Part shown: one piece after another, positions 1-64,000 of the stretch
Layout of the letters: every line of letters begins with the position of its first letter
Position numbering within the stretch: the stretch's first letter is position 1
Virus record (IMG/VR): IMGVR_UViG_3300032236_002285
Location: 186,001 to 250,000 of that record
Direction: 5' to 3' (one strand)
DNA length: 64,000 nt
Notes under the pieces: generated by a model
What the model was told of the DNA's origin: nothing
What the model saw: the letters and a program-made list of their open reading frames with translations, nothing else
The model's database searches: none
Translations under genes and position numbers: made by a program

Positions 1-586
1 CATCATGATTTCCAAATTCTAAAGTTTTCTTAATTTCTCTTTTAGCAAAATCAATAGTGTTGTTTTTATAAGGCTTGTTCTTAGAAACATTAATGATTTT
101 TGTTGGCTTAGCATATTGAAGTTCAAAAAAGTTCAAACAATCCATATACTTTAAGTTTTCCAAATCTTCTTTCAATCCAATTGGGTCAAAGTCACCAAAT
201 AATTTACGAGAAAGATTTAACATATGTGTTTGAGTTTGGTCATTAAAACAATCCATATACTCTTCAAGTACGATATTTCTTTCATTCTCAAATTGTTCCT
301 TAGTAACATTAAATTCACCAAGTAAGTCCATAAACTCACCTTTCCACTTATTTACTTTTTCATCTAAACCTGTTAGATAGAAAACGATTTCATTTGAACT
401 CGTGTAAGCATTCCAATCAATACCATCTTTATCAAAATCTTCTTGAAGATGATCAAAGTTTTTACACATTAAATGTTCCATTAAATGGCTAATACCATAC
501 CAACCTTTTTTCTCAAGGTTTGTTGAACCTTCATAAACTACATAAAAACCAGAAAGGTCTGTTTGAGATTTTAAATTTATTATCAT
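1..586 (-). CDS. M16 (insulinase-family) zinc peptidase, runs off window start
   Basis: Hand translation from ATG at 586: MIINLKSQTDLSGFYVVYEGSTNLEKKGWYGISHLMEHLMCK...WNAYTS...ERNIVLEE; inverted HxxEH motif; missing from ORF track. Confidence 0.85.
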   Translation of the reverse strand, partial: MIINLKSQTDLSGFYVVYEGSTNLEKKGWYGISHLMEHLMCKNFDHLQEDFDKDGIDWNAYTSSNEIVFYLTGLDEKVNKWKGEFMDLLGEFNVTKEQFENERNIVLEEYMDCFNDQTQTHMLNLSRKLFGDFDPIGLKEDLENLKYMDCLNFFELQYAKPTKIINVSKNKPYKNNTIDFAKREIKKTLEFGNHD

Positions 587-636
587 TTATACACACTTTT
601 ATTTAGTGTTATATATTTAGTAAGTAAGAATGTTTA

Positions 637-1566
637 TTATTTATTAATGTCAAATTTAGACCAAATAACAAGGTCACCATCTACATACTGTACTTCAGTA
701 GGAACCCACTTTAAGTAAACAATAAATCTAGAAGATATTTCTTCACTAGTAATCTTAGTTCCAAATTTTGAATTTATTTTATCAGCAATACCTTGACAGA
801 AAATAATTAATCTATCTTCTTCAACTACTGAAAATTCATTTATTGTTATAAATTGTTCAACATAGCTTTTTACCGATTTATTATAGTTTGCGGTTGTTGG
901 ATTATCTGTTAGGTTTTTAGTAATTATTTTTGACCAGTTTTCTTTTAAGTCATCTTGTAAATAAGTAAGAGCTACTTCATGGTATTTTTCCATTAAACCA
1001 GGAATTTCGTTAATATAAAGCTGACCATAAGGTGTTTGATGATATCCATATTTATATCTAATTATGATTTCATCAACACCATTAAATAAAGCCCAACCAT
1101 CACCACCAAGAAAAATTTTATTTTTATCAAGTCCTAATTTATCGGCTGTAAAGTAAAGATAAACATCACAAAAACCATTTGTGCTATCTAATCTTGTTGA
1201 CTTATACCACTCAAAGAAATCCCTACCTGTTATTTTATTTGCTTCCTCTGAGAAGATAAGTTTAATAATTTCAAAAGTCCAACCTTTTTTCTCAAGTTCT
1301 GATTGTAGATATTGATAATCTTCTTCTGGTTTTGCATTTTCTCTTTTACAAAGGTCAGAAAAAGACAAAGTACTAAAATTTTCAGTTACTCCAATAATAT
1401 CATCAGAAAAAGTATCTCTTAATTCTATAAGTTCCTGTCTTTTATTATCAGCAATCATTTTTTTAACATCTGATTCTGATATAACAATTTGTTTTCCATT
1501 AACATCATAAACTACAATGTCTTCCTTAATGAATTCATTATACTTCTTCAACAACTTCTTCTTCAT
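637..1566 (-). CDS. hypothetical protein with N-terminal LKKYNEFIKE motif (T4 capsid-targeting-like)
   Basis: 309 aa ORF; no recognisable domain. Confidence 0.7.
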   Translation of the reverse strand: MKKKLLKKYNEFIKEDIVVYDVNGKQIVISESDVKKMIADNKRQELIELRDTFSDDIIGVTENFSTLSFSDLCKRENAKPEEDYQYLQSELEKKGWTFEIIKLIFSEEANKITGRDFFEWYKSTRLDSTNGFCDVYLYFTADKLGLDKNKIFLGGDGWALFNGVDEIIIRYKYGYHQTPYGQLYINEIPGLMEKYHEVALTYLQDDLKENWSKIITKNLTDNPTTANYNKSVKSYVEQFITINEFSVVEEDRLIIFCQGIADKINSKFGTKITSEEISSRFIVYLKWVPTEVQYVDGDLVIWSKFDINK

Positions 1567-1684
1567 GTAAAATTTGTTCTTTTTCTAATTCTTTTTTTGC
1601 AACTTCAGCAACATAATTAGCCCACTCTTCATCCATATAGCCGATGTCGCTATTGTTATAAAATGATATTGGTTCTTTTTTCAT
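1538..1684 (-). CDS. small acidic hypothetical protein (48 aa)
   Basis: Hand translation MKKEPISFYNNSDIGYMDEEWANYVAEVAKKELEKEQILHEEEVVEEV; TAATATATA motif just upstream at 1690-1698. Confidence 0.55.
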   Translation of the reverse strand: MKKEPISFYNNSDIGYMDEEWANYVAEVAKKELEKEQILHEEEVVEEV

Positions 1685-1695
1685 AAGAGTATATA

Positions 1696-2679
1696 TTAAG
1701 AAATTTTTCTGTTTTTTAAGTAATTTAAAAAATCAAAAGAGTTATCTTGATAAGTATTTAATATTTCTTTATTGATATTTATTTCTAAAATATCATCTAA
1801 ATATTGGTTCTTTTGGAAGTAGTGTTCAGCCGGATCTTTAGCGACTTTACTGATAACAGTTTTAGTTTTAATATTATTGAGTTCAAAAAAATCTTTTAGA
1901 ATAGCTGATGATCTTAACCCTACTTCATCTTTATCGGAAAAGATAACAATTGAAGAAGGTTTCTTTTTTATTACTTGATAAAGTTGAATACCTGACCACA
2001 TTGCACTTGAACAAGTAATCGCATTTTTACTTAAATTGACTAATGCCATTGTGTCAAAAATACCTTCTGTAATCCATATTTCTTTATCTTGTCCAAACCT
2101 ATCAAGACCCCAAACTGAAATATCAGGACAAGCTAATGAATATTTTAATGTTCTTGTAAAACCATTACTCTCGATTCCAATTTTTCTAATGGCGCAATTT
2201 ATTAATCTATCATTTTCATCAAATAAAGGTATTAATATACCACCTTGTTCAATAGCATCTTGTAAAATTGGACTTAATATAGGATGTATAGTAGCTCCTA
2301 AAATCTCAAGATGTCTTTTGTCATTAAAAGCAGACAAACCAACAATATCCCAATCAAGTATTGTTTTTTCGCCAAGACCTCTATTTTCTAAATAGTTATA
2401 TTCATCTGCACTTAGTAATCCACAATTTTCTCTAACAATCTCAGTTAAACTATATAAATCTTCTTTAGTAATAATAACATCTTCAGCTTTGGTGTTTAAC
2501 TCTTTTGAATTCACTTCAACCATTCTGTTATCATCTTGCCAGATAGATTTACATTCTTTTAATTGGTTTTCAATCCTTACTAAAGTAACTGGATTAAGCT
2601 CAGGTAGGAAATTTGAGACAACACCCTTAACCGATCGATTATTATAAAGGATATAACCGAGTTCTTCATTTGTGTACAT
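1696..2679 (-). CDS. DnaG-like primase (TOPRIM domain)
   Basis: WITEGIFDTMAL and VIFSDKDEVG TOPRIM motifs. Confidence 0.75.
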   Translation of the reverse strand: MYTNEELGYILYNNRSVKGVVSNFLPELNPVTLVRIENQLKECKSIWQDDNRMVEVNSKELNTKAEDVIITKEDLYSLTEIVRENCGLLSADEYNYLENRGLGEKTILDWDIVGLSAFNDKRHLEILGATIHPILSPILQDAIEQGGILIPLFDENDRLINCAIRKIGIESNGFTRTLKYSLACPDISVWGLDRFGQDKEIWITEGIFDTMALVNLSKNAITCSSAMWSGIQLYQVIKKKPSSIVIFSDKDEVGLRSSAILKDFFELNNIKTKTVISKVAKDPAEHYFQKNQYLDDILEININKEILNTYQDNSFDFLNYLKNRKIS

Positions 2680-2754
2680 AAAATATTATAATTTAAAATA
2701 GTTGTCTCGTTTGAATATATTTACTATATTTGTAGAAATTATATATTAAAACAA

Positions 2755-3372
2755 ATGATAAAAGTTGGACTTTCTGGTAATAGATATTCAGGTACTGATG
2801 AAATATGTAGTATATTTAGGCAGTATTCAATTCCTGTTTTTGAAGTCGATACTATATTGAAATTTATCATAAACCATGATATAACGGTTAGTTCTGATAT
2901 TCGTTCAAAATTAAAATCTATTCATAATGGCGCTGGTTATATTGACCCAAGGTTGATAAGAACAAAGACAGAGGCTGAGGCTGTTATTAACTCTGCTAAA
3001 CATGAATTGATGTCAGCTTATAATAAATTTTCTGAAAAACATAGACAATCAATTTATACAATATTTCATTCATCTATACTATTTGAAACAGGTTGGCAAA
3101 AAGAAATGAATTTTAATATAAATGTTTTTTGTCCAAAATCAACAAGAATAGAAAGGTGTAAACAAAATTTAAAAATTCCTATTTCAAGTGCAGCTGATTT
3201 GCTAAGAAATGAAATTGATGATTTGGATAAAAATAAAATGGCTAACTTTGTAATTCATAATTACAAAGGAAATAAAAGCCATTTAGATCAAGTTAATAAA
3301 ATTGACCAGTATATAATTGATGAGTATTTAGATAGAAAACATAAAAATACTATTATTGAAACACACTTTTAA
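2755..3372 (+). CDS. coaE: dephospho-CoA kinase-like protein with degenerate P-loop
   Basis: MIKVGLSGNRYSGTD...IPVFEVD...SSILFETG...INVFCPKSTRIER...ANFVIHN resembles the CoaE layout. Confidence 0.65.
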   Translation: MIKVGLSGNRYSGTDEICSIFRQYSIPVFEVDTILKFIINHDITVSSDIRSKLKSIHNGAGYIDPRLIRTKTEAEAVINSAKHELMSAYNKFSEKHRQSIYTIFHSSILFETGWQKEMNFNINVFCPKSTRIERCKQNLKIPISSAADLLRNEIDDLDKNKMANFVIHNYKGNKSHLDQVNKIDQYIIDEYLDRKHKNTIIETHF

Positions 3373-3376
3373 ACTT

Positions 3377-3859
3377 ATGGTCCTAAGCAAAGCGTTGAAA
3401 ACTATTAAAATAAAGTTAGTCGAACCAACTCCAAATAAGTTAGCTTTTGTCAAATTGATAAAAGATTGCAGTGGCCTTGGTTTAAGAGAGGCAAAAGATT
3501 TATGTGATAATATACATGGTAATCCTGAAAAAGTACATGAGATGCCTATTCGTGACTGGGAAAGCATGGATTATAATACCGGTAAAACAACACCTGCAAT
3601 TACTGATTTTAGAAAAAAGTTCAACACTGAGATTAAAAATGTTGGTGGTAGATTTATTGTTAATGGTGGTGTTCAATGGGATAGAAATGTAAAAATGTTG
3701 ACACTTGGGATAGCTGAAAAATCTGATTATATCGAATTTATGAAAGATTATATTTTAAATAAATTTGGTAATTCAGAAGATTTACTTACCTTTGTACTCG
3801 ATAAAATTTCTAAAGAAGATTTACAAGAAATTTTTAATAAAACTAATATAGAATTATAA
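3377..3859 (+). CDS. protein with ribosomal L7/L12 C-terminal-like domain
   Basis: KLAFVKLIKDCSGLGLREAKDLCD matches the L12 CTD signature; start reassigned to ATG 3377. Confidence 0.7.
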   Translation: MVLSKALKTIKIKLVEPTPNKLAFVKLIKDCSGLGLREAKDLCDNIHGNPEKVHEMPIRDWESMDYNTGKTTPAITDFRKKFNTEIKNVGGRFIVNGGVQWDRNVKMLTLGIAEKSDYIEFMKDYILNKFGNSEDLLTFVLDKISKEDLQEIFNKTNIEL

Positions 3860-4255
3860 ATGGCTAACGCTTATATTCACTCAAAGTCCTCTGCTCGAAA
3901 GTTTGGAGGCGAACCAGAAGATTATCTTTCAATCCACATGAAGATGGATTGTTCTAAAGCTTATGTTGCTGATAATAGACACAGAGCACTAACACATACT
4001 AACTTTTGGATTCATGAAGTAATGATACCAATTTTTGGTTATACAATGACTAATTCGGCTGGTAAAGTTGTTTCTGTTAAAGATGTTTGTGAACAACACA
4101 TACTTGAAGATTTTGGTATGAGATTTATTCCAACAGCTCAAGATTATCTTGAAAACATGGAATTTAAAGATTGGATGCAAAATGGAATAAAAGGTCATCC
4201 ATCTTCTTTTGAGAAAATTTCACAAAAAGGAAATATTAAAGTTAATCTCGACTAA
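3860..4255 (+). CDS. DUF6915-like conserved phage protein
   Basis: MANAYIHSKSSARKFGGEPEDY...HRALTH...EQHILEDFG pattern. Confidence 0.65.
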   Translation: MANAYIHSKSSARKFGGEPEDYLSIHMKMDCSKAYVADNRHRALTHTNFWIHEVMIPIFGYTMTNSAGKVVSVKDVCEQHILEDFGMRFIPTAQDYLENMEFKDWMQNGIKGHPSSFEKISQKGNIKVNLD

Positions 4256-4256
4256 T

Positions 4257-4982
4257 ATGATAGTAATTTGCAAAAGAGCAACAAAAAGAATTGTTAAAGG
4301 AGTTCGCTACGAGACGGGTAACCTATGGAACTCTGGAAACAATGCAAAATGGAGAGAAGGCAAAGTGGAAATTTTAGGAATTGGTATATTTGTAGTTGAT
4401 AACTTCACTGATACTAATGGTAATCCATTACCTAAAATTGACATTAGTGTACCTCGTCAAGTATCTGAAATATTAAAATATGAAGATGTAAAAAAAGGTG
4501 ATATCTTAGTTTGTACATCTGATATGTATAAAACCTTAGGTAAAGGTTGTATGTACCAAGTTGAATTACTAAATCAAACATCTGAACAATTAATGGGTTG
4601 GAATAAACAACCTTATACACGAGTTGAACAAACAGTAAAGTTTGTTGGTATACCTCGCACACTTAAATTTAGTGGTTGGAGATTTAGAAAATTAACTCCA
4701 CAAGAAGCTCGTGAGATTTCTCTAAATTCTGTTCTTCATGGTGAAGAACCAAAAATCACAAAGACAAAAGACATCCGTAAGATTGAAATGGCGGCTAACA
4801 AAGATTTAGAATTAATGTCTGCCATTTCAAAGTCAATAATTGACAATAATAGACACCATTTATCTATTTTAGATTGGGCTTGTCAAAAATCTAGTCAAAA
4901 TCTAGGTATAACACCTGATGATTATGTCACTCTTTTAAATATGCCTTTAAAAGATATTCTTGAAAAAATTGAAACAAAGTAA
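4257..4982 (+). CDS. hypothetical protein
   Basis: Long ORF; start reassigned to ATG 4257. Confidence 0.7.
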   Translation: MIVICKRATKRIVKGVRYETGNLWNSGNNAKWREGKVEILGIGIFVVDNFTDTNGNPLPKIDISVPRQVSEILKYEDVKKGDILVCTSDMYKTLGKGCMYQVELLNQTSEQLMGWNKQPYTRVEQTVKFVGIPRTLKFSGWRFRKLTPQEAREISLNSVLHGEEPKITKTKDIRKIEMAANKDLELMSAISKSIIDNNRHHLSILDWACQKSSQNLGITPDDYVTLLNMPLKDILEKIETK

Positions 4983-5002
4983 AAATTAAATATACGATAA
5001 CT

Positions 5003-5491
5003 ATGTCAAACGAAAAGTTCGCAATTCTAAAAGAAAAGCAAGCAGAGATTCAGAAATTAAAAAAAGAAATGTTAGAAGCATCTAACAAAATCTTCACTGA
5101 TTGTACAAAAACTATCTTTGAAGACCATCCAAAAGTAAAATCATTCTCTTGGACACAATATACACCTTACTTCAATGATGGTGATACTTGTACATTCTCA
5201 GCTGATACAAATTACATCACTGTAAATGATGAAAGAGTAGATGAAGCTGACTGGATGAGCCCAACAATCATCACTAAGTATGGTACTTGGAACCGTGAGA
5301 AAAGAGTGTATGAAGACCGTGAAGAGGAATTAAACCCTAAATATGATCCAGAAATGGTAAAAGCGGTTGATGAAATTAGAGATTTTCTTTCACACTTTGA
5401 TGATGATTTTTTCCTAAGTCAATTTGGCGACCACGCTGAAATCACAATAACATCAGAAGGTGTTAGTATTGATGAATACGAACACGAATAA
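5003..5491 (+). CDS. conserved hypothetical phage protein
   Basis: SFSWTQYTPYFNDGDTCTFS...FGDHAEITIT motif. Confidence 0.7.
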   Translation: MSNEKFAILKEKQAEIQKLKKEMLEASNKIFTDCTKTIFEDHPKVKSFSWTQYTPYFNDGDTCTFSADTNYITVNDERVDEADWMSPTIITKYGTWNREKRVYEDREEELNPKYDPEMVKAVDEIRDFLSHFDDDFFLSQFGDHAEITITSEGVSIDEYEHE

Positions 5492-5537
5492 ATTAAATAA
5501 AAAACAAATATAAATTAACAATTAAAAAAAGTAAAAA

Positions 5538-7448
5538 ATGGTAAATTTCATTAGTAATTATTGGTGGATAGGTGTTATCCTTCTTTGTGTAGTGATGTAT
5601 AAATTCATCCTACGAATGTTCTTCGGGTTAGTTATTGTACCTGAAAGTAAAATTGGTCTTGTAACAAAAAAGTTTGTTCTATTTGGACCTAATAAACAGC
5701 TAAGCGGTGATCGTATTATTGCGGTTAACGGTGAAGCGGGTTTACAAGCTGAAATGCTTATGCCAGGTTTGCACTGGATGATGTGGCCTTGGCAGTATAA
5801 CATTGATATGCAAGGATTCGTTGTAATCCCTGAAGGTCATATCGGTCTTGTATCATCTAAAGATGGTGCTGTTCCACAAACAGGTCGAATCTTAGGTCGT
5901 AGAGTTGAGTGTGAAAACTTCCAAGATGCTGTTGCATTCTTAAAAAATGGTGGTCAAAAAGGTCGTCAAGCCGCCTTTATCCCAAATGGTGTTTATAAAA
6001 TCAATACACACTTATTTGAAGTATCAACTGTTAAACAATCTACTATTCAAGAGAATATGGTAGGTGTTGTTACTACATTAGACGGTGAACCATTAAGTAC
6101 AGACCAGATTGCTGGTAAAAGTGTAGAAGGTCATAATAATTTCCAAGACTTTGATAAGTTCTTAGAATTAGGTGGTAATCGTGGTCTTCAACAACAAGTT
6201 ATCTTAGCTGGTTCTTATAACTTAAATCCTTGGGCTGTTCAAGTTGAAGAAGTTCAAATGACAGAAATTCCTATTGGTCACGTTGGTGTTGTTATTTCCT
6301 TTGTTGGTGATGATGGTGTAGACGTTACTGGTTCTGATTTCAAACATGGTAACTTAGTTAGTAAAGGACAAAAAGGTGTTTGGGCTGAGCCATTTGGACC
6401 AGGTAAGTATCCAATCAACAAATATACTAATCGTATTGAGTTGGTACCTACAACTAACCTTGTTCTTAACTGGGCAACTGCTCGTACTGAGTCTCACAAC
6501 TTAGATAAGAACTTGTCTACAATCACTGTTCGTTCTAAAGATGGTTTCCCATTCAATTTGGACGTATCTCAAATCATTCATATTCCTATGAATGAAGCGC
6601 CAAAAGTAATTGCTCGTTTCGGTTCAATGCAAAACCTTGTATCACAAGTGTTAGAGCCAACAATTGGTAACTACTTCCGTAATAGTGCTCAAGATAGTGA
6701 TGTAATTGCTTTCTTATCAACACGTCAATCTCGTCAAGATGCTGCTAAGAGTGCTATCTCTAAAGTATTGGATGAATATAACGTTCACGCTGTTGATACT
6801 TTGATTGGTGATATTACTCCACCAGAGTCTTTGATGAAAACCTTGACAGATCGTAAGATTGCTCAAGAACAAGAGGTGACTTTTGAAACTCAAAAGAAAG
6901 CCGCTATCTCTCGTCAAACTTATGAGAAAGAAACTGCGATTGCTGACATGCAAGCAGAAGTTGTAAAAGCTGACCAAGGTGTTCAAATCTCTGAAAGACT
7001 TGCTGATGCTTCTGTTAAGAAAGCAACAGGTGAGGCTCGTTCAATCAAGATTACTGCTGAAGCTAATGCTGAATCAACTAAGTTGAAAGCAGAAGCAGAT
7101 GCTACAAGAACATCACTTATTGGTAACGCTGAAGCTGAGGCCATCCTTGCAAAAGGTAAATCTACTGCTGAGGCATATAAATTAGCCGTTGAGGCGATGG
7201 GTAAAGAAAACTTTACTACATTTAAGGTCACTGAAGAGATTGGTAAAAATGGTGTGAAAATCATGCCTGACTTGTTAATCAACGGAGGTGGACAAAGCGG
7301 GAACGGTGCGATAGATGGATTATTGGGAGTTCAAATTCTTAATATGATGGGTAACCAAGTTAAGAACTTGAATGACACAACAGTGAAGTCAACTACAACT
7401 GATGCGCCTGTTGAAGACATTTCGGTCCAAACGAAAGGTAAGAAGTAA
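5538..7448 (+). CDS. SPFH/flotillin-family membrane protein
   Basis: N-terminal TM helix, SPFH core (TVRSKDGFPFNLDVSQIIHI), Ala/Glu-rich coiled coil. Confidence 0.9.
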   Translation: MVNFISNYWWIGVILLCVVMYKFILRMFFGLVIVPESKIGLVTKKFVLFGPNKQLSGDRIIAVNGEAGLQAEMLMPGLHWMMWPWQYNIDMQGFVVIPEGHIGLVSSKDGAVPQTGRILGRRVECENFQDAVAFLKNGGQKGRQAAFIPNGVYKINTHLFEVSTVKQSTIQENMVGVVTTLDGEPLSTDQIAGKSVEGHNNFQDFDKFLELGGNRGLQQQVILAGSYNLNPWAVQVEEVQMTEIPIGHVGVVISFVGDDGVDVTGSDFKHGNLVSKGQKGVWAEPFGPGKYPINKYTNRIELVPTTNLVLNWATARTESHNLDKNLSTITVRSKDGFPFNLDVSQIIHIPMNEAPKVIARFGSMQNLVSQVLEPTIGNYFRNSAQDSDVIAFLSTRQSRQDAAKSAISKVLDEYNVHAVDTLIGDITPPESLMKTLTDRKIAQEQEVTFETQKKAAISRQTYEKETAIADMQAEVVKADQGVQISERLADASVKKATGEARSIKITAEANAESTKLKAEADATRTSLIGNAEAEAILAKGKSTAEAYKLAVEAMGKENFTTFKVTEEIGKNGVKIMPDLLINGGGQSGNGAIDGLLGVQILNMMGNQVKNLNDTTVKSTTTDAPVEDISVQTKGKK

Positions 7449-7465
7449 TCACTTCTATTAATAAG

Positions 7466-7500
7466 AAACCCTTTGATTAATTTCAAAGGGTTTTTTTATT
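7466..7500 (+). terminator. intrinsic terminator
   Basis: AAACCCTTTGA-ttaatt-TCAAAGGGTTT followed by T run. Confidence 0.8.
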
Positions 7501-7526
7501 TTAAAATATTTGTGTATATTTGCTTT

Positions 7527-7766
7527 ATGCCAAGATATAAAAAAGGTGATATACTAGTTTGCGTAACCGATAAAATGTATGGAATGTCATACTCATTAAA
7601 AGTTGGTGAACAATACCAAGTTGATGATTTTATTGAAATGGCTGAAAAGAATTTAGTAAGTGTAAGTGATGTTAAAACTGGAGAACCGGTTAGTATATTT
7701 GATGATAAACACTTTATGCCATTAGATATTTGGCGTGAATTTCAACTAAGAAAGATATTAGAATAA
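7527..7766 (+). CDS. small hypothetical protein ending WREFQLRKILE
   Basis: ATG 7527 follows TATATTTG promoter element at 7515-7522. Confidence 0.65.
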   Translation: MPRYKKGDILVCVTDKMYGMSYSLKVGEQYQVDDFIEMAEKNLVSVSDVKTGEPVSIFDDKHFMPLDIWREFQLRKILE

Positions 7767-8302
7767 TGTTAAAAGGTAAAGACATATACACATTTGTAAG
7801 ATTCGGTGGTCTTGATTTGAAAAATCAAAAAGGTTTCTCTCAAGTTCCTGAAACTTATCATCAACCACCAGCTTCTCGTGGTTTTTATGCTATGCCTAAA
7901 ATTGCCCAAGAGTTCTTTCTTATTGGCTCATTGGATTCTACTCAACCAGGTGTTTTTGCTAAATCTGGTGAAAATGTAATCAACAAAAAATCACAAGATC
8001 CTAACTATTGGAGAAATAAACTCCGTCAAATCCGTAAAGAGTTCAAAAAAACTGATGGTGAAATCTGGCATCATCTTGAAGAATATACTGATATCAAAGA
8101 TATTCTTCAAAGACACGGCTCTTGGGTTAAAACTGATATCAAAGTTTGGGCTAAAGCTTTCTCTAAAATGTCTACTATTATGAGATATGGTCGTGCTAAA
8201 TATGATTTAGATAATGGTATGAATCAACATGGTGATGGTAAAGGTGTTGTTGGTTGGTATTCTAAAGACCACTGTGAAGTTTTTTTTGATGAAAAAGTAT
8301 AA
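7766..8302 (+). CDS. hypothetical protein
   Basis: 178 aa ORF, translationally coupled. Confidence 0.7.
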   Translation: MLKGKDIYTFVRFGGLDLKNQKGFSQVPETYHQPPASRGFYAMPKIAQEFFLIGSLDSTQPGVFAKSGENVINKKSQDPNYWRNKLRQIRKEFKKTDGEIWHHLEEYTDIKDILQRHGSWVKTDIKVWAKAFSKMSTIMRYGRAKYDLDNGMNQHGDGKGVVGWYSKDHCEVFFDEKV

Positions 8303-8304
8303 TT

Positions 8305-9015
8305 ATGTATAACAAGATATATGACTTTTGTAAGGTAAGAAATCTTGGTAGTGTTTACTCAAATGGAGATGAACCTACACCAAGAGTTAAGTTCATTACT
8401 GGTTTACTAGAATCAGAAGGAATTGACTATGAATTAGATATATTTAAGTCAAGAAATCTTTCTTGTTATAATGTTATTATGAAGGGCAATTCAACTAAAA
8501 TGGTTGTTGCTCATCATGATATTAGCAACCCTAATATTGATAATGCTAATGATAACTCAGCATCTGTTATCAATGCTATTATGATTAAGAAGTTAATGCC
8601 TCATATGAACGTAGTTCTTTTAGATGGTGAAGAATGTGGCGGTTTAGGATCTCAAAGAGTCTCAGATCAAATCAATGAAGGTTACTTTGGCAAAATTGAC
8701 TGGGTTCTTAATTTAGAATTGACTGGTCGTGGTGGTGATACCTTTTTCATCGGTGATTATAGAGGTGTATTATTTGACCATATTAAATCAATGTTTGATT
8801 GTGTAGTTTACAAAACTCCATTTAATGATTCTGTAGTATTCAGAAAAAATGGAATAGATTCATGTGTGATTAATCCTTTACCGACTTTAACTAACGGAAA
8901 TATGGATTATTCTATGTTATATAATTGTCATAATCAAAAGGATACATTATCAACAATCGATGTTAATGATATGCGTATTTTTGTTGAAAAAGTTTTATGT
9001 AAAATACTACAATAA
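8305..9015 (+). CDS. M28-family peptidase
   Basis: VVAHHD, ANDNSAS, DGEECG, LNLELTG, YNCHNQKDT metal-binding motifs. Confidence 0.8.
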   Translation: MYNKIYDFCKVRNLGSVYSNGDEPTPRVKFITGLLESEGIDYELDIFKSRNLSCYNVIMKGNSTKMVVAHHDISNPNIDNANDNSASVINAIMIKKLMPHMNVVLLDGEECGGLGSQRVSDQINEGYFGKIDWVLNLELTGRGGDTFFIGDYRGVLFDHIKSMFDCVVYKTPFNDSVVFRKNGIDSCVINPLPTLTNGNMDYSMLYNCHNQKDTLSTIDVNDMRIFVEKVLCKILQ

Positions 9016-9687
9016 CTTCCAACTCCAAAAATATCCATAACTTTTTTTAATATCACCATTACAACATTTTCTTATACATGCCCTATTGAATCCTAATTCT
9101 CTTTCAATACTACCAGTTGATATCCACTCTTTAATTAGGTTTTTATTAATATCATATTGATAAACACTTTTTTTATTTTGTTGAGACAATGATAGTTTTA
9201 TTTTAGTTTCATCACTTCTTTTTACTCTAAGTTTATTTTTAGTCTCTTCAGTTTGTTTTTTTCTACTAAATTTTTCTTTAAGATGTCCTTGTAGAATATC
9301 TTTTTCATCTTTGTATTTCCAAACATATCCTCCAGATGTTTTATATTTACCACTAGCAGCATTGCCTATGTTGATAATACCAGTTGATGAAATAGCCTCT
9401 TTTATCGAATTAAACTCACATATTAAAATATTATCCTTAAATTGCATGACAGGCTTAGACATTAGTTCGATTCTTTCTTTACTCTTATCTTTTCTACCCT
9501 CACCACCATCTGTTAAATTAACTAATGGACCAAGTTTCATATCTCTTCTACCTATTTCATTTATTACGAGAGATTCTAATTCAAAAGCTTTTTTCTCATC
9601 TAGCTTCTCATAAACTTTTATTATAATTGGATATTTTAATTTAAAATATGATGGATATGATGAAGGTGACGTGCCTGATAGATTCAA
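9007..9687 (-). CDS. NUMOD1/NUMOD3-containing homing endonuclease, probably N-terminally truncated (GIY-YIG/LEM-3-like remnant)
   Basis: AFELESLVINEIGRRD...LVNLTDGGEG plus two NUMOD1 repeats; no N-terminal GIY-YIG strands. Confidence 0.65.
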   Translation of the reverse strand: MNLSGTSPSSYPSYFKLKYPIIIKVYEKLDEKKAFELESLVINEIGRRDMKLGPLVNLTDGGEGRKDKSKERIELMSKPVMQFKDNILICEFNSIKEAISSTGIINIGNAASGKYKTSGGYVWKYKDEKDILQGHLKEKFSRKKQTEETKNKLRVKRSDETKIKLSLSQQNKKSVYQYDINKNLIKEWISTGSIERELGFNRACIRKCCNGDIKKSYGYFWSWKLL

Positions 9688-9711
9688 TATAGTACTAAGT
9701 TTATATAAATA

Positions 9712-9742
9712 AAAAAAACCTCAGATTTCTCTGAGGTTTTTT
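9712..9742. terminator. bidirectional intrinsic terminator
   Basis: A-run AAACCTCAGA-tttc-TCTGAGGTTT T-run. Confidence 0.75.
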
Positions 9743-9759
9743 CTTTCTGTAAAAATCTA

Positions 9760-10857
9760 TTAACCAATAGTTAAGAAGATTTTACGAGACATTCTATCCA
9801 CTGATAAAACTTTCACTTTAATTGCTTGACCAGCACTGAATTTTCTACCAAGTTTCTCCATTTCTGAAGTGTGGATAAGACCAACTGTCTCATCATCAAG
9901 GTTTACTAAAGTACCAAATGCTTTGGTGTCTTTAACGGTACCTTCAATGATTTGACCGTTTTTGATGTTGTCCCAAAGAGTTTCTCTCAAGATTTGAGTC
10001 AAGATAATTTTATCTTTAATCACTTCTTTGATATAGAACTCAATTTGGAATCCTGGTTGGATTTGAGTTAATTTCTCAGCCCATTCTGGATTAACGTTTG
10101 CCTTGTGAATCATTCCTGTAAGACATTCGTTGAACTCTACGAACACACCAAATGGTGTAGTTCCTGTAACGTGACCGTTATAGATTTTGTTGTATTCCAG
10201 TTGTTTAACAGCATCTGGGATAAGTGTTTGAAGATACTTACGTCTTGAAACGATATAAGTTCCTTCACTCTTTGAGTAAGATTCAATCATTACATTGAAT
10301 GTTTCACCTACTATTGACATAGGGTCGTGAAGTTTGTTGATTCCGGCTAAAGTATTTGGCATAAATCCTGGAAGTGTAACACCACCGTGATTTAATTCAA
10401 CATCATAACCAGCTGGGTTAAGACTCTTAACAGTAACCATAACTGATTCACCTTCAACAAGAGATTTAAGGTTAGCGTGAGCTCTTGATTCATAAAGAGA
10501 AGCAACGCTTCCTTTAATCATAAAAGCGTCTTGGTTTACTTCAGTTATCAAAACATCAATAGCATCACCAATGTTTAAGTTTTTGAAGTATTTAGATTCA
10601 CTAACTCGGTTATCCACTCTAACGTCATCTTTGTATCCTACTACACTGAATACATATTGGTCTGCTGACATGCCAATATATTTAGCGGATACTACTTGAT
10701 TTTCCTCAGGGATATTGATTACATCAAGGTTATAAAGTTTAATCATTTCTTGATACTCTTTTGTGCTTCTATTGCGAGTACCTTTTCGAGTAAATACTGA
10801 TTCATCAAAGATGTCCAATAATTCCTCATTTCCAATTGTGTTGTTATTCATATTCAT
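9760..10857 (-). CDS. rpsA: ribosomal protein S1-like protein (tandem S1 domains)
   Basis: Repeated S1/OB motifs: GHVTGTTPFGVFVEF...GMIHK, GTVKDTKAFGTLVNL...GLIHTSE...KVKVLSVD. Confidence 0.8.
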   Translation of the reverse strand: MNMNNNTIGNEELLDIFDESVFTRKGTRNRSTKEYQEMIKLYNLDVINIPEENQVVSAKYIGMSADQYVFSVVGYKDDVRVDNRVSESKYFKNLNIGDAIDVLITEVNQDAFMIKGSVASLYESRAHANLKSLVEGESVMVTVKSLNPAGYDVELNHGGVTLPGFMPNTLAGINKLHDPMSIVGETFNVMIESYSKSEGTYIVSRRKYLQTLIPDAVKQLEYNKIYNGHVTGTTPFGVFVEFNECLTGMIHKANVNPEWAEKLTQIQPGFQIEFYIKEVIKDKIILTQILRETLWDNIKNGQIIEGTVKDTKAFGTLVNLDDETVGLIHTSEMEKLGRKFSAGQAIKVKVLSVDRMSRKIFLTIG

Positions 10858-10915
10858 ATTTTTTAGAGTTACAAAGTAATATATTCAAATCGACTTTAAT
10901 AGTTTAGAAAAAAAA

Positions 10916-11323
10916 TTAATATCTTTTAATATTATTTCTATTCATATAGTCACGAACTCTTGCCGCTTCTTCATACTTCTCTTTTCTGATTAAGTCGTCA
11001 AGCTTTTTGTTTAATTCCTTAGTGACTTCTTCTATTCCTTTTTGCTTAGAAAGTTGTTGAATATCATCAATAAAAGAATTATAAAAATTTTCCATTTGAG
11101 AGATGTCTACAAAGTAGACAGGTACTGGAACAGGTAAGAGTTTTTGTTCAGAAGATTTTTCATCTTCATTTAACTCTTTTAATCTATCACTGTTTTTAAT
11201 TTTTCTAATAAACTCATCAGTAAGTGCTGAATTTTCAACCAGATACTTAGCTAAGTGATAAGGTCTATTTTTGAACATTTTGAGTAGAATAACTAAACTA
11301 CGATATAATTCCTCATTTTCCAT
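10916..11323 (-). CDS. protein with C-terminal UVR (UvrB/UvrC) coiled-coil motif
   Basis: LNKKLDDLIRKEKYEEAARVRD. Confidence 0.65.
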   Translation of the reverse strand: MENEELYRSLVILLKMFKNRPYHLAKYLVENSALTDEFIRKIKNSDRLKELNEDEKSSEQKLLPVPVPVYFVDISQMENFYNSFIDDIQQLSKQKGIEEVTKELNKKLDDLIRKEKYEEAARVRDYMNRNNIKRY

Positions 11324-11353
11324 ACAACTTTTATGTAGGAAATGGTAACTTGT

Positions 11354-12043
11354 TTAGATCCTTTCGAAGAAAATATTAAAGTAATAATCAAAGTTATATT
11401 GAGATGATGACTTCTCTTGACTGAAGTAAACTTTTATTTGAGAATCATCATATGCCAAATCCTTTTGAATTTTTGTTAGTAAGTTAGAATTTGATATGAT
11501 ATTTGGATTCCAAGTATTTACATATCTTAATACATTTTGATTCATTAAGTCTTTATAAGAAAGATATAAATCTATTCTACTAAACTTATATTTATTTAAC
11601 ACATTATTAGATATGTATTCTTTTAAAGCAGTATTTACATCATTATTCTTTGTTATTGAGTTACTAACTCCTTCAAAACTTCTATATCTTTTCATAATAG
11701 CAAATAAGTAATCGGATAAAATCGATTTTAAGTCAATATTTAATATCCATTTAGTATTGCCATCTTTTTGGTAGGATAATTGAGACGGATCAATCGTGAT
11801 TGTTTGATGACTTTTCATATTATCCGATGCAGAATAAACTTGTGTTGGTAAAGATGACTCAATTGATAAATCTAATTGCTCACCTGTAGCTTTTTGATAA
11901 TAGATAATATTTTGATTTGAAATATAAATACTATCTTCAATATACAACATTTTAGCACTAAAGAAGTTACTTTCTTCAACCATGTTATAAGTTCCGTATA
12001 TTGACGAATTAATGAATTCTGGTGATATGTAATTTCTTCTCAT
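11354..12043 (-). CDS. hypothetical (probable virion) protein
   Basis: In operon with two very large Asn/Ser/Thr-rich ORFs. Confidence 0.65.
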   Translation of the reverse strand: MRRNYISPEFINSSIYGTYNMVEESNFFSAKMLYIEDSIYISNQNIIYYQKATGEQLDLSIESSLPTQVYSASDNMKSHQTITIDPSQLSYQKDGNTKWILNIDLKSILSDYLFAIMKRYRSFEGVSNSITKNNDVNTALKEYISNNVLNKYKFSRIDLYLSYKDLMNQNVLRYVNTWNPNIISNSNLLTKIQKDLAYDDSQIKVYFSQEKSSSQYNFDYYFNIFFERI

Positions 12044-12044
12044 G

Positions 12045-15000
12045 TTATAAACTTATATTTTTAATTGGTGTTTGAATACCTCTTAAACCAACATCTTGTA
12101 TAAGTGTTGATTTAGATTCTAATGATGTGGCAACAGAAGGGTTATTAGCTGTTAAATAATGATAGTTCAAATCCCAAGTTGACTTAAATATAAATGAGTC
12201 TAATATAGTATAACCAAACTCATCAAGCATAGGATAAATTGACTTTTCACTAGTTACATTATTTAATTTAAGAACTGAGTTAACATGATTTATTTTTCTT
12301 ACCTTTCTTTCCTTTACAATACCGAATTCAGTTAAAGTTGTATCAAATTTATAATTGCTTAAAACCTGATATTGTGTTGATGTTGGTTCTTTAGGTGATT
12401 CAAATAATTGTATATCATAAAAAATAGGCATATAAAAACCACTAAATCTATAAATAACATCTTGTGTTATGTTAACATTGCCATTATAATTAGCAATTGG
12501 CTCTGGAACATCATTATTAGGTATTATCTCAGCCGCAACAGATACATTGTTATAATAATTTAAATTACTCAAATCAGCCGCAATGGATGTTAAAACTTTA
12601 GAAGCTTTAAGTTGTTTAGGTGTGTCTATAGCATTTGTTGTAATAGAATTGTGTTTCATCATAACTTCATCCGGTGTTTCACAAATTATATAGTGAGGCA
12701 ATCCTTGAATATTGTCATAATTATATCTTTTAATACTACCATCTTCTCCTATTATTATATAATTGATAAAATCAGTAAATCCATACTTATTTGATAAATC
12801 ATTTATACTTTGAATAAAATTATGAGCTGTTAGCTTTTTATTTAATTCATTGTATAAGGTATCTCTATCAACATTGCTTAAATTTGGAACCGTATTGTCA
12901 GATATATTTACATTGATAAGAATATTCTTCCACATTTTATTTATGTAGATATTAATACCGTTTTCCAATGTTGAGTTAGATGTATTACTATTTATCATAT
13001 AGTATGAGTTATTCATCTCAATTATTGGATTTGTTGTTGAGTTATAGACAATAGAAGTATCTGGTAGTAAACTATATTGTCTTGTCCAATCTTTTGAAAC
13101 GCCTGGTTCGTTACCCGCCATTGAAGATGTACAATAGTAAACTACTTCGTTATGAACAATATATGTATTTGTGTATGAAACACTAGGATTCCAAATACTT
13201 ATAGTTGACCATTTTGGACTATTTGATTGAGTTGCTACCCAGTAGTAACTACCTGTGTTGTCATATACAACTGTGCCTTCTAATTGACTTCTAAGTGGGT
13301 TATAAGATGTTGTTATATTATAAGGTTGTTGATAATCTGGTCTATGATGGTTTGATGAAGTCATAGACATATAATATTGACCTTTGAATAAAACAGTTGA
13401 ACCATAAGAATATCCGGGTGTATCAGATTGTGTTGGACTCCAGAAATCATCCGTACCACCAACATAGTAATAATAATCACCATGATTATAAACTATATCA
13501 TTGTTAAAACCAACTCCAGATCCTGGGTAAGTACCTATTGGACTCCAAAAAACTGACTTACCACTTACTGTTGTGTATGGTAACCAACCAACTTGATTAT
13601 ATGGTGCAGATATTACTCTTTTCATTGATGTGTAATCCTTACTAGGAACTGTAACAATATTATTGATTATCGTAGATTGATATAAAATATCATCTTTAAC
13701 TACAATGTCTCCAAGATTGTATGTTTTGTCCATTTTCCAGTTATCAAAAATAGTCCAACTCATTTGGTTTTGTGATTGAGTTAAAGCACCAATGTTGTTA
13801 CCAAGTGGTGAATCAATAACTGACCAGTCATTATCTGATAATAATATAGAAAACTTATACCCATCAAATGTATTTGATGTTTTTAGGTTCAACATACTTA
13901 TTTTACCAGTTTGGTCTTTTTTAATATCATCAATATCATAGATTAAAAACTTAATACCTTTGAAAACCGACATATTTGGTATAGAAGTATCTCCTGTGTT
14001 GAATAAAGAATACTTTTTAACATTTTTAGATACTTTATAGTTATCAAAATTAGCTGTTCTATTAAAGAAATAAGAAAAATAATCAAAACTATAAGTAGCA
14101 GAAGATCCAGTTGCTGTTGTATAAGTAGTTAAATTCAAATACTTATCAAGTTCAAAGTTAAATGATGTGTCTATACCAGACGATGTTTGATTCTCAACAT
14201 GTAAAGTATGATGTATATAAGATGATGTTGAAGAATTAATAGTATAGAAATAGTCTAAATTTCTTTCAATTCTTCGTGTGTCGGGATCGAAAGGATTAGC
14301 CGTTCTATTGTAATCTTCAAACATCAAAGAGTTATTCAATAAATAAGGAACATCATTTGCTGATAGTGAATTTTGAAATCCCCATCTACAATAAGTAGCA
14401 TTTTTTCTCCATATCTCAGAAAGACTACCGTTATCTATCTTAAATGTTTCATAATTAGCCGTATATTCAGATGATACAGGTATATTAACTACTTCTGAGT
14501 TATATACAAAGTCATCATAATGCTTTGGAAAAGTGTTGCTATTTAAATTTGTAAGATACATCTTAGTCTCATCTGTGTTAGTTAAGCTGAACTTATTTTC
14601 ATATTCATATTTAGAATATTCAGTATCAATAATTTTATCATCAAAGTCTTTAATATCCGTAAATTTAAGTTTATAAATATTAAACTTTTTAGGTGGATTA
14701 TTAGCATCAACAACAAAGCTTACTTTTTTAGTATAGCTAGGATCATTTTTATTAATCCAATATTGATAATCATTTTGATTAACCTTAAAAGAATAATCTG
14801 TATTGATTCTAATTCTTGTTGTAACGGTTTTAACCCCATTAACTAATTCTGGACCAGTTTCTCTAACTAAATTATGTAAAACGCCATCAATTTCAATTAA
14901 CCAAATATCAGCAGAATCCCACTCATCAAATAAGTAGTTACTATTATCATAGTTTAATAATCTATTAGGATATATTGAGTCATCAGCACCTATAGTACCA

Positions 15001-16157
15001 AAACCTTTGTTTAACATAGATTGTTTACCAGATAAATCAATATCCGATATAATTCTATACTTATTAGTTACTTTATCTGTATATTGTTGAGTAACAACAT
15101 TTCCAGTTTTAACTGGTTGTAAAACATTTGGTGTTGTTTGAGTGAACATTTCTACCTTATAATATTCTCCATTATATTCTACATAATAAATCTTATTATC
15201 TAAGAATCCTTCTACAAATGGGTCACCTGATGGTGAATATAATATATTACCTGGTTGAATAACAGCATCTGATTTAATAAATGGTGTGATATAAGGTGAA
15301 ATAGCTTTTACCTTAACCATATCTTCTAAATAAAAACCATAATATCTATTAATAGACCATTTTCTAATAGAATCAGAATCAGCAGGCATGTCGTTAAAAA
15401 GAAAAGACATATTGATTATATTAGGGAAAACAACTTTGTGGTTTTTATAACCATCAAAAACGAATTTTTCAAATTCGTATATTTCTTTTTCGTTTTCATA
15501 AACTGACTCTAAAAATTGAGACTTACTTATATAACCACCTGTTTCATAATCTATACCATTCCATTTAGTAAACTCTAAGTTTTGAAAACTCATTTCAAAT
15601 GGAGTTAAAGGAAAAAAAGAATTATTATTGAAATTTAAATCCAACCATTCACCTAACACGCTATTTTTAGTTAAATCAAATACCTTAACCGTTTTGAATT
15701 TATTAAGTATGTTAGATTTAAAATTATCTTTAGTAACTGATTCAATGCCTGTTCCATCTACTCTAAAAATAATAAACTTCTTAGGTAAATTATTTGGTGA
15801 AATATAAAGTGGAGAAAAATATTCAAATTCTTCTTGATAGTTTTTATTATCAGATATATTTCTAGCACCATACTGATAAAGTTCATCATATTGAGCAGAA
15901 TAATCTTTACTCATAGAATCAACATCATTATCATACTTTATGTAAAAAGCTGTATCAGCTGGTAAGCCATCATAAAAATAAGTTACTAATTCATCATAGT
16001 AATTCTTTTTAATAAAATCAACTTTTTTGAATTTAGTATTTGACAGCTCTTCTTTTGATTCAATACTATCAAGTGATAAATTATAGCTACTATCCACCAT
16101 TATTTTGATGTTAGTAGTTAATCCGACATTAGTTCTTAATATAGCAAAGCTCTTCAA
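12045..16157 (-). CDS. large putative virion structural protein (1370 aa)
   Basis: Length, S/T/N richness, repeated WxxxxxYxxGDxV-like modules. Confidence 0.65.
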   Translation of the reverse strand: MKSFAILRTNVGLTTNIKIMVDSSYNLSLDSIESKEELSNTKFKKVDFIKKNYYDELVTYFYDGLPADTAFYIKYDNDVDSMSKDYSAQYDELYQYGARNISDNKNYQEEFEYFSPLYISPNNLPKKFIIFRVDGTGIESVTKDNFKSNILNKFKTVKVFDLTKNSVLGEWLDLNFNNNSFFPLTPFEMSFQNLEFTKWNGIDYETGGYISKSQFLESVYENEKEIYEFEKFVFDGYKNHKVVFPNIINMSFLFNDMPADSDSIRKWSINRYYGFYLEDMVKVKAISPYITPFIKSDAVIQPGNILYSPSGDPFVEGFLDNKIYYVEYNGEYYKVEMFTQTTPNVLQPVKTGNVVTQQYTDKVTNKYRIISDIDLSGKQSMLNKGFGTIGADDSIYPNRLLNYDNSNYLFDEWDSADIWLIEIDGVLHNLVRETGPELVNGVKTVTTRIRINTDYSFKVNQNDYQYWINKNDPSYTKKVSFVVDANNPPKKFNIYKLKFTDIKDFDDKIIDTEYSKYEYENKFSLTNTDETKMYLTNLNSNTFPKHYDDFVYNSEVVNIPVSSEYTANYETFKIDNGSLSEIWRKNATYCRWGFQNSLSANDVPYLLNNSLMFEDYNRTANPFDPDTRRIERNLDYFYTINSSTSSYIHHTLHVENQTSSGIDTSFNFELDKYLNLTTYTTATGSSATYSFDYFSYFFNRTANFDNYKVSKNVKKYSLFNTGDTSIPNMSVFKGIKFLIYDIDDIKKDQTGKISMLNLKTSNTFDGYKFSILLSDNDWSVIDSPLGNNIGALTQSQNQMSWTIFDNWKMDKTYNLGDIVVKDDILYQSTIINNIVTVPSKDYTSMKRVISAPYNQVGWLPYTTVSGKSVFWSPIGTYPGSGVGFNNDIVYNHGDYYYYVGGTDDFWSPTQSDTPGYSYGSTVLFKGQYYMSMTSSNHHRPDYQQPYNITTSYNPLRSQLEGTVVYDNTGSYYWVATQSNSPKWSTISIWNPSVSYTNTYIVHNEVVYYCTSSMAGNEPGVSKDWTRQYSLLPDTSIVYNSTTNPIIEMNNSYYMINSNTSNSTLENGINIYINKMWKNILINVNISDNTVPNLSNVDRDTLYNELNKKLTAHNFIQSINDLSNKYGFTDFINYIIIGEDGSIKRYNYDNIQGLPHYIICETPDEVMMKHNSITTNAIDTPKQLKASKVLTSIAADLSNLNYYNNVSVAAEIIPNNDVPEPIANYNGNVNITQDVIYRFSGFYMPIFYDIQLFESPKEPTSTQYQVLSNYKFDTTLTEFGIVKERKVRKINHVNSVLKLNNVTSEKSIYPMLDEFGYTILDSFIFKSTWDLNYHYLTANNPSVATSLESKSTLIQDVGLRGIQTPIKNISL

Positions 16158-16172
16158 TTTTTAAAAATTATT

Positions 16173-19100
16173 TTATCTGATAGAAGTGTTAATTGCATTA
16201 GTTACTTTTCTAACGATTACTTTACTTCTATTTATATTAAACTTGATACTGAATACAAATGGTCTGTTTTCTGCCTCATTTTCTAAGAAGAATTTAACCT
16301 TCTTAACATGTTGTACCGTCTGTCTAGATGAATTTAGATTAATGTATTTATAGTTTAATCCACTTTGATTATTGTCTAAAGAATTCATTTTGAAGTAAAT
16401 ATTCAAAGGAATAACGGTAGAATTAGCATCACCAGTATCAATTGTTTTTATTTTATCTGAGTTTGTTTCTACAATTGTTTCTAAGTTATGAACAACTGGA
16501 TGTATAGTTGTTAATAATTTAGCCGTAGATGATACAGAAACATTCGTATCTATCCACTTTGAAGGATCTAATAAAGATTTATTATTACCAACAAATGATA
16601 AAATAGCTGTTTCATTAAATCCTACATTATATTCATTAGAAGATAAAACATTAGTAATAGAGTTTGATGCGTTTGTTGTAAATAAATTTCCTACATTTTC
16701 TGTTAACTTAGTAACAGATGTGTCTAAAACAGAATCATAATTTATCATCCAAACATATTGGTTATCTAATTGTGTTCTGGTTTGACCTGAAATATCTGAA
16801 GTTATTAACTCATCGTGGTCATTAACCCAGAATGTTTGAGGAACACCTGTGTTATAAACACTTGGGTTTTGTAAATAAGTTCTATTAGAAAGTAATCCTA
16901 ATGGAGAACTTGTTGACTTATTTCTAATCTTAACAACATAGTCTTTAATAACATAGATATTATTAGCATAAACTCTACCAGTTGGTATTCCAGAACCAGT
17001 ATATGGATCAAGATAATCTTCACACTCAACATTAAATGTTGTTTCACTTCCATTAGCAACTGCAAACTCTTGGTTATTTCTAAGAATAACAACTTCAAGT
17101 TCACCTTTAACCATTTTAATTTTCTCTTCAAGAGTAGCAATTCTATCTTGTAAGGATTTTAAGTAAGTAAATAAGTCTAAAGCAACACCATTGGCATCCT
17201 TAAATCCAGATAATATCTTAGTTGCATCATGATGAAAAGTAACATTATTTACAACAATAGTATCTGATAAGTGATCATCTAAACCTTTAGCTGATAACTC
17301 TTGATTTACCTTAACTTTTAAGTCTTCAGATGTTGCTGCTTGTAATATAAAGTCATTTTCATTTAAAACATTATTTAAATCATTTGGAAACTCAATAGTT
17401 AAAATATCAGACCAATCTGATTCTACTGGAGACTCAGGCCAACCTACTTCAGATATAGATTTAATTCTAACATCTATTTTTTCATTAGCTTGAATATCTA
17501 AGTCTAATTGGTTAATATTAGGAGTATCAGCACTTTCAATATTTTGGATCTCCCAAGTATATTCACCAGTACCTTGATTATAAACTCTTTTTCTAGCATC
17601 TGTTTTAAATTCATTCCAGTTAGAGAATGCTGCTTTTGTTTGAGTATTATCAACTGCAAATGTTTCAACTGGTGGTTCAGTACCATCTTTACTTAAATAT
17701 CTATATTGAACTCTAAATTGAACAATCTCTTGTGGTCTTGTACCTCTTGTAACAACAGCAGACGGTATAGTCCAGAAACCTCTAATTCTAAACTTAGGTT
17801 GTACCTTTGTTTGAGGACTATTTGATAACTGAATAATTTCTTGAGTTGTAGTAGCAAGTAATTTAGACTTACTATCTTTTTTTCTTGTAAGCTCTTCAAT
17901 TTCAAGATTTGCTTGTTTTTTATCAGATTCAGATTTGAATTTGACAAATTTAGCTTTAGCATTTTTATCAACAATAGCATCAGAAATTTGTTGTATCTCA
18001 GATTGTAACGTAAGATGATAATTATGCTTTTGTTTAATTAAATTAGAATCAGGAGTATCTGTTAAGTGTTTATTAATTTGAACAACTTTAAAGTTAGCCG
18101 AATTCAATGTTGGTGCAACTGGTGTGCCAGCTAAAGAATTAGGAGTCTTTTTGGCAACCAAGTCTTTCAATACCGTACCATAGTCATATACATAGTCTGT
18201 ATAGAATTGCTCCATTGTAAGACCATTTTGAGGTGATGTTGAATCTAATGTTAAATCATTAGTCCAATATCCTGTACCTAAGCTCCAATTTCTTGCCAAT
18301 AGATTAACATCGGCATTTAATGGTTTAATAAAAACTACATTTCTCTCGTTATAACCAACACTTACTTTTACTGTTTTAGTGTAAAGAACTGGTGAGTAAA
18401 TTTTAAGAGTTCCAATTCCAACAGGAATTGCTTCAACACCTTCAACTCTTTCAAATCTAACTCTTGGGCTAGATTCTGCAGTAGATACTTCAATTACTTT
18501 ATATCTTGTTGAAGTTTGAGCTGAATTAATAATAACTTCACTACCAACAGATAATTGAGCTGTTTGATTGGATGCTCTAACTAAATATGTTAAAGTATCT
18601 AAAACATACCAAAGTTTTCTATTAATTCTATCTTCTTGAATTCTAAGAACTGAAAACTGACCATCATATAACAAATCTTGAGGGTCTAAATCAAATACTT
18701 GCTCATCAAATTGAGGATTAGTAGGATAAAGAACACCTGGTGTTGTACTATGCCAGTTTTCAAAATCAGTTATAACAATTGAAGAATTACCTCTAAATAA
18801 AGTATTAAAGCTATTCAAAGCTGATTGTCCAAGTGCTGTTAAGTTACCTGAAGCATCAGTTGCAAAATCTACAATGTATCTTCTACTTAAAACCTTTCTT
18901 ACATTATCTTCTACTTTTCCAGTTAGATCTAATTCAATAGAAACAATTGGACTCATAAGTCCATCAAAAAACCAATTATTAACCGCCTTAAATTTAGTAA
19001 GTGTACCAAGTGTTCCGACAGCATTTGGTTCTCTATTTAAGTCAACTGTAATTATTTTTTTATATTTATTCTGGCTTGATGTTGATATCATCGAACCAGC

Positions 19101-19340
19101 AGTATCAATACTATAAAGTGAATTGATGTTGTTATTCAATCTATCTATATCAGCTTTTAATGAACTGAAAGAAGGAACTGCAAAATTTCTTAAAACTCCA
19201 TTTTCATCATAAATTTGAATATTTACAGATGGGTCTTGCGTTGTTGTTAAAGTATTAATCTGACCTAGTATTTCTATAATATTTTTATTAGAGGAAATGA
19301 CCTGGTCAGCTACCGTCGGAAATGAACTTTGAATTGGCAT
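16173..19340 (-). CDS. large putative virion structural protein (1055 aa)
   Basis: Central coiled coil and FN3-like segment; TAATATATA motif upstream at 19363-19371. Confidence 0.65.
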   Translation of the reverse strand: MPIQSSFPTVADQVISSNKNIIEILGQINTLTTTQDPSVNIQIYDENGVLRNFAVPSFSSLKADIDRLNNNINSLYSIDTAGSMISTSSQNKYKKIITVDLNREPNAVGTLGTLTKFKAVNNWFFDGLMSPIVSIELDLTGKVEDNVRKVLSRRYIVDFATDASGNLTALGQSALNSFNTLFRGNSSIVITDFENWHSTTPGVLYPTNPQFDEQVFDLDPQDLLYDGQFSVLRIQEDRINRKLWYVLDTLTYLVRASNQTAQLSVGSEVIINSAQTSTRYKVIEVSTAESSPRVRFERVEGVEAIPVGIGTLKIYSPVLYTKTVKVSVGYNERNVVFIKPLNADVNLLARNWSLGTGYWTNDLTLDSTSPQNGLTMEQFYTDYVYDYGTVLKDLVAKKTPNSLAGTPVAPTLNSANFKVVQINKHLTDTPDSNLIKQKHNYHLTLQSEIQQISDAIVDKNAKAKFVKFKSESDKKQANLEIEELTRKKDSKSKLLATTTQEIIQLSNSPQTKVQPKFRIRGFWTIPSAVVTRGTRPQEIVQFRVQYRYLSKDGTEPPVETFAVDNTQTKAAFSNWNEFKTDARKRVYNQGTGEYTWEIQNIESADTPNINQLDLDIQANEKIDVRIKSISEVGWPESPVESDWSDILTIEFPNDLNNVLNENDFILQAATSEDLKVKVNQELSAKGLDDHLSDTIVVNNVTFHHDATKILSGFKDANGVALDLFTYLKSLQDRIATLEEKIKMVKGELEVVILRNNQEFAVANGSETTFNVECEDYLDPYTGSGIPTGRVYANNIYVIKDYVVKIRNKSTSSPLGLLSNRTYLQNPSVYNTGVPQTFWVNDHDELITSDISGQTRTQLDNQYVWMINYDSVLDTSVTKLTENVGNLFTTNASNSITNVLSSNEYNVGFNETAILSFVGNNKSLLDPSKWIDTNVSVSSTAKLLTTIHPVVHNLETIVETNSDKIKTIDTGDANSTVIPLNIYFKMNSLDNNQSGLNYKYINLNSSRQTVQHVKKVKFFLENEAENRPFVFSIKFNINRSKVIVRKVTNAINTSIR

Positions 19341-19428
19341 TTTTTAATCTATTGATTTTTCTTATATATTAAATTCTACTCATTTCTTTAATATTTGTTT
19401 TTGTTAAATTATTTCCTTAATTTTGTTT

Positions 19429-19668
19429 ATGATGAAGATTTACAAAGTAACATTTAATGATGGTGGTTGGCATAGTGGACCACTACCTAGTACAACAATA
19501 GTTGCTGAATCTGGTGATGATGCAAAGGAAAAGGCACTATTATTAAACCCAATGTATAAAAATAGGTATGATGTTTGGGTCTCTGAATTCAAAATAGAAG
19601 GCTATGTAATAGAGGTTTATGATGAAAAAACATATAACCGTGAAAAGAATCTTAACAAAATTCTTTAA
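19429..19668 (+). CDS. small hypothetical protein ending YNREKNLNKIL
   Basis: ORF; recurrent C-terminal tag. Confidence 0.65.
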   Translation: MMKIYKVTFNDGGWHSGPLPSTTIVAESGDDAKEKALLLNPMYKNRYDVWVSEFKIEGYVIEVYDEKTYNREKNLNKIL

Positions 19669-19697
19669 TTAATAAAAAAATTAACTATCTTTGTAAA

Positions 19698-21527
19698 ATG
19701 ATTGAACAATTAAAAGCGCAAATTATTAAGGCTAATGATGCCTATAGATTGGGTAAGCCAATCATATCCGATGCTAAATACGACCAATTAGTTGAGGAAC
19801 TTCAAATGTTATCACCATCTGATGAAATACTTTCTAAAGTAGGTCATACAGTTGCTGATGAATCCCGCAAATCTCGTCTTCCTATAGAAATGGCTTCAAT
19901 GAATAAAATCAAGTCAATGGAAGATATCGAAGATTGGTCACGTCTTAAAGGTATTTCAAAATACGAATATGTTATTATTACTCCTAAGTTTGATGGTCTT
20001 TCATTATGTGTTAATGAAACAACATCCGAAGCTTGGACTCGTGGTGATGGTGTATTCGGCCAAAAATCAAATGAACACTACTCATTAATTCAAAATCATC
20101 TTAACCTACAAGAAGATTCATTTAGCTTTACCTATGGTGAAGTTATGATGCCTAAACAAGTATTTGTTGATAAATACTCAGCAGACTTTGCTAATCCTCG
20201 TAATCTTGTTGCTGGTCTTTTAAATTCAAAAGATCCAAGTAATATTCTTAAAGATTGTCAGTATATTAAGTACGGTGCTATTTGTAAAAGAAACTTCTTT
20301 ACTAAACAAAATGTTATTAATGAACTTAATAAAGGACAAGCATCAAAAGTACAATATCATATTTGTCAACTATCTGACTTATCAGAAGACTTACTAATTG
20401 AACTATTCCATAAATTCTCTACTGAATATGAAATCGATGGTTTGATTATAGAATTAAACCGTCTTGAATTACAAGATCAGTTAGGTCGTGAAACATCTTC
20501 AAACAATCCTGTTTGGGCTCGTGCTTTCAAGCATCCAAGTTTTGAACAATCTGCTGAAACTGATGTTATTGGTATTTCTTGGAATATATCTAAACAAGGC
20601 TTATTAAAGCCAATTCTACATATTAATCCTGTTAAACTAGATGGTGTAACCGTGTCTAATGTTACTGGTAACAACGCCAGATTCGTAAAAGACTTAGGAC
20701 TTGGTATTGGTGCTAAAGTAGTCGTAAAACGCTCCGGAATGGTTATTCCAATCATTGCTGATGTTATCACCCCAGTTGAATTTGTTCAACCTACAATTGA
20801 AGGTGTTGAAGTAGATTGGAATGAAGCTGGTATTGAGTTAATTACTTTAACTGAAACTGACGATCAAAAATTAAAAAAGATTGTTGCTTTCTTTGAAATC
20901 TTAGAAGCTGACAATGTGTCAGAAGGAGTTATCACTCAATTATGGGAAGCTGGTTACAAAACAATTAAAGATGTTCTTAATCTTAAAAAAGAAGATTTAG
21001 AGAAAATTGACCGTTTTGGTAAGAGAAAAGCTGAGATTGTTTTTAACTCTATTCAAAAGTCTGTTAGTGGTGTTCAGTTGTCTAAACTACAACACGCAAC
21101 AGGTATCTTCAAAGGATTAGGTTCTAAGAAATTAGTTCTTTTAGAAGATTTCAAAACTAAACCAACATTAGACCAAGTAATGTCAATTGAAGGATTTGCT
21201 GAAGTATCAGCTCAATCTTATATTGATTCATATGACACGTTCTTTGATTTCATTAAAGATTTACCTGTCACAATTATAGAAAAAGTAGAGGCGGTTAAAG
21301 TTGGCACAGACCTTGAAGGTAAATCATTTGTCTTTACCGGAGTTCGTAGACCAGATTTAGAATCTGTGATTGAATCTCGTGGTGGTAAAATTGGTTCTGG
21401 TGTGTCTAAAACAACTACTCACCTTGTGATGAAGGCGATTGGTAGTGGCTCTTCTAAAGAAAAGAAAGCTATTGAGTTAGGTGTTGAAGTGATTACAATT
21501 GAACAATTAGAAAAAATGTTATCATAA
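19698..21527 (+). CDS. ligA: NAD-dependent DNA ligase
   Basis: ITPKFDGLSL (KxDG), NPRNLVAG, EIDGLII, OB, HhH and BRCT (KSFVFTG...GSGVSKTTTHLV) regions. Confidence 0.95.
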   Translation: MIEQLKAQIIKANDAYRLGKPIISDAKYDQLVEELQMLSPSDEILSKVGHTVADESRKSRLPIEMASMNKIKSMEDIEDWSRLKGISKYEYVIITPKFDGLSLCVNETTSEAWTRGDGVFGQKSNEHYSLIQNHLNLQEDSFSFTYGEVMMPKQVFVDKYSADFANPRNLVAGLLNSKDPSNILKDCQYIKYGAICKRNFFTKQNVINELNKGQASKVQYHICQLSDLSEDLLIELFHKFSTEYEIDGLIIELNRLELQDQLGRETSSNNPVWARAFKHPSFEQSAETDVIGISWNISKQGLLKPILHINPVKLDGVTVSNVTGNNARFVKDLGLGIGAKVVVKRSGMVIPIIADVITPVEFVQPTIEGVEVDWNEAGIELITLTETDDQKLKKIVAFFEILEADNVSEGVITQLWEAGYKTIKDVLNLKKEDLEKIDRFGKRKAEIVFNSIQKSVSGVQLSKLQHATGIFKGLGSKKLVLLEDFKTKPTLDQVMSIEGFAEVSAQSYIDSYDTFFDFIKDLPVTIIEKVEAVKVGTDLEGKSFVFTGVRRPDLESVIESRGGKIGSGVSKTTTHLVMKAIGSGSSKEKKAIELGVEVITIEQLEKMLS

Positions 21528-21528
21528 T

Positions 21529-21876
21529 ATGTCACTAATATACCATTTAGGAAAAGCTGAGACTTCTCAAGAAGGGGTAAAGGATTTAGTAAAAGATTTA
21601 GAAACTTGTGTACAAACACTTGAGAATATTAATAGTATTCTAAAAGGTTCAAAATATGGAAGGTCATATGCGGAAACCGAAGTCAATAAAAAGATTGAAG
21701 ATGGTATTTTAGATTCAATTCACAATGCTAATAATCACCAATTAAGTGTTATATTAAATGGTGGATATAGATTCAGATTCTATACTGAATTGAACGATAA
21801 AGAATTATTAAGAAACGAAATACAAAAAAGATTAAGACATAACAAATTAAAAGAATTACTAAATGACAGAATTTAA
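21529..21876 (+). CDS. hypothetical protein ending RHNKLKELL
   Basis: ORF. Confidence 0.6.
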   Translation: MSLIYHLGKAETSQEGVKDLVKDLETCVQTLENINSILKGSKYGRSYAETEVNKKIEDGILDSIHNANNHQLSVILNGGYRFRFYTELNDKELLRNEIQKRLRHNKLKELLNDRI

Positions 21877-22273
21877 TTATAACCCAACAATAACTGATAG
21901 AGTTATTAAGACAAAAGAAGAACAATTTGATAAGTTTTTTTATCAAGGGCATCCTAAGTTTTTAATTCCGGATTTTAATCAAAATCCTGAGGATATTTGG
22001 TTATCATATATGGACTTCTTGGAAAATAATCATTCTTGTGAGATATATGATCAAGATGGTGGTGAAGTTCACTCAATTGAAATCATTGATGAAGATTCTG
22101 GTTTGACAAAATGTATCTATACTGCTTGTGGTATAACGCTTGATGAAAGTGATGAACCGCAAGATGTAGATGTCGAGATAGAAGGTTATGTTGTTGAAAT
22201 TCCAGAAAATGGATTTAATGACTATGTATTTGTTGCTAAAAAAGTTTTTGAAAATTATAAAATGTCAATTTAA
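21863..22273 (+). CDS. acidic hypothetical protein
   Basis: ORF. Confidence 0.65.
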   Translation: MTEFNYNPTITDRVIKTKEEQFDKFFYQGHPKFLIPDFNQNPEDIWLSYMDFLENNHSCEIYDQDGGEVHSIEIIDEDSGLTKCIYTACGITLDESDEPQDVDVEIEGYVVEIPENGFNDYVFVAKKVFENYKMSI

Positions 22274-22275
22274 TT

Positions 22276-22653
22276 ATGATTTGGTTAGGAATTTTAATAG
22301 GATTTATATTAGGTCTTCCAATTGGATTTATCAAGTGGAAGAAAAAGCCTGTTGTTGAAAAGTATTCAAGAAGAGGTTTATTAAAAAAGAACTTTTCTGT
22401 TACTGACAATCTTTCTAATAGAAAAAGTTCAGTTGATGTTATGTATGAGATTGGTGAGTTAGAATCAACTGATAAGTTATCAAAGATTGAAGTTATTGAT
22501 CTTAAATCTGACCAATCTGAATACAATACAGATTATAATAAAAAGAGATTAACCGATATGGTTAATAAAACCTGGCTTGGATCTGATGAAATTACTTGGA
22601 TTACAACTGCTGCTGATGTGAGAAATAAAAAAATCGACAAAATATTAAATTAA
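22276..22653 (+). CDS. membrane-anchored hypothetical protein ending RNKKIDKILN
   Basis: N-terminal hydrophobic helix. Confidence 0.7.
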   Translation: MIWLGILIGFILGLPIGFIKWKKKPVVEKYSRRGLLKKNFSVTDNLSNRKSSVDVMYEIGELESTDKLSKIEVIDLKSDQSEYNTDYNKKRLTDMVNKTWLGSDEITWITTAADVRNKKIDKILN

Positions 22654-22654
22654 T

Positions 22655-23107
22655 ATGGATAATCAAAAACTAGAGAAGATATTTAGTTATCTACCACCTT
22701 CACTTGATAAAGTTAAAAATAACTTGAGTGAGAATGGTCAGAAAATTGGTCTAAAAACAGGATATGAACCTTACATTCAACACATTCCAGAAATGATTGA
22801 AGAAGCTCAAAGTGTTTTCATTGAGCTATGTGTTCAAGAAGGTATTTTAGACAAAAAGTTTTTAAGTGGTAAAGTTCATCGTCAAGGTATTATTGGTAGA
22901 TATTTAGATGATTCTGGTTCTGGTATTTATAAGTATTGGAATAGATTTATGTGTATTGATGAAAAATATCGTGAGTGGGAACAACCATATTACGCAATCA
23001 ACTTTGAAAAAGAAGGTAAAGATTTTCATGGCTGTTGTATAAACACTATGTCTCCAGAATTGATTTCTTTTTTTAGAGACCAAAAAATTAATGAAGTATT
23101 ATCATGA
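22655..23107 (+). CDS. hypothetical protein ending RDQKINEVLS
   Basis: ORF. Confidence 0.65.
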   Translation: MDNQKLEKIFSYLPPSLDKVKNNLSENGQKIGLKTGYEPYIQHIPEMIEEAQSVFIELCVQEGILDKKFLSGKVHRQGIIGRYLDDSGSGIYKYWNRFMCIDEKYREWEQPYYAINFEKEGKDFHGCCINTMSPELISFFRDQKINEVLS

Positions 23108-23412
23108 ACGGATTTGAAAGTTTAAGAATACCACATATAAAGTATATTTCTGAAACTCAATCAAAGAGTAAAGGAGAAAGAACTTTATATTATTTAGGTG
23201 GAGAACCAGAAGAAAATCATTCAAGATTAACCATAGGTAAACAATATGTAGTTAGAACTGCTTCTTACTCACCAAGTGCTGATATTGAGCGAGTTAGTGT
23301 ATGGTTATGTTCTGATGATGAAAATAAAGGTAGATTATGTAGGGTAAATCTAAATAATTTCGGTACCTTTGCAGATGTGCGTGATAGAAAAATAGACCAG
23401 ATAATTAAGTAA
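23104..23412 (+). CDS. hypothetical protein ending RDRKIDQIIK
   Basis: ORF. Confidence 0.65.
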   Translation: MNGFESLRIPHIKYISETQSKSKGERTLYYLGGEPEENHSRLTIGKQYVVRTASYSPSADIERVSVWLCSDDENKGRLCRVNLNNFGTFADVRDRKIDQIIK

Positions 23413-23427
23413 AAACAAACCAAATAT

Positions 23428-24216
23428 ATGACTATTGAACCCCATGAAGAATTAAAAATTTCCCAAAATTATGATGAAAAAAATCTCTCAGGAGAGCCAA
23501 CTTTTGCTGATATATATAATATAAATTTAGGTGAGCAATCACCATTAACGGCAGAAAAAGGCAATACCATTGAGGATGAATTAATGACTCCTCAAACAAA
23601 AAATGAACGGCAAATTATGGAATCGAAGGCGATTTTATTCAGTGATCAAGAAAAACTATTTAGAGAAAGAACGGGTAAAGATTTCTCTACACTCTACACA
23701 AAGTATTACCCAAAATTAGTATATTTTACATCTAAAATATGCAATGACCCTCAAAAGGCAGAAGATATCTCAACAGATTCATTCATGGCAGCTTTTGAGA
23801 AGATTGAGAAATATGAAAAGGAAAAATCTCAATTCTCTACATGGCTATTCACAATAGCAAAAAACTTAGCACTTCAAGACCTTAAAAGCAACAAAAAAAC
23901 AATGTCTTTAGATATTGAGTTTGATGATGAAGGTACAACAATGAAAGACTTTATTCAAGAAGAAGATGGTGATAATCTTATTCATGAAATTCATGCCAAA
24001 AAAGCTGAAATTATGAAGAAGCACATTCAAAACTTGAAAAATCCTTATCGTGATGTAATTGAAATGCGTGAGTTAAAAAGAATGTCTTATAAAGATATTT
24101 CTGACCAACTTAATCTTAACCTATCAACGGTTAAGTCACAAATTCGTAATGGAAGAGCTATCTTAGTTCGTGAAACTAAGAAAGAGTTTGATGCGATTGA
24201 TGAAATGTTAATGTAA
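23428..24216 (+). CDS. ECF-type sigma-70 factor
   Basis: Region 2 (AEDISTDSFMAAFEKI...FSTWLFTIAKN) and region 4 (MSYKDISDQLNLNLSTVKSQIRNGR). Confidence 0.9.
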   Translation: MTIEPHEELKISQNYDEKNLSGEPTFADIYNINLGEQSPLTAEKGNTIEDELMTPQTKNERQIMESKAILFSDQEKLFRERTGKDFSTLYTKYYPKLVYFTSKICNDPQKAEDISTDSFMAAFEKIEKYEKEKSQFSTWLFTIAKNLALQDLKSNKKTMSLDIEFDDEGTTMKDFIQEEDGDNLIHEIHAKKAEIMKKHIQNLKNPYRDVIEMRELKRMSYKDISDQLNLNLSTVKSQIRNGRAILVRETKKEFDAIDEMLM

Positions 24217-24220
24217 TTAT

Positions 24221-25516
24221 ATGAACATAGAATCTCTAGGAAGACAGGCTATAGATAGAATCAAGTCTGAATGGGGCTTGCCCTTACACGGATTTGTCGC
24301 TGGAGGTGCCATCGCAAACATTGTTTGGGAATTGGTATCAGGCAACAAAGCAGTGGTCAATGATATTGACATCTTTGTTTTTGATGGTATTGAAAAAGAA
24401 ATAGATTCAAATAAAAATTCTCTTTTCAATTACCAAGAAAAAGAAACAAAGTATTATGAAGACTATAATGGTATGAATTTTAATAATTATACCAAGGATT
24501 TCTATTCTATAGTTGAGTCTGAGAGAGACGATATGTTTAATACTATTAAATATAAATCAAACACATCAGATCCTTCTTTAATTATTAAATCATTTGATAT
24601 TAATGCCACCCGCATCGGTTACGATATTGATAATGATAAAATCTATTGGACTTCTGAGTTTGAAGACTTCTTAAAAACTGGTGAACTAAAGATTACAAAT
24701 CTTATGACACCTTCTCACACCGCAATTCGCATTGCTAAAAAGAATAAAGAGTTAAATGCTAAACTTGATGAATTTGAATTCAAATTAATTCAATATGCTC
24801 TTTCTTATAGATTTATAGATAGAATCAAACTAAGATTTAGAGAAAGATATTTAGAAATGTGTAGAGAGTATAAAGATGTACTAACTAAGTATTTTCAAAT
24901 GTCAAGAGATTTAGAATCTGAGGAATGGGTTTTAAGAGAAAAAGGCGAAAAAGTAGAACTTTATTATCTAGTAGCTAGAGATTATGAACTGGAGAAAATT
25001 ACTGATGAGTTTGAAAAAATTGTTTACAGTAGTTTACCTAAAATCTTTGATGATGAGAATATTAATAAGATATTCAAGTCAACCGACTTCTTATTCTATA
25101 TGAGAAATATCTATAATAAAGAACAAAATATTAAAGATATGTGGTCTAAGCTATACTACTTCTTTAATGATGTTCACTATATAGATAGAGAAATTAACCA
25201 AGAAGATATGCAACTCTTAGAAAGATTTGCTAAATACGCTCCAGATTCTATTGAAAATCTTAAAGGTCTAAAAATCTCTGAGCAAATAGAAATTATTAAA
25301 AAGTTTTTAGATACATTTAAGGAAGATCCATTAATAGCAATTTCAATTTTAGAAAATACTAGAGTTGATAAGAACATTGTTTTAGATGAGCAAACTATGT
25401 TACTTTTAGAACTTTCTGTAAGAAAAAAAATTATTAATGATACTCGTGGTAAAGTCAATAAAATCTTGAATATTGAGGAAGCTGTTGAAAGTAAACCAGG
25501 TGATATCATCTGGTAA
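24221..25516 (+). CDS. class II nucleotidyltransferase (CCA-adding/poly(A) polymerase head-like)
   Basis: FVAGGAIAN...NDIDIF and SFDINATRIGY motifs. Confidence 0.7.
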   Translation: MNIESLGRQAIDRIKSEWGLPLHGFVAGGAIANIVWELVSGNKAVVNDIDIFVFDGIEKEIDSNKNSLFNYQEKETKYYEDYNGMNFNNYTKDFYSIVESERDDMFNTIKYKSNTSDPSLIIKSFDINATRIGYDIDNDKIYWTSEFEDFLKTGELKITNLMTPSHTAIRIAKKNKELNAKLDEFEFKLIQYALSYRFIDRIKLRFRERYLEMCREYKDVLTKYFQMSRDLESEEWVLREKGEKVELYYLVARDYELEKITDEFEKIVYSSLPKIFDDENINKIFKSTDFLFYMRNIYNKEQNIKDMWSKLYYFFNDVHYIDREINQEDMQLLERFAKYAPDSIENLKGLKISEQIEIIKKFLDTFKEDPLIAISILENTRVDKNIVLDEQTMLLLELSVRKKIINDTRGKVNKILNIEEAVESKPGDIIW

Positions 25517-25566
25517 TTCTAAACTTTCTTGATATATAAAATATAAAATAAAAAATAATAAGAAAT

Positions 25567-25890
25567 ATGGTAGCATATATAACAGAATTAAATGCAGATA
25601 ACTATGACAACTTTGTTAAAGAAGGATTAGTACTTGTTGACATTTGGGCGGCTTGGTGCGGTCCTTGTAAAATGATTTCACCTATTGTAGATGAAATCTC
25701 ATCAGACTATGTTGATAGACTTAAAGTTGGTAAATGTGACGCTGATGCAAATAGAGATAAAGTTATGGAACTTGGTGTTAGAAATATTCCTACACTTTTC
25801 CTTTACAAAGATGGCCAAATTGTTGAAACTACAAAAGGTGCTATAACAAAAAAGGCAATAACTGAACTCATTGATAAACACTTATCATAA
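25567..25890 (+). CDS. trxA: thioredoxin
   Basis: WCGPC active site, cis-Pro IPT. Confidence 0.95.
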   Translation: MVAYITELNADNYDNFVKEGLVLVDIWAAWCGPCKMISPIVDEISSDYVDRLKVGKCDADANRDKVMELGVRNIPTLFLYKDGQIVETTKGAITKKAITELIDKHLS

Positions 25891-26465
25891 TGAAAGATAT
25901 TGGTTACCTTTTTGACCTATTGAAAAAATCTAACATATCTCTATTGGGATATAAATTTAATCAAGAAAGGCTTAAAGATGAGATTATTTCAAAACTACCT
26001 CACTTGGTGGTTCATGAAATAAACTCGTCTTTTTCTTTTAAATCTTTTTTAAGAGATTTGAAACTTCAATCAATTTTAGAAACTAGTGAGACTATAAAAA
26101 ATCCAGAGTATCTTGTTTTAGATTTGAATGATATTAGATTTAAATCAGATGATTTAGGTGATAGACAAAGACAAATATCTAATATTCTAAATAGGCTTAG
26201 AGAAGATATGTACTCTGGTTCTGATGTGCCTTATAAACTTTTGATACTCACCTCACTATACAGTAGTGGAAAGAACGTCGATGATGTTAATATTACAAAT
26301 TTTTCTGGCGGTAGCAAACCAATCTTTATGAGTGACGTAGTATTTGTAATGCAAGAAGAATCAATGAAAGTAATAAAGAATAGATTTGATGAAAACAACA
26401 TTGATATTTCTTACAATAAATTAAAAGATTATAACTATATTTGCAACTATGAAAATAACAACTAA
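25890..26465 (+). CDS. hypothetical protein (possible degenerate RecA/DnaB-fold C-terminus)
   Basis: GGSKPIFMSDVVFVM...KVIKNRF. Confidence 0.55.
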   Translation: MKDIGYLFDLLKKSNISLLGYKFNQERLKDEIISKLPHLVVHEINSSFSFKSFLRDLKLQSILETSETIKNPEYLVLDLNDIRFKSDDLGDRQRQISNILNRLREDMYSGSDVPYKLLILTSLYSSGKNVDDVNITNFSGGSKPIFMSDVVFVMQEESMKVIKNRFDENNIDISYNKLKDYNYICNYENNN

Positions 26466-26895
26466 CAAAAAAGCTTATTACGAATACTTTGTCATTGAAG
26501 ACTTTGATGCTGGTATTATGCTTTTAGGAAGTGAAGTAAAGTCAATCAGAGAAGGTAACTTGAGTTTAATTGATTGTTTTGCTTACATTTCAGATGGTGA
26601 ACTTTGGTTAAAAAATATGAAAGTGGCTCGATATAAACAAGTCCATGTTGCTGAAAAACATGAAGAAAATCGAGACAAAAAATTACTTCTCAATAGAAAA
26701 GAAATAAATAAAATTGAAAAGTTACTTCAAGATAATGGAACAACTATGGTTCCTTTAGAAGTATTCACAGCACATAATCGAATTAAAGTTAAGATTGGTG
26801 TTGTTAAAGGTAAGAAGCTATATGATAAAAGATCCACTATTAAAGAGAGAGATATAAAAAGAGAGATAAACAGAGAAAGTAATTTTAATATATAA
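26449..26895 (+). CDS. smpB: SsrA-binding protein SmpB
   Basis: NKKAYYEYF...AGIMLLGSEVKSIR...RDKKLLLNRKEI...KGKKLYDKR. Confidence 0.95.
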   Translation: MKITTNKKAYYEYFVIEDFDAGIMLLGSEVKSIREGNLSLIDCFAYISDGELWLKNMKVARYKQVHVAEKHEENRDKKLLLNRKEINKIEKLLQDNGTTMVPLEVFTAHNRIKVKIGVVKGKKLYDKRSTIKERDIKREINRESNFNI

Positions 26896-26914
26896 GTAAA
26901 TATATTTATGTATT

Positions 26915-27787
26915 ATGTTAAACAATAAAGAAAAATCAATAAAATATTTATTGGAGAATTACTCAGTTAAATCAAAGGTTGAAATACAAAATGATTTAAA
27001 TTTATCTTGGTCTTATATACAAAAATTAGCATGTCTTAATGGTATTAAAAGAACATCAAATGAGTCACCAAATGATTGGAGATATAAAAAGTTAATAAAC
27101 TATAATGATAATATCTCTATGTATTGGATAGGATTTATGATAGCAGACGGTCATATTTCTAAAAAGAAGAATATACAGATTAATATATCTATAAAAGATA
27201 AACTACATCTGTTAAAAATAACAGAACATATTGGTAATATTTCTATAAATCTAACTGATAGTCAAATAAGAGCTACTATAAACGATAGAAGAACTACGAG
27301 TGTTTTATCAAATGATTTTAAATGGCTTTCTAATAAGACAAAAAATCCAATAGAAATACCAAAAATTATTTCTGAGGATTCTTTATTTAGTTTAATTATT
27401 GGATTTATAGATGGTGATGGTACCATAAATAAAAAAGGACATATTTTTGTTAAGTGTGATGGTTCTTGGAAGAATAATTTGGAATATTTTTATTATATAT
27501 TAACAGGTGAAAAAAAAGTATTTAATCTAACAAGTGATGGTTTATCCATAATCTATATTCTTAAATTTAAGAATTTAATTCAAATTAAAGAAAGAGCTAA
27601 ATTATTAAATTTACCAATAATGAGTAGAAAGTGGGATAGAATAGAAAATAAAGTTTTCAAGAGTGATAAATATGAGATTGTTAAAACTCTACTTAAAGAA
27701 GGTAATTCTATTAAAGAGACAATTGATAAAACAAACTTTGGACAAACTCTTGTTTATAAAGTTTATAAAGAAATTAATAAAATTTAA
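26915..27787 (+). mobile_element. free-standing LAGLIDADG homing endonuclease
   Basis: YWIGFMIADGHI and IIGFIDGDGTI motifs plus HTH-like ends. Confidence 0.85.
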
Positions 27788-27788
27788 A

Positions 27789-28151
27789 ATGGCTCGTAAA
27801 CCTAAAGATATAAATCCTCTTTTGGACAAACTCAGTAAATCACTTACTGAAGAAGAAATTCTTAAACATCTTGTTAAATTGGTAAAATCATTTGATCCTT
27901 ACCAGTATAAAGAAGTCATATATAATAACCCTTATTACAAGTCTTTAATTCCAGATATTCAAGTTGATATAATCAAAGATTTAGAAAATGTTAAAGATTC
28001 TTTAGTAAAAGAAATTGAAAAGATAGAGTCAGATCTTAAAAAGATTGGAAATAAAGACTCTGCGGAACAATTAAAAAATCTTAAAAGAGATTGTTTGGCT
28101 TTAATCTATGAAATTGATGAACGTAAAAGAGAGATAGATAGTTTATCTTAA
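27789..28151 (+). CDS. hypothetical coiled-coil protein
   Basis: Start reassigned to ATG 27789. Confidence 0.6.
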   Translation: MARKPKDINPLLDKLSKSLTEEEILKHLVKLVKSFDPYQYKEVIYNNPYYKSLIPDIQVDIIKDLENVKDSLVKEIEKIESDLKKIGNKDSAEQLKNLKRDCLALIYEIDERKREIDSLS

Positions 28152-29789
28152 TAAAGAGTCAACATATCTTTCAATGTGTTTAGCTTTCTTAATGTCTTCT
28201 ATAATTTCTTCTTCCCTTCTTTTATCAATTCTATCAATATAATACTCAGTATCACCAGAATACTGAAATTCATTTAAAATATTTCTGGTATAAAAAAACG
28301 TAAGTCCTCTTTCATTAGATAAACTTTTAATAGATTTTAATTTAGCTATAACCATTGATAAATCTTCAATAGTTTGAATATTCTGAGAAAGTAAATAATT
28401 TTTGATCTTTTTACCAATTTCCATAAATATTTTAAATATTTCCTTAATTGCCTCATTATTAGAATTATTAACTATGTTAAGAGACTTAATATATAGCTTT
28501 ATATAGTCCTCATTATAAGAATTTAGTGATTTGAAACTACTAACAATATTTGATAAGTAATAATGTCTATCTGATTCATCAGCTTTCATTATTTCATAAA
28601 TATTATTAGACATACTATCTAAAGTGTCAAATCCTGGTCTACTTTTATAAATTGAAATAAAAGCAAAATCACTACAAACTGATTTTATAACTAATTTTTG
28701 AAGATTTTTAAGTTCAGTAATATCTTGTTTAATACCCATTTTACCAACTAATGCAGACATGTATCTTTCAATGTTAGCCTTTTTTATTTCAGAATCACTT
28801 ACTAATCTAGTAGCACCTTCTCTTGATTCAGTTCTACTTTTTCTTACATCACTAACTTTAGTTCCAACAGATTTAAGTACATCACCAATCATTAAAACAA
28901 TAGCAAAGTCTGATCTATCAACTGATTTATAATCATATATTGACCAATCTGTTTCACCCCACTCTCTTAAATTATAATTTTTATTTACTGGAAGATTGAA
29001 ATCAAATGGATTTGATTCTTTTTTCTTTTCTTCTTCTTTTATTTTTCCTACTACATGTATAGGTTCATCTGATGGTGTATAAATATGTAGTTTACCATGG
29101 TCACTAGCTGGTGAATCCACATCACCCATTGTCCAAGAATCTATAAATCTTGAATCTTGATTTCTCCATTCTCTCCAATTTACTCCATCTACCGCACGGT
29201 CAGGTGTTCCACCATTAGCAACATTTTGAATGGCGTTAAGATGATCATTGTCATCTCTCCATATTTTAGCTAACGACAATCTATTTAAATCTTCATAATC
29301 TTCAGACCAAACACCAATAACTAATTGGCCATGTTGTAATTCATTATAATCTTTAACCGGTGTTAATTTACCTGTTTTTATATCTAATGTGTTTTTTATG
29401 TAATCTAATTCTTCATTACTAAATGGTTCATTCTGATTTGTTTTTGCATAACCTTTAAGATACTTATTAAAATCCATTGTAAGATCACCTGTACCTGTGA
29501 ATCCTAAATATCCCTCATCCATTGAGAACCAGAATTTCAAACAGTATAGACCTCTTTCATCTTCCTCAGTTGATTTTATTTTAAGTGCTTGATTTTTATT
29601 AAGATACTTAACATTATCATCTTTGATTTTATCAATAGGAATATCTAATTTAGCTATCATAGTTTTTAATTTATCACGGAATCTTTCTTTGGAATTATTA
29701 TCTACTTTACTTTTCAAAAATTTCATCATTTTTGACAAAGCATTAGATTCAAAAGCCTCAAATAACATTAGATATTTCATGTCTGACAT
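28143..29789 (-). CDS. hypothetical protein with N-terminal MKYLMLFEAFES tag
   Basis: 548 aa; TAATATATA motif at 29794-29802. Confidence 0.7.
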   Translation of the reverse strand: MSDMKYLMLFEAFESNALSKMMKFLKSKVDNNSKERFRDKLKTMIAKLDIPIDKIKDDNVKYLNKNQALKIKSTEEDERGLYCLKFWFSMDEGYLGFTGTGDLTMDFNKYLKGYAKTNQNEPFSNEELDYIKNTLDIKTGKLTPVKDYNELQHGQLVIGVWSEDYEDLNRLSLAKIWRDDNDHLNAIQNVANGGTPDRAVDGVNWREWRNQDSRFIDSWTMGDVDSPASDHGKLHIYTPSDEPIHVVGKIKEEEKKKESNPFDFNLPVNKNYNLREWGETDWSIYDYKSVDRSDFAIVLMIGDVLKSVGTKVSDVRKSRTESREGATRLVSDSEIKKANIERYMSALVGKMGIKQDITELKNLQKLVIKSVCSDFAFISIYKSRPGFDTLDSMSNNIYEIMKADESDRHYYLSNIVSSFKSLNSYNEDYIKLYIKSLNIVNNSNNEAIKEIFKIFMEIGKKIKNYLLSQNIQTIEDLSMVIAKLKSIKSLSNERGLTFFYTRNILNEFQYSGDTEYYIDRIDKRREEEIIEDIKKAKHIERYVDSLLR

Positions 29790-29809
29790 ACTCTATATAT
29801 TAAAAAATA

Positions 29810-29841
29810 TTTGGTAAAATAAAACTTTATTCTTAATTTTG
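29810..29841 (+). promoter_or_regulatory. Bacteroidota sigma70-type promoter
   Basis: TTTG-N20-TAATTTTG. Confidence 0.75.
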
Positions 29842-29852
29842 TATAACAAACA

Positions 29853-30245
29853 AAGAGTCGTTAAGACAAAAGTTAAGAAATTAACAAGTTGAAAGACTTC
29901 ACATTATAAACAATTTAGAAGATAAGTGTGAGTCTTAACGAAATTATGGTAGTAAGTAGCTGTTAAATATGTTAACACCCTTGTTAAAGCCAGTGAACTA
30001 CCTTGTATTATATTATATGATAATAGTAAGGGTGTAGATATCAAAGTCGTGTTGGTGATAGATGTCTCAAATATAACTAAATGAATAAACCCAACTCAAA
30101 GAAGATTAAACCGAGCAGAATGGTAACACTGCTCAACCGAGGCGAAAGCATATTAAAAGGTAATCCTAAGTGATGAGGTCACTAAAAGTTAAGGTAAGGT
30201 TCTCGGATTTCGACCATACTTAGCAGGCGTTCCAAACATCTTCTT
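29853..30245 (+). ncRNA. putative large structured ncRNA
   Basis: No ORF; many complementary segments, two crossing helix pairs and GNRA loops; directly after a promoter. Confidence 0.6.
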
Positions 30246-30276
30246 TTTTTATTAAAAATTATTAAAAACAAAGTAT

Positions 30277-30684
30277 ATGACACTGAAAGAAAAAATTAAC
30301 GCAGACTTCATTACAGCTTTTAAATCTAAAAACGCTGTTGCTAAAAGTATTTTATCCGTAGTAAAGGGTGAAATTCAAAATATTGAAAAGAACGTAGGCT
30401 CTGATAATCTTTCAGATGTTGAAGTAACTAAGATTTTAACAAAGACTGTTAAATCTCTTAAAGAAACTATTGCATTAAGCAATGACGAAAAATCTAAGCT
30501 TGAATTAGCTATTGTTGAAGTTTATCTTCCAAAGCAAATGTCTAAAGAAGAAGTTACTGCTAAAGTAACAGAACTTGTAAATTCTGGTATCACTCAAATT
30601 GGTGCCATCATGAAAGAATTTGCAACTCTTCCAGCTGACAAGAAAATGGTCTCTGAATCAATCAAAGAAGTTACTAAACAGTAA
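30277..30684 (+). CDS. GatB/YqeY domain protein
   Basis: MTLKEKINADFITAFKSK...ELAIVEVYLPKQMSKEEV...GAIMK. Confidence 0.85.
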   Translation: MTLKEKINADFITAFKSKNAVAKSILSVVKGEIQNIEKNVGSDNLSDVEVTKILTKTVKSLKETIALSNDEKSKLELAIVEVYLPKQMSKEEVTAKVTELVNSGITQIGAIMKEFATLPADKKMVSESIKEVTKQ

Positions 30685-31573
30685 TTTTTGTTGTAGATGA
30701 TGATGCACCAGCAACATTAACTGCATTCAAGGTAATAGTATATGTGTGACCGGTGTAAGCATAATTATAGTTATAGCTTCCACCGTTCACTACTGTTGTA
30801 GTTATTTGACTTGGGTTAAAATTCTGATTGTTATAAAGTTGGGTTCCTAATTCTGAGTATATTATACCACCTTCTGAAATAATCACTTGATAAGCATCAA
30901 CACCCGATAATTGATTCCAAGAGATATTTAATATTACATTATTATTCATTGGATTTATAGAACTACAAGTAAGACCTAAAGAGCCGGAAGGAATAGCAAA
31001 AGAGGCAGCTCTTTCACTCCACTTTGATATATTTCCATAAGAGCCATTAGCCCATTTAACAGTTTCAACTGTTCCAGAGACTGTAACTTTTTTAATAGAC
31101 CAAGTATTATCAGTATCAGCAGCATTCATATCATATGAATATCCATAATAAGTAACTGGTGGATTAATATCTCTTCTTATCCAATTTATAGCATTATAAG
31201 AACTAATAACTTTTTCTTCAACAATCATATATAATTGACCTGACTCGCTATATCTAGCTGACATACCACTACTACGAACTATTTTAACAGAATATGTATA
31301 TGTACCTGCAACTGGTGTATCAATAACCGACATAGCAACTGTCATATTTAATCCACCTGTTGGAGTTTCAATGTGTAAAACCTCACCAATAGCTGTTGAA
31401 TCTCTAAATATTTGCAATTCATGCCATCCAGATCCACCTGGCTCAGCATCACCTGTAACAGTTACTTGAACTGGAAATCCACTCGTTGTTATAGAAGCGG
31501 TTTGTATAGTACTACCCGTAGCACTTAACGTTACTTGTCCATTGTTACCAATTGTATAATTTAAATCTATCAT
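30674..31573 (-). CDS. hypothetical beta-rich (tail/surface-like) protein
   Basis: S/T/G-rich, FN3-like C-terminus; TAATATATA at 31596-31604. Confidence 0.6.
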   Translation of the reverse strand: MIDLNYTIGNNGQVTLSATGSTIQTASITTSGFPVQVTVTGDAEPGGSGWHELQIFRDSTAIGEVLHIETPTGGLNMTVAMSVIDTPVAGTYTYSVKIVRSSGMSARYSESGQLYMIVEEKVISSYNAINWIRRDINPPVTYYGYSYDMNAADTDNTWSIKKVTVSGTVETVKWANGSYGNISKWSERAASFAIPSGSLGLTCSSINPMNNNVILNISWNQLSGVDAYQVIISEGGIIYSELGTQLYNNQNFNPSQITTTVVNGGSYNYNYAYTGHTYTITLNAVNVAGASSSTTKITV

Positions 31574-31674
31574 TTTGAAGTTTTATAGTTTATTGTATAT
31601 ATTAAAAGTTTTTGTTTTAATTTCAGAAAAAACAAATTAATAAGTTTTCTATATAAAAAATAAAAATAAAAATT

Positions 31675-31887
31675 ATGGCTTATTTAAGAGATGGTGGAAT
31701 TATCACTGAAAGAGATTATGTTGGGAAAACATTAGAAGAAGCAACACAATATGCTGAAAGTGGTGGGTTTGAAGTAAGAGTTGTTGAGGTTGATGGTCAA
31801 TCTAAAATGCTTACTATGGATACTAAATCAAATAGAATTAATTTCAGAGTTCGTGGTGGTTATGTAACTGCGGCTTTTGGAGGATAA
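31675..31887 (+). CDS. peptidase inhibitor I78-like small protein
   Basis: YVGKTLEEA...RVVEVDG...TMDTKSNRINFRVRGGYV. Confidence 0.55.
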   Translation: MAYLRDGGIITERDYVGKTLEEATQYAESGGFEVRVVEVDGQSKMLTMDTKSNRINFRVRGGYVTAAFGG

Positions 31888-32026
31888 AAATTTAAAATAA
31901 TTTGGTGAATTAAAAATGTCACCGTATATTTGTATTCACAAAACAGAACTGATAACTGTAAATAATCAGTGGAGCCGTTATTGAAATTCACGTTAGAAAT
32001 TTCCTTAAAATTAAAAAGGAAAATCT

Positions 32027-32368
32027 ATGAAGTCATTATGGCAATGGGAAAAACACGATGTTGTTAATTACCTAAGAGCAAATTTTTTAGAGACAGATGT
32101 TGAGTTTACAACAGAATCTCTAATTAAAAAGATTAACAAATCAAAATCAAAATCTTACGGTTTTGGTTATATTGATAAGATAATATCAAAGCACTTATCT
32201 GATTTGGCAACAGACGGATATCTAACAGTTAGATATGTTTCTGTTAAAATGGAACCAAATGAAGAATACTGGTATTCTGAAAAATGTAAAAAAAGATTTG
32301 GTTCAAAGACAGTATCAGTCTATAAAATGGTAGGAAGAGAGGAAAAAATAAAAAAAATATTGAAATAA
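32027..32368 (+). CDS. hypothetical protein ending REEKIKKILK
   Basis: ORF behind host-type promoter 31901-31932. Confidence 0.65.
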   Translation: MKSLWQWEKHDVVNYLRANFLETDVEFTTESLIKKINKSKSKSYGFGYIDKIISKHLSDLATDGYLTVRYVSVKMEPNEEYWYSEKCKKRFGSKTVSVYKMVGREEKIKKILK

Positions 32369-32457
32369 ATTTGGTAGAATTAAAACTTTTTACTAATTTT
32401 GTATAAAATAAGAACAAAAATAACAAAAGAGACAATAACTTTTTAATATATAAAGAA

Positions 32458-32565
32458 ATGAGAACAAATAATACACATAAACATTTTAGTAAATCGAATA
32501 AGTGGTTTAGCAACCAGTTCGGTACTGAAAGTGTATTGCTCTCAAATAAGATGTTAAAAGTCTAA
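32458..32565 (+). CDS. attenuator leader peptide 1 (His/Phe/Trp)
   Basis: MRTNNTHKHFSKSNKWFSNQFGTESVLLSNKMLKV; between promoter 32370-32401 and terminator. Confidence 0.75.
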   Translation: MRTNNTHKHFSKSNKWFSNQFGTESVLLSNKMLKV

Positions 32566-32584
32566 TTTTAGATAAACAATATTC

Positions 32585-32620
32585 AAAAGTCCGAACTTCA
32601 AAAAAGTTCGGACTTTTTTG
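32585..32620 (+). terminator. attenuator terminator 1
   Basis: AAAAGTCCGAACTT / AAGTTCGGACTTTT followed by T run. Confidence 0.9.
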
Positions 32621-32628
32621 TTTTATAT

Positions 32629-32714
32629 GGTGTCGTTATTGTTAACGGAGAGTCGAAAGACGAGCATCTGGCTCTGTGAAAGCCAGGGTACGGGTTCAAA
32701 TCCCGTACGACACC
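32629..32714 (+). tRNA. tRNA-His(GUG) with G-1:C73 and a hairpin insertion in the D-loop
   Basis: Loop CT-GTG-AA; 8-bp acceptor; GTC-GAAA-GAC in D-loop. Confidence 0.75.
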
Positions 32715-32720
32715 CAAGAA

Positions 32721-32796
32721 GGAACCTAAGCTAATCAGGTGAAAGCACTGGACTGAAAATCCAGGGAGCCCGGATCGTTACCGGGAGGTTCCACCA
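32721..32796 (+). tRNA. tRNA-Phe(GAA)
   Basis: CTGGA-CTGAAAA-TCCAG; CCA encoded; atypical T-loop ATCGTTA. Confidence 0.85.
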
Positions 32797-32804
32797 AAAT
32801 AAAT

Positions 32805-32878
32805 GGTGTATGTAGCTCAATCGGTAGAGCGTCGGTTTGTGGAGCCGAAGGTAGCGGGATCGTAACCCGTCATTCACC
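32805..32878 (+). tRNA. tRNA-His(GUG)
   Basis: TCGGT-TTGTGGA-GCCGA; G-1 and C73. Confidence 0.85.
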
Positions 32879-32883
32879 CAAAA

Positions 32884-32955
32884 GGAGACTTAGCTGAGAC
32901 GGTTTAGCGTTTGGTTGAAGCCCAAAAGAGGTCGGTTCGATTCCGGCAGTCTCCA
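32884..32955 (+). tRNA. tRNA-Phe(GAA)
   Basis: TTTGG-TTGAAGC-CCAAA. Confidence 0.8.
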
Positions 32956-32961
32956 CAACAT

Positions 32962-33032
32962 ACGTCATACAGACAAGGTGTCGGTCAGGTCTCCAAAACC
33001 TCGACGGTGGGGTTCGATTCCTCAATGGCGTG
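32962..33032 (+). tRNA. tRNA-Trp(CCA)
   Basis: AGGT-CTCCAAA-ACCT; G73. Confidence 0.8.
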
Positions 33033-33038
33033 CTAAAT

Positions 33039-33110
33039 ACGGGTATGGTGTAATGGCTAACATTTTGGTCTCCAAAACCAAAGATCTTGATTCGAATTCA
33101 GGTACCCGTG
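33039..33110 (+). tRNA. tRNA-Trp(CCA)
   Basis: TTGGT-CTCCAAA-ACCAA; G73. Confidence 0.85.
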
Positions 33111-33174
33111 CTAAAAGGTTCGTGTCTTTTTTTGATGTTTCGGACTTAATATATAGAATAAATAAGTTTTATAT

Positions 33175-33717
33175 ATGAAAGAGGAAATATTAAAGTTAAG
33201 AAGTGAAGGTAAGACTTTTAATGAAATAAAAGAAATACTAAAATGTTCAAAATCTACAATATCTTACCATTGTAGTGATGAACAAAAAGAAAAATCTAGA
33301 AATAGAACTAGAAAAAGAAGAGAGAATTTAATTCACTCTAAACTTGAAAGTTTTATCTATAGAAAAGAAAAAAATGTAAAAGAAGGAATAAGAAAGTTTC
33401 AAAAAACTGACTCAAATTCTAAAGGAAGGGTTAATAGTAATATTAAAACAACATTTAATTGGGTTGATGTTTTGAATAAGTTTGGTGAAAATACATATTG
33501 TTATTTGTCTGGAGAGAAAATTAACCTATATGAAGATAACTACAACTTTGACCATATTATACCAGTTAGTAAAAATGGTAGTAATAGTTTAGAAAACTTA
33601 GGAATTCTACACGAAAAAGTAAATAGAATGAAATCTGACTTATCACCAGAAGAATTAATAGAATGGTGTAAAAAGATTTTAGAGTTTAATAATTATAAAA
33701 TAGAAAAATTAGATTAA
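33175..33717 (+). mobile_element. HTH-HNH endonuclease inserted in tRNA array
   Basis: DHIIPVSKNGSNSLENLGILHEKVNRMKSD. Confidence 0.85.
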
Positions 33718-33791
33718 GAGTATGAAAACTAAATTGAAATATAAACGCTAGGCAACGATTCGAGTCACGGATCGTTGCCCTCAACAACAAT

Positions 33792-33864
33792 GATTCCGTA
33801 GCTCAATTGGTGGAGCTTCCGGCTTTTAACCGGAAGGATGTGAGTTCGAACCTCACCGGAATCA
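33792..33864 (+). tRNA. tRNA-Lys(UUU)
   Basis: TCCGG-CTTTTAA-CCGGA. Confidence 0.9.
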
Positions 33865-33871
33865 CTAAAAT

Positions 33872-33958
33872 GGTTCTGTCGCTTAGCGGCTATAGCAACT
33901 GGCTTTTAACCAGTAGAGATAATGTTCTCAACCGTGGGTTCGAGTCCCACCAGGACCA
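33872..33958 (+). tRNA. tRNA-Lys(UUU) with long variable arm
   Basis: ACTGG-CTTTTAA-CCAGT then GAGA-taatgt-TCTC arm. Confidence 0.8.
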
Positions 33959-33966
33959 CTAAAAAC

Positions 33967-34050
33967 ACTCCTGTCGCTCAGAGGTCGAGAGCAACTGGCT
34001 TTTAACCAGTAGACGCAAGTCCATCGTAGGTTCGAATCCTACCAGGAGTA
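33967..34050 (+). tRNA. tRNA-Lys(UUU) with long variable arm
   Basis: ACTGG-CTTTTAA-CCAGT then GAC-GCAA-GTC arm. Confidence 0.8.
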
Positions 34051-34054
34051 CTAA

Positions 34055-34137
34055 CGATTCGTCGCATAGTGGCTATTGCACCTGACTCTTAATCAGGCGA
34101 AGAAATTCAATCGTGGGTTCGAGTCCCACCGGGTCGA
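34055..34137 (+). tRNA. tRNA-Lys(CUU) with long variable arm
   Basis: CCTGA-CTCTTAA-TCAGG then GAA-gaaa-TTC arm. Confidence 0.8.
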
Positions 34138-34145
34138 CAAAAAAT

Positions 34146-34251
34146 AGTCAAGTGGCGAAAAGGCGAGACGCATAAGAGTTAATCTTTTGGGGTAGACCGA
34201 AGAACCGCGAAAAAGAAGGTTCCCATACAGGTTCGAGTCCTGTCTTGACTA
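34146..34251 (+). tRNA. atypical tRNA-Leu(UAA)-like gene with very long variable region
   Basis: AGTCAAG/CTTGACT acceptor, A73, Leu-like D arm, weak anticodon arm GT-TAA-TC, ~35 nt variable region. Confidence 0.55.
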
Positions 34252-34260
34252 CAAAAATAT

Positions 34261-34404
34261 GGAGAGAGTAGCTCAGTTGGTTAGAGCACGTATTCATTCT
34301 CTGACAAGGATTCTCTGATTATGGTCAACATAATTAGTAGTGATGTTAAGAGATACTTCGGTCTGTTAAACCCGTGGTCGTAGGTTCGAGTCCTACCTCT
34401 CTCC
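34261..34404 (+). tRNA. tRNA-Asn(GUU) interrupted by ~69 nt structured insert
   Basis: Removing 34291-34359 restores CGGGT-CTGTTAA-ACCCG; extra G-1:C73 pair. Confidence 0.7.
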
Positions 34405-34432
34405 CAAATATTAGATTATTAAAAAAATAAAA

Positions 34433-35065
34433 ATGGAAATAAAATTAGAAAGTACTTACAAAGGAACAAGGATTCTTTTTAAGGACAGCGCTAAAAATAA
34501 AAGAAAGTTACTAAATAGCATGATTGATATTTTAGAATCATATGGTTATCAGGAAATAATGATACCTATTATTCAAAAACAAGAAACATTTCAGTCAAAA
34601 GTTGGTGATGAAAACAGAAATATGATGTTTAACTTCAAAGACAGAGGTGATAGAGATTTGTGTTTATCTCCAGAGTACACGGCAATTGTTCAACAATTAT
34701 CAAGTGATAAAATGAAATATGATAAAGATGTAAAAATGTTTTATATCGGTGAATGTTTCAGAGGAGAAAATACACAATCTGGAAGATGGAGACAATTTAC
34801 ACAATTTGGAGTTGAAGTTATAAATCCAAGTAAAGATTATACTGATGAAATGGTTGAAATTGCCAGTAAACTAATTGAGTTAGTTACAAAAAATTATGAA
34901 GTAAATCTGGAAACTACAAGAGGACTTGACTACTACAAAGGTGGAAAAGGATTTGAAATTGCTTGTCCCGAATTAGGATCATCTAAGCAAATTTGTGGAG
35001 GTGGTTCATATGATGGTGGTATTGGATTTGCTGTTGGTGTAGATAGATTACTATTATGTAAATAA
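34433..35065 (+). CDS. minimal histidyl-tRNA synthetase-like catalytic core (no anticodon-binding domain)
   Basis: Motif 1 GYQEIMIPII, LSPEYTA, motif 2 FRGENTQSGRWRQFTQFGVE, GLDYY, motif 3 GGGSYD-GGIGFAVGVDRL; only 210 aa. Confidence 0.8.
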   Translation: MEIKLESTYKGTRILFKDSAKNKRKLLNSMIDILESYGYQEIMIPIIQKQETFQSKVGDENRNMMFNFKDRGDRDLCLSPEYTAIVQQLSSDKMKYDKDVKMFYIGECFRGENTQSGRWRQFTQFGVEVINPSKDYTDEMVEIASKLIELVTKNYEVNLETTRGLDYYKGGKGFEIACPELGSSKQICGGGSYDGGIGFAVGVDRLLLCK

Positions 35066-35074
35066 AAATAAATT

Positions 35075-35202
35075 GGGGATGTAGCTCAGTGGTAGAGAAA
35101 ACTATCTCTTTTGAAAATTTACCTCATAAGAGTGTTGATTGAGAGAGTTACTTCGTATATTTTGAAATTATAAGGTCGTGGGTTCGAATCCCACCATCCC
35201 CA
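35075..35202 (+). tRNA. tRNA (anticodon probably UGA) interrupted by ~55-60 nt structured insert
   Basis: GGGGATG/CATCCCC acceptor, canonical D and T arms, insert ending TTACTTCG; anticodon assignment uncertain. Confidence 0.6.
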
Positions 35203-35281
35203 CAAAAAAGATTTGGTAAATCAATAAAAAAGATTTACTTTTGTAAAAACAAAGAAAAGAAAATTAATATATAATAAAGTT

Positions 35282-35359
35282 ATGAAAACAATTATGCTTA
35301 CATCGAAGTCGTCAAGTAGTCGCTCGTCAAAACCGAGTGAGGTTCGATCGTATTCATAA
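35282..35359 (+). CDS. attenuator leader peptide 2 (Ser/Arg)
   Basis: MKTIMLTSKSSSSRSSKPSEVRSYS; 10 Ser and 2 Arg in 25 aa; promoter 35212-35243. Confidence 0.85.
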   Translation: MKTIMLTSKSSSSRSSKPSEVRSYS

Positions 35360-35382
35360 TATTCGTATAAAGATATTTTATG

Positions 35383-35415
35383 AAACCCTCGAACTTAATG
35401 TTTGAGGGTTTTTTT
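35383..35415 (+). terminator. attenuator terminator 2
   Basis: AAACCCTCGAAC-ttaat-GTTTGAGGGTTT followed by T run. Confidence 0.9.
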
Positions 35416-35426
35416 GTTTTATATAT

Positions 35427-35501
35427 GGTTCTATAGTTTAAATGGATAAAACACTCGGCTACGAACCGAGAGACGTGAAGGTTCGAATCCTTCTGGAACT
35501 A
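35427..35501 (+). tRNA. tRNA-Arg(ACG)
   Basis: CTCGG-CTACGAA-CCGAG. Confidence 0.9.
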
Positions 35502-35507
35502 CAAATT

Positions 35508-35598
35508 GGAGAAGTCAACCGAAATTGGTATCGGCCTAGTCTTGAAAACTAGTCATCGGCGATGAGTTGGTGTGTCGGTTCGAGTCCGACCTTCTCCG
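35508..35598 (+). tRNA. tRNA-Ser(UGA)
   Basis: CTAGT-CTTGAAA-ACTAG, long V arm, G73. Confidence 0.9.
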
Positions 35599-35603
35599 CA
35601 ACC

Positions 35604-35689
35604 GGAAGGAGTCCGAATGGACGAGGAACTTGTCTTGAAAACAAGCGGCTGTAAAAGGTTTGGGGGTTCGATTCCCTCTTCTTCCGCCA
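35604..35689 (+). tRNA. tRNA-Ser(UGA)
   Basis: CTTGT-CTTGAAA-ACAAG, G73, CCA. Confidence 0.9.
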
Positions 35690-35691
35690 AT

Positions 35692-35777
35692 GGAGAGTAA
35701 AGTAGCCAGGGTGCTACCACCGCCTGCTAAGCGAGTGGCCCATTAATTTGGGTGTGATTCGAGTTCACTGCTCTCCG
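35692..35777 (+). tRNA. tRNA-Ser(GCU)
   Basis: CGC-CTGCTAA-GCG, long V arm, G73. Confidence 0.85.
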
Positions 35778-35789
35778 CAAAAGATAACT

Positions 35790-35876
35790 GGAGAGTTGTC
35801 CGAGTGGTTTATGGAGCACGCTTGGAAAGCGTGTGTACTCGAAAGGGTACCGAAGGTTCGAATCCTTCACTCTCCG
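35790..35876 (+). tRNA. tRNA-Ser(GGA)
   Basis: CACGC-TTGGAAA-GCGTG, long V arm, G73. Confidence 0.9.
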
Positions 35877-35891
35877 CAAAAAAATTATATT

Positions 35892-36194
35892 ATGGATACA
35901 AGATATTTGACAAGACCAACATCATTTGAAACTACATTAGCTATTCTACAAGAATTGCTAAGTGAAAGATTATCACCGGAATGGAGGAGAATTTGGGTGC
36001 AAGGGTCTAATTCTGGTAGAACAAGATTCTGCTTTACTATATTTCCCAATACTGGAACATATACGATGAGATTTCATGATGTTGGTTCGTTTAGACAATT
36101 TAGAACCGATGGTGAATTAGAATCTGAATTTGAGCTATTAAATAGATTTATTACTTCTTTATCTGAAGGTGTATTAAAAGACATAATTATCTGA
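35892..36194 (+). CDS. hypothetical protein
   Basis: Start reassigned to ATG 35892; the upstream extension in the ORF track overlaps tRNAs. Confidence 0.55.
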   Translation: MDTRYLTRPTSFETTLAILQELLSERLSPEWRRIWVQGSNSGRTRFCFTIFPNTGTYTMRFHDVGSFRQFRTDGELESEFELLNRFITSLSEGVLKDIII

Positions 36195-36292
36195 AATTAA
36201 GAAAGGCTTTACTAATATATAGATTTATGAAAATTTTATCTATTTTAGTAAAGCCTTTAATTATGTATGTTAATTGGAGAATTAAATCTAGG

Positions 36293-37801
36293 TTAACTAA
36301 CCATTGATATCATAAACCAAGATCCTCCTCCATTTTTAAGAATTGTTATTGAACCATAATTACTATTTATGGTTTTTGCACCAGTTGAACCATCAATAGT
36401 TTCACCTAAATGTGGAGTTATAGTAATATTATTAGAACTTGCATTACCCGCTTCGTCTTTTATAATAACTATTTTACCATCTGTTAAAGTAGCAACACTT
36501 GCTAATGTTATACTAACAGATGTAGCAGTAGTATCTACCGGCCAATACTCTGGTTGAATTGATGGTAGTGCTAGAGGTGTTAATATAAAGCCAGATGGTG
36601 CTGAGATTGATGGATTAACAATAGGTCCGCCACTAACACCTGAAACACCTGAAGTACCGGATGAACCAGATGATCCGGAAACACCAGTTGATCCAATTTT
36701 ACCATCGTAATTCCAACTTATAGTATAAATATCTTCATCTATCAAAGTTACATTTGCTGGAGTAACCGATGATGCTGAACCTGATATTGTAAGATATGAA
36801 TAACCACCTGATACATTTTTAGCAACACTACCTCCTGTATTTTTGTTAATGGTATAGATACCTATAGGATCATTTGCTCCAAATCTTTTCAATTGAATAT
36901 AAGCCACTCTTCCTCTAAAAACTTGGTTGTATAAATCATCTAATAAATAATAATAGTCTGTTCCAACATAATCAAGTTGACCTATTGTTATTTGAGTTAA
37001 TGTTGTTACGTCAGTTGTATCAGTGTGAAAATGGTTAGGGTTATAAAGAGAACTTGAATACTTCCATCTACCTGAAAGTGCAGCACCATCATTACCACTT
37101 ACTCCTGATGAACCGGATGAACCCGATACACCACTTGTGCCTGAACTACCTGATGTGCCTGAACTACCAGATGAACCTGATGAACCTGATGAGCCAGACT
37201 GACCCATAGTTACCCAACTAATTGAATAGTTTTTACCACCTATTGCCATTCCATTTGATGAAACCTTAGTACAGTTAAAATTCCAAGAAGAACCCATATC
37301 TAAACCATTATTAACTTGGTAAATAACATAGTTATTAGCAGCATCGATCTGAGTTATCTTCATATATCCTTGATTTGGATAAGAAGTTAAAAAACTTCCT
37401 AAAGATGCTAACCAACTTGTGGCATCACCGCTTTCACTATAATAGTTTATATTAACATTATTACTTACTTGAGAAAAATCTGTATTACCTAAATTATATT
37501 GACCATTAATAGAATTGCTACCATAAACCCATCTTAGTGTATTAGAGCCATCAGCGCCACTTAAACCCGAAGTTCCTGATGAACCATTAGGACCAGTAGC
37601 ACCAACATGACCTGAGGTACCTGATGAACCTGATGAGCCAGATGACCCACTTCCACCACCACCTGAACCTATTACGGTAACATTACCTGATGTATCTTTT
37701 TGTTTAAGTACTCCGTCTAGATCTAGACCCATTAAAATACCTGATGACGGAGTTGCTGCTCCGGACATATCAATATAAGTAGAAAGTGAAATTAAACTCA
37801 T
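36293..37801 (-). CDS. Ser/Gly-repeat fibre-like (tail fibre/decoration) protein
   Basis: Three blocks of SGSSG/SGTSG/SGVSG repeats; TAATATATA at 37826-37834. Confidence 0.7.
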   Translation of the reverse strand: MSLISLSTYIDMSGAATPSSGILMGLDLDGVLKQKDTSGNVTVIGSGGGGSGSSGSSGSSGTSGHVGATGPNGSSGTSGLSGADGSNTLRWVYGSNSINGQYNLGNTDFSQVSNNVNINYYSESGDATSWLASLGSFLTSYPNQGYMKITQIDAANNYVIYQVNNGLDMGSSWNFNCTKVSSNGMAIGGKNYSISWVTMGQSGSSGSSGSSGSSGTSGSSGTSGVSGSSGSSGVSGNDGAALSGRWKYSSSLYNPNHFHTDTTDVTTLTQITIGQLDYVGTDYYYLLDDLYNQVFRGRVAYIQLKRFGANDPIGIYTINKNTGGSVAKNVSGGYSYLTISGSASSVTPANVTLIDEDIYTISWNYDGKIGSTGVSGSSGSSGTSGVSGVSGGPIVNPSISAPSGFILTPLALPSIQPEYWPVDTTATSVSITLASVATLTDGKIVIIKDEAGNASSNNITITPHLGETIDGSTGAKTINSNYGSITILKNGGGSWFMISMVS

Positions 37802-37870
37802 CTATAATAATTTTTTTTATTACTCTATATATTATTTTGTTAAATGGCTTTTATATTTTATATTTGTGGT

Positions 37871-38272
37871 ATGGGACATTGTATATCAGTATATCTAATG
37901 AATAAATCAGAGTTAAGAGACGAAAAGATTAGCTCTATACTAGATAATAAAGAAAAAAGTAAACAAATAAAATGGACTGAGCTACCAAAAGGTATTTTAG
38001 CAACTACTTATATTCCTAATGTAAGAGAGTTTGGTAAAGATAAAACAATTGCTAAAATATCAACTGACTACTTTGGTGGTAGTGGTTACCAAGAAGCAAA
38101 ATTATTTATTAATAATAAAAAAGTCTATAACGAATCGGATGAACAAGTAAATTTTGGTATCCGCCCAATCAATGATGTATTGAAAATGATGGGTATTGTT
38201 GCAAATAGTGGCATGGATGAATTTGATACAATCAACCTAAGTAATTACAGAAGTAACGAAGATTTCAAATGA
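37871..38272 (+). CDS. hypothetical protein with RDEKISSIL motif near N-terminus
   Basis: ORF after TATATTTG. Confidence 0.6.
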   Translation: MGHCISVYLMNKSELRDEKISSILDNKEKSKQIKWTELPKGILATTYIPNVREFGKDKTIAKISTDYFGGSGYQEAKLFINNKKVYNESDEQVNFGIRPINDVLKMMGIVANSGMDEFDTINLSNYRSNEDFK

Positions 38273-38427
38273 AAATAAAATTAATCCTAGCAATACCAAT
38301 GCTTCTTTTAGCTACTCTAATATTTAATGAGGTTATCAACAAAGATTATGATATTTGGTATAAAATAATAATTTCAATATTTGGTGCATTTTTTATCTAT
38401 GAACCAATTAGAATTCTTTTACATAAA
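38269..38427 (+). CDS. small two-TM membrane protein (52 aa)
   Basis: Hand translation MKIKLILAIPMLLLATLIFNEVINKDYDIWYKIIISIFGAFFIYEPIRILFT. Confidence 0.55.
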
Positions 38428-38445
38428 ACAAAGTAAATTAGTAAT

Positions 38446-39516
38446 ATGAAAATAAACGAGCAGTTTTTAGAGAGCTATCTTAATAGCAATTCACCAACCG
38501 GATTTGAATACGAGTTAGGTGGTCAAAAAGTTTGGATGGACTACGTTTCCAAATTTGTAAATAAAGTAGAAATTGATAACTACGGCACCGCCTACGGTGT
38601 TATGGGTAATATGGACTCTAAGTTCAAAGTAGTTATTGAAGCTCACTCTGATGAAATTAGTTGGTTTGTAAACTATATTGATTCAAAAGGCTACATCAAA
38701 GTAATCAAAAACGGTGGTTCTGATGCCCAAATTGCTCCTTCTATGAGAGTTAATCTTTGGGGAAGTAAAGGACCAGTTAGTGGTGTATTTGGACACCCAG
38801 CAATTCACATTCATTATCGCAAAGACAAAGTAGATTTAGATTCTATCTTTATTGACGTTGGTGCTTCATCTAAAGAAGAAGTTTTAGAAATGGGTATCAA
38901 TGTTGGTACCGTTGCTACTTTCCAAGACCAATTCATGAAGTTAGGTACAAGTTATTACACTGGTCGTGCTTTAGACAACCGTATTGGTGGATTTATGATT
39001 GCTGAAGTAGCTCGTAGATTAAAAGAAAAAGGTAAAGAATTACCTTACCAATTATATGTTGTTAACTCAGTTCAAGAAGAAATTGGTTTAAGAGGCGCTG
39101 AAATGATTGCTAACACAATCAAACCTAATGTGGCTATCGTAACGGATGTTTGTCATGAAACTTCTTCTCCTTGTTATACCGCTTCTAAAGAAGGTGAACA
39201 CGTTGCTGGTCAAGGTGGTGTTATCACAAGAGCACCGGCTGTTCATAACAAATTAAGACAATTAGTAATTGATACAGCAACTAAGAAAGAAATTCCTTTC
39301 CAATTGGCGGCTTCTTCTCGTTCTACTGGAACCGATACAGATGCTTTTGCTTATTCAAATGGTGGAGTTCCTTCAGTTTTAATTTCACTTCCTCTAAAAT
39401 ATATGCACACAACGTGTGAGACCGTCCACAAAGACGATGTTGAAAATGTGATTAAGTTAATCTACAATACTCTCTTAAAGATTGAAGAAAATCACAATTT
39501 TAAGTATAATGCTTAA
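38446..39516 (+). CDS. M42-family aminopeptidase
   Basis: EAHSDEI, ALDNRIG, VQEEIGLRGA, TDVCH, YMHT motifs. Confidence 0.9.
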   Translation: MKINEQFLESYLNSNSPTGFEYELGGQKVWMDYVSKFVNKVEIDNYGTAYGVMGNMDSKFKVVIEAHSDEISWFVNYIDSKGYIKVIKNGGSDAQIAPSMRVNLWGSKGPVSGVFGHPAIHIHYRKDKVDLDSIFIDVGASSKEEVLEMGINVGTVATFQDQFMKLGTSYYTGRALDNRIGGFMIAEVARRLKEKGKELPYQLYVVNSVQEEIGLRGAEMIANTIKPNVAIVTDVCHETSSPCYTASKEGEHVAGQGGVITRAPAVHNKLRQLVIDTATKKEIPFQLAASSRSTGTDTDAFAYSNGGVPSVLISLPLKYMHTTCETVHKDDVENVIKLIYNTLLKIEENHNFKYNA

Positions 39517-39518
39517 AA

Positions 39519-39552
39519 AGAAAAACCCACTCAACTGAGTGGGTTTTTTATT
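39519..39552. terminator. bidirectional terminator between convergent genes
   Basis: AAAACCCACTC-aact-GAGTGGGTTTT. Confidence 0.85.
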
Positions 39553-39916
39553 AGTATTTAGGTATTTTCATATCTGTTGTAATTTCAATTCTGAAACCAA
39601 ATCCAGTATCATCATCTGAACTATATTTTACTTCAGAGTCGTAACCTCTATTACCATCAAAAGTCATAGGTTTTGGACCATTCATTCTAGCTTTTTTTCT
39701 CATTTCTTCTTCTCTCAACTTGGCTTCTTCTTGAGCAACCATTTCTTCAAATGTTAATCCAGGATTTGAAGGTTGTTGAGGTTCTTCTCTAGTTGAAAAT
39801 TGTTGAGGTTGATGTCCATATTTACGAAGTAGTTGTTCAGCCTCCCAACTATCAATATTAACTGGTGAAGTTTGTTCTTCTTGACTTTGTATAATTCTTA
39901 CTTCTGGTCTGTTCAT
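39551..39916 (-). CDS. hypothetical protein
   Basis: ORF. Confidence 0.65.
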   Translation of the reverse strand: MNRPEVRIIQSQEEQTSPVNIDSWEAEQLLRKYGHQPQQFSTREEPQQPSNPGLTFEEMVAQEEAKLREEEMRKKARMNGPKPMTFDGNRGYDSEVKYSSDDDTGFGFRIEITTDMKIPKY

Positions 39917-39920
39917 AAAA

Positions 39921-40352
39921 TTAATTTATTTTATCTAAATATATTTCATTTCCATATCTATCTAATTCCCAACCCTCTATTGGGTTGTTTTGTAAATATC
40001 GGTAATATATTTTTGTTCTTTGATGTAGTGCATCTTTTTCAGTTCCTTTACCTAAGCCTTTAATAGTTATCATCTGACACCAATCATTCTTACTAATAAA
40101 GTCGGGTAGAATACCATCAAAGATAGTTTTTAATAATCTGAATATATTTGTTTGTACTACTTTGAAAGTCCATTCTTCACCTTCTTTAACACGATAAAGT
40201 ATTTCTGCTTCACCTTCTGGTTTTCTATCTATTTCAACTCTGAATTCATTTTGACCATCTGAGAAAAAATAATAGTAGGTAGCACCTTCGTGACCACCGT
40301 ATTCAAATGTGTAAAACTCAATAGATTCAAATATAGATTTGATGTATTTCAT
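39921..40352 (-). CDS. hypothetical protein with MKYIKSIFES tag
   Basis: TAATATATA at 40357-40365. Confidence 0.7.
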   Translation of the reverse strand: MKYIKSIFESIEFYTFEYGGHEGATYYYFFSDGQNEFRVEIDRKPEGEAEILYRVKEGEEWTFKVVQTNIFRLLKTIFDGILPDFISKNDWCQMITIKGLGKGTEKDALHQRTKIYYRYLQNNPIEGWELDRYGNEIYLDKIN

Positions 40353-40408
40353 AGTGTATATATTAAAACTTTTGTTATTATTAAAGTATAAAATAATAAA
40401 ATATAATT

Positions 40409-40963
40409 ATGGCACATAAAGCACAACAAGATTTTTTTGAAAGCGTCAGAGTTAAATTTCCTGAGTATTTTACCGATGTTAAAGTTTTGGATATTGGTTC
40501 TTTAGATATAAATGGTAATACTAGACACTTTTTAAAACAACCTTACTACTACACTGGTTTGGATTTAGATAATGGTCCTAATGTTGATGTAGTTTGCCCA
40601 GCACATTTATATGATTGTGGATTTCAATTTGATTTAATTATGTCAGGTGAATGCTTTGAACATGATATGTTTTATCCAAAGTCAATAAAAAATCTTGTAC
40701 GTCTTTTAAGAAGTGGAGGATTATTTGTTTTTACTTGTGCGTCCACAGATAGACCAGAACATGGAACTTTAAGAACATCACCAGAGAATGCTCCATTTTT
40801 AGAAAAGTATGGAGAAGAGTGGTGTAGTTATTACAAAAACTTAACAGAGTCTGATATTAGAGAAGTGATTAATATTGAAGAAACTTTTAGTGATTTTTAT
40901 TTTCAAGAATCATTTTCTGGATACATTGGTAATGACTTATACTTTTGGGGTATAAAAAAATAA
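40409..40963 (+). CDS. class I SAM-dependent methyltransferase
   Basis: VLDIGSLDING, FDLIMSGECFEHD, LRSGGLFVFT. Confidence 0.85.
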   Translation: MAHKAQQDFFESVRVKFPEYFTDVKVLDIGSLDINGNTRHFLKQPYYYTGLDLDNGPNVDVVCPAHLYDCGFQFDLIMSGECFEHDMFYPKSIKNLVRLLRSGGLFVFTCASTDRPEHGTLRTSPENAPFLEKYGEEWCSYYKNLTESDIREVINIEETFSDFYFQESFSGYIGNDLYFWGIKK

Positions 40964-40971
40964 AATATTAA

Positions 40972-42660
40972 ATGATATCAGTATTAGTAGTAAACTTAAA
41001 TAATTTAGAATTTACAAAAAATTGTGTTAATGATTTAATGTTACAAGATTGTGAATTCAATCTAACAATTATTGATCAAAATAGTTCAGAAGAAGGAACT
41101 AAAGAATACTTTTCAACACTACCTTCAAATATAGAATTTATACAGAATGGTCAAAACACACATCTAAATCAACTTTGGAATTGGTTTGTAATGAAATCAA
41201 ATACACCATACATATGTTTATTAAACAATGATGTTAGAATTGCTCCTAATTTTTTATCATCAGCAATTCAAGTATTTGAGAAAGAACCAAATGTTGGTTT
41301 TGTTAACCATGTTTCAAATAATAAAGATTATCAAGAATGGTCTAATACGTTAGATTATAAAATAATTGAAACTCCTTATAGACAAGGATGGGATCCAATT
41401 TTTAGAAAAGAGTGTTATAATCAAATACCTCAAGAGTTATCTTTCTTTTATGGAGATGACTACATTTATTCTAAATTATATTCATCAGGAATGAAAGGTG
41501 CTTATGTGTTAAATTCACCTATGATTCACTTTGAAAGAAGTACAACAGTTGGAAAAGGAGGACAAAGAGATGCTTCACCTGATAATTTATATTTTCATCA
41601 ATTAGATTTGGATTATAAAAATATGTCTTTTGTGGAAGAATTAAGTAAATGGAAACCTGAATTTTTAACTTTAAAAAGTAAAAACACAAGAACTTATATA
41701 ACACACGTTACTAGAGATTACTTAGAAGTAGCTCTTAATTTAGCAAAATCAGTTAGATTATTTTCTAACTTACCTTTATTGGTTTATTGTATAAATTTAC
41801 AAGAAGAAGATAAACAAAGATTTGATGAATATGAAAATGTTCAACTTAGAAATGTTGATTTGGATATTTCTGAACGAACATCTGAAGATTACACATCTGT
41901 TGATTCTGGTAACTTTTATATAAATAGATATAGTGCTAGAATTTATAATATTTTATGTGCTAAGACTATTGCTATGGAAATGGCTTTAGAAGAAGGTTGG
42001 GATGAGGTTTGTTATTTAGACTCCGATTGTTTAGCAACGCCTTTAGTTGATGAATTATTTGACTGGATGTCTATTATAACTGACTATCCTATAGCTACAC
42101 AGGGTATTCATGATTATATGATTTGGTTTGAAAATGGTATTGAACTTGGAAATCCTTTTGCTGGTGGATCTTGGCCTAATGTTGATAATAAACTTTGCTT
42201 AGAATGGCCTTTGATGAGTTTCTTAGAAGTTGATGAAAATCAAAGAGGTTCTTATAGAACAACCGGTATAATGTTGATGAACCAGGACTGTTTACCTTTT
42301 ATAAAAACTTGGAGAGAATTTTGTTTTATTTTACCTAAATTAGTTAATATAAGAAAGTATGCTACTTATCACGAAGAAACCATTTATAATGTACTTTCTT
42401 GGAAAAAAACAAATCAAGGGTTTCCACTTTGTTATGTTAATATAGGCGAAGGCTTAGAAACTGTAAAACATTTTTATTCTGATGATGCGGTCGAGGGTAA
42501 ATTAAGATGGGATGATAATGATAATTCAAAAAACTTTTATAAAATTCCAGATAATAAAAGAAACTCTAAAGTTTTACATGGTGAAAAAAGAACATCAGAA
42601 GTTGATTTAATTTTAGACTACCTAGTAGAATTAAAAAATAATAAATATTTTAATGATTAG
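40972..42660 (+). CDS. two-domain glycosyltransferase (GT2 plus second GT-A-like domain)
   Basis: ICLLNNDV and CYLDSD DxD-type motifs. Confidence 0.75.
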   Translation: MISVLVVNLNNLEFTKNCVNDLMLQDCEFNLTIIDQNSSEEGTKEYFSTLPSNIEFIQNGQNTHLNQLWNWFVMKSNTPYICLLNNDVRIAPNFLSSAIQVFEKEPNVGFVNHVSNNKDYQEWSNTLDYKIIETPYRQGWDPIFRKECYNQIPQELSFFYGDDYIYSKLYSSGMKGAYVLNSPMIHFERSTTVGKGGQRDASPDNLYFHQLDLDYKNMSFVEELSKWKPEFLTLKSKNTRTYITHVTRDYLEVALNLAKSVRLFSNLPLLVYCINLQEEDKQRFDEYENVQLRNVDLDISERTSEDYTSVDSGNFYINRYSARIYNILCAKTIAMEMALEEGWDEVCYLDSDCLATPLVDELFDWMSIITDYPIATQGIHDYMIWFENGIELGNPFAGGSWPNVDNKLCLEWPLMSFLEVDENQRGSYRTTGIMLMNQDCLPFIKTWREFCFILPKLVNIRKYATYHEETIYNVLSWKKTNQGFPLCYVNIGEGLETVKHFYSDDAVEGKLRWDDNDNSKNFYKIPDNKRNSKVLHGEKRTSEVDLILDYLVELKNNKYFND

Positions 42661-44239
42661 ATTCGAGCAACCATCAAATGAAAATCCATTTGGAAAAATC
42701 TTAGTAAATATAGATTCAAATTACGATCATTCTTTATTTAAACTACCTTTTACTTTTAAGGTGGTAAATGATATAGATAAACAAGTAAAATGGCAGACTA
42801 ATGATATGCAAAATGGTTGGTGGGCAACTTATGTAGAGCCTTGTAACTCAGAAGCCTTTTTACTTGACTCAATGGATAATATATTATATAGTTGGAAGTG
42901 GGACACAGATAAACATGGTGATAAATCTCATAAATTCTTTTTAGATTGGTGTAAAAAAAATAAAGGGTCTAAAGGTATAGCTATTGGAACACATAATGGT
43001 ACAACAGGTGAATGGGTAGTTCCTGTTATGGATAATCTAATCGAGGCTTATTTAGTAGAAGCATCAGATAAACAATATAGCGAATTAGTTGAAAATTATA
43101 AAAGTAGTTCAAATGCTCATACTATAAAAAGCCTAATAACTTCTGATGGATCGGAAATTGAATTTTTTGAAAGTGAGGATGGATTTACAAATTCAACTTC
43201 AAAAGAACATGTTTTAAAATTTCATAATGATGTTAACTCAGTTATTAAAAAATCAATATCATTGAATGATTTAATAATTCAGTGCGGATTACAAAATGAT
43301 TTAAAATGGTTACATTTAGATGTTGAAGGTATTGATGATGAATTAATACTTAGTCTAGATGATACTAAAGTTAAATTGCCGGAAATAATTATCTACGAAA
43401 GTCTTAATCTAAGTGATGAAAGGAAAAAGAATGTCATTGAGTGGTTAGAATCAAAAAATTACCAATGTGAAGAATCTGGATGGAATACAATAGCTATTTT
43501 GAATAAATTAGATTTATCCTTATTAGTACATACTTGTGATTCTTATGAACAATTTTGGGGTGGTATGTTTTATACTTTAGATTCATACTGGGATTATAAT
43601 ATTCCTGTTTATTTTGCAAATGAAGAAAAAGAAATGTCTGATATAGTTATTGACTGCAAAGGAACACCATATAAACCAGATACAAGAATAAAGCAAATAT
43701 TAACTGGTAAAACTGATAAAAATGGATTCTCAACTAGATTTATTGAAGCAGTTAAACAAATACCAACTAAATATGTTCTTTATATACAAGAAGATATGTG
43801 GTTAAAAAGAGGAATAGATAATAAAGTATTTTCAGATATAATTTCTTTTATGGATGAAGTAAATGCTGACTCTGTTAAAATTCACGCAAAGTTATTTTAT
43901 TATGATAATTATCTTTTAGAACCTACTGAACATTTTATTGATAATCAAAGACTTTTAAAATATTTAGATTGTGACGCTTTATTAACACATAATGCTACAA
44001 TATGGAGAAAAGATTATATTTTAGAACATCAAATACCCGGTGAGGATCCTTGGGTAAATGAAATATCAGGTAGTAGAAGAATGTGCTCGAAAAAACACAA
44101 TCACTATCACTATAATATACATTGGTATTGTCAACCAGGAACAGTTGATAAAGGTGAACCATCTCAAGAATTTGTTGTCTATGCTCATATAGTTGATGAA
44201 ATGAAAAGTATGGAATTAAAATTAAATTTGAAAAAATAA
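42653..44239 (+). CDS. FkbM-family methyltransferase fused to glycosyltransferase-like domain
   Basis: IAIGTHNG...LVEAS...LHLDVEGID; C-terminal VLYIQEDMW. Confidence 0.7.
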   Translation: MIRFEQPSNENPFGKILVNIDSNYDHSLFKLPFTFKVVNDIDKQVKWQTNDMQNGWWATYVEPCNSEAFLLDSMDNILYSWKWDTDKHGDKSHKFFLDWCKKNKGSKGIAIGTHNGTTGEWVVPVMDNLIEAYLVEASDKQYSELVENYKSSSNAHTIKSLITSDGSEIEFFESEDGFTNSTSKEHVLKFHNDVNSVIKKSISLNDLIIQCGLQNDLKWLHLDVEGIDDELILSLDDTKVKLPEIIIYESLNLSDERKKNVIEWLESKNYQCEESGWNTIAILNKLDLSLLVHTCDSYEQFWGGMFYTLDSYWDYNIPVYFANEEKEMSDIVIDCKGTPYKPDTRIKQILTGKTDKNGFSTRFIEAVKQIPTKYVLYIQEDMWLKRGIDNKVFSDIISFMDEVNADSVKIHAKLFYYDNYLLEPTEHFIDNQRLLKYLDCDALLTHNATIWRKDYILEHQIPGEDPWVNEISGSRRMCSKKHNHYHYNIHWYCQPGTVDKGEPSQEFVVYAHIVDEMKSMELKLNLKK

Positions 44240-44997
44240 TGAAACCCAAAGTTAGTGTAATAATACCTTGTTATAATTATGATAAGTATATTGAACAATG
44301 TCTTATGTCTGTTGTTTTGCAAAATCGAGATTTTAATATTGAGGTTTTAATAGGTGATGACAATTCAACAGATAAGAGTATTGAAATTATTGAAAGATTT
44401 AGTAGGTATTATAGATATGATAATTTAAAATATAAAATATACTCACATGATAAAAATTTAGGTGAAATTAATAATACAAAATTTCTTTTAGATAATTGTG
44501 AAGGTGAATATATTGCTTATTTAGATGCTGATGATTACTGGACAGATCCAAATAAATTAAAAAATCAATTAGAGTTTTTAGATAATAATAAAGACTACTC
44601 ACTTTGTATAACAGGCTATATTCAATTAAAAAATGGTGTTGATTATAACCCAAATGTTAATTTTAAAAGCTGGCTTTGCCCTAAAGATATAAATAATATG
44701 AATTCTGATGCTCTGTCTAAAGGTAATATAGTTGGTTCATCATCTTCTAGAGTATTCAGAAATTATAAAGATTTAGTTAAAGATTACTTTTATGATTTTC
44801 CTTATTCAGATTGGGTAATGAATTTTGAATTATCTCTAAAAGGTAAAATAGGTTATTTAAATTTTCCAAGTTATGTTTATCGAATGCATGATAATTCTTT
44901 ATCTACAAAAGATTTACAAGCTGAGAATAAAGAAGAACTATATAATAAAAGAGTTAGTATTTTAAAGTCTGAGCTAAATAAATATCTAAATAATTAA
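44239..44997 (+). CDS. GT2 glycosyltransferase
   Basis: VSVIIPCYN, GDDNSTD, YIAYLDADDYW. Confidence 0.9.
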   Translation: MKPKVSVIIPCYNYDKYIEQCLMSVVLQNRDFNIEVLIGDDNSTDKSIEIIERFSRYYRYDNLKYKIYSHDKNLGEINNTKFLLDNCEGEYIAYLDADDYWTDPNKLKNQLEFLDNNKDYSLCITGYIQLKNGVDYNPNVNFKSWLCPKDINNMNSDALSKGNIVGSSSSRVFRNYKDLVKDYFYDFPYSDWVMNFELSLKGKIGYLNFPSYVYRMHDNSLSTKDLQAENKEELYNKRVSILKSELNKYLNN

Positions 44998-45073
44998 AAA
45001 TTTTATTGTATATTTGTAAAAAATAAGAAAAGGGACTAAACTTTTTTAATATATACACATACAATAAAAACAT

Positions 45074-45145
45074 TGCGGGGTAGAGAAGAGGCATCTCGCC
45101 AGGCTCATAACCTGGAGGTCAGTGGTTCGAATCCACTCCCCGCTA
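45074..45145 (+). tRNA. initiator tRNA-fMet(CAU)
   Basis: 1:72 mismatch, CCAGG-CTCATAA-CCTGG. Confidence 0.85.
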
Positions 45146-45309
45146 CAAATAGAAAGACAGGACAAATATCTGATCAGCCCCAAGAAGGTAGGGTAGAGTA
45201 CTCTGAACAAGTCTTTCTAAGGAATTAAAAAAATATTAAAAATATTTGGTGAAATAAAAATTTCACCGTATATTTGTAAAACAATTAAGAAATTATAAAA
45301 ACTAAAACA

Positions 45310-45387
45310 ATGACAACTATTACTAACATAGCGTATTATTATGAGGGAGAGCGTAGCTCAAACGTCAGACTAATGTCTATGTCGTAA
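45310..45387 (+). CDS. attenuator leader peptide 3 (Tyr/Glu)
   Basis: MTTITNIAYYYEGERSSNVRLMSMS; promoter 45245-45276. Confidence 0.85.
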   Translation: MTTITNIAYYYEGERSSNVRLMSMS

Positions 45388-45409
45388 TGGTTTCATTATG
45401 ATATTTTCT

Positions 45410-45440
45410 AACCCAGTCTGACTTTCAGACTGGGTTTTTT
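45410..45440 (+). terminator. attenuator terminator 3
   Basis: AACCCAGTCTG-acttt-CAGACTGGGTT followed by T run. Confidence 0.9.
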
Positions 45441-45455
45441 GTTTTAAAATAAATT

Positions 45456-45540
45456 GGGAGTATAACGTCAGCGGTGTGTAAGCCGCCCCTAATCAAAGAG
45501 ACGTATAGAGGTAACTTGTGTGCAAATCCAGGTACTCCCA
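45456..45540 (+). tRNA. degenerate tRNA-like element (no resolvable anticodon arm)
   Basis: Perfect GGGAGTA/TACTCCC acceptor and TGCAAAT T-loop-like segment; middle does not fold canonically. Confidence 0.4.
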
Positions 45541-45546
45541 CAAAAT

Positions 45547-45618
45547 GGTCCTGTCGACTAATGGTCAGGTTACAAGACTTTCAATCTTGAGATGCGGGTT
45601 CGATTCCCGTCAGGACTA
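45547..45618 (+). tRNA. tRNA-Glu(UUC)
   Basis: CAAGA-CTTTCAA-TCTTG. Confidence 0.9.
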
Positions 45619-45625
45619 CAAATAT

Positions 45626-45711
45626 GCTACGGTATGCAAACCGGAATAAGCGACCAGACTTTCAATCTGGACATCGAAAGATGTGTGCGGGTTCGAGCCC
45701 CGTCCGTAGTA
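45626..45711 (+). tRNA. tRNA-Glu(UUC) with long variable arm
   Basis: CCAGA-CTTTCAA-TCTGG then ACATC-GAAA-GATGT. Confidence 0.8.
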
Positions 45712-45718
45712 CAAATAA

Positions 45719-45802
45719 GGGAGAGCGCCAACGTTGGAGAGTTGGGCTTGTCTGTAAAACAAGTGGCTTACGCCTGAGTGGGTTCGATTCCCACCTCTCC
45801 CA
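45719..45802 (+). tRNA. tRNA-Tyr(GUA)
   Basis: CTTGT-CTGTAAA-ACAAG, V arm. Confidence 0.85.
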
Positions 45803-46103
45803 CAAAAAATTAAACAAAAAAAATGAAAAGTTGAAAGTGAAAGATGATAATTATGTTGGTAGTTATCTTTTTATCAAAACCAGTAATGTCACAGAACATT
45901 ATTAAATACCAACAAAAAACAAAAATTGATTTGAGATTAAATAAGTCAATTGAAAACCAAAAGGTTCTTTTTAAGAAAACTAAATTAGAATCTGATAACT
46001 TTGAAATTAAAATTAGTCACGATTAGCTGATTAATAAAAAGTTTAGAATCAGGTTTACTTTATGTTTAGACATGAAAGAATTTTTTACCAAAGAGTAAAA
46101 AAT

Positions 46104-46176
46104 GATGCTATCGACTAATGGTTTAGGTCGCCATCCTCTCAAGGTGGAAATACGGGTTCGAATCCCGTTAGCATTA
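46104..46176 (+). tRNA. tRNA-Glu(CUC)
   Basis: CCATC-CTCTCAA-GGTGG. Confidence 0.9.
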
Positions 46177-46241
46177 CAAAAAATTAAACAAATGTTTGGA
46201 TATTAAAAAAGTATCCTTATCTTTGTAAAAGAATAAAAAAT

Positions 46242-46313
46242 GGTCCCGTCGTCTAATGGTTAGGACAATGCCCTTTCACGGCATAGATTTCGGTTCAAAT
46301 CCGTGCGGGACTA
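46242..46313 (+). tRNA. tRNA-Glu(UUC)
   Basis: ATGCC-CTTTCAC-GGCAT. Confidence 0.9.
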
Positions 46314-46402
46314 CAATAAAAACAGATAACTCCGGTATGGTCTCAATCATTACTTAGAACCGGGCTTTGGAAAGTTACAAGTTGAGATTCTGTTTTTTAT
46401 AT

Positions 46403-46485
46403 TGGAAGGTGGCCGAGTGGTTAATGGCGCTTGACTGTAAATCAAGTCTCTTGCGAGTACGGGGGTTCGAATCCCTCCCTTCCAA
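46403..46485 (+). tRNA. tRNA-Tyr(GUA)
   Basis: CTTGA-CTGTAAA-TCAAG, V arm. Confidence 0.9.
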
Positions 46486-46550
46486 CAAAAATAAAAAAAA
46501 TTAAAAGGGAAGACAAAACTTTTTATATATACATTAATATAATTAAAACG

Positions 46551-46631
46551 ATGAAAAATTTAACTAACATATCAACAGCAATCATAGGAGGCGGCGCGGG
46601 AGCGAATGTCACTGGCTGGACTATGTTATAA
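46551..46631 (+). CDS. attenuator leader peptide 4 (Gly/Ala/Ile)
   Basis: MKNLTNISTAIIGGGAGANVTGWTML. Confidence 0.85.
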   Translation: MKNLTNISTAIIGGGAGANVTGWTML

Positions 46632-46655
46632 TCTTTCATCAAAAGAATTAAACGT

Positions 46656-46688
46656 AACCCAGTCAGTGAAAATTGACTGGGTTTTTTT
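46656..46688 (+). terminator. attenuator terminator 4
   Basis: AACCCAGTCAGT-GAAA-ATTGACTGGGTT followed by T run. Confidence 0.9.
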
Positions 46689-46692
46689 ATTT

Positions 46693-46776
46693 CGGCAGGT
46701 ACCGATGGTGTCTTATACACACTATAACCGTAGCGGGAAGTTGAAAACGTGGGTTCGAATCCCACCCTGCCGACCA
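46693..46776 (+). tRNA. D-arm-deficient tRNA-like gene, anticodon UAU (Ile-like)
   Basis: CGGCAGG/CCTGCCG acceptor, A73-CCA, canonical T arm, GGTGT-CTTATAC-ACACT, long V region, almost no D arm. Confidence 0.5.
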
Positions 46777-46836
46777 ACTGAGAAAACAGTAAATCGTGAG
46801 CCAACACTAAAACCATCCCACCAGGATGTAAAACTC

Positions 46837-46908
46837 GCGGGTATCGTATAGTGGCTATTACTCCTTCCTTCCAAGTAGGAGACGTCGGTTCGATTCCGGC
46901 TACCCGCT
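46837..46908 (+). tRNA. tRNA-Gly(UCC)
   Basis: Loop CT-TCC-AA; GCG acceptor, U73. Confidence 0.9.
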
Positions 46909-46916
46909 CAAATTTT

Positions 46917-46991
46917 GGGGTCACATGTACCAAGGCTAGGCGATGATGCTTTGCAAGCATCGTGTGGTGAGTTCGATTCTCACTGGCTCCA
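46917..46991 (+). tRNA. tRNA-Ala(UGC)
   Basis: GATGC-TTTGCAA-GCATC; G3:U70. Confidence 0.85.
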
Positions 46992-47010
46992 CAAAAAATG
47001 AATAGTAAAA

Positions 47011-47178
47011 ATGACTATATTCAAATATTTAGTAGATGGAAAACTTTACTTCTTGTACAATGGAGTAAATGGATATATTGCTATACCATTTGAGCATAGT
47101 GGAAATACTATATCAAATCCAAATCTTGATGAATTTGTACCAGTGAAAATGGGCAATGGTTCTGATGGATTTGTATAA
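47011..47178 (+). CDS. small hypothetical protein (55 aa) inside tRNA array
   Basis: Hand translation MTIFKYLVDGKLYFLYNGVNGYIAIPFEHSGNTISNPNLDEFVPVKMGNGSDGFV. Confidence 0.5.
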   Translation: MTIFKYLVDGKLYFLYNGVNGYIAIPFEHSGNTISNPNLDEFVPVKMGNGSDGFV

Positions 47179-47181
47179 AAT

Positions 47182-47256
47182 GCGAAAGTCGTATAGTGGC
47201 TATTATATCAGCTTGCCAAGCTGAGGACGGCAGTTCGATTCTGCTCTTTCGCTCCA
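47182..47256 (+). tRNA. tRNA-Gly(GCC)
   Basis: TCAGC-TTGCCAA-GCTGA; U73-CCA. Confidence 0.9.
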
Positions 47257-47260
47257 ATAT

Positions 47261-47298
47261 GCCGGATGATCCACCGTTGAATCGCGGTGCCGGCTCCA
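47261..47298 (+). ncRNA. tRNA minihelix-like element (acceptor plus T-like arm, ends UCCA)
   Basis: GCCGG/CCGGC and CACCG/CGGTG stems, TTGAATCG loop. Confidence 0.5.
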
Positions 47299-47372
47299 GG
47301 GGAATTAGCTCATTTGGCTAGAGCGCTTGTCTGGCAGACAAGAGGTGACGAGTTCAAATCTCGTATTCTCCA
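47299..47372 (+). tRNA. tRNA-Ala(GGC)
   Basis: CTTGT-CTGGCAG-ACAAG; G3:U70. Confidence 0.9.
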
Positions 47373-47379
47373 CTAATAA

Positions 47380-47459
47380 GCGGGTGTCGTATAGTGGCAC
47401 GTAGTAGATTATGCCGGTCTTCCAAACCGGAGATGTGAGTTCGATTCTCATCACCCGCT
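47380..47459 (+). tRNA. tRNA-Gly(UCC) with enlarged D-loop
   Basis: CCGGT-CTTCCAA-ACCGG; U73. Confidence 0.85.
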
Positions 47460-47461
47460 CA

Positions 47462-47605
47462 AAGATAGTAGTAATGTACGAGTGTTACTTCGTATTTCCA
47501 ACGACTAGTTCAGGTTCGAATCCTGGGTTCCGCTCAAATGATAATATGCGGGATTAGTGTAACGGTAGCACAGTAAAAACACACTCAGCAAATTTTCTCT
47601 ATCTT
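47462..47605 (+). tRNA. circularly permuted tRNA (Gly-type acceptor) flanked by the split insert module
   Basis: 3' half (anticodon, T arm, GTTCCGC-T) at 47491-47534 precedes 5' half (GCGGGAT plus D arm) at 47548-47574; flanks pair AAGATAG/CTATCTT and GAGTGT/ACACTC. Confidence 0.7.
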
Positions 47606-47609
47606 ATTA

Positions 47610-47679
47610 GGGCCAGATGCCAACGGCAGGTCAACTCGCTTGCACCGAGATTGTTTGGGTTCGATTCCCACTGTGTCCA
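47610..47679 (+). tRNA. degenerate tRNA-Ala(UGC)-like gene
   Basis: CTCG-CTTGCAC-CGAG; G3:U70-like pair; bulged acceptor. Confidence 0.5.
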
Positions 47680-47835
47680 CTATATTTATTTTTCATAGCT
47701 ACCTAAACTTCAATATATTAATTATATATATACCATTAGATTAGATTAAAGAAAGGTTTTTAGACAGTTTAGTATTTTTAGATTAAAGAATGACTTGAAG
47801 TTAGACAATTAACTAAAAAATAACTATGCTAAAAA

Positions 47836-50799
47836 ATGAAAAAGATCCTAAAGTTCTTACTAGTGTCATTGACTCTAGTATTTTTTGTGCCTAAACAAGC
47901 ACAAGCCTCTCATTGCGCTGGAGCTGAATTATTATTCCAATGGCTTCATGACTCAACTTATCAACTTTATTACAAGTTTTACCGTGATTGTGCCGGTATT
48001 AATGAGCCAACAAATGTTACAGTTTGTTGTAGTAACAATTGTAATTCAACTACAATCAACGTAATTTTAAACAAAGTTACTACACTTATTCCTCCTGGTG
48101 TAAATAATGGAAATGAAGTTGCTAGAGTTTGTCCTGGTATACATACCACTTGTGGTAATCCAGCCGGAACAACACCTGGCTACAGAGAATGGTGGTATGC
48201 TAATACTGTAACTCTACCATCAAGATGTAACCACTGGACTTTTTCAGTAAGTCAGTCAGCTAGAAACTCTGGTATTACTAATTTATCTAATCCAGGTTCT
48301 CAAAATCTTTATACAGAAGCCACACTTGATAATAGAGATGCTCAAGGTGATACCTCACCTTTCTTTTCTGTTAAGCCGGTCCCGTATATCTGTGCTAATA
48401 TACCATACACTTATAACAATGGAGCTTATGACTTAAATAACGACTCTATGGTGTTTAAAATTGTTCAACCAAATGGTGGCTCAGGTTGTCCTCCAACCAC
48501 GTCAGCCATTGCTTTTGCTAATACAACACCAAGTTTAAATCTAACTGATAATCCTTTACAAACAAACAATACTTTTTCTATAAATGCTCAAAATGGATTG
48601 ATGAGTTTTACTCCAGCTGGAACACAAATTGCAGTTGTAACTATTCAAGTAGATGAATATAGAAATGGTAGAAAAATTGGTTCTGTAATGCGTGATATTC
48701 AAATTATTGTTTTGTCTTGTAATGTTCAGCAACCAGAAGTAAATATATCTGCTGCTTCTTTAAATAATGCAACTCTTGATAATAATGGAAACATTACAGC
48801 TTGTGCTGGAACACCTTTTAGTTTTTGTTTTGATGCTACAACACCAGATTCAAATGGTATTTTACTCGCATCTGATAACTCAAATATTGTAATGCCTAAT
48901 TCAGTAGTATCATATACTAATCAAACTACAGATACGGTTACTGGTTGTTTTTCTTGGTGGCCTTCTGTGTATGATACAGGTTATAAAATTTTTACAATAA
49001 CTATAATGGATTCATCTTGTCGTCCTCCTGGCTTAATGTTTTCACAAACATTTACCTTACCAATTTATGTTTGGCCTGCGACTAATATTCTAAGTGATAC
49101 CACAATCTGTAGAGGTGGTGCTGCAAATTTACTTGCTGTTGGTGGTGGAAATTTTATTTGGTCGGTTTTACCAGGAGGTTCTGCTTTATCAACTTTAAAC
49201 TGCACAAACTGCTCAAATCCAGTTGCTACTCCAATAATCACAACTCAGTATGTAGCTACATCTCAAATAACAAATGCTATTTGTAAAAATAAAGATACGG
49301 TAACAGTAGCGGTTATTCAACCATTTCAGATTATACTACCTGATACAACAACATGTGTTAATAATTCTTTACAATTAAATGCAGTAGTTAATACAACAAA
49401 TAATTATACTATATCCTGGACACCAAATACTTATTTAAGTAATGCTGGTATTAATAATCCAATTGTAACACCACCATCTGGTCAATCATTGATAACTTAC
49501 TATGTTAAAGTTTCTTCAATTGGTTCATCAGCTTGTTCAGTTACAGATACATTCAAATTAAAAGTTTTACAAGGATTTACTATCTATAATCATGATACAA
49601 CAATTTGTCTTGGTAAATCAGTAAATATAGCCGGCTCTGGTGATGCTTTATATAATTATACTTGGACACCAACCAGTGGTATAAGTACAATACTTACACC
49701 ATCAATAACACCAAATGTAGTTACAACAACAACGTATATTTTAACAGGTAAATATCCTGGTTGTAAAGATTCTACTAATAAAATTAAAATCACAACAGAA
49801 CCTGTACCAACTGTAGTAGCTGGTGCTGATAGACAAATATGTAGTGGTGATACTATTCATCTTACACCTTTAGTTACTCCAAGTTATCCATATGTTTACA
49901 CTTGGACACCAGGATCTTCATTAGATAATCCAAATTCTGAATTTGCTATCTTTTCAGGATTAATCACAACTCATTTATCACTAACTGTTAAATCACCAGT
50001 TGCTAATTGTTCATCAGCTGATAGTTTAATTATTAATGTAGTTAAACAATCTTTCTTAAAGGTTTCACCACAAGACACTTCAATTTGTCCATCTGATACA
50101 GTTATGATTAAATTAACCACACCTAATGATAAGTTAGTTATTTTTAATTGGAGCCCTCATAATTTTATCAGTGATTATAATTCAGTTAATCCTTATTTAT
50201 ACCCACCAACATCAATGGTTTATACTGCTTGGGCTACTGATACAGCTGGTTGTAATGATACTATATCAGCTTATATTGAAATTAGACCAGGTGCTGTAAT
50301 TGACATGCCTACATCAATTGGTTTATATCCTGGTGATTCTTATCAAATAACACCTCAAACTAACTGTACTAAATTTATTTGGTTTCCATCAAGTGGTTTA
50401 AATTATGACTCATTATCAAATCCAACAGTGACCAACTTAGGAGTTAATACTAAGTATATAGTTATTGGTCAAACAGAATGGGGATGTAAAGTATCTGATT
50501 CAATAAATGTAATGGTTATTAATGATTCTTATATTGATATACCTAATGCTTTTTCACCTACAGGTGATCACAATAAAACACTAAAAGTAATTCATTTAGG
50601 TTCTGCTACTCTTGAATATTTTAGAATATACAATAGATGGGGTAATAAAGTTTTTGAAACAAATGATATTAATGTTGGATGGGATGGTACTTATAATGGT
50701 CAAGCTCAATCACAAGGTGTTTATGTTTATGAAGTAAAAGCAATAACATATAAAGGTAGGGTCTTTATTAAACAAGGCAATATAACTTTGATGAAATAA
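47836..50799 (+). CDS. secreted adhesin-like protein with T9SS type-B (gliding motility-associated) C-terminal domain
   Basis: Signal peptide, ASHCAGAE start, Ig/PKD-like repeats, IPNAFSP...FRIYNRWGNKVFE...WDGTYNG...GVYVY...GNITLMK. Confidence 0.9.
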   Translation: MKKILKFLLVSLTLVFFVPKQAQASHCAGAELLFQWLHDSTYQLYYKFYRDCAGINEPTNVTVCCSNNCNSTTINVILNKVTTLIPPGVNNGNEVARVCPGIHTTCGNPAGTTPGYREWWYANTVTLPSRCNHWTFSVSQSARNSGITNLSNPGSQNLYTEATLDNRDAQGDTSPFFSVKPVPYICANIPYTYNNGAYDLNNDSMVFKIVQPNGGSGCPPTTSAIAFANTTPSLNLTDNPLQTNNTFSINAQNGLMSFTPAGTQIAVVTIQVDEYRNGRKIGSVMRDIQIIVLSCNVQQPEVNISAASLNNATLDNNGNITACAGTPFSFCFDATTPDSNGILLASDNSNIVMPNSVVSYTNQTTDTVTGCFSWWPSVYDTGYKIFTITIMDSSCRPPGLMFSQTFTLPIYVWPATNILSDTTICRGGAANLLAVGGGNFIWSVLPGGSALSTLNCTNCSNPVATPIITTQYVATSQITNAICKNKDTVTVAVIQPFQIILPDTTTCVNNSLQLNAVVNTTNNYTISWTPNTYLSNAGINNPIVTPPSGQSLITYYVKVSSIGSSACSVTDTFKLKVLQGFTIYNHDTTICLGKSVNIAGSGDALYNYTWTPTSGISTILTPSITPNVVTTTTYILTGKYPGCKDSTNKIKITTEPVPTVVAGADRQICSGDTIHLTPLVTPSYPYVYTWTPGSSLDNPNSEFAIFSGLITTHLSLTVKSPVANCSSADSLIINVVKQSFLKVSPQDTSICPSDTVMIKLTTPNDKLVIFNWSPHNFISDYNSVNPYLYPPTSMVYTAWATDTAGCNDTISAYIEIRPGAVIDMPTSIGLYPGDSYQITPQTNCTKFIWFPSSGLNYDSLSNPTVTNLGVNTKYIVIGQTEWGCKVSDSINVMVINDSYIDIPNAFSPTGDHNKTLKVIHLGSATLEYFRIYNRWGNKVFETNDINVGWDGTYNGQAQSQGVYVYEVKAITYKGRVFIKQGNITLMK

Positions 50800-50803
50800 A
50801 AAT

Positions 50804-50834
50804 AAAACCCATCTTAAAAAGATGGGTTTTTTAT
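50804..50834. terminator. bidirectional terminator
   Basis: AAAACCCATCTT-aaa-AAGATGGGTTTT. Confidence 0.85.
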
Positions 50835-50863
50835 TTTAAAACTTTTCCAGTAATAATAATTGT

Positions 50864-51067
50864 CTATTTGTTTAAAACATAATTTTGGTACATTGATTCG
50901 ATGTCAATATCTTCTGTACCTCCAACACTAGTAACATCAAAAAAATCAAGTTCATATTTCTCTCTTTCAGCAGTAGTTAATCCATTCCACCATTTTAGTG
51001 CCTTATCTCTAATTTTTTCAGAGTTATCACTTTTTGAAAAAAATTCAAACAATTTAATATATTTCAT
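50864..51067 (-). CDS. small protein with MKYIKLFEFF tag
   Basis: ORF. Confidence 0.6.
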   Translation of the reverse strand: MKYIKLFEFFSKSDNSEKIRDKALKWWNGLTTAEREKYELDFFDVTSVGGTEDIDIESMYQNYVLNK

Positions 51068-51215
51068 AAGATAGATTTTATTTTATTTATATATAAAATT
51101 TGTAGAATTAGAATCTTTATCGTATATTTGTAATATAATATCAACTATCATTTTTCTTTGTCAAAAGGTGGTGAAAAAATTTCAAAGAAATTTGAATTAA
51201 AAAGAAAAATGTAGT

Positions 51216-52034
51216 ATGAAAAACAAAGACTTCGGTGATCGTATGAAAATGTACGAAAACCAAACCTGCGGAATCAGATTGATTCCCAGAATTCCGGTAA
51301 TTGCTCGCCTTGATGGAAAAGGCTTTTCCAAATTCACTAAAGGTCTTAAAAGACCGTATGATGAAAGATTATCACGTTTGATGGCTGAAACAACTAAGTA
51401 TTTAGTTAAAGAAACTAATGCTAATTGTGGATATACTCAATCAGATGAAATTACTTTAATGTGGTACACTGATAAGATTGATGCTTCAATTTACTTTGAT
51501 GGTCGTCTTTTCAAAATGTTATCTGATCTTTCAGCAATGGCTTCTGTATTTTTTAACAGAAAACTTAGTGAATATCTTCCAGAAAAGTCTGACAAGATGC
51601 CAAGGTTTGACTGTAGAGTTTACAATGTACCTACTTTAGATGAGGCTATGAATTCATTCCTTTGGAGAGAACAAGATGCTACTAAGAACTCAATTACTAT
51701 GGCGGCTTCTGCTTATTACTCTCACAAAGAGTTAATGAATAAGAATGGATCTGAAAAACAAGAAATGCTTTTTCAAAAAGGTGTTAATTGGAATGATTAT
51801 CCAACTTTTTTCAAAAGAGGTTCTTATGTACAAAGAAAAAGAGTTTTAACTCCTTTCACTGCTGAAGAAATTGAAAGATTACCAGCTAAACACAATGCTA
51901 GAAAAGACCCTAGTATGTTAATTGAAAGATGGGTTATTGATGTAGTTGAACTACCTAAATTATCAAGTATTGAAAACTCAGTTGAAGTTATTGTATTTGG
52001 TGAAGAACCTAAACTAAAAAGTCCAGTTATTTAA
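51216..52034 (+). CDS. thg1: tRNA(His) guanylyltransferase Thg1 / Thg1-like 3'-5' polymerase
   Basis: RLDGKGFSKFT, YTQSDEITL, FDCRV, WREQDATKNSI. Confidence 0.9.
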   Translation: MKNKDFGDRMKMYENQTCGIRLIPRIPVIARLDGKGFSKFTKGLKRPYDERLSRLMAETTKYLVKETNANCGYTQSDEITLMWYTDKIDASIYFDGRLFKMLSDLSAMASVFFNRKLSEYLPEKSDKMPRFDCRVYNVPTLDEAMNSFLWREQDATKNSITMAASAYYSHKELMNKNGSEKQEMLFQKGVNWNDYPTFFKRGSYVQRKRVLTPFTAEEIERLPAKHNARKDPSMLIERWVIDVVELPKLSSIENSVEVIVFGEEPKLKSPVI

Positions 52035-52041
52035 CTGGACT

Positions 52042-52713
52042 TTATTTTAAATCAAAGACTATAATTTCCGACTCTTCTTTTGGTGAAATATCTATTAAAT
52101 TCTCTTCTATGTAACTTAAACCATCACCTTCGATTAGTTCTAATCCATTTATAGTAACTGAACCAGTTACAATGTATAAATAGTATTTTCTATTATTATT
52201 AATTTCAAAAGTAAAATCTTCAGTAAAAATACCTGCTAATAGTTTAGCATCTTGTTTAATTGGTAACTTTTCTGTTATATCACAGAATTTATTTAATTTA
52301 TCTTCTCTTGTGAATTGATACCAATCGTGATAAGAATCTGTATTAAATTCATTTGGTCTAATCCATAGTTGTAAATAACGATTTGGTTTATCAGAAGCAT
52401 TACCTTCAGTGTGCCAGATACTTTTACCAGCGCTCATTCTTTGTACAGCACCTGCCGGTATATCTAAAACTTTACCATGACTATCTGTGTGACGACAAGT
52501 TCCTTCCACAACATATCCAAATATTTCCATATTTTGGTGTTCGTGCCAAGGAACGTGTCCATTAGGTTGAACTCTATCATCGTTGATAGTTTGAAGGTCA
52601 CTAAAGTTCATATAACGAGCATCATAATAAGCTGGAAAACTAAAAGTTCTATATGAATTAATCCAACTAGCTCTAGGGTTACCTCTTGTATTATATGGTC
52701 TATGTACTATCAT
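52042..52713 (-). CDS. pirin-family protein
   Basis: HEHQNMEI, HTDSHG, QRMSAGKSIWHTEGN, LQLWI. Confidence 0.9.
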   Translation of the reverse strand: MIVHRPYNTRGNPRASWINSYRTFSFPAYYDARYMNFSDLQTINDDRVQPNGHVPWHEHQNMEIFGYVVEGTCRHTDSHGKVLDIPAGAVQRMSAGKSIWHTEGNASDKPNRYLQLWIRPNEFNTDSYHDWYQFTREDKLNKFCDITEKLPIKQDAKLLAGIFTEDFTFEINNNRKYYLYIVTGSVTINGLELIEGDGLSYIEENLIDISPKEESEIIVFDLK

Positions 52714-52723
52714 AAATTATATA

Positions 52724-53533
52724 TTAACACCAGTTATTACCCTCTGATGATACTAAAGGTGTGTAAATTGTAAATGTAGCAGGGAAGTAAAATGTTCCGG
52801 CTAAACTAGGGTTTACCGGATAACCTGGTCCACTATTTAAGTACCAATCATTATAAGCGGTATCAACCGCGCTAATAAGAAATTGATTATAACTAGAATT
52901 TACTCCAATTCTAACAAGTCCAGTACTTATAGAACTACCAGCACCCCAAGTTACGTTAAATATATAACCATCAGCATTTGTTCCTAAACTATTAGTGTTA
53001 AATATATTTGTAATTTCTGATAATTTTTGAGATGTTAATGCGTAATTAACAATTTGAAATATTATATTATCATTACCAGCTGAAATATATCCTAATAATC
53101 CATTAGTAGTAATTCCGCTACCAGTACCCAAAAGATTTGCGATGTCTGCTGTAGCTATTGTAAATGTAACTAAACCCCAAGAAGTCCAGTAACCATTATT
53201 ATTTAACCAAGTTTTAGCATCATCACCAGTTGTGAAATTTTGACCAGTAAGGTTATTTGCTTCTTCAAGAAAAGAAGCTTCTGTTAAAGTTGCTGATCTG
53301 CGAAAAGCAACATAAGCAAAAACACCATAAACCGGTGTGTGTTGGTCACCATTTAAATTAGGCTTAGCGATTACATATCCTATTGATTCATCTGGTCCAT
53401 TCCACCATTGTAATCCGGTTGAATCAAATCCAGCAATTGGTGTTCCAATTGCTAAACTTCCAACTTGGTCAGTTCCGGATATTGGCGCACCGGTGTTATA
53501 TGCGAAGGGTCTACTTACTTGAGGTCTTGACAT
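52724..53533 (-). CDS. hypothetical (probable virion-associated) protein
   Basis: G/T/S/N-rich ORF. Confidence 0.6.
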   Translation of the reverse strand: MSRPQVSRPFAYNTGAPISGTDQVGSLAIGTPIAGFDSTGLQWWNGPDESIGYVIAKPNLNGDQHTPVYGVFAYVAFRRSATLTEASFLEEANNLTGQNFTTGDDAKTWLNNNGYWTSWGLVTFTIATADIANLLGTGSGITTNGLLGYISAGNDNIIFQIVNYALTSQKLSEITNIFNTNSLGTNADGYIFNVTWGAGSSISTGLVRIGVNSSYNQFLISAVDTAYNDWYLNSGPGYPVNPSLAGTFYFPATFTIYTPLVSSEGNNWC

Positions 53534-54149
53534 CTTTATTAAATATTTTTTCTAAATACAAGTAAATGTATTTTTTGTATCTATTAATTGTTTTTTCATC
53601 ACAGAAACGTTTAATATCAGCCCAAAGGTGACCAGCTTGTCCACCAACACCTCTTTGTAATTTCTCCATACCTTTTTCCACACTTTTTGTAACTTTAGCA
53701 AGTTCATTAGCAATTGTAAAAGAGAAAGCCATAACTTCTTCTTTATTAGAAAAATAAGATTTTCTATCAAGAGGGCTTGGTAGATTATAATCTATTTTAC
53801 CTTTTCTTAAACTTTGTTCAGCGTGAACTCTTTCGTGACTAATGATATCTAACATAATTTCCTTGAAGTTAGGAATAAATCTAGCAGCATTTACATCTAC
53901 TAAAACAAACATAGGTTTTTTTCTAACTGGATTGAAAAGAGCAAAGAAAGGAACACCCATTCTTGGCGGTGCTGATTTTTTATTTTCTTCACTTAATGAA
54001 TTAAAGAACTCATCATAACCAACAACATCAAAGCCATTTCTTTCACCGAATTCTTTAGCTGATTCAAAAGAATTAACAGGTGCTTTATCCTCAATTGGTG
54101 TTGGCATAATAACTGCTTCAAATATGTTAAAAGGTTTTAGATGTTTCAT
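53511..54149 (-). CDS. HExxH metalloprotease-like protein with MKHLKPFNIFEA tag
   Basis: IISHERVHAEQ...EEVMAF; start reassigned to ATG 54149. Confidence 0.6.
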   Translation of the reverse strand: MKHLKPFNIFEAVIMPTPIEDKAPVNSFESAKEFGERNGFDVVGYDEFFNSLSEENKKSAPPRMGVPFFALFNPVRKKPMFVLVDVNAARFIPNFKEIMLDIISHERVHAEQSLRKGKIDYNLPSPLDRKSYFSNKEEVMAFSFTIANELAKVTKSVEKGMEKLQRGVGGQAGHLWADIKRFCDEKTINRYKKYIYLYLEKIFNKDVKTSSK

Positions 54150-54199
54150 AAAAGTATATATTAAAATAAACAAGTTGATAATTTTAAATTATAAGATTT

Positions 54200-54859
54200 A
54201 TGGAATTATTTCACTTTGATATTGAAACTGCGGGAAATTATAAAGATTATGATTCCTTCTTAGATAATGATGAAAGAGGAGCTAAACTCTTTGCTGGTAA
54301 GTATGAAAAAATGAACTGGTCAGAAAAATACACTGATATCAATGAGGCTTATCTCGAAAATGCTGGTATCATTTCTACTTATGGTAGAATCGTTTGTATT
54401 TCTTTTGGGTATATTGATAATGAAGGTAATAATAAAATATCATCTTTTTATGGAGATGATGAAGAGGATATTGTTAATTCATTTAACAACTTGTTGAAGA
54501 AGATTGAAACTAAGAGTTTTAATCTTAGTGGGTTCAGAATCAATTATTTCGACCTGCCTTGGTTGCTCCACAAACTACATAAATACGGCATTGAACCAGC
54601 AAATATGATTTACTTATATGATAAAAAGCCTTGGGACTTGCGTGTTGTTGATATGTCGGATGATTGGAAAGGTAAGTTTGCTTGGGCATTCTCGTTTGAC
54701 GAAATGTGTTATGAATTAGGCGTGGTATCACCAAAAGATATTATCAATGGTTCTGATGTTCATAAGTATTACTGGTCTGGTAAGATTGAACAAATTAAGA
54801 CTTACTGTGAGAAAGACGTTCATTCATCAATTGAAGTTTCTAAAAAATTGTATAAGTAG
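54200..54859 (+). CDS. PolB-related 3'-5' exonuclease
   Basis: FDIETAG, INYFDLPWL, YCEKDV (DEDD-type). Confidence 0.85.
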   Translation: MELFHFDIETAGNYKDYDSFLDNDERGAKLFAGKYEKMNWSEKYTDINEAYLENAGIISTYGRIVCISFGYIDNEGNNKISSFYGDDEEDIVNSFNNLLKKIETKSFNLSGFRINYFDLPWLLHKLHKYGIEPANMIYLYDKKPWDLRVVDMSDDWKGKFAWAFSFDEMCYELGVVSPKDIINGSDVHKYYWSGKIEQIKTYCEKDVHSSIEVSKKLYK

Positions 54860-55224
54860 TGAATAGAATAATACTATACATTGACCGTGATTGGAATTAT
54901 ATAGATTTAATAATATCAGATAGAGACTTTGAGACTCTTAAAGAATTACATACGATTAATTTTGATGTAGAGTTTGATATTTCATTTGATAATAAAACTC
55001 TTGATGAATCGTTAAATCATGAAAATCTTAAATATAGAAGAGATTATTTATTTGATAGTCTTTTACAAAATGGAGTTGATAAAATATTTATTGAAAAATC
55101 ACTTAGTTTAGGTTTGCCAATACCTGGTCATCTTTATAGAAACAATCATCCATTTGATATTGATAAAGCTTGGAGAGTTTCTTATAATAGAGACCAAAAA
55201 ATAAATAAAATATTAAAAAATTAA
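54859..55224 (+). CDS. hypothetical protein ending RDQKINKILKN
   Basis: ORF with probable GTG start. Confidence 0.6.
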   Translation: MNRIILYIDRDWNYIDLIISDRDFETLKELHTINFDVEFDISFDNKTLDESLNHENLKYRRDYLFDSLLQNGVDKIFIEKSLSLGLPIPGHLYRNNHPFDIDKAWRVSYNRDQKINKILKN

Positions 55225-55299
55225 TTTTTTTCAGATATTTATGATTTTGAACATTGTTAAGTCAATTAACTTCCTTATCTTTGTAAAAATAAACACCAA

Positions 55300-58200
55300 A
55301 TGAAGGAAATCATATACGTCTATACAACAGATACTTACAAAAGTAAAAATTGGTTTAAAATTGGAATGACTAATCAAGAGTCAGGCTCAGTTCGTATTTC
55401 TCAACAGGATGGAACATCAAATCCAGAGAGATTAGAAAAAAAATATGAAATGGACATTTCGGGAGAAACCGAATTATCTGCTTATGAGGTTGAACAAAAA
55501 ATTCACAGGTATTATGATAGACTTGGTAAAAGAGTTCGTGATAATCGTGAATGGTTTGAGGTTGAAGGTGGTGTTGATGAAATTAAAAAAGTTATTGAAT
55601 CTATTTTAGATAATTCGGACTTACATAAATCTCAAATTAAATTAAAGCCACATCAAATTGAAGCAAACATTAAAATTAATGAATGTTTTAATTCTGATGA
55701 TAAAAAATGTCTCTTGGCGCACAAACCAAGATCTGGTAAAACATTTACAACAATCTTTAATATTAAAGAAAATAACTACAAAAATGTTGTTATTTTAACT
55801 TCATATCCTATCTTAAATTATCAATGGGAGGAAGTTATAACTAGTTTTAAAGGATTTTCTAATACTGAAATTATTATTGGATCTGGCTTATCTAAAATTG
55901 AATTAAATTCAGAAAAAAATTCTATTGTTCTTCTTTCATTACAAGATGTTAAAGGTGGTGAAGAAGTTTTTGAAAAAGAAAAGTTTGACCTAATTAAGGA
56001 TATTGAGTTTGATTTACTCGTTATTGATGAGGTTCACTATGGAGTTGAGACGGAGAAAACACAAAATTTCCTTAACAAGATTAAATTTACAAGAATGTTG
56101 GGTTTATCAGCAACACCAACAAGAAATCTATTATGTGGTAGATTCTCTAAAGATCAAATTCACAATTATACATTAGTTGAAGAGGTTCAATTAAAGAAAC
56201 AATATCCAGATTTATATCCTTATGCTGATATTAATTTTCTTATTTGGAATTTATCTAATAATGAAAAGTCCGAGTTGAAATATTTTTCAGATGAAGAGCA
56301 ATTCAAGTTTGATAAGTTTTTCAGAATTGAAGGTGGTGAATTCTATTACAAATCAGATATTATATTTCTATTTAAGAAATTAATTGGTGATAAGGATATT
56401 TGTCGTAGAGATAAGCTAGGAACATCATATCCATTTAAAAATAATGGCGAGTTTTCTGTTATAAAGTCAATTTTATTATTTGTTCCGGGTATAGATGTTC
56501 AATATAAATTGAAATCACTTCTGGAAGAATTAGAATCATATGATGATTTTAATATTCATATTACAAATAGTAATGAGTATTCCTCCAAGAAATTAATAAG
56601 TAAGATTAAGAGAGACTTCAAGTCCGGTGATAAAAGAAGTCTAATTTTAGCAGTAGACCAATTAACAACAGGCATCACTTTGGATGATTGTGATATGTCA
56701 GCTTTAATGAATGATTGGAGATCAGTTGATAAATATGTTCAATCATCATTTAGGTGCCAATCACCAAGAGAAGGTAAGAATAATTGTTTTGTATTGGACT
56801 TCAATGCTGCTAGAAGTTTTGAATTGATGTGGGAATATCAAAATATCATTTCAAAAAATAATGGTAAACAATTGACTGAAAATATTTTGGACTGGGTGGA
56901 ATGTGTCAATATTTTCAATAGAGTTGACGGTGAACTTAAAAGAGTTGATTTTGATGGTTTTAATAGTGAGTACAACAAGGCTGTTTTAGAGAGACCAAGG
57001 TTTAATTATCAATCTGTTATTTTATCTGAGAAATTATCAGATGTTGAAGTTGGAAAGGCTTTACAAGCAATTGGTGTAAAAGGTGGTTCATCTTCTTCTG
57101 ATGAATATTTAAATGATGATGGTATTGAACGTGGTAAGAGTAAGGAAGGTGTCAAAGGTGGTAGTAAAAAGACTGATAAGAAAGACGAAATAAGTCAAGT
57201 TAAATTAATGGAGATTGCTAAAGCATTAGTTGATAAAACTATGTTGTTAAGTATATTTACTTACTTTAAACATGATAATGTTGATGATTGCTTTAAGGCA
57301 TTGTTGGAAGATAATACGATAGTTGAAGGAATTGGAGAATTGGGAAGAAAGATGTATTTAGAGACATTATTACTAGGAATGAATGATGTTGACAATATTA
57401 ATTTAGGTGTTATTAAGTTCATTTATGATAATATTTTTGACAAGGATGTAATCAATAAAAAGTTATATCTATTCAACCAAAACGTAAATTTAATATATAA
57501 TAGTATCGGGGAAAATCCTGGTGATATTAGTACTATGTTAGTAAATTTAATGGAATTGGTGGATAGTTATTTGAAGCCCTCAAATACAGAGAAGAAAATG
57601 CTTGGTGAAGTTTTCACCAGTTTAGAATTAGTTGAAGAAATGTTGAATAAACTTCCAGTTGAAGTTTGGTCTAATCCTGATTTAAAATTTTTGGATCCAT
57701 CAAATGGAATTGGAAATTTTCCAGTTATTCTTGTTAAGAAGTTAATGGTTGGATTGAAAGAATGGCAACCTGACTCAGAATTGAGATTAAAACATATCTT
57801 AGAAAATCAAATTTATGTTTGTGAATTACAATCTAAGAATATGTTTATTTACTTACAATTATTTGATTCAGAAAATCAATATAAGCTAAATTTTCATAGA
57901 GGATCTTTCCTAGATGAAAATTTTACAGAAGTTATGAAGAAATGGGGAGTTGATAAATTTGATGTTGTTGTCGGTAATCCTCCTTATAACAATGACCAAA
58001 AAGCGGAAGGTAAAAGAGGCGGTGGTGATACTTTGTGGGATAAATTTGTTATAAAAATCATTAATTCATTTTTAAAGGAAAATGGATATTTGGTTTTTGT
58101 TCACCCTACTCTTTGGAGAAAACCTCAATCTGATAGAAGTACATCAAAAGATGTAAGTGAATTAATGATGAAAAAACAAATTCATTATTTAGAGTGCCAT

Positions 58201-58809
58201 GACTCAAATGATGGAATGAAAGTTTTCAATGCTGGAACAAGATATGATTTTTACGTTTTGGAAAATTGTTCTATATATAAAGAAACATTAATAAATGGTG
58301 AGGATAGAAAAGATGTTTTAGTTAATCTTAAAAATTATGATTTTATTCCAAATTATAATCTTCAACTATTTGATAAAATAATAGCCAAAGATGGTGATGA
58401 AAAATGTCCTATACTTTTCAATGTTTCAAATTATGAGACTCGTAAATCATGGGTATCTGATGAAAAAAATGAAGAGTATAAATATACACTGATACACTCT
58501 ACTCCAAAAGGAGGAACAAGGTATAAATATTCATCAAAAAATGATAATGGTCATTTTGGTATATCAAAGGTTATATTTGGTGAGAGTGGAATAGGAGATG
58601 TTATAATTGATATGAATGGTGATTATGGTATGACGCAAGGTGCTATGTCAATAATAATATCTTCATTAGAAGAGGCCAACAATATTAAAAAAGCATTGAT
58701 GAGTGGTAAATTTAATGAATTTTTAAAGACAGTAATGTGGTCAAACTTTCGTATAGACTGGAGATTATTTAGTTATCTTAAAAAAGACTTTTGGAAGGAA
58801 TTTATATGA
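55300..58809 (+). CDS. T5orf172/GIY-YIG-like nuclease + SF2 helicase + N6-adenine methyltransferase fusion (restriction-modification-like)
   Basis: FKIGMT...EQKIH...REWF; KPRSGKT, IDEVH, GLSATP; FLDPSNGIG and VGNPPY. Confidence 0.85.
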   Translation: MKEIIYVYTTDTYKSKNWFKIGMTNQESGSVRISQQDGTSNPERLEKKYEMDISGETELSAYEVEQKIHRYYDRLGKRVRDNREWFEVEGGVDEIKKVIESILDNSDLHKSQIKLKPHQIEANIKINECFNSDDKKCLLAHKPRSGKTFTTIFNIKENNYKNVVILTSYPILNYQWEEVITSFKGFSNTEIIIGSGLSKIELNSEKNSIVLLSLQDVKGGEEVFEKEKFDLIKDIEFDLLVIDEVHYGVETEKTQNFLNKIKFTRMLGLSATPTRNLLCGRFSKDQIHNYTLVEEVQLKKQYPDLYPYADINFLIWNLSNNEKSELKYFSDEEQFKFDKFFRIEGGEFYYKSDIIFLFKKLIGDKDICRRDKLGTSYPFKNNGEFSVIKSILLFVPGIDVQYKLKSLLEELESYDDFNIHITNSNEYSSKKLISKIKRDFKSGDKRSLILAVDQLTTGITLDDCDMSALMNDWRSVDKYVQSSFRCQSPREGKNNCFVLDFNAARSFELMWEYQNIISKNNGKQLTENILDWVECVNIFNRVDGELKRVDFDGFNSEYNKAVLERPRFNYQSVILSEKLSDVEVGKALQAIGVKGGSSSSDEYLNDDGIERGKSKEGVKGGSKKTDKKDEISQVKLMEIAKALVDKTMLLSIFTYFKHDNVDDCFKALLEDNTIVEGIGELGRKMYLETLLLGMNDVDNINLGVIKFIYDNIFDKDVINKKLYLFNQNVNLIYNSIGENPGDISTMLVNLMELVDSYLKPSNTEKKMLGEVFTSLELVEEMLNKLPVEVWSNPDLKFLDPSNGIGNFPVILVKKLMVGLKEWQPDSELRLKHILENQIYVCELQSKNMFIYLQLFDSENQYKLNFHRGSFLDENFTEVMKKWGVDKFDVVVGNPPYNNDQKAEGKRGGGDTLWDKFVIKIINSFLKENGYLVFVHPTLWRKPQSDRSTSKDVSELMMKKQIHYLECHDSNDGMKVFNAGTRYDFYVLENCSIYKETLINGEDRKDVLVNLKNYDFIPNYNLQLFDKIIAKDGDEKCPILFNVSNYETRKSWVSDEKNEEYKYTLIHSTPKGGTRYKYSSKNDNGHFGISKVIFGESGIGDVIIDMNGDYGMTQGAMSIIISSLEEANNIKKALMSGKFNEFLKTVMWSNFRIDWRLFSYLKKDFWKEFI

Positions 58810-59378
58810 TACTAACTAATATTGAGTATAAAATAAGATTAGATGATAATCTAATAGTTATAGATAAATTAGATGGTAATACTTATATAAGTATTTCACT
58901 TCCTTTATATTGGACACAACATGTTGATGATTGTGATGATTGTAAATCATTTTATTCTAAATTAAAAAATGAATCAAAGGATGACTGGTTTGTAAATTAC
59001 AATGATGAATATTATAAATTGGAATTTTTAGACAACCAATATATTGGAAATGGACATAATACTATTATGGATTCTAAAATAGACTTAAAAAAAGTTGACA
59101 TATCAAATATTAACCATACTGAGTATTATAAAATACAAAATATTAAATTAATAAGTGTTAATAAATATGAAAGTATTGAAATTAATAGAAATGATAAGTT
59201 GGATCACTTAATTCCATCAGAATATAATGATACAGATAAAGTTATTTATAAAAATATGTTCTTCACTCCTATATCAAAAGAATTTTCAGAAGATATTACA
59301 AATAATGAACAAACTATTAAAATAGAATTAGATAAATTAGAATCATTTGATTTTAAAATCCTAATTTCTAAAAAATAA
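58806..59378 (+). CDS. hypothetical protein
   Basis: Internal RNDKLDHL motif. Confidence 0.55.
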   Translation: MILTNIEYKIRLDDNLIVIDKLDGNTYISISLPLYWTQHVDDCDDCKSFYSKLKNESKDDWFVNYNDEYYKLEFLDNQYIGNGHNTIMDSKIDLKKVDISNINHTEYYKIQNIKLISVNKYESIEINRNDKLDHLIPSEYNDTDKVIYKNMFFTPISKEFSEDITNNEQTIKIELDKLESFDFKILISKK

Positions 59379-59387
59379 CCCTATGAA

Positions 59388-59657
59388 ATGGATATCCAAC
59401 AATATTACCTAATAATTAAACAAAAGCTAGAATCGGGCGACTACACAACAACCAATCAAAGAGAAATAAATACTCATTTAGAAGCGATAAACTATCTACA
59501 ATGGGAATTTATGTCTGATAGAAAAGATCCAAGAATAAATAGAGTTTTCTCAGATATTTGTATTCCAAATAATATCAATCAGGGAGAACTTGATGTTGAT
59601 TTTTCTAAATATTCTGTTGAGGAATTTCTAAGAGATATCATGACCTTGAAAGATTAA
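59388..59657 (+). CDS. hypothetical protein
   Basis: ORF. Confidence 0.55.
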   Translation: MDIQQYYLIIKQKLESGDYTTTNQREINTHLEAINYLQWEFMSDRKDPRINRVFSDICIPNNINQGELDVDFSKYSVEEFLRDIMTLKD

Positions 59658-59707
59658 TTTCTAATTCAAATTATTTTCCTTATCTTTGTATTCTAAACAA
59701 AATCACT

Positions 59708-59845
59708 ATGGGAAGAGTAAAAGAAATCTATATGGAAATCCAAGAAAAACTTGGAGAAGACGTTGAAGTAACTGAAGAAGTATTTACTCAACATCTAATT
59801 GAAAAAGGAATTTACAAAGAAGACAATTCCGACGAAGAAGAATAA
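59708..59845 (+). CDS. small acidic protein (45 aa)
   Basis: Hand translation MGRVKEIYMEIQEKLGEDVEVTEEVFTQHLIEKGIYKEDNSDEEE, after TATCTTTG at 59681-59688. Confidence 0.6.
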   Translation: MGRVKEIYMEIQEKLGEDVEVTEEVFTQHLIEKGIYKEDNSDEEE

Positions 59846-59911
59846 ATTTGTTAGACATAAAATAAAGAAACCCATCTAATTTTTTAGATGGGTTTTTTTA
59901 TATATAGTATA

Positions 59912-60373
59912 ATGAAATATTTAAAAACATATAAAATATTTGAGGCTAAGTTAAAAACTATTCAGTATAAAGATATGACTGACTGGGGAAGTACTGAACC
60001 ACAAAAGGTTAATAAGCAAATAGAACCTGAATATTTTAATTTAGTATTTGCTGATTTTATTGATGATGGCGCTGAAGTTGAATCTAATACAACCGAAGAC
60101 CATATAGAAGATTATTGGGAAATAATTATTAAAGAGCCAGTATTAAGAGGTTCAAGAGCAGTATCAAGAGATTCAATAGATATTGATAATCATATTAAAA
60201 CTATTGAAAAGTTAAATGAGTTATACTTAGATATTAAATCTTGTATAAATAAAATAAAGGATGAATACCCTAATATCAATGTAGAATTTTCTATTGAAGA
60301 ATTTGGAGAGAATAATGCTTGGGAAAATAAAATTGAAAGAAATATACACTTAATATTTAATTACAAACAATGA
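59912..60373 (+). CDS. tagged hypothetical protein (MKYLKTYKIFEA)
   Basis: Start reassigned to ATG 59912. Confidence 0.7.
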   Translation: MKYLKTYKIFEAKLKTIQYKDMTDWGSTEPQKVNKQIEPEYFNLVFADFIDDGAEVESNTTEDHIEDYWEIIIKEPVLRGSRAVSRDSIDIDNHIKTIEKLNELYLDIKSCINKIKDEYPNINVEFSIEEFGENNAWENKIERNIHLIFNYKQ

Positions 60374-60879
60374 GATATTTAAAAACATATAAAATATTTG
60401 AATCTTCAGATGATATACAATCTGAGATTATAGATATATTTCAACCGCTTATAGATATAAGTAATGTGAAGATGAGACATCATCCGAGCTTACCAGAACT
60501 TGGTAATAAGAAAACTTTAGAAATATCTATTAACTTCGACCGTTTAGCTGAACCTACTTCAATAAAAAGTGAGTATGATGTAGATTACAGACCGGTTAAA
60601 GATGGTAATTCTATAGCTACTGAGTTAGCAGATGCCATTGATAGATGTGTTAATATTTTAGGAATAGAATTAAAAAGAGCCGAAGTTGGTTGGATAAATG
60701 CTGGCGAATGGTCTCAATGTGCTAATAACGGATCACTAGGTAAGATATTTACATCTGATGGTGTAGTTGGACCTTTAGATAAATTAACTAAAGGCGAATA
60801 TTCTACTGATTTATTACCGGAGTTTATTGTTCAGAAAGGTGATAGAATAAGAAATATTAAATTAACATTTAGATACTAA
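60370..60879 (+). CDS. tagged hypothetical protein (MRYLKTYKIFES)
   Basis: ORF. Confidence 0.7.
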   Translation: MRYLKTYKIFESSDDIQSEIIDIFQPLIDISNVKMRHHPSLPELGNKKTLEISINFDRLAEPTSIKSEYDVDYRPVKDGNSIATELADAIDRCVNILGIELKRAEVGWINAGEWSQCANNGSLGKIFTSDGVVGPLDKLTKGEYSTDLLPEFIVQKGDRIRNIKLTFRY

Positions 60880-62123
60880 TGAGACACTTAGAAACATATA
60901 AAATATTTGAATCACTAGTTGATAAAAAGATACAACTACTAAAGGACCTTGCTATTGAATTACAAGATGCTGGTCTTCAAGTAGAAGTGATTAATGGTTC
61001 TCATTCTCATTTACTTAGAGACCCAAGGGTTTCTATTCACACCGGTTCAAGATATACTAATGATTATAAGAAGTTTATAGTTATGAAAGTAACTGACGAT
61101 GATAATAAGTTTAATGCTGATTTATATTTTACTGATACTATACAAGATTTTATAGAAACATTGAAGTCATATGGTATGAATCCAAGAGGAATGTCTGGTG
61201 GTAATCATTTTACCGTATTCAAATTTGATAAACATGGTAGTATGACCAACTCACCAATTGTTAGAGAGTCAAAGATATTTGAGGCTAAGAAGTCTTTAGT
61301 AGATGATTATCTTTCTAAGATAGACGCAACTCGTCAAGATGTGATTGATGTCTTTCAAGGTATTATAGACTTAGGTTTTAATCCAAAGTTTAAGTTATCT
61401 TACATAGATAAGAATGGTAGAGCAAAAGAAGAGAAAACAAGTGGTCAAGAAACGCCATTATTGACTATTAAGTTTGAATCATCTCGTGAAAAGTATATTG
61501 GTGGCTCTGTTAGATTTGATAACTTAGATTACTTAGAAAATCTTTATCATAGTTTAGCTATGTTTATGTCAATGTATAAAGACAAGTGTAATATTGAATA
61601 TGATTTAGATAATATGATTGAATTAAAATTAAGATTACAATTTGATACTGAGTATGATGAGAATAAATTATCTATAAGTAGAGATGATGTTTATGATGCT
61701 TTAGAATCGGCTCTTCAAATTATACCACAAGATTATTCAAATAGTCTAAGATCAGATTATCGTACAATTAGTTTAGATATAGAACCAACTGATGATGTGA
61801 CTGAAGAATTAGCTAAAGAATTAGAAAGTTCTAAGGATAAGAAAGAGGTTGATAATTCTACTGAGGTTAATAAGATAGCTAAAGATGTTGTTAATGAAGT
61901 GGCAAAGATAATGTCAGTTAATCTTAAAAAAGATATTAAATATGAATCCAAATATCGTGCCAAATCAGGTCTTTATTGTGGTGAGCAACTACTTTGTAAT
62001 GTATCTATAGATGAAAGTGATGATTCTAAGAAATATTCATATCATGTTAAAAGAGGATTTTTAAGAACTGATAAATGTTATATTAAGATAGCCCCTATAA
62101 GAATAGAAATTCAATTAGCATAA
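60879..62123 (+). CDS. tagged hypothetical protein (MRHLETYKIFES; internal ESKIFEA)
   Basis: ORF. Confidence 0.7.
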   Translation: MRHLETYKIFESLVDKKIQLLKDLAIELQDAGLQVEVINGSHSHLLRDPRVSIHTGSRYTNDYKKFIVMKVTDDDNKFNADLYFTDTIQDFIETLKSYGMNPRGMSGGNHFTVFKFDKHGSMTNSPIVRESKIFEAKKSLVDDYLSKIDATRQDVIDVFQGIIDLGFNPKFKLSYIDKNGRAKEEKTSGQETPLLTIKFESSREKYIGGSVRFDNLDYLENLYHSLAMFMSMYKDKCNIEYDLDNMIELKLRLQFDTEYDENKLSISRDDVYDALESALQIIPQDYSNSLRSDYRTISLDIEPTDDVTEELAKELESSKDKKEVDNSTEVNKIAKDVVNEVAKIMSVNLKKDIKYESKYRAKSGLYCGEQLLCNVSIDESDDSKKYSYHVKRGFLRTDKCYIKIAPIRIEIQLA

Positions 62124-62647
62124 TGAAACATATAAAGACATATAAACTATTTGAAAGTATTGATACTGATAAAATTTATAATAACATAGATACTTCTGAT
62201 AATGATGTTTATTATCAAATACCATTCCAATGGTTTTATGACGGTAAAGAATTTGGTGATGACTTTAAGTTATTTCTTGGTGAAAGATTTATTTATGATT
62301 ACATAAAAGATGAAGAAATAACAAAAGAATTAGAATCTGATTTAAGTAATGTTGATTTAAGTAAAGGGTGGGAATCTGATACATTTCATTCTGGTGATAA
62401 TAAAGATAACATACACACTAAAAGGATTGCTAAATTAGTTCAGTCATTACAAAATAATGAGCCACTAAGACCTATATCTTTTTGGGTATCAGAAAATAGT
62501 TATATGCATGATTGTTATAATTTCATAGAAGATGGAAATCATAGGTTAAGAGCTTTACAGTATTTAGGTTATGATTATTTCCCAGCTTATGTTTATGGTT
62601 CTCATGAGAAGTTTATTTTAGAAGAATTAAAAAAATTAAATAGTTAA
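62123..62647 (+). CDS. tagged ParB/Srx-like domain protein (MKHIKTYKLFES)
   Basis: FIEDGNHRLRALQYLG. Confidence 0.65.
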   Translation: MKHIKTYKLFESIDTDKIYNNIDTSDNDVYYQIPFQWFYDGKEFGDDFKLFLGERFIYDYIKDEEITKELESDLSNVDLSKGWESDTFHSGDNKDNIHTKRIAKLVQSLQNNEPLRPISFWVSENSYMHDCYNFIEDGNHRLRALQYLGYDYFPAYVYGSHEKFILEELKKLNS

Positions 62648-62658
62648 TATATACTATA

Positions 62659-63132
62659 ATGAAACATCTAAAGACATACAAGATATTTGAAAATATTGAT
62701 ACGATAATAAATGATCTTAAAGATATCTTATTAGAGTTACAAGATAAGAACTTTAACATACGAATTGCGAGTATTGAACATCATGCTGGTGAAAATGCCT
62801 TAGATATAACTATATCTAAAGATGGTGGTAATTTTGATTTCTGGACAGAAAGTAATATAGGTGAACTCACACCTTTCAATTTTATTGAGGTTAAAGAGGA
62901 TCTAATAAGATTATTAGAATATGCTAATAGTGAAGGATGGTATGACTTTAACTTTGAAATTATTACACCATCAAACACATTAAATGGTAGTAAAAAATTT
63001 AATGATGGTACATACCAAGCTTCGGTGGAAGTTAAAGGTGATGAGATTGTAACTAATTACAGTTGGAATCAAGGTGAACCAATTAAAGATGATGAAAAGA
63101 TCCTTTGTGTTTATATTGGATTGTTGAAATAA
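62659..63132 (+). CDS. tagged hypothetical protein (MKHLKTYKIFEN)
   Basis: ORF. Confidence 0.7.
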   Translation: MKHLKTYKIFENIDTIINDLKDILLELQDKNFNIRIASIEHHAGENALDITISKDGGNFDFWTESNIGELTPFNFIEVKEDLIRLLEYANSEGWYDFNFEIITPSNTLNGSKKFNDGTYQASVEVKGDEIVTNYSWNQGEPIKDDEKILCVYIGLLK

Positions 63133-63143
63133 TATATACTCTA

Positions 63144-63536
63144 ATGAAACATCTAAAATCATATAAAGTATTTGAGTCAACTGAGACAGAGCAAGACTTA
63201 AAAGATATCCTACTTGAGCTACAAGATGAAGGATATAAAGTTATACATAATGATGATGTTATGTTAGGGGTTACTGGTGAACCAGGAAATATTAAAGCTA
63301 TCTGGGTAAGAGATGTTAATAATCCAAGTTATAGTGAAGGTAAAGATTGGGAAGAGTTAAGAGATTACGCTTTAAGAATTAAAGATTACTTAGGTGATAA
63401 GTATTTGAGCTTTGCTTGGAGACCTATTCTTTTAGGAAGTCAAGGTAAAGAAAATCCTTATCATACTGTTAAGTTAAATGAAGATACCCAAATAGATGAA
63501 AAAATATACTCATTCGTAATAAAATACAAAGAATAA
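63144..63536 (+). CDS. tagged hypothetical protein (MKHLKSYKVFES)
   Basis: Start reassigned to ATG 63144. Confidence 0.7.
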   Translation: MKHLKSYKVFESTETEQDLKDILLELQDEGYKVIHNDDVMLGVTGEPGNIKAIWVRDVNNPSYSEGKDWEELRDYALRIKDYLGDKYLSFAWRPILLGSQGKENPYHTVKLNEDTQIDEKIYSFVIKYKE

Positions 63537-63566
63537 AAAAGCCCTCTTAATGAGGGCTTTCTTTTT
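63537..63566. terminator. bidirectional terminator
   Basis: AAAAGCCCTC-ttaat-GAGGGCTTT. Confidence 0.8.
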
Positions 63567-64000
63567 ATCTTAATAAAGTGATATTACCTTTCTTATAGAA
63601 TCTCTTACCTTTATATGAATAAGCTTCTGCTTCATAAACATAAACACCAATCGGACAAGGCTCACCTTTAAATCTACCATCCCAGCCTTCATCTATATTC
63701 TTTGTTTCAAATACCATCTGACCCCATCTATTGAATATTCTAAAATGATCCAATGTAGCAATACCATGATGTTGTACTTTAATTATATCATTAGGTGAAG
63801 AACCCGGTGAAAAAGCATTAGCCACATCAATATAAGAATCATCTTCTACAATCACAACAACTGTATCAGTTACTTCACAACCATATTCTGTTTTAGCATT
63901 GACAGTATAAATAATACTAGATTGTACTGAAGTAATAGGTGATGATATACAAGGATTACTTAAACCATTAAGCGGAAACCAATTAAAGTATAAACAATTA
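63565..64000 (-). CDS. second T9SS type-B CTD protein, 3' end only (frame open to window edge)
   Basis: VANAFSPG...FRIFNRWGQMVFE...WDGRFKG...GVYVY...GNITLLR; paralogous to 47836-50799. Confidence 0.85.
   Translation of the reverse strand, partial: NCLYFNWFPLNGLSNPCISSPITSVQSSIIYTVNAKTEYGCEVTDTVVVIVEDDSYIDVANAFSPGSSPNDIIKVQHHGIATLDHFRIFNRWGQMVFETKNIDEGWDGRFKGEPCPIGVYVYEAEAYSYKGKRFYKKGNITLLR

Follow-up and report, generated by a model that had tools for sequence, protein, structure and literature searches.

In a huge phage genome of 476 kb, a tiny gene rich in Ile, Gly and Ala codons and followed by an intrinsic terminator is positioned directly in front of the phage's own Ile-like, Gly and Ala tRNA genes. 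The arrangement is best explained as a ribosome-mediated (leader-peptide) transcription attenuator, which suggests that these tRNAs are made only when ribosomes stall for lack of them. At least seven such units are present in the genome and about 48 of its 53 tRNA genes lie behind one of them. This interpretation is well supported by sequence anatomy, statistical specificity, conservation and covariation, whereas translation of the leader, ribosome stalling, the direction of the switch and the physiological signal are inferred in the absence of transcript, ribosome-profiling or reporter data, and for a host of unknown identity and degree of transcription-translation coupling.

The window analyzed comprises 64,000 nucleotides, positions 186,001 to 250,000 of the IMG/VR record IMGVR_UViG_3300032236_002285. 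The unit in question will be denoted as unit 4, and related phage contigs by L numbers. Its elements, the tRNA cluster behind it and three of its six sibling units are as follows.

46195-46225, plus strand: Bacteroidetes-type promoter pattern (TTTG, about 20 nt spacer, TAnnTTTG) upstream of tRNA-Glu 46242 and tRNA-Tyr 46403
46517-46533, plus strand: phage-type promoter-like motif AACTTTTTATATATACA, 18 nt upstream of the leader ATG
46551-46631, plus strand: leader ORF of 26 codons, MKNLTNISTAIIGGGAGANVTGWTML, ATG at 46551, stop TAA at 46629-46631
46578-46604, plus strand: regulatory codon run (codons 10-18) GCA ATC ATA GGA GGC GGC GCG GGA GCG (A I I G G G A G A)
46605-46672, plus strand: extended antiterminator hairpin, the 2:3 helix plus an inner helix
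46609-46619, plus strand: antiterminator 5' arm (segment 2), TCACTGGCTGG
46656-46690, plus strand: intrinsic terminator, stem 46656-46683 (12 bp, 4-nt loop) and T7 at 46682-46688, with its 5' arm 46659-46669 being segment 3 of the antiterminator
46693-46773, plus strand: non-canonical tRNA-Ile(UAU)-like gene with a reduced D-arm and a 22-nt extra arm
46837-46909, plus strand: tRNA-Gly(UCC)
46917-46992, plus strand: tRNA-Ala(UGC) with G3:U70 and an atypical D-arm
47011-47178, plus strand: 55-aa ORF of unknown function inside the tRNA cluster
47182-47256, plus strand: tRNA-Gly(GCC)
47299-47373, plus strand: tRNA-Ala(GGC)
47380-47459, plus strand: tRNA-Gly(UCC) with an 11-nt insertion in the D-loop
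47611-47679, plus strand: weak tRNA-like element with anticodon UGC
45310-45436, plus strand: sibling unit 3, leader MTTITNIAYYYEGERSSNVRLMSMS (45310-45387), antiterminator 45364-45371 with 45415-45422, terminator 45410-45436, followed by tRNA Glu, Glu, Tyr, Glu, Glu, Tyr (45547-46486)
35282-35412, plus strand: sibling unit 2, leader MKTIMLTSKSSSSRSSKPSEVRSYS and terminator 35382-35412, followed by tRNA Arg(ACG), Ser, Ser, Ser (35427-35877)
32458-32617, plus strand: sibling unit 1, leader MRTNNTHKHFSKSNKWFSNQF... and terminator 32585-32617, followed by tRNA Phe, His, Phe, Trp (32721-33111) and, after an HNH gene, Lys x4

The sequence features noted in the sequence-only reading, which had proposed an attenuator with an Ile/Gly/Ala leader and a 10-nt antiterminator pairing, are confirmed, and its interpretation is supported. 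CACTGGCTGG at 46610-46619 and CCAGTCAGTG at 46659-46668 pair over 10 bp with one G-U, and RNAduplex extends this helix to 11 bp (46609-46619 with 46659-46669) at -20.1 kcal/mol (z -5.1), an energy reached by 0 of 500 shuffles. The extended antiterminator hairpin has an MFE of -25.6 kcal/mol (z -7.0, 0 of 200 shuffles); the value for the terminator is -18.5 kcal/mol. The regulatory run ends 4 nt before segment 2, which in turn ends 10 nt before the stop codon, a geometry that would allow a terminating ribosome to mask segment 2. In most of the 82 distinct units the arm lies between -30 and -1 relative to the stop, while in the long leaders of units 1 and 5 it lies further upstream, so that those need an additional structure. 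The codons of the run had been matched to the downstream anticodons UAU, UCC, GCC and UGC, which is correct except that ATC is not read by any tRNA of this cluster; tRNA-Ile(GAU) is located in another cluster.

The run of nine consecutive Ala/Ile/Gly codons is unique among 2078 small ORFs of the genome, the next longest run being 5. It employs synonymous codons that are uncommon in this genome, namely GGC (6%), GCG (5%), GGA (20%) and ATA (32% of their families). ATA makes up 70% of the Ile codons in leaders that precede tRNA-Ile(UAU), against 32% genome-wide, and all 19 Arg codons in leaders are readable by the downstream anticodons, against 10.5 expected. In sibling unit 2 the Arg codons are CGC and CGA, readable by anticodon ACG, whereas AGA makes up 81% of the Arg codons in the genome.

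Each of the seven leaders is enriched in the amino acids of its own downstream tRNAs, and the cognate matching of leaders to tRNA sets is the single best of 5040 permutations. All 7 terminators that lie within 250 nt upstream of a tRNA have a 12-45 aa ORF ending 15-40 nt upstream, against 32 of the 138 other terminators. Each leader also carries a segment complementary to the 5' arm of its own terminator; this cognate assignment ranks 2 of 5040 within the genome, and over 31 representatives with distinct terminators 0 of 100,000 permutations reach the observed sum (z = -9.6). In contrast, none of 114 bacterial loci carrying the same terminator sequence has a codon-matched leader-tRNA unit.

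Homologues of unit 4 are found in LR756502, LR745206 and more than 30 IMG/VR and metagenome contigs, where the ATG, the I/G/A run, the stop 17-28 nt before the terminator and the Ile(UAU)/Gly/Ala tRNAs are kept. The ATG is invariant, and ORFs of 19-29 aa with this stop position are kept in 37 homologues. The antiterminator core TGGCTG is conserved although it is read as W-L in relatives and as G-W here, and in one subgroup the arm has moved about 10 nt and changed to TGATTGG, yet still pairs. However, the relatives are not phylogenetically independent, so counts across contigs overstate the replication, and the match between leader composition and tRNA set is not perfect in every relative: L001 and L002 have Val codons, and L068 has Lys codons, without a matching tRNA called by ARAGORN in the cluster. 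Of two further pattern searches, AAACTTTTWATATATACA gave mostly unrelated AT-rich matches with only L011, L031 and L041 being useful, and AACATATCAN{5,30}GGCGCGGG likewise gave mostly unrelated matches with only L226 being new. A search on the tRNA-Ile(UAU) anticodon arm found mostly unrelated phages, which have it inside arrays with no leader or terminator, evidence that the arrangement is clade-specific.

Compensatory changes are observed in L226 and L325, where the terminator change from CAGTCA to CAGTCT is matched by a change of the arm from TGGCTG/TGACTG to AGACTG. Within the unit-4 alignment itself covariation of the antiterminator cannot be measured (0 compensatory pairs, 76% paired), because the homologues were collected through the terminator sequence, and RNAalifold on the 37 homologues returns only the terminator as consensus structure. 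In the sibling Glu/Tyr family (23 homologues), however, 83% of cells are paired and 6 of 7 pairs show double changes; 0 of 500 shuffles reach the observed values, and slid controls give 15-41% paired.

These observations bear on the possibility that the small ORF is an ordinary micro-gene for a small hydrophobic peptide and the hairpin simply the terminator of that gene or of the upstream Glu/Tyr tRNA operon, with the tRNAs behind it made by leaky read-through or from an unrecognized promoter and the codon match being coincidental. The peptide is indeed short and partly hydrophobic, and the terminator is well placed to end transcripts from 45245 or 46195. Nevertheless this reading is very unlikely, given the recurrence of the composition match in seven units, the uniqueness of the run, the cognate-specific and covarying complementarity, and the C-terminal peptide sequence, which is not conserved because frame shifts occur, while the RNA segment is. 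Furthermore, the terminator ends 2-3 nt before the first tRNA (2-18 nt in most relatives), leaving no room for a promoter between the T-run and the tRNA start at 46693, and no promoter-like motif lies within the cluster, as inferred from sequence patterns only; on this basis the tRNAs can only be transcribed by read-through.

A translation-independent RNA element, either a tRNA-binding riboswitch of the T-box kind or a processing or stability signal of the polycistronic tRNA precursor, is regarded as similarly improbable. The nucleotide sequence is conserved over much of the leader, including third positions of codons 1-8, and T-boxes also couple tRNA status to a choice between terminator and antiterminator upstream of translation-related genes. 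However, T-boxes bind uncharged tRNA directly without a ribosome, possess a conserved T-box sequence and a specifier loop, and control synthetase, transporter or biosynthesis genes, none of which is present here. No Rfam family matches the leader: there are no non-tRNA hits at gathering score in the window and none at E up to 1 in 46480-47850 apart from chance-level hits, which also excludes a match to the His_leader, Leu_leader, Thr_leader, Trp_leader and other leader families. Moreover, the element always has an ATG, an open frame and a stop at a fixed distance from the terminator, even after indels, contains runs of several codons for several amino acids rather than one specifier, and at about 110 nt is far shorter than a T-box.

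In the proposed mechanism, transcription starts at the promoter-like motif at 46517-46533 or arrives from upstream, and a ribosome translates the leader. The motif TTTTTAATATATA occurs genome-wide 5-35 nt upstream of ATG start codons on both strands and is conserved upstream of the leader in relatives, its promoter function being inferred. Transcripts starting at the Bacteroidetes-type pattern at 46195-46225, of which 16 matches are found in the window against 5.8 expected (0 of 100 shuffles reach 16), would run into the leader. If the regulatory codons are decoded at normal speed, the ribosome would reach the TAA at 46629 and cover the 3' half of segment 2, the terminator would fold and transcription would stop 2-3 nt before the first tRNA. 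If Ile(UAU), Gly(UCC/GCC) or Ala(UGC) aminoacyl-tRNAs are short, the ribosome would stall within 46578 to about 46598, leaving segment 2 free to pair with 46659-46669 as soon as this arm is transcribed; the antiterminator would pre-empt the terminator, RNA polymerase would read into the tRNA genes, and processing would release them from the read-through transcript. Without translation, segment 2 may be held in a hairpin with the upstream coding region, making termination the default state, although this leader-only fold (46576-46579 with 46614-46617 and AACATA with TATGTT, -19.8 kcal/mol) is only marginally more stable than shuffles (z -1.85). In the full-length transcript the minimum-energy fold always contains the terminator, also with a masked ribosome footprint, so the switch must be kinetic. 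Public RNA data gave no information on termination or read-through: besides DNA metagenomes only three RNA-labelled runs were found, which hold 5-7% of the sampled words, are flagged as probably DNA and are contigs without ends or direction.

As the products are the tRNAs that read the sensor codons, the circuit would be a negative feedback supplying phage tRNAs on demand. The sequence-only reading had suggested a test under Gly or Ala limitation, which frames the signal as amino-acid supply. Amino-acid starvation or general translation stress in the host, acting through the same architecture, appears unlikely although a ribosome stalls equally for lack of amino acid or of tRNA, the sequence cannot tell these apart, and classical attenuators respond to the charged-tRNA level (PMC1183508). 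The regulated products are tRNAs rather than biosynthetic enzymes or synthetases, more tRNA does not relieve an amino-acid shortage, and the feedback loop closes only if tRNA supply is the variable; codon choice follows the downstream anticodons, which points to isoacceptor-level sensing.

In order to place the unit among known systems, it was compared to the attenuators of the trp, his, leu, thr, ilv and pheA operons of Proteobacteria. Shared with these are a short ORF with a run of regulatory, uncommon synonymous codons, an intrinsic terminator directly before the regulated genes, a leader segment able to pair with the terminator's 5' arm and a stop codon placed for masking that segment. In the phage, however, the regulated genes are tRNAs, such that the sensed quantity and the product are the same molecule class, the leaders mix two to six amino acids corresponding to the tRNA mix of the cassette, the system is repeated as at least seven modules in one genome, and no sequence or Rfam-model similarity is found. 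The His-leader of hisS/hisZ in Bacilli (PMC2965389) likewise applies leader-peptide attenuation to a component of the translation apparatus, with read-through triggered by slow decoding of the cognate codons, but its product is a protein that charges tRNA and its leader carries a single amino-acid specificity. Clusters of many tRNA genes are known from T4, mycobacteriophages and huge phages (Al-Shayeb et al. 2020), and the nearest database relatives are 634–735-kb uncultured phages. No codon-sensing control of such arrays and no leader-peptide attenuation of tRNA genes was found in the literature searched, which is no proof of novelty, and a 2026 review of jumbo-phage biology mentions tRNAs only as possible aids to translation or as a counter to tRNA cleavage (PMC13282480).

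Phage tRNA genes are usually discussed as constitutive helpers for codon usage or as spares against host tRNA cleavage, the control of their expression being essentially unknown. If the units work as proposed, a virus measures the decoding speed of specific codons and answers by making exactly the tRNAs that read them, which would carry the 50-year-old attenuation model to a new class of target genes and to leaders encoding several amino acids at once. More speculatively, though somewhat more likely than not, a clade of huge phages that probably infect Bacteroidetes would run a genome-wide set of modular codon-specific decoding-rate sensors, in which a cassette of replacement tRNAs is switched on only when the cell's supply of those tRNAs fails, for instance after host shut-off or cleavage by a host anticodon nuclease. 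This would be the first leader-peptide attenuation known to control tRNA genes and a self-regulating tRNA homeostat carried by a virus. PHROGs and Pfam searches of neighbouring ORFs gave no functional link to the unit apart from host hints. With about 140 nt the system is compact and modular and offers natural parts for sensing tRNA or codon availability.

The leader composition also indicates which tRNAs a cassette is meant to supply, including structurally odd tRNAs that standard finders miss. The Ile(UAU)-like gene scores 34.8 bits with the Rfam tRNA model, and its anticodon stem-loop is identical to that of the canonical tRNA-Ile(UAU) at the same position in relatives; the odd form is conserved, with acceptor-stem covariation, in L104, L165, L171, L183 and L202. 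The tRNA-Ala(UGC) is found only with relaxed ARAGORN settings and is homologous to a tRNA-Ala(UGC) that ARAGORN calls in L104, and a tmRNA-like acceptor/T-arm hit covers the same place. The 55-aa ORF within the cluster is conserved at 38-84% identity at the same place in relatives and has no Pfam hit. The second tRNA-Gly(UCC) reaches 54 bits with the Rfam tRNA model, while the weak tRNA-like element at 47611-47679 scores 29.0 bits, exactly at the gathering score.

The 476,236-bp contig has a G+C content of 29.9%, and its nearest relatives in the phage collection are the uncultured 634-735-kb phage genomes LR756502, LR745206, LR756501 and LR756503. ARAGORN finds 53 tRNA genes in the genome and 22 in the window, all of the latter on the + strand, while Rfam finds nothing but tRNAs. 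Two observations point to a Bacteroidetes host. The promoter pattern TTTG-N17-23-TAnnTTTG, which is probably typical of Bacteroidetes, occurs 16 times in the window against 5.8 expected (0 of 100 shuffles reach 16), and the 987-aa protein encoded at 47836-50799 ends in a type IX secretion CHU_C signal domain (E 4e-14).

The sequence-only reading had described a leader of Ile, Gly and Ala codons in front of Ile-like, Gly and Ala tRNAs, together with a 10-nt pairing between the leader and the 5' arm of a terminator. All of these elements are present:
46551 to 46629-46631, leader ORF from ATG to TAA, encoding MKNLTNISTAIIGGGAGANVTGWTML
46578-46604, codons 10-18, GCA ATC ATA GGA GGC GGC GCG GGA GCG
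46610-46619, CACTGGCTGG, complementary with one G-U to the following element
46659-46668, CCAGTCAGTG
46656-46683, stem of a clean intrinsic terminator, followed by T7

Only one detail of that reading is inexact, namely the matching of ATC to the downstream anticodons, as ATC is not read by any tRNA of this cluster. RNAduplex extends the helix to 11 bp (46609-46619 with 46659-46669) at -20.1 kcal/mol, an energy that is reached by none of 500 shuffles of the leader, and the second strand of this helix is the 5' arm of the terminator. The codon run is not a chance feature, since among 2078 ATG ORFs of 17-40 aa in all six frames of the genome it is found in the only one with an A/I/G run longer than 5.

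The tRNA cluster begins at 46693, 2-3 nt after the T-rich tail of the terminator, and contains in this order:
46693-46773 (+), a non-canonical tRNA with anticodon UAU (Rfam 34.8 bits)
tRNA-Gly(UCC) (+)
46917-46992 (+), tRNA-Ala(UGC), seen only with relaxed ARAGORN settings, but carrying G3:U70 and homologous to a called tRNA-Ala(UGC) in a relative
47011-47178, a 55-aa ORF
tRNA-Gly(GCC) and tRNA-Ala(GGC) (+)
tRNA-Gly(UCC) with a D-loop insertion (+)
a weak element with anticodon UGC

The first tRNA of the cluster has the exact anticodon stem-loop of the canonical tRNA-Ile(UAU) of the relatives, but its D-arm is cut to about 4 nt and it possesses a 22-nt extra arm. The same odd form (91 nt) is conserved, with acceptor-stem covariation, in the related contigs L104, L165, L171, L183 and L202, and is therefore maintained rather than decaying. 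The 55-aa ORF is conserved as well (38-84% identity) at the same position in at least nine related contigs, but has no family match. Unusual tRNAs are also found elsewhere in the genome. Next to canonical 73-76-nt tRNAs, the phage carries versions with the same anticodon but a long, paired, class-II-like variable arm (window 33872-33959, 33967-34051, 34055-34138 and 45626-45712; outside the window, genome 255781, 257011, 257626, 257997, 258256 and 272129), namely Lys(UUU) of 88 and 85 nt, Lys(CUU) of 84 nt, Glu(UUC) of 87 nt and, judged by length, also Ile(GAU), Asn, Thr, Met and Gln. Such arms are normally limited to Leu, Ser and bacterial Tyr.

Inspection of the region upstream of every tRNA cluster in the genome depicts the same arrangement seven times, with about 48 of the 53 tRNA genes lying behind such a unit.

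Leaders of the seven units and the tRNAs downstream of them.
Unit 1: MRTNNTHKHFSKSNKWFSNQF...; Phe, His, Phe, Trp (then Lys x4)
Unit 2: MKTIMLTSKSSSSRSSKPSEVRSYS; Arg(ACG), Ser x3
Unit 3: MTTITNIAYYYEGE...; Glu and Tyr x6
Unit 4: the leader at 46551-46631; Ile-like, Gly, Ala
Unit 5: MTTMNLNMNMNLTVVLNTLCI...; Asn, Ile, Leu, Val, Thr, Met (18 genes)
Unit 6: ...NPQPQVVIDQDP...; Asp x5, Pro
Unit 7: MRTTTQYQQQQQINPTD; Gln x3

In order to compare leaders and tRNA sets, the fraction of leader codons whose amino acid is served by the tRNA set of the same unit was scored. The real pairing of the seven leaders with the seven sets is the single best of all 5040 permutations. All 7 strong terminators located within 250 nt upstream of a tRNA have a 12-45-aa ORF ending 15-40 nt upstream, whereas only 32 of the 138 other strong terminators do, and the ORFs of the latter show no codon runs. 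Within unit 1, in the stretch 33175-33751, an HNH endonuclease gene (PHROG hit at E 1e-28) splits the Phe/His/Trp tRNAs from the four Lys tRNAs. Just after it, a 9-codon ORF MKTKLKYKR (33722-33751) and a strong hairpin without a T-run precede the Lys tRNAs, which may be a remnant or a variant sensor. Between the tRNA cassettes, a 210-aa ORF (34433-35065) matches the catalytic core of histidyl-tRNA synthetase (Pfam tRNA-synt_His, E 3e-26), but is much shorter than a full HisRS.

In every unit, a segment in the 3' part of the leader is complementary to the 5' arm of the terminator of that very unit. The cognate assignment ranks 2 of 5040 in this genome. Over 31 representatives with different terminator sequences, drawn from this genome and its relatives, the cognate sum of duplex energies lies 9.6 standard deviations below permuted pairings and is reached by no permutation out of 100,000. 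For unit 4, the antiterminator conformation (46605-46672) is an extended hairpin of -25.6 kcal/mol (z -7.0), while the terminator hairpin amounts to -18.5 kcal/mol. The leader folded alone pairs the coding region around the regulatory codons with segment 2 (46609-46619), as well as AACATA with TATGTT, at -19.8 kcal/mol, which is only marginally better than shuffles (z -1.85). The AACATA element belongs to an N-terminal M-(K/T/R/N)-(T/N)-(I/L)-x-N-I motif that is shared by all leader classes (e.g. 46551-46574 and 45310-45333) and conserved at the nucleotide level, and it can pair with TATGTT just before the stop. Common descent, a need of translation initiation or a closing/pause helix could each account for it. 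Equilibrium folding of the whole transcript always contains the terminator, and therefore, as in classical attenuators, the choice would have to be made kinetically during transcription.

The two closest phage genomes have homologous Glu/Tyr and Ile/Gly/Ala units, and DNA pattern searches of IMG/VR and of metagenome contigs brought in dozens more, resulting in 82 distinct units with 73 distinct leader peptides. The same classes recur, namely I/G/A leaders before Ile(UAU), Gly, Ala; Y/E leaders before Glu, Tyr; poly-Q leaders before Gln x3; S/R leaders before Ser, Arg; N/L/T/V/I leaders before Leu, Asn, Val, Thr, Ile; a K/H/F/W leader before Lys, Trp, His, Phe; and a P/Q/H leader before Pro, His, Lys, Gln. 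In the 37 homologues of unit 4 the ATG is invariant, the ORF is 19-29 codons long, the stop lies 17-28 nt before the terminator, and the terminator ends mostly 9-18 nt before the first tRNA.

Four observations argue that the 3' part of the leader is conserved as RNA rather than as peptide. The core TGGCTG is kept although a 1-nt indel puts it in a different reading frame here (G-W) than in LR756502 and LR745206 (W-L). In one subgroup the arm has moved about 10 nt downstream and changed to TGATTGG, which still pairs with CCAGTCA. In the related contigs L226 and L325 the terminator arm is CAGTCT instead of CAGTCA and the leader arm is AGACTG instead of TGGCTG or TGACTG, a compensatory double change. 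Furthermore, the pairs that extend into the terminator loop differ between the window (CAC with GTG) and the relatives L001 (TG with CA) and L002 (G with C). A formal pair count on the unit-4 alignment cannot show covariation, as those homologues were collected through the terminator sequence; it gives 76% of cells paired against 10-45% in slid controls, with no double changes. In the sibling Glu/Tyr family, which has more varied terminators, the count is clear: 83% of cells are paired, 6 of 7 pairs have changes on both sides and 15 cells carry double changes, with 0 of 500 shuffles reaching the observed values and slid controls giving 15-41% paired.

These findings contradict the view that the small ORF is a stand-alone micro-gene with an ordinary terminator, given the sevenfold recurrence, the frame-independent conservation of the RNA, the cognate-specific and covarying complementarity, and the lack of room for a promoter. 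A ribosome-independent RNA switch is likewise contradicted by the invariant ATG, the maintained frame and stop position, the multi-codon runs and the absence of any Rfam match.

The leaders follow the downstream anticodons and not only the amino acids, although the counts include related sequences and are descriptive only. In leaders that precede tRNA-Ile(UAU), ATA makes up 49 of 70 Ile codons, compared to 32% of Ile codons in the long ORFs of the genome. All 19 Arg codons in leaders are readable by the downstream Arg anticodons, against 10.5 expected, and unit 2 uses CGC and CGA before tRNA-Arg(ACG) although AGA is 81% of the genome's Arg codons. The leader of unit 4 uses GGC and GCG, which are 6% and 5% of their codon families here.

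The geometry of unit 4 is that of a classical attenuator, with the regulatory codons (46578-46604) just upstream of segment 2 (46609-46619), the stop 10 nt downstream of segment 2 and the terminator starting 25 nt after the stop. In the mechanism proposed here, in which translation of the leader, stalling, the direction of the switch and the nature of the signal are inferred, a ribosome stalled with its A site between about 46578 and 46598 would leave segment 2 free to capture the 5' arm of the terminator, and transcription would continue into the tRNA genes. A ribosome that reaches the stop would cover the 3' half of segment 2 and the inner helix of the antiterminator, so that the terminator forms. 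Without translation, segment 2 may be held by the upstream coding region and the terminator would again form. As the products are the tRNAs that decode the sensor codons, the loop would be a negative feedback on tRNA supply. Amino-acid starvation as the signal cannot be excluded from the sequence, but makes little functional sense for tRNA products. The attenuator interpretation is supported by strong computational and comparative evidence, yet experimentally untested.

Such a unit would work like the trp, his, leu and pheA leaders and like the attenuators of synthetase genes, of which hisS/hisZ is an example (PMC2965389); the sensitivity of such systems to aminoacyl-tRNA supply has been treated before (PMC1183508). 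It is not a member of any Rfam leader family or of the T-box family. It differs from the attenuators named here in that it controls tRNA genes, combines several amino acids in one leader, is viral and is repeated as a modular set. No description of such a system was found in the literature searched, which is no proof of novelty, and a 2026 review of jumbo-phage biology mentions tRNAs only as possible translation aids or as a counter to tRNA cleavage (PMC13282480).

Unit 4 could be transcribed from two places:
46517-46533, phage-type promoter-like motif
46195-46225, host-type promoter pattern, via tRNA-Glu and tRNA-Tyr

The family of the former sits in front of many start codons genome-wide. 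The motif TTTTTAATATATA lies 5-35 nt upstream of many ATG start codons on both strands (e.g. window 32437-32452 and 45040-45055; genome 103212, 151037 and 166762) and is probably a phage-specific promoter or 5'-UTR element, which units 1, 5 and 6 carry downstream of a host-type TTTG/TAnnTTTG promoter. A few tRNAs may escape the attenuation control, since tRNA-Met (45074-45146) is preceded by both promoter motifs but no leader, and tRNA-Glu 46242 and tRNA-Tyr 46403 have the host-type promoter at 46195-46225 of their own with no leader.

With respect to other genomes, other phages that carry the same tRNA-Ile(UAU) anticodon arm have it inside arrays with no leader or terminator, and none of 114 bacterial loci with the same terminator sequence has a codon-matched leader-tRNA unit. 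Within the clade, the relative L206 carries a tRNA with anticodon CUA (reported by ARAGORN as 'Pyl(cta)') inside its Glu/Tyr cassette, on the minus strand about 516 nt after the Glu/Tyr terminator, which is a possible amber suppressor and a hint of stop-codon recoding in part of the clade.

What the first reader, a model, noticed from the sequence alone, without database searches (positions are those of the whole stretch)
47462..47605. Circularly permuted tRNA gene opened in the loop of the insert module
The 3' half (anticodon region, T arm, acceptor strand GTTCCGC, U73) lies upstream of the 5' half (GCGGGAT, D arm), joined by a ~13 nt linker that would cap the acceptor stem. The outer flanks rebuild the insert: GAGTGT(47480) with ACACTC(47581), and AAGATAG(47462) with CTATCTT(47599). 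Established: permuted tRNAs in red algae and some archaea mature through a circular intermediate. A permutation point inside the module suggests the module is the splice signal. The rejoined stem GTCGT/ACGAC gives loop ATTTCCA, so the anticodon register (UCC or UUC) is ambiguous although the acceptor is Gly-type.
Basis: partly seen in the sequence, partly recalled or inferred. Interest (0 to 1): 0.88.

Follow-up and report, generated by a model that had tools for sequence, protein, structure and literature searches.

The report
Phage Y RNA that mimics tRNA
The "permuted tRNA" is real in the sequence, but it is best read as a Y RNA, a tRNA look-alike whose paired ends form the docking stem for the phage's own Ro60 protein, and not as a split tRNA gene that must be spliced through a circle.

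Summary
From 5' to 3' the element has an anticodon-like hairpin, a T arm, the acceptor 3' strand with U73, a 13-nt linker, the acceptor 5' strand and a D arm. All of this sits inside two helices formed by the flanks.

The arrangement is conserved. Eleven independent assemblies give 95.6% paired cells and 20 of 32 pairs with compensatory changes, so misassembly and chance are excluded.

The "insert module" is not a splice signal. It is the stem of a Y RNA:
- A covariance model built from the permuted elements finds full-length relatives (45-85 bits) beside Ro60 (TROVE) genes, on the same strand, in at least 23 phage loci.
- The window's own 476-kb phage contig encodes a Ro60 ortholog, with a module-only RNA just upstream of it.
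- Rfam's YrlA model aligns full-length, below threshold, to relatives.
- The order T arm, closed acceptor, D arm and the YUAY motif are YrlA hallmarks.

The unusual points are a complete anticodon-like arm, a 7-bp acceptor stem, discriminators in relatives that match the anticodon, a diverged Ro60-binding motif, and a location in a tRNA array far from Ro60.

I rate it a new variant of a known kind, of moderate interest.

The parts
47462..47468 (+). Outer stem, 5' strand (AAGATAG), formed with the 3' end of the RNA
   Evidence: Pairs with 47599-47605. The helix covaries: AAGAT/ATCTT, AAGT/ACTT, GGCTG/CAGCC, AATTG/CAATT.
47469..47479 (+). Conserved purine-rich internal-loop strand (TAGTAATGTAC; with the preceding TAG it reads TAGTAGTAATG). 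Presumed Ro60-contact strand and a diverged counterpart of GNCGAAN0-1G
   Evidence: TAG[T/C][A/G]A..ATG is conserved in 54 family members. Relatives beside Ro60 genes read TAGCGAAATG or TAGCGATAAG. The motif definition comes from PMC4201824.
47480..47485 (+). Inner stem, 5' strand (GAGTGT)
   Evidence: Pairs with 47581-47586. Five of 6 pairs show compensatory changes among 11 sequences.
47485..47489 (+). TTACT junction. TTAC corresponds to the YUAY motif that precedes the V stem-loop in YrlA
   Evidence: GTTACTTCG is nearly invariant in the family. YUAY is described in PMC4201824.
47490..47505 (+). Anticodon-like hairpin: 4-bp stem TCGT/ACGA, 7-nt loop ATTTCCA, then C43. It occupies the place of the YrlA 'V' stem-loop
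   Evidence: The pair next to the loop covaries, UA in 7 sequences and AU in 4. Relatives have loops CTGCAAT, ATTCCAA, ATTTCAA, ATTAGGA, CTCCAAA and CTGTTAA.
47510..47526 (+). T arm (TCAGG TTCGAAT CCTGG)
   Evidence: 100% paired, with 3 of 5 pairs compensatory.
47527..47554 (+). Acceptor-like stem closed by a loop: 3' strand GTTCCGC, discriminator T 47534, 13-nt linker 47535-47547, 5' strand GCGGGAT
   Evidence: Seven bp. Six of 7 pairs are compensatory in 11 sequences and 7 of 7 in 53. The loop ranges from 2 to 21 nt in relatives.
47555..47573 (+). TA (positions 8-9), D arm (GTGT AACGGTA GCAC), then A26 and G27
   Evidence: D stem 97.7% paired.
47574..47586 (+). TAAAAAC bulge followed by the inner stem 3' strand (ACACTC)
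   Evidence: The block AAAAACACACT is shared with the module-only RNA upstream of the phage's Ro60 gene (L145 3547-3616).
47587..47605 (+). Pyrimidine-rich internal-loop strand (AGCAAATTTTCT) and outer stem 3' strand (CTATCTT)
   Evidence: TTTTCTCT is conserved in the family.
34263..34405 (+). Related element: a normal-order tRNA-Asn(GUU) body carrying the same module as a closed hairpin arm between the D arm and the anticodon stem
   Evidence: Homologues in L009 and L071 have covarying module helices.
35075..35203 (+). Related element: a tRNA-like RNA (acceptor GGGGATG/CATCCCC, D arm, T arm) with a module-like insert of about 77 nt ending in GAGAGTTACTTCG
   Evidence: Homologue in L009. Rfam gives only a weak tmRNA alignment (31 bits; gathering score 47).

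Best explanation
Window 47462-47605 is a gene for a Y RNA of the YrlA type, a non-coding tRNA mimic. That stem is the docking site for the phage-encoded Ro60 (Rsr/TROVE) protein.

The body between the stem strands is a tRNA-shaped domain in the order characteristic of YrlA: V/anticodon-like hairpin, T arm, acceptor-like stem closed by a loop, then D arm. The gene looks circularly permuted because the RNA's ends lie where a tRNA's anticodon-stem side is, not at the acceptor.

Shown here:
- the structure and its covariation;
- homology of the module to the stems of RNAs lying next to Ro60 genes;
- a Ro60 gene in the same phage genome.

Inferred:
- Ro60 binds the stem.
- The tRNA-like domain serves as the effector or tether module, presenting a tRNA shape to a tRNA-binding partner during infection, as proposed for bacterial YrlA.
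- Because the acceptor stem has 7 bp, RNase P probably cuts at G1 and CCA is added. This happens to M. smegmatis YrlA and gives a two-piece RNA held together by the stem. No splicing or circle is required.
For: 1. Architecture. The outer stem, asymmetric internal loop, inner stem, UUAC (YUAY), hairpin, T arm, closed 7-bp acceptor and D arm are read, folded and supported by covariation.
2. Rfam's YrlA model aligns over its full length (positions 1-114) to family members: L094 at 33 bits, E 7e-6 in the local search, and L162, L099 and L097 at 38-40 bits. The anticodon-like hairpin appears there as a 15-nt insertion.
3. Model R1, built only from permuted elements found in tRNA arrays, finds full-length hits of 45-85 bits (E 1e-7 to 1e-15). 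They lie 0.04-4 kb from TROVE genes and always on the gene's strand, in at least 23 of 79 Ro60 loci (coordinates).
4. In about 365 kb of control loci, R1 hit only four true module loci.
5. The window is 100% identical to two fragments (3.2 and 13.2 kb) of contig IMGVR_UViG_3300032236_002285. That contig encodes a TROVE + Ro60-vWA protein (L145:4001-5449).
6. LR745206.1, which holds the homologous permuted element, also encodes a Ro60 ortholog. So do the contigs of L077 and L009.
7. About 400 nt upstream of the window phage's Ro60 gene lies a module-only RNA. It shares AGTGTTACTTCG and AAAAACACACT with the window module.
8. Literature. Y RNAs are encoded within about 4 kb of Ro60 on the same strand in bacteria and phages. 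YrlA has a T arm, acceptor stem-loop, D arm, V stem-loop and YUAY. M. smegmatis YrlA, which has a 7-bp acceptor, is cut by RNase P and receives CCA in vivo (PMC4201824). Thermus phage phiLo Ro60 has two adjacent Y-like RNAs with a CGAA motif (PMC12135203).
Against: - The window element is not next to Ro60. No TROVE protein is encoded in the 64-kb window. In LR745206.1 the two features are about 125 kb apart.
- The canonical Ro60-binding motif GNCGAAN0-1G is absent. The window has UAGUAGUAAUG.
- Rfam YrlA gives no hit on the window element even at E<=10, and relatives stay below the gathering score of 69.
- Binding to Ro60 is not shown by any computation here.
- The tRNA domain is more complete than in described YrlA RNAs. 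It has a 7-nt anticodon-like loop with U33, and relatives have discriminators that fit the anticodon. This would also suit a real decoding tRNA.
Confidence: 0.78

Rival explanations
1. This is a genuine circularly permuted tRNA gene. The leader and trailer pair, an endonuclease cuts at both module-exon junctions, a ligase joins G27 to U28 to make a circle, and RNase P and RNase Z remove the linker. The product is an ordinary decoding tRNA.
For: - The joined halves give a canonical cloverleaf by ARAGORN, both in the window and in L001.
- The anticodon-like loops of relatives are canonical 7-nt loops. Their discriminators follow the identity rules in about 12 of 13 parsable cases: Gly/Cys U73, Trp/Asn/Ser G73, Leu/Thr/Arg A73. 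The rules themselves are established knowledge.
- The acceptor stem always has 7 bp.
- An arm left at positions 27/28 would probably clash with the ribosome. This is an inference.
Against: - The module exists on its own next to Ro60 genes.
- The module is also grafted at the acceptor position, in the variable region, or in place of the anticodon arm in other members.
- There is no bulge-helix-bulge motif. The distance from the conserved TAC to the first stem nucleotide is 0, 1, 2 or 3 nt in different members.
- No known self-cleaving or self-splicing RNA family matches.
- No splicing endonuclease, RtcB or Rnl was found among the window ORFs scanned.
- A normal isoacceptor usually sits directly upstream: Gly(UCC) at 46837 and 47380 in the window, and Trp(CCA) in L094.
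- The window loop has C37.
Confidence: 0.1
2. This is a decaying tRNA rearrangement or an assembly artefact with no function. For example, the 3' half of one Gly tRNA and the 5' half of the next could have been left behind after deletions in a tandem array.
For: - The tRNA arrays are riddled with homing endonucleases: HNH at 33175-33717, and GIY-YIG, HNH and DUF559 in related loci.
- They also hold degenerate tRNA-like sequences, for example 47611-47679 at exactly the Rfam gathering score.
- The window loop ATTTCCA is not canonical.
Against: - The same order is found in at least 11 distinct sequences from independent assemblies, including a curated complete 634-kb genome. Compensatory changes occur in every helix, including the acceptor helix that spans the supposed breakpoint.
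- The flanks are more conserved than the tRNA part.
Confidence: 0.02
3. This is a two-piece decoding tRNA without Ro60 involvement. RNase P and RNase Z open the linker, and the module merely clamps the two halves together, as in two-piece (permuted) tmRNA.
For: - The gene order is the same as in permuted tmRNA genes (established knowledge).
- The phage encodes SmpB (26449-26895).
- The acceptor has 7 bp and relatives have identity-consistent discriminators.
Against: - The single-stranded parts of the module are conserved across very divergent members. A clamp would conserve only the pairing.
- The module is tightly linked to Ro60 genes.
- Module-only RNAs exist.
- There is no tag reading frame and no pseudoknot, and no tmRNA_permuted match on the element.
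Confidence: 0.08

Closest known systems
YrlA-class bacterial and phage Y RNAs (Rfam RF02553; Chen et al. 2014, PMC4201824), especially M. smegmatis YrlA
   Same: - The 5' and 3' ends pair into a stem with an internal loop.
- A YUAY motif is followed by a V stem-loop, T arm, closed acceptor-like stem and D arm.
- The genome encodes a Ro60 ortholog, and close relatives lie within 4 kb of it on the same strand.
- The acceptor has 7 bp, as in M. smegmatis YrlA, which is cut by RNase P and receives CCA.
   Different: - The GNCGAAN0-1G motif is replaced by UAGUAGUAAUG.
- The element is below Rfam's threshold, with no hit at all on the window copy.
- The 'V' stem-loop is a full anticodon-arm look-alike with a 7-nt loop.
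- The gene sits in a tRNA array far from Ro60.
- The same stem module also occurs as a closed insert in normal-order tRNAs and at other cloverleaf junctions.
D. radiodurans Yrn1 Y RNA
   Same: Relatives of the window module frame a D-like, anticodon-like and T arm series in normal order (L004, L005, L008, L121 7678-7803). This is the Yrn1 orientation described in PMC4201824.
   Different: The window element has the YrlA orientation, not the Yrn1 one. The phage versions have 7-nt loops where Yrn1 has 6 nt.
Circularly permuted tRNA genes of Cyanidioschyzon merolae, some green algae and Thermofilum
   Same: The 3' half lies upstream of the 5' half, and the acceptor strands are joined by a short intervening sequence. 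The leader and trailer pair. The joined halves form a canonical cloverleaf.
   Different: There is no bulge-helix-bulge motif and no splicing endonuclease is known in this system. The leader and trailer are a conserved, autonomous RNA module linked to Ro60. The host is bacterial.
Two-piece (permuted) tmRNA genes
   Same: This is a bacterial and phage precedent for a permuted tRNA-like gene whose acceptor linker is cut out, leaving two base-paired pieces. The phage encodes SmpB.
   Different: The element has no tag reading frame, no pseudoknots and no G3-U70 pair. It is only 144 nt long.

Membership tests
YrlA-type Y RNA | Terminal stem formed by the 5' and 3' ends, enclosing a T arm, closed acceptor-like stem-loop and D arm in that order | tested here: met
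YrlA-type Y RNA | Conserved YUAY at the start of the V region | tested here: met
   UUAC at 47485-47488, nearly invariant in 54 relatives. The motif is described in PMC4201824.
YrlA-type Y RNA | GNCGAAN0-1G motif near the 5' end (the Ro60/Rsr contact) | tested here: not met
   The window has UAGUAGUAAUG. Ro60-adjacent relatives have UAGCGAAAUG, UAGCGAUAAG or UGGCGAUGAAUG, which are near matches. The window motif therefore looks like a diverged form.
YrlA-type Y RNA | Encoded within about 4 kb of a Ro60 (TROVE) gene on the same strand | tested here: not met
   There is no TROVE protein in the 64-kb window. Ro60 is elsewhere on the same contig. The feature is met by many relatives.
YrlA-type Y RNA | Reaches the Rfam RF02553 gathering score (69 bits) | tested here: not met
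   No hit at E<=10 on 47455-47612. Relatives score 30-40 bits over the full model length.
YrlA-type Y RNA | Bound by Ro60/Rsr in vivo | not testable with these tools
   This needs pull-down or gel-shift experiments.
Circularly permuted tRNA gene (C. merolae type) | 3' half upstream of the 5' half, with the halves joining into a canonical cloverleaf | tested here: met
Circularly permuted tRNA gene (C. merolae type) | Bulge-helix-bulge motif formed by the leader and trailer at the processing sites | tested here: not met
   The junction is a TAC/GTA mini-helix with a 5-nt bulge on one strand and 0-3 nt on the other. The exon side is a multi-helix junction, and the offsets vary between relatives.
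Circularly permuted tRNA gene (C. merolae type) | tRNA splicing endonuclease and RNA ligase available | tested here: inconclusive
   None was found among the window ORFs scanned against Pfam. The rest of the 476-kb genome and the host were not examined.
Circularly permuted tRNA gene (C. merolae type) | Circular intermediate and joined mature tRNA | not testable with these tools
   This needs RNA from infected cells.
Two-piece tmRNA | Tag reading frame, pseudoknots, Ala identity (G3-U70) and a match to the tmRNA_permuted model | tested here: not met
   Pair 3:70 is G-C. There is no tmRNA_permuted hit on the element.
Known self-cleaving or self-splicing RNAs (group I, hammerhead, twister, pistol, hatchet, HDV-like) | Match to the Rfam model | tested here: not met
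   No such hits at E<=10 on 47370-47700, 47455-47612 or 34140-35440.

The most novel reading that the evidence does not exclude
These phage Y RNAs carry complete tRNA domains that keep the identity features of real tRNAs: a 7-bp acceptor, a discriminator that fits the anticodon-like loop, and canonical D and T loops. On this reading they are not mere shape mimics. RNase P opens the acceptor loop, CCA is added, and the two-piece RNA is aminoacylated or engaged by a specific aminoacyl-tRNA synthetase, EF-Tu, or a host anticodon nuclease. That would tether the phage Ro60 to the translation or tRNA-damage machinery, or make the RNA a decoy or sensor for tRNA-targeting defences. The same module grafted at four different cloverleaf junctions, and as a closed arm in otherwise normal tRNAs (34263-34405), would then be a general Ro60 handle for tRNAs.
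Probability: 0.25. Interest if true: 0.8.

Novelty: new variant of a known kind. Interest (0 to 1): 0.55.

Why it matters
- Y RNAs and Ro60 are known in bacteria and some phages, but what the tRNA-like domain does is still open.
- This huge-phage family is large and diverse, and Rfam's YrlA model does not reach its threshold on the members tested.
- It shows the Ro60-binding stem combined with full tRNA bodies in several topologies: YrlA-like, Yrn1-like, opened in the variable region, lacking an anticodon arm, and as a closed insert in normal tRNAs.
- The anticodon-like loops and discriminators co-vary as in real tRNAs. This gives a direct handle on whether Y RNAs engage specific synthetases, nucleases or the ribosome.
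- It warns annotators that "permuted" or "intron-bearing" tRNAs in phage tRNA arrays may be Y RNAs.
- It removes what would otherwise look like a first case of archaeal or eukaryal-style permuted tRNA splicing in a bacterial virus.

Tried and rejected
1. Bulge-helix-bulge reading of the junction. I rejected it: the exon side is not a continuous helix, and the canonical cut sites would not restore the anticodon stem.
2. Fixed cut sites relative to the conserved TACTTCG. I rejected this because the offsets are 0-3 nt in different members.
3. Known ribozymes or introns. No Rfam hits.
4. Box C/D or kink-turn reading of GUGAUG...CUGA. These motifs are present only in two closed-insert copies and are not general.
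5. The idea that the in-frame UAG UAG UAA/UGA marks a tmRNA-like tag end. L077 has CAA and L078 has a different sequence there, and the strands are not contiguous in the open forms.
6. A Thg1-like gene lies downstream of the permuted element in the window, L001 and L022. I noted it, but it can be explained by synteny and I did not pursue it.
7. Protein co-occurrence clustering around module loci gave mostly homing endonucleases. The TROVE link only emerged when ORFs of 450-600 aa were scanned.
8. The first genome-contig scan used too short a gap and found nothing. The second found Saprospiraceae and other MAG contigs that are tRNA arrays.
9. Literature searches for permuted tRNAs or tRNA introns in phages found nothing relevant.

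Full report
**Observation**

The window is part of a huge phage genome.
- Its best DNA matches are the 634-kb and 642-kb "uncultured phage" genomes LR745206.1 and LR756502.1.
- It is 100% identical to two fragments (3.2 and 13.2 kb) of the 476-kb IMG/VR contig IMGVR_UViG_3300032236_002285.
- It holds two tRNA arrays, at 32.7-35.9 kb and 45.0-47.7 kb.

The order is:
1. leader;
2. a hairpin with a 4-bp stem and the loop ATTTCCA;
3. TAGT;
4. T arm;
5. GTTCCGC plus T73;
6. a 13-nt linker;
7. GCGGGAT;
8. TA and the D arm;
9. A26 and G27;
10. trailer.

The leader and trailer pair twice: AAGATAG with CTATCTT, and GAGTGT with ACACTC. Neither ARAGORN nor Rfam calls a tRNA here. When the two halves are joined in a script, ARAGORN returns a canonical cloverleaf. 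RNAfold of the native order recovers all six helices, but the z-score is only -1.82.

**Is it more than chance or misassembly?**

Yes. LR745206.1 carries a homologue with the same permuted order (L001 6302-6442). Its acceptor is different but still complementary (GTCGGTG/CACCGGC), it has U73, and its loop CTGCAAT reads Cys GCA.

Pattern searches in IMG/VR, JGI metagenomes and GTDB genomes gave further copies:

| Locus | Loop | Reading | Discriminator | Note |
|---|---|---|---|---|
| L022, L065 | ATTCCAA | Gly UCC | U73 | |
| L029, L071 | ATTTCCA | as in the window | U73 | |
| L077 | ATTTCAA | Glu UUC | U73 | |
| L078 | ATTAGGA | Leu UAG | A73 | linker only 3 nt |
| L094 | CTCCAAA | Trp CCA | G73 | |
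| L079, L083 | CTGTTAA | Asn GUU | G73 | |

These are read.

On the MAFFT alignment of 11 distinct elements:
- 95.6% of cells pair, against 34-43% when partners are slid;
- 20 of 32 pairs change on both sides;
- no shuffle out of 500 reaches this;
- the acceptor helix, which spans the supposed breakpoint, has 6 of 7 compensatory pairs.

**What the flanking module is**

The same leader and trailer sequences occur in three other contexts. The leader reads TAGTAGTRATG ... GWTACTTCG. The trailer reads ... TTTTCTCT plus the outer-stem strand.

- (a) As a closed hairpin arm inside normal-order tRNA bodies. Examples are window 34263-34405, an Asn GUU body with homologues in L009 and L071 whose module helices covary, and window 35075-35203.
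- (b) As an open frame around a D-like, anticodon-like and T arm series in normal order (L004, L005, L008 and others).
- (c) As an open frame around a T arm, closed acceptor and D-like arm with no anticodon arm (L079 5310-5444). In L121 7811-7954 the anticodon arm follows the D arm instead.

The module can therefore be attached at several different junctions of a tRNA-shaped body. The point where it meets the anticodon-like stem varies. The conserved TAC is followed by 0, 1, 2 or 3 nt before the stem begins. That is hard to reconcile with a fixed splice site. The junction also does not form a bulge-helix-bulge.

**The link to Ro60**

Rfam's YrlA model (RF02553) aligned over its whole length to the L094 element:
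- outer stem to outer stem;
- internal loop to internal loop, with AUG shared;
- inner stem to inner stem;
- CUA to UAC;
- T arm, closed acceptor and D arm in the same order;
- the anticodon-like hairpin shows up as a 15-nt insertion.

This alignment prompted a scan of ORFs of about 450-600 aa in module-bearing loci. L079 and L008 encode TROVE-domain proteins a few kb from their module RNAs; the L079 protein also has a Ro60-type vWA domain.

- tblastn found an orthologue in LR745206.1 with 49.6% identity and E 3e-145.
- A search seeded with that orthologue found one in the window's own contig (L145), and in the contigs of L077 and L009.
- Pfam confirms TROVE, with weaker Ro60-type vWA matches, in these proteins.
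- No TROVE protein lies inside the window.

I then built a covariance model, R1, from the 11 permuted elements only.

- In 79 loci fetched around Ro60 genes, R1 finds full-length matches of 45-85 bits. All are on the Ro60 strand and 0.04-4 kb from the gene, in at least 23 loci, often two or three in tandem.
- In about 365 kb of loci fetched by chance pattern matches, R1 hits only four true module loci.
- Reading these RNAs shows the same GTTACTTCG junction. Their 5' loop strands read UAGCGAAAUG, UAGCGAUAAG or UGGCGAUGAAUG. These are near matches to the GNCGAAN0-1G motif that Chen et al. assign to Rsr binding (PMC4201824).
- Module-only RNAs without any tRNA part also sit beside Ro60. One of them lies about 400 nt upstream of the window phage's Ro60 gene (L145 3547-3616). 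It shares AGTGTTACTTCG and AAAAACACACT with the window module.
- Rfam YrlA aligns full-length at 38-40 bits to three Ro60-adjacent members, below the gathering score of 69.
- On 53 aligned members, 95.1% of cells pair and 29 of 32 pairs are compensatory. That alignment is fitted to the model.

**Interpretation**

This is the published signature of Y RNAs.
- They are encoded near Ro60 on the same strand, in bacteria and in phages.
- YrlA has a terminal stem, YUAY, a V stem-loop, a T arm, a closed acceptor stem and a D arm.
- D. radiodurans Yrn1 has the opposite orientation, with an anticodon-like arm.
- M. smegmatis YrlA, the one with a 7-bp acceptor, is cut by RNase P and receives CCA in vivo (PMC4201824).
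- A phage Ro60 with two adjacent Y-like RNAs has been studied structurally (PMC12135203).

The window element is therefore best explained as a YrlA-like Y RNA of the phage's Ro60 system. The "permutation" is the normal YrlA layout, and the "insert module" is the Y stem.

Steps that are inferred, not shown:
- that Ro60 binds this diverged stem;
- that the acceptor loop is opened by RNase P;
- what the tRNA-like domain recruits.

**What is unusual**

1. The window copy fails three formal YrlA criteria: the Ro60-binding motif, proximity to Ro60, and the Rfam score. I therefore do not file it as a member of RF02553. I call it a new variant.
2. The stem-loop in the V position is a full anticodon-arm look-alike.
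3. In the relatives that can be parsed, the discriminator follows the identity rule for the anticodon in about 12 of 13 cases: Gly and Cys with U73, Trp, Asn and Ser with G73, Leu, Thr and Arg with A73 (the rules are established knowledge).
4. Acceptor stems are almost always 7 bp.

Points 2-4 keep open the possibility that these RNAs are processed, CCA-tailed and even charged. The window loop AUUUCCA (U33, UUC, C37) recurs in L029 and L071. It also recurs in a Ro60-adjacent Yrn1-type member, L121 7678-7803. It is therefore maintained and not a random lesion.

**Rivals**

I cannot exclude it without RNA data.
- Artefact or decay is excluded by the covariation.
- A Ro60-independent two-piece tRNA does not explain the conserved loop strands or the linkage to Ro60 genes.

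**Context**

The window also encodes:
- SmpB;
- a Thg1-like protein, a truncated HisRS-like protein, YqeY and an HNH endonuclease inside a tRNA array;
- an S1-domain protein;
- an L7/L12-like protein;
- a sigma factor.

A CHU_C type IX secretion domain protein lies right after the element. Module-bearing contigs binned with Saprospiraceae MAGs point to a Bacteroidota host.

Noticed in passing
window 33872-33959, 33967-34051, 34055-34138, 45626-45712: tRNA-Lys(UUU/CUU) and tRNA-Glu(UUC) genes of 84-88 nt with a long, paired variable arm. This is a class II-like shape for amino acids that normally use class I tRNAs. Related phage loci have Asn, Asp, Val, Met and Trp tRNAs of 84-88 nt.
   Followed up: no
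window 47380-47459: tRNA-Gly(UCC), 54 bits in Rfam, with an 11-nt insertion in the D loop (CACGTAGTAGA). The insertion contains GTAGTAG, which resembles the module's TAGTAGT. It may be a footprint or a mini-insert.
   Followed up: no
window 34263-34405: A tRNA-Asn(GUU) body with the Y-stem module as a closed arm of about 69 nt between G28 and G29. No other Asn tRNA was called in the window. Homologues in L009 and L071 have covarying module helices.
   Followed up: partly
window 35075-35203: A tRNA-like RNA (GGGGATG/CATCCCC, A73) with a module-like insert of about 77 nt and an unclear anticodon arm. It is conserved in L009. Rfam gives only a tmRNA alignment at 31 bits.
   Followed up: partly
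window 34148-34252: A 105-nt tRNA-like sequence (GTCAAG.../...CTTGAC, with a good T arm). It has an odd anticodon region (AAGAGTTAATCTTTT) and a very long extra segment. Neither ARAGORN nor Rfam calls it.
   Followed up: no
window 47611-47679: A degenerate tRNA-Ala(UGC)-like sequence directly after the Y RNA, at exactly the Rfam gathering score (29 bits), with acceptor mismatches and a shortened D arm. L001 has an intact tRNA-Ala(UGC) at the same place.
   Followed up: no
window 45440-45545, 46690-46775, 46916-46990: Further tRNA-like stretches with good T arms that neither ARAGORN nor Rfam calls. The last one has a TTTGCAA loop.
   Followed up: no
window 51216-52034; L001 6645-7457; L022 11603 onward: A Thg1-like protein of 271-272 aa (tRNA-His guanylyltransferase / 3'-5' polymerase family) lies downstream of the permuted element in three related phages. 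In L001 it is separated only by a tRNA-Ala.
   Followed up: partly
window 26449-26895: An SmpB gene (E 4e-52), but no tmRNA was detected in the window by ARAGORN or Rfam. A related Ro60 locus (L104 1062-1220) has a permuted tmRNA above threshold.
   Followed up: no
window 34433-35065: A 210-aa ORF between two module-bearing tRNAs matches only the N-terminal catalytic part of histidyl-tRNA synthetase. It may be a truncated or split aaRS.
   Followed up: no
L145 3547-3616 and about 3627-3680 (same contig as the window): Two short module-only RNAs, Y stem without a tRNA domain (YrlB-like), lie just upstream of the phage Ro60 gene.
   Followed up: partly
L121 7560-7960: Three different module RNAs lie in tandem downstream of one Ro60 gene: a short one, a Yrn1-type one whose loop is ATTTCCA, and a tRNA opened in the variable region with the order T arm, acceptor, D arm, anticodon arm.
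   Followed up: partly
window 47836-50799: A 987-aa protein with a CHU_C type IX secretion sorting domain is encoded in a phage genome. Together with module-bearing contigs binned with Saprospiraceae MAGs, this suggests a Bacteroidota host.
   Followed up: no
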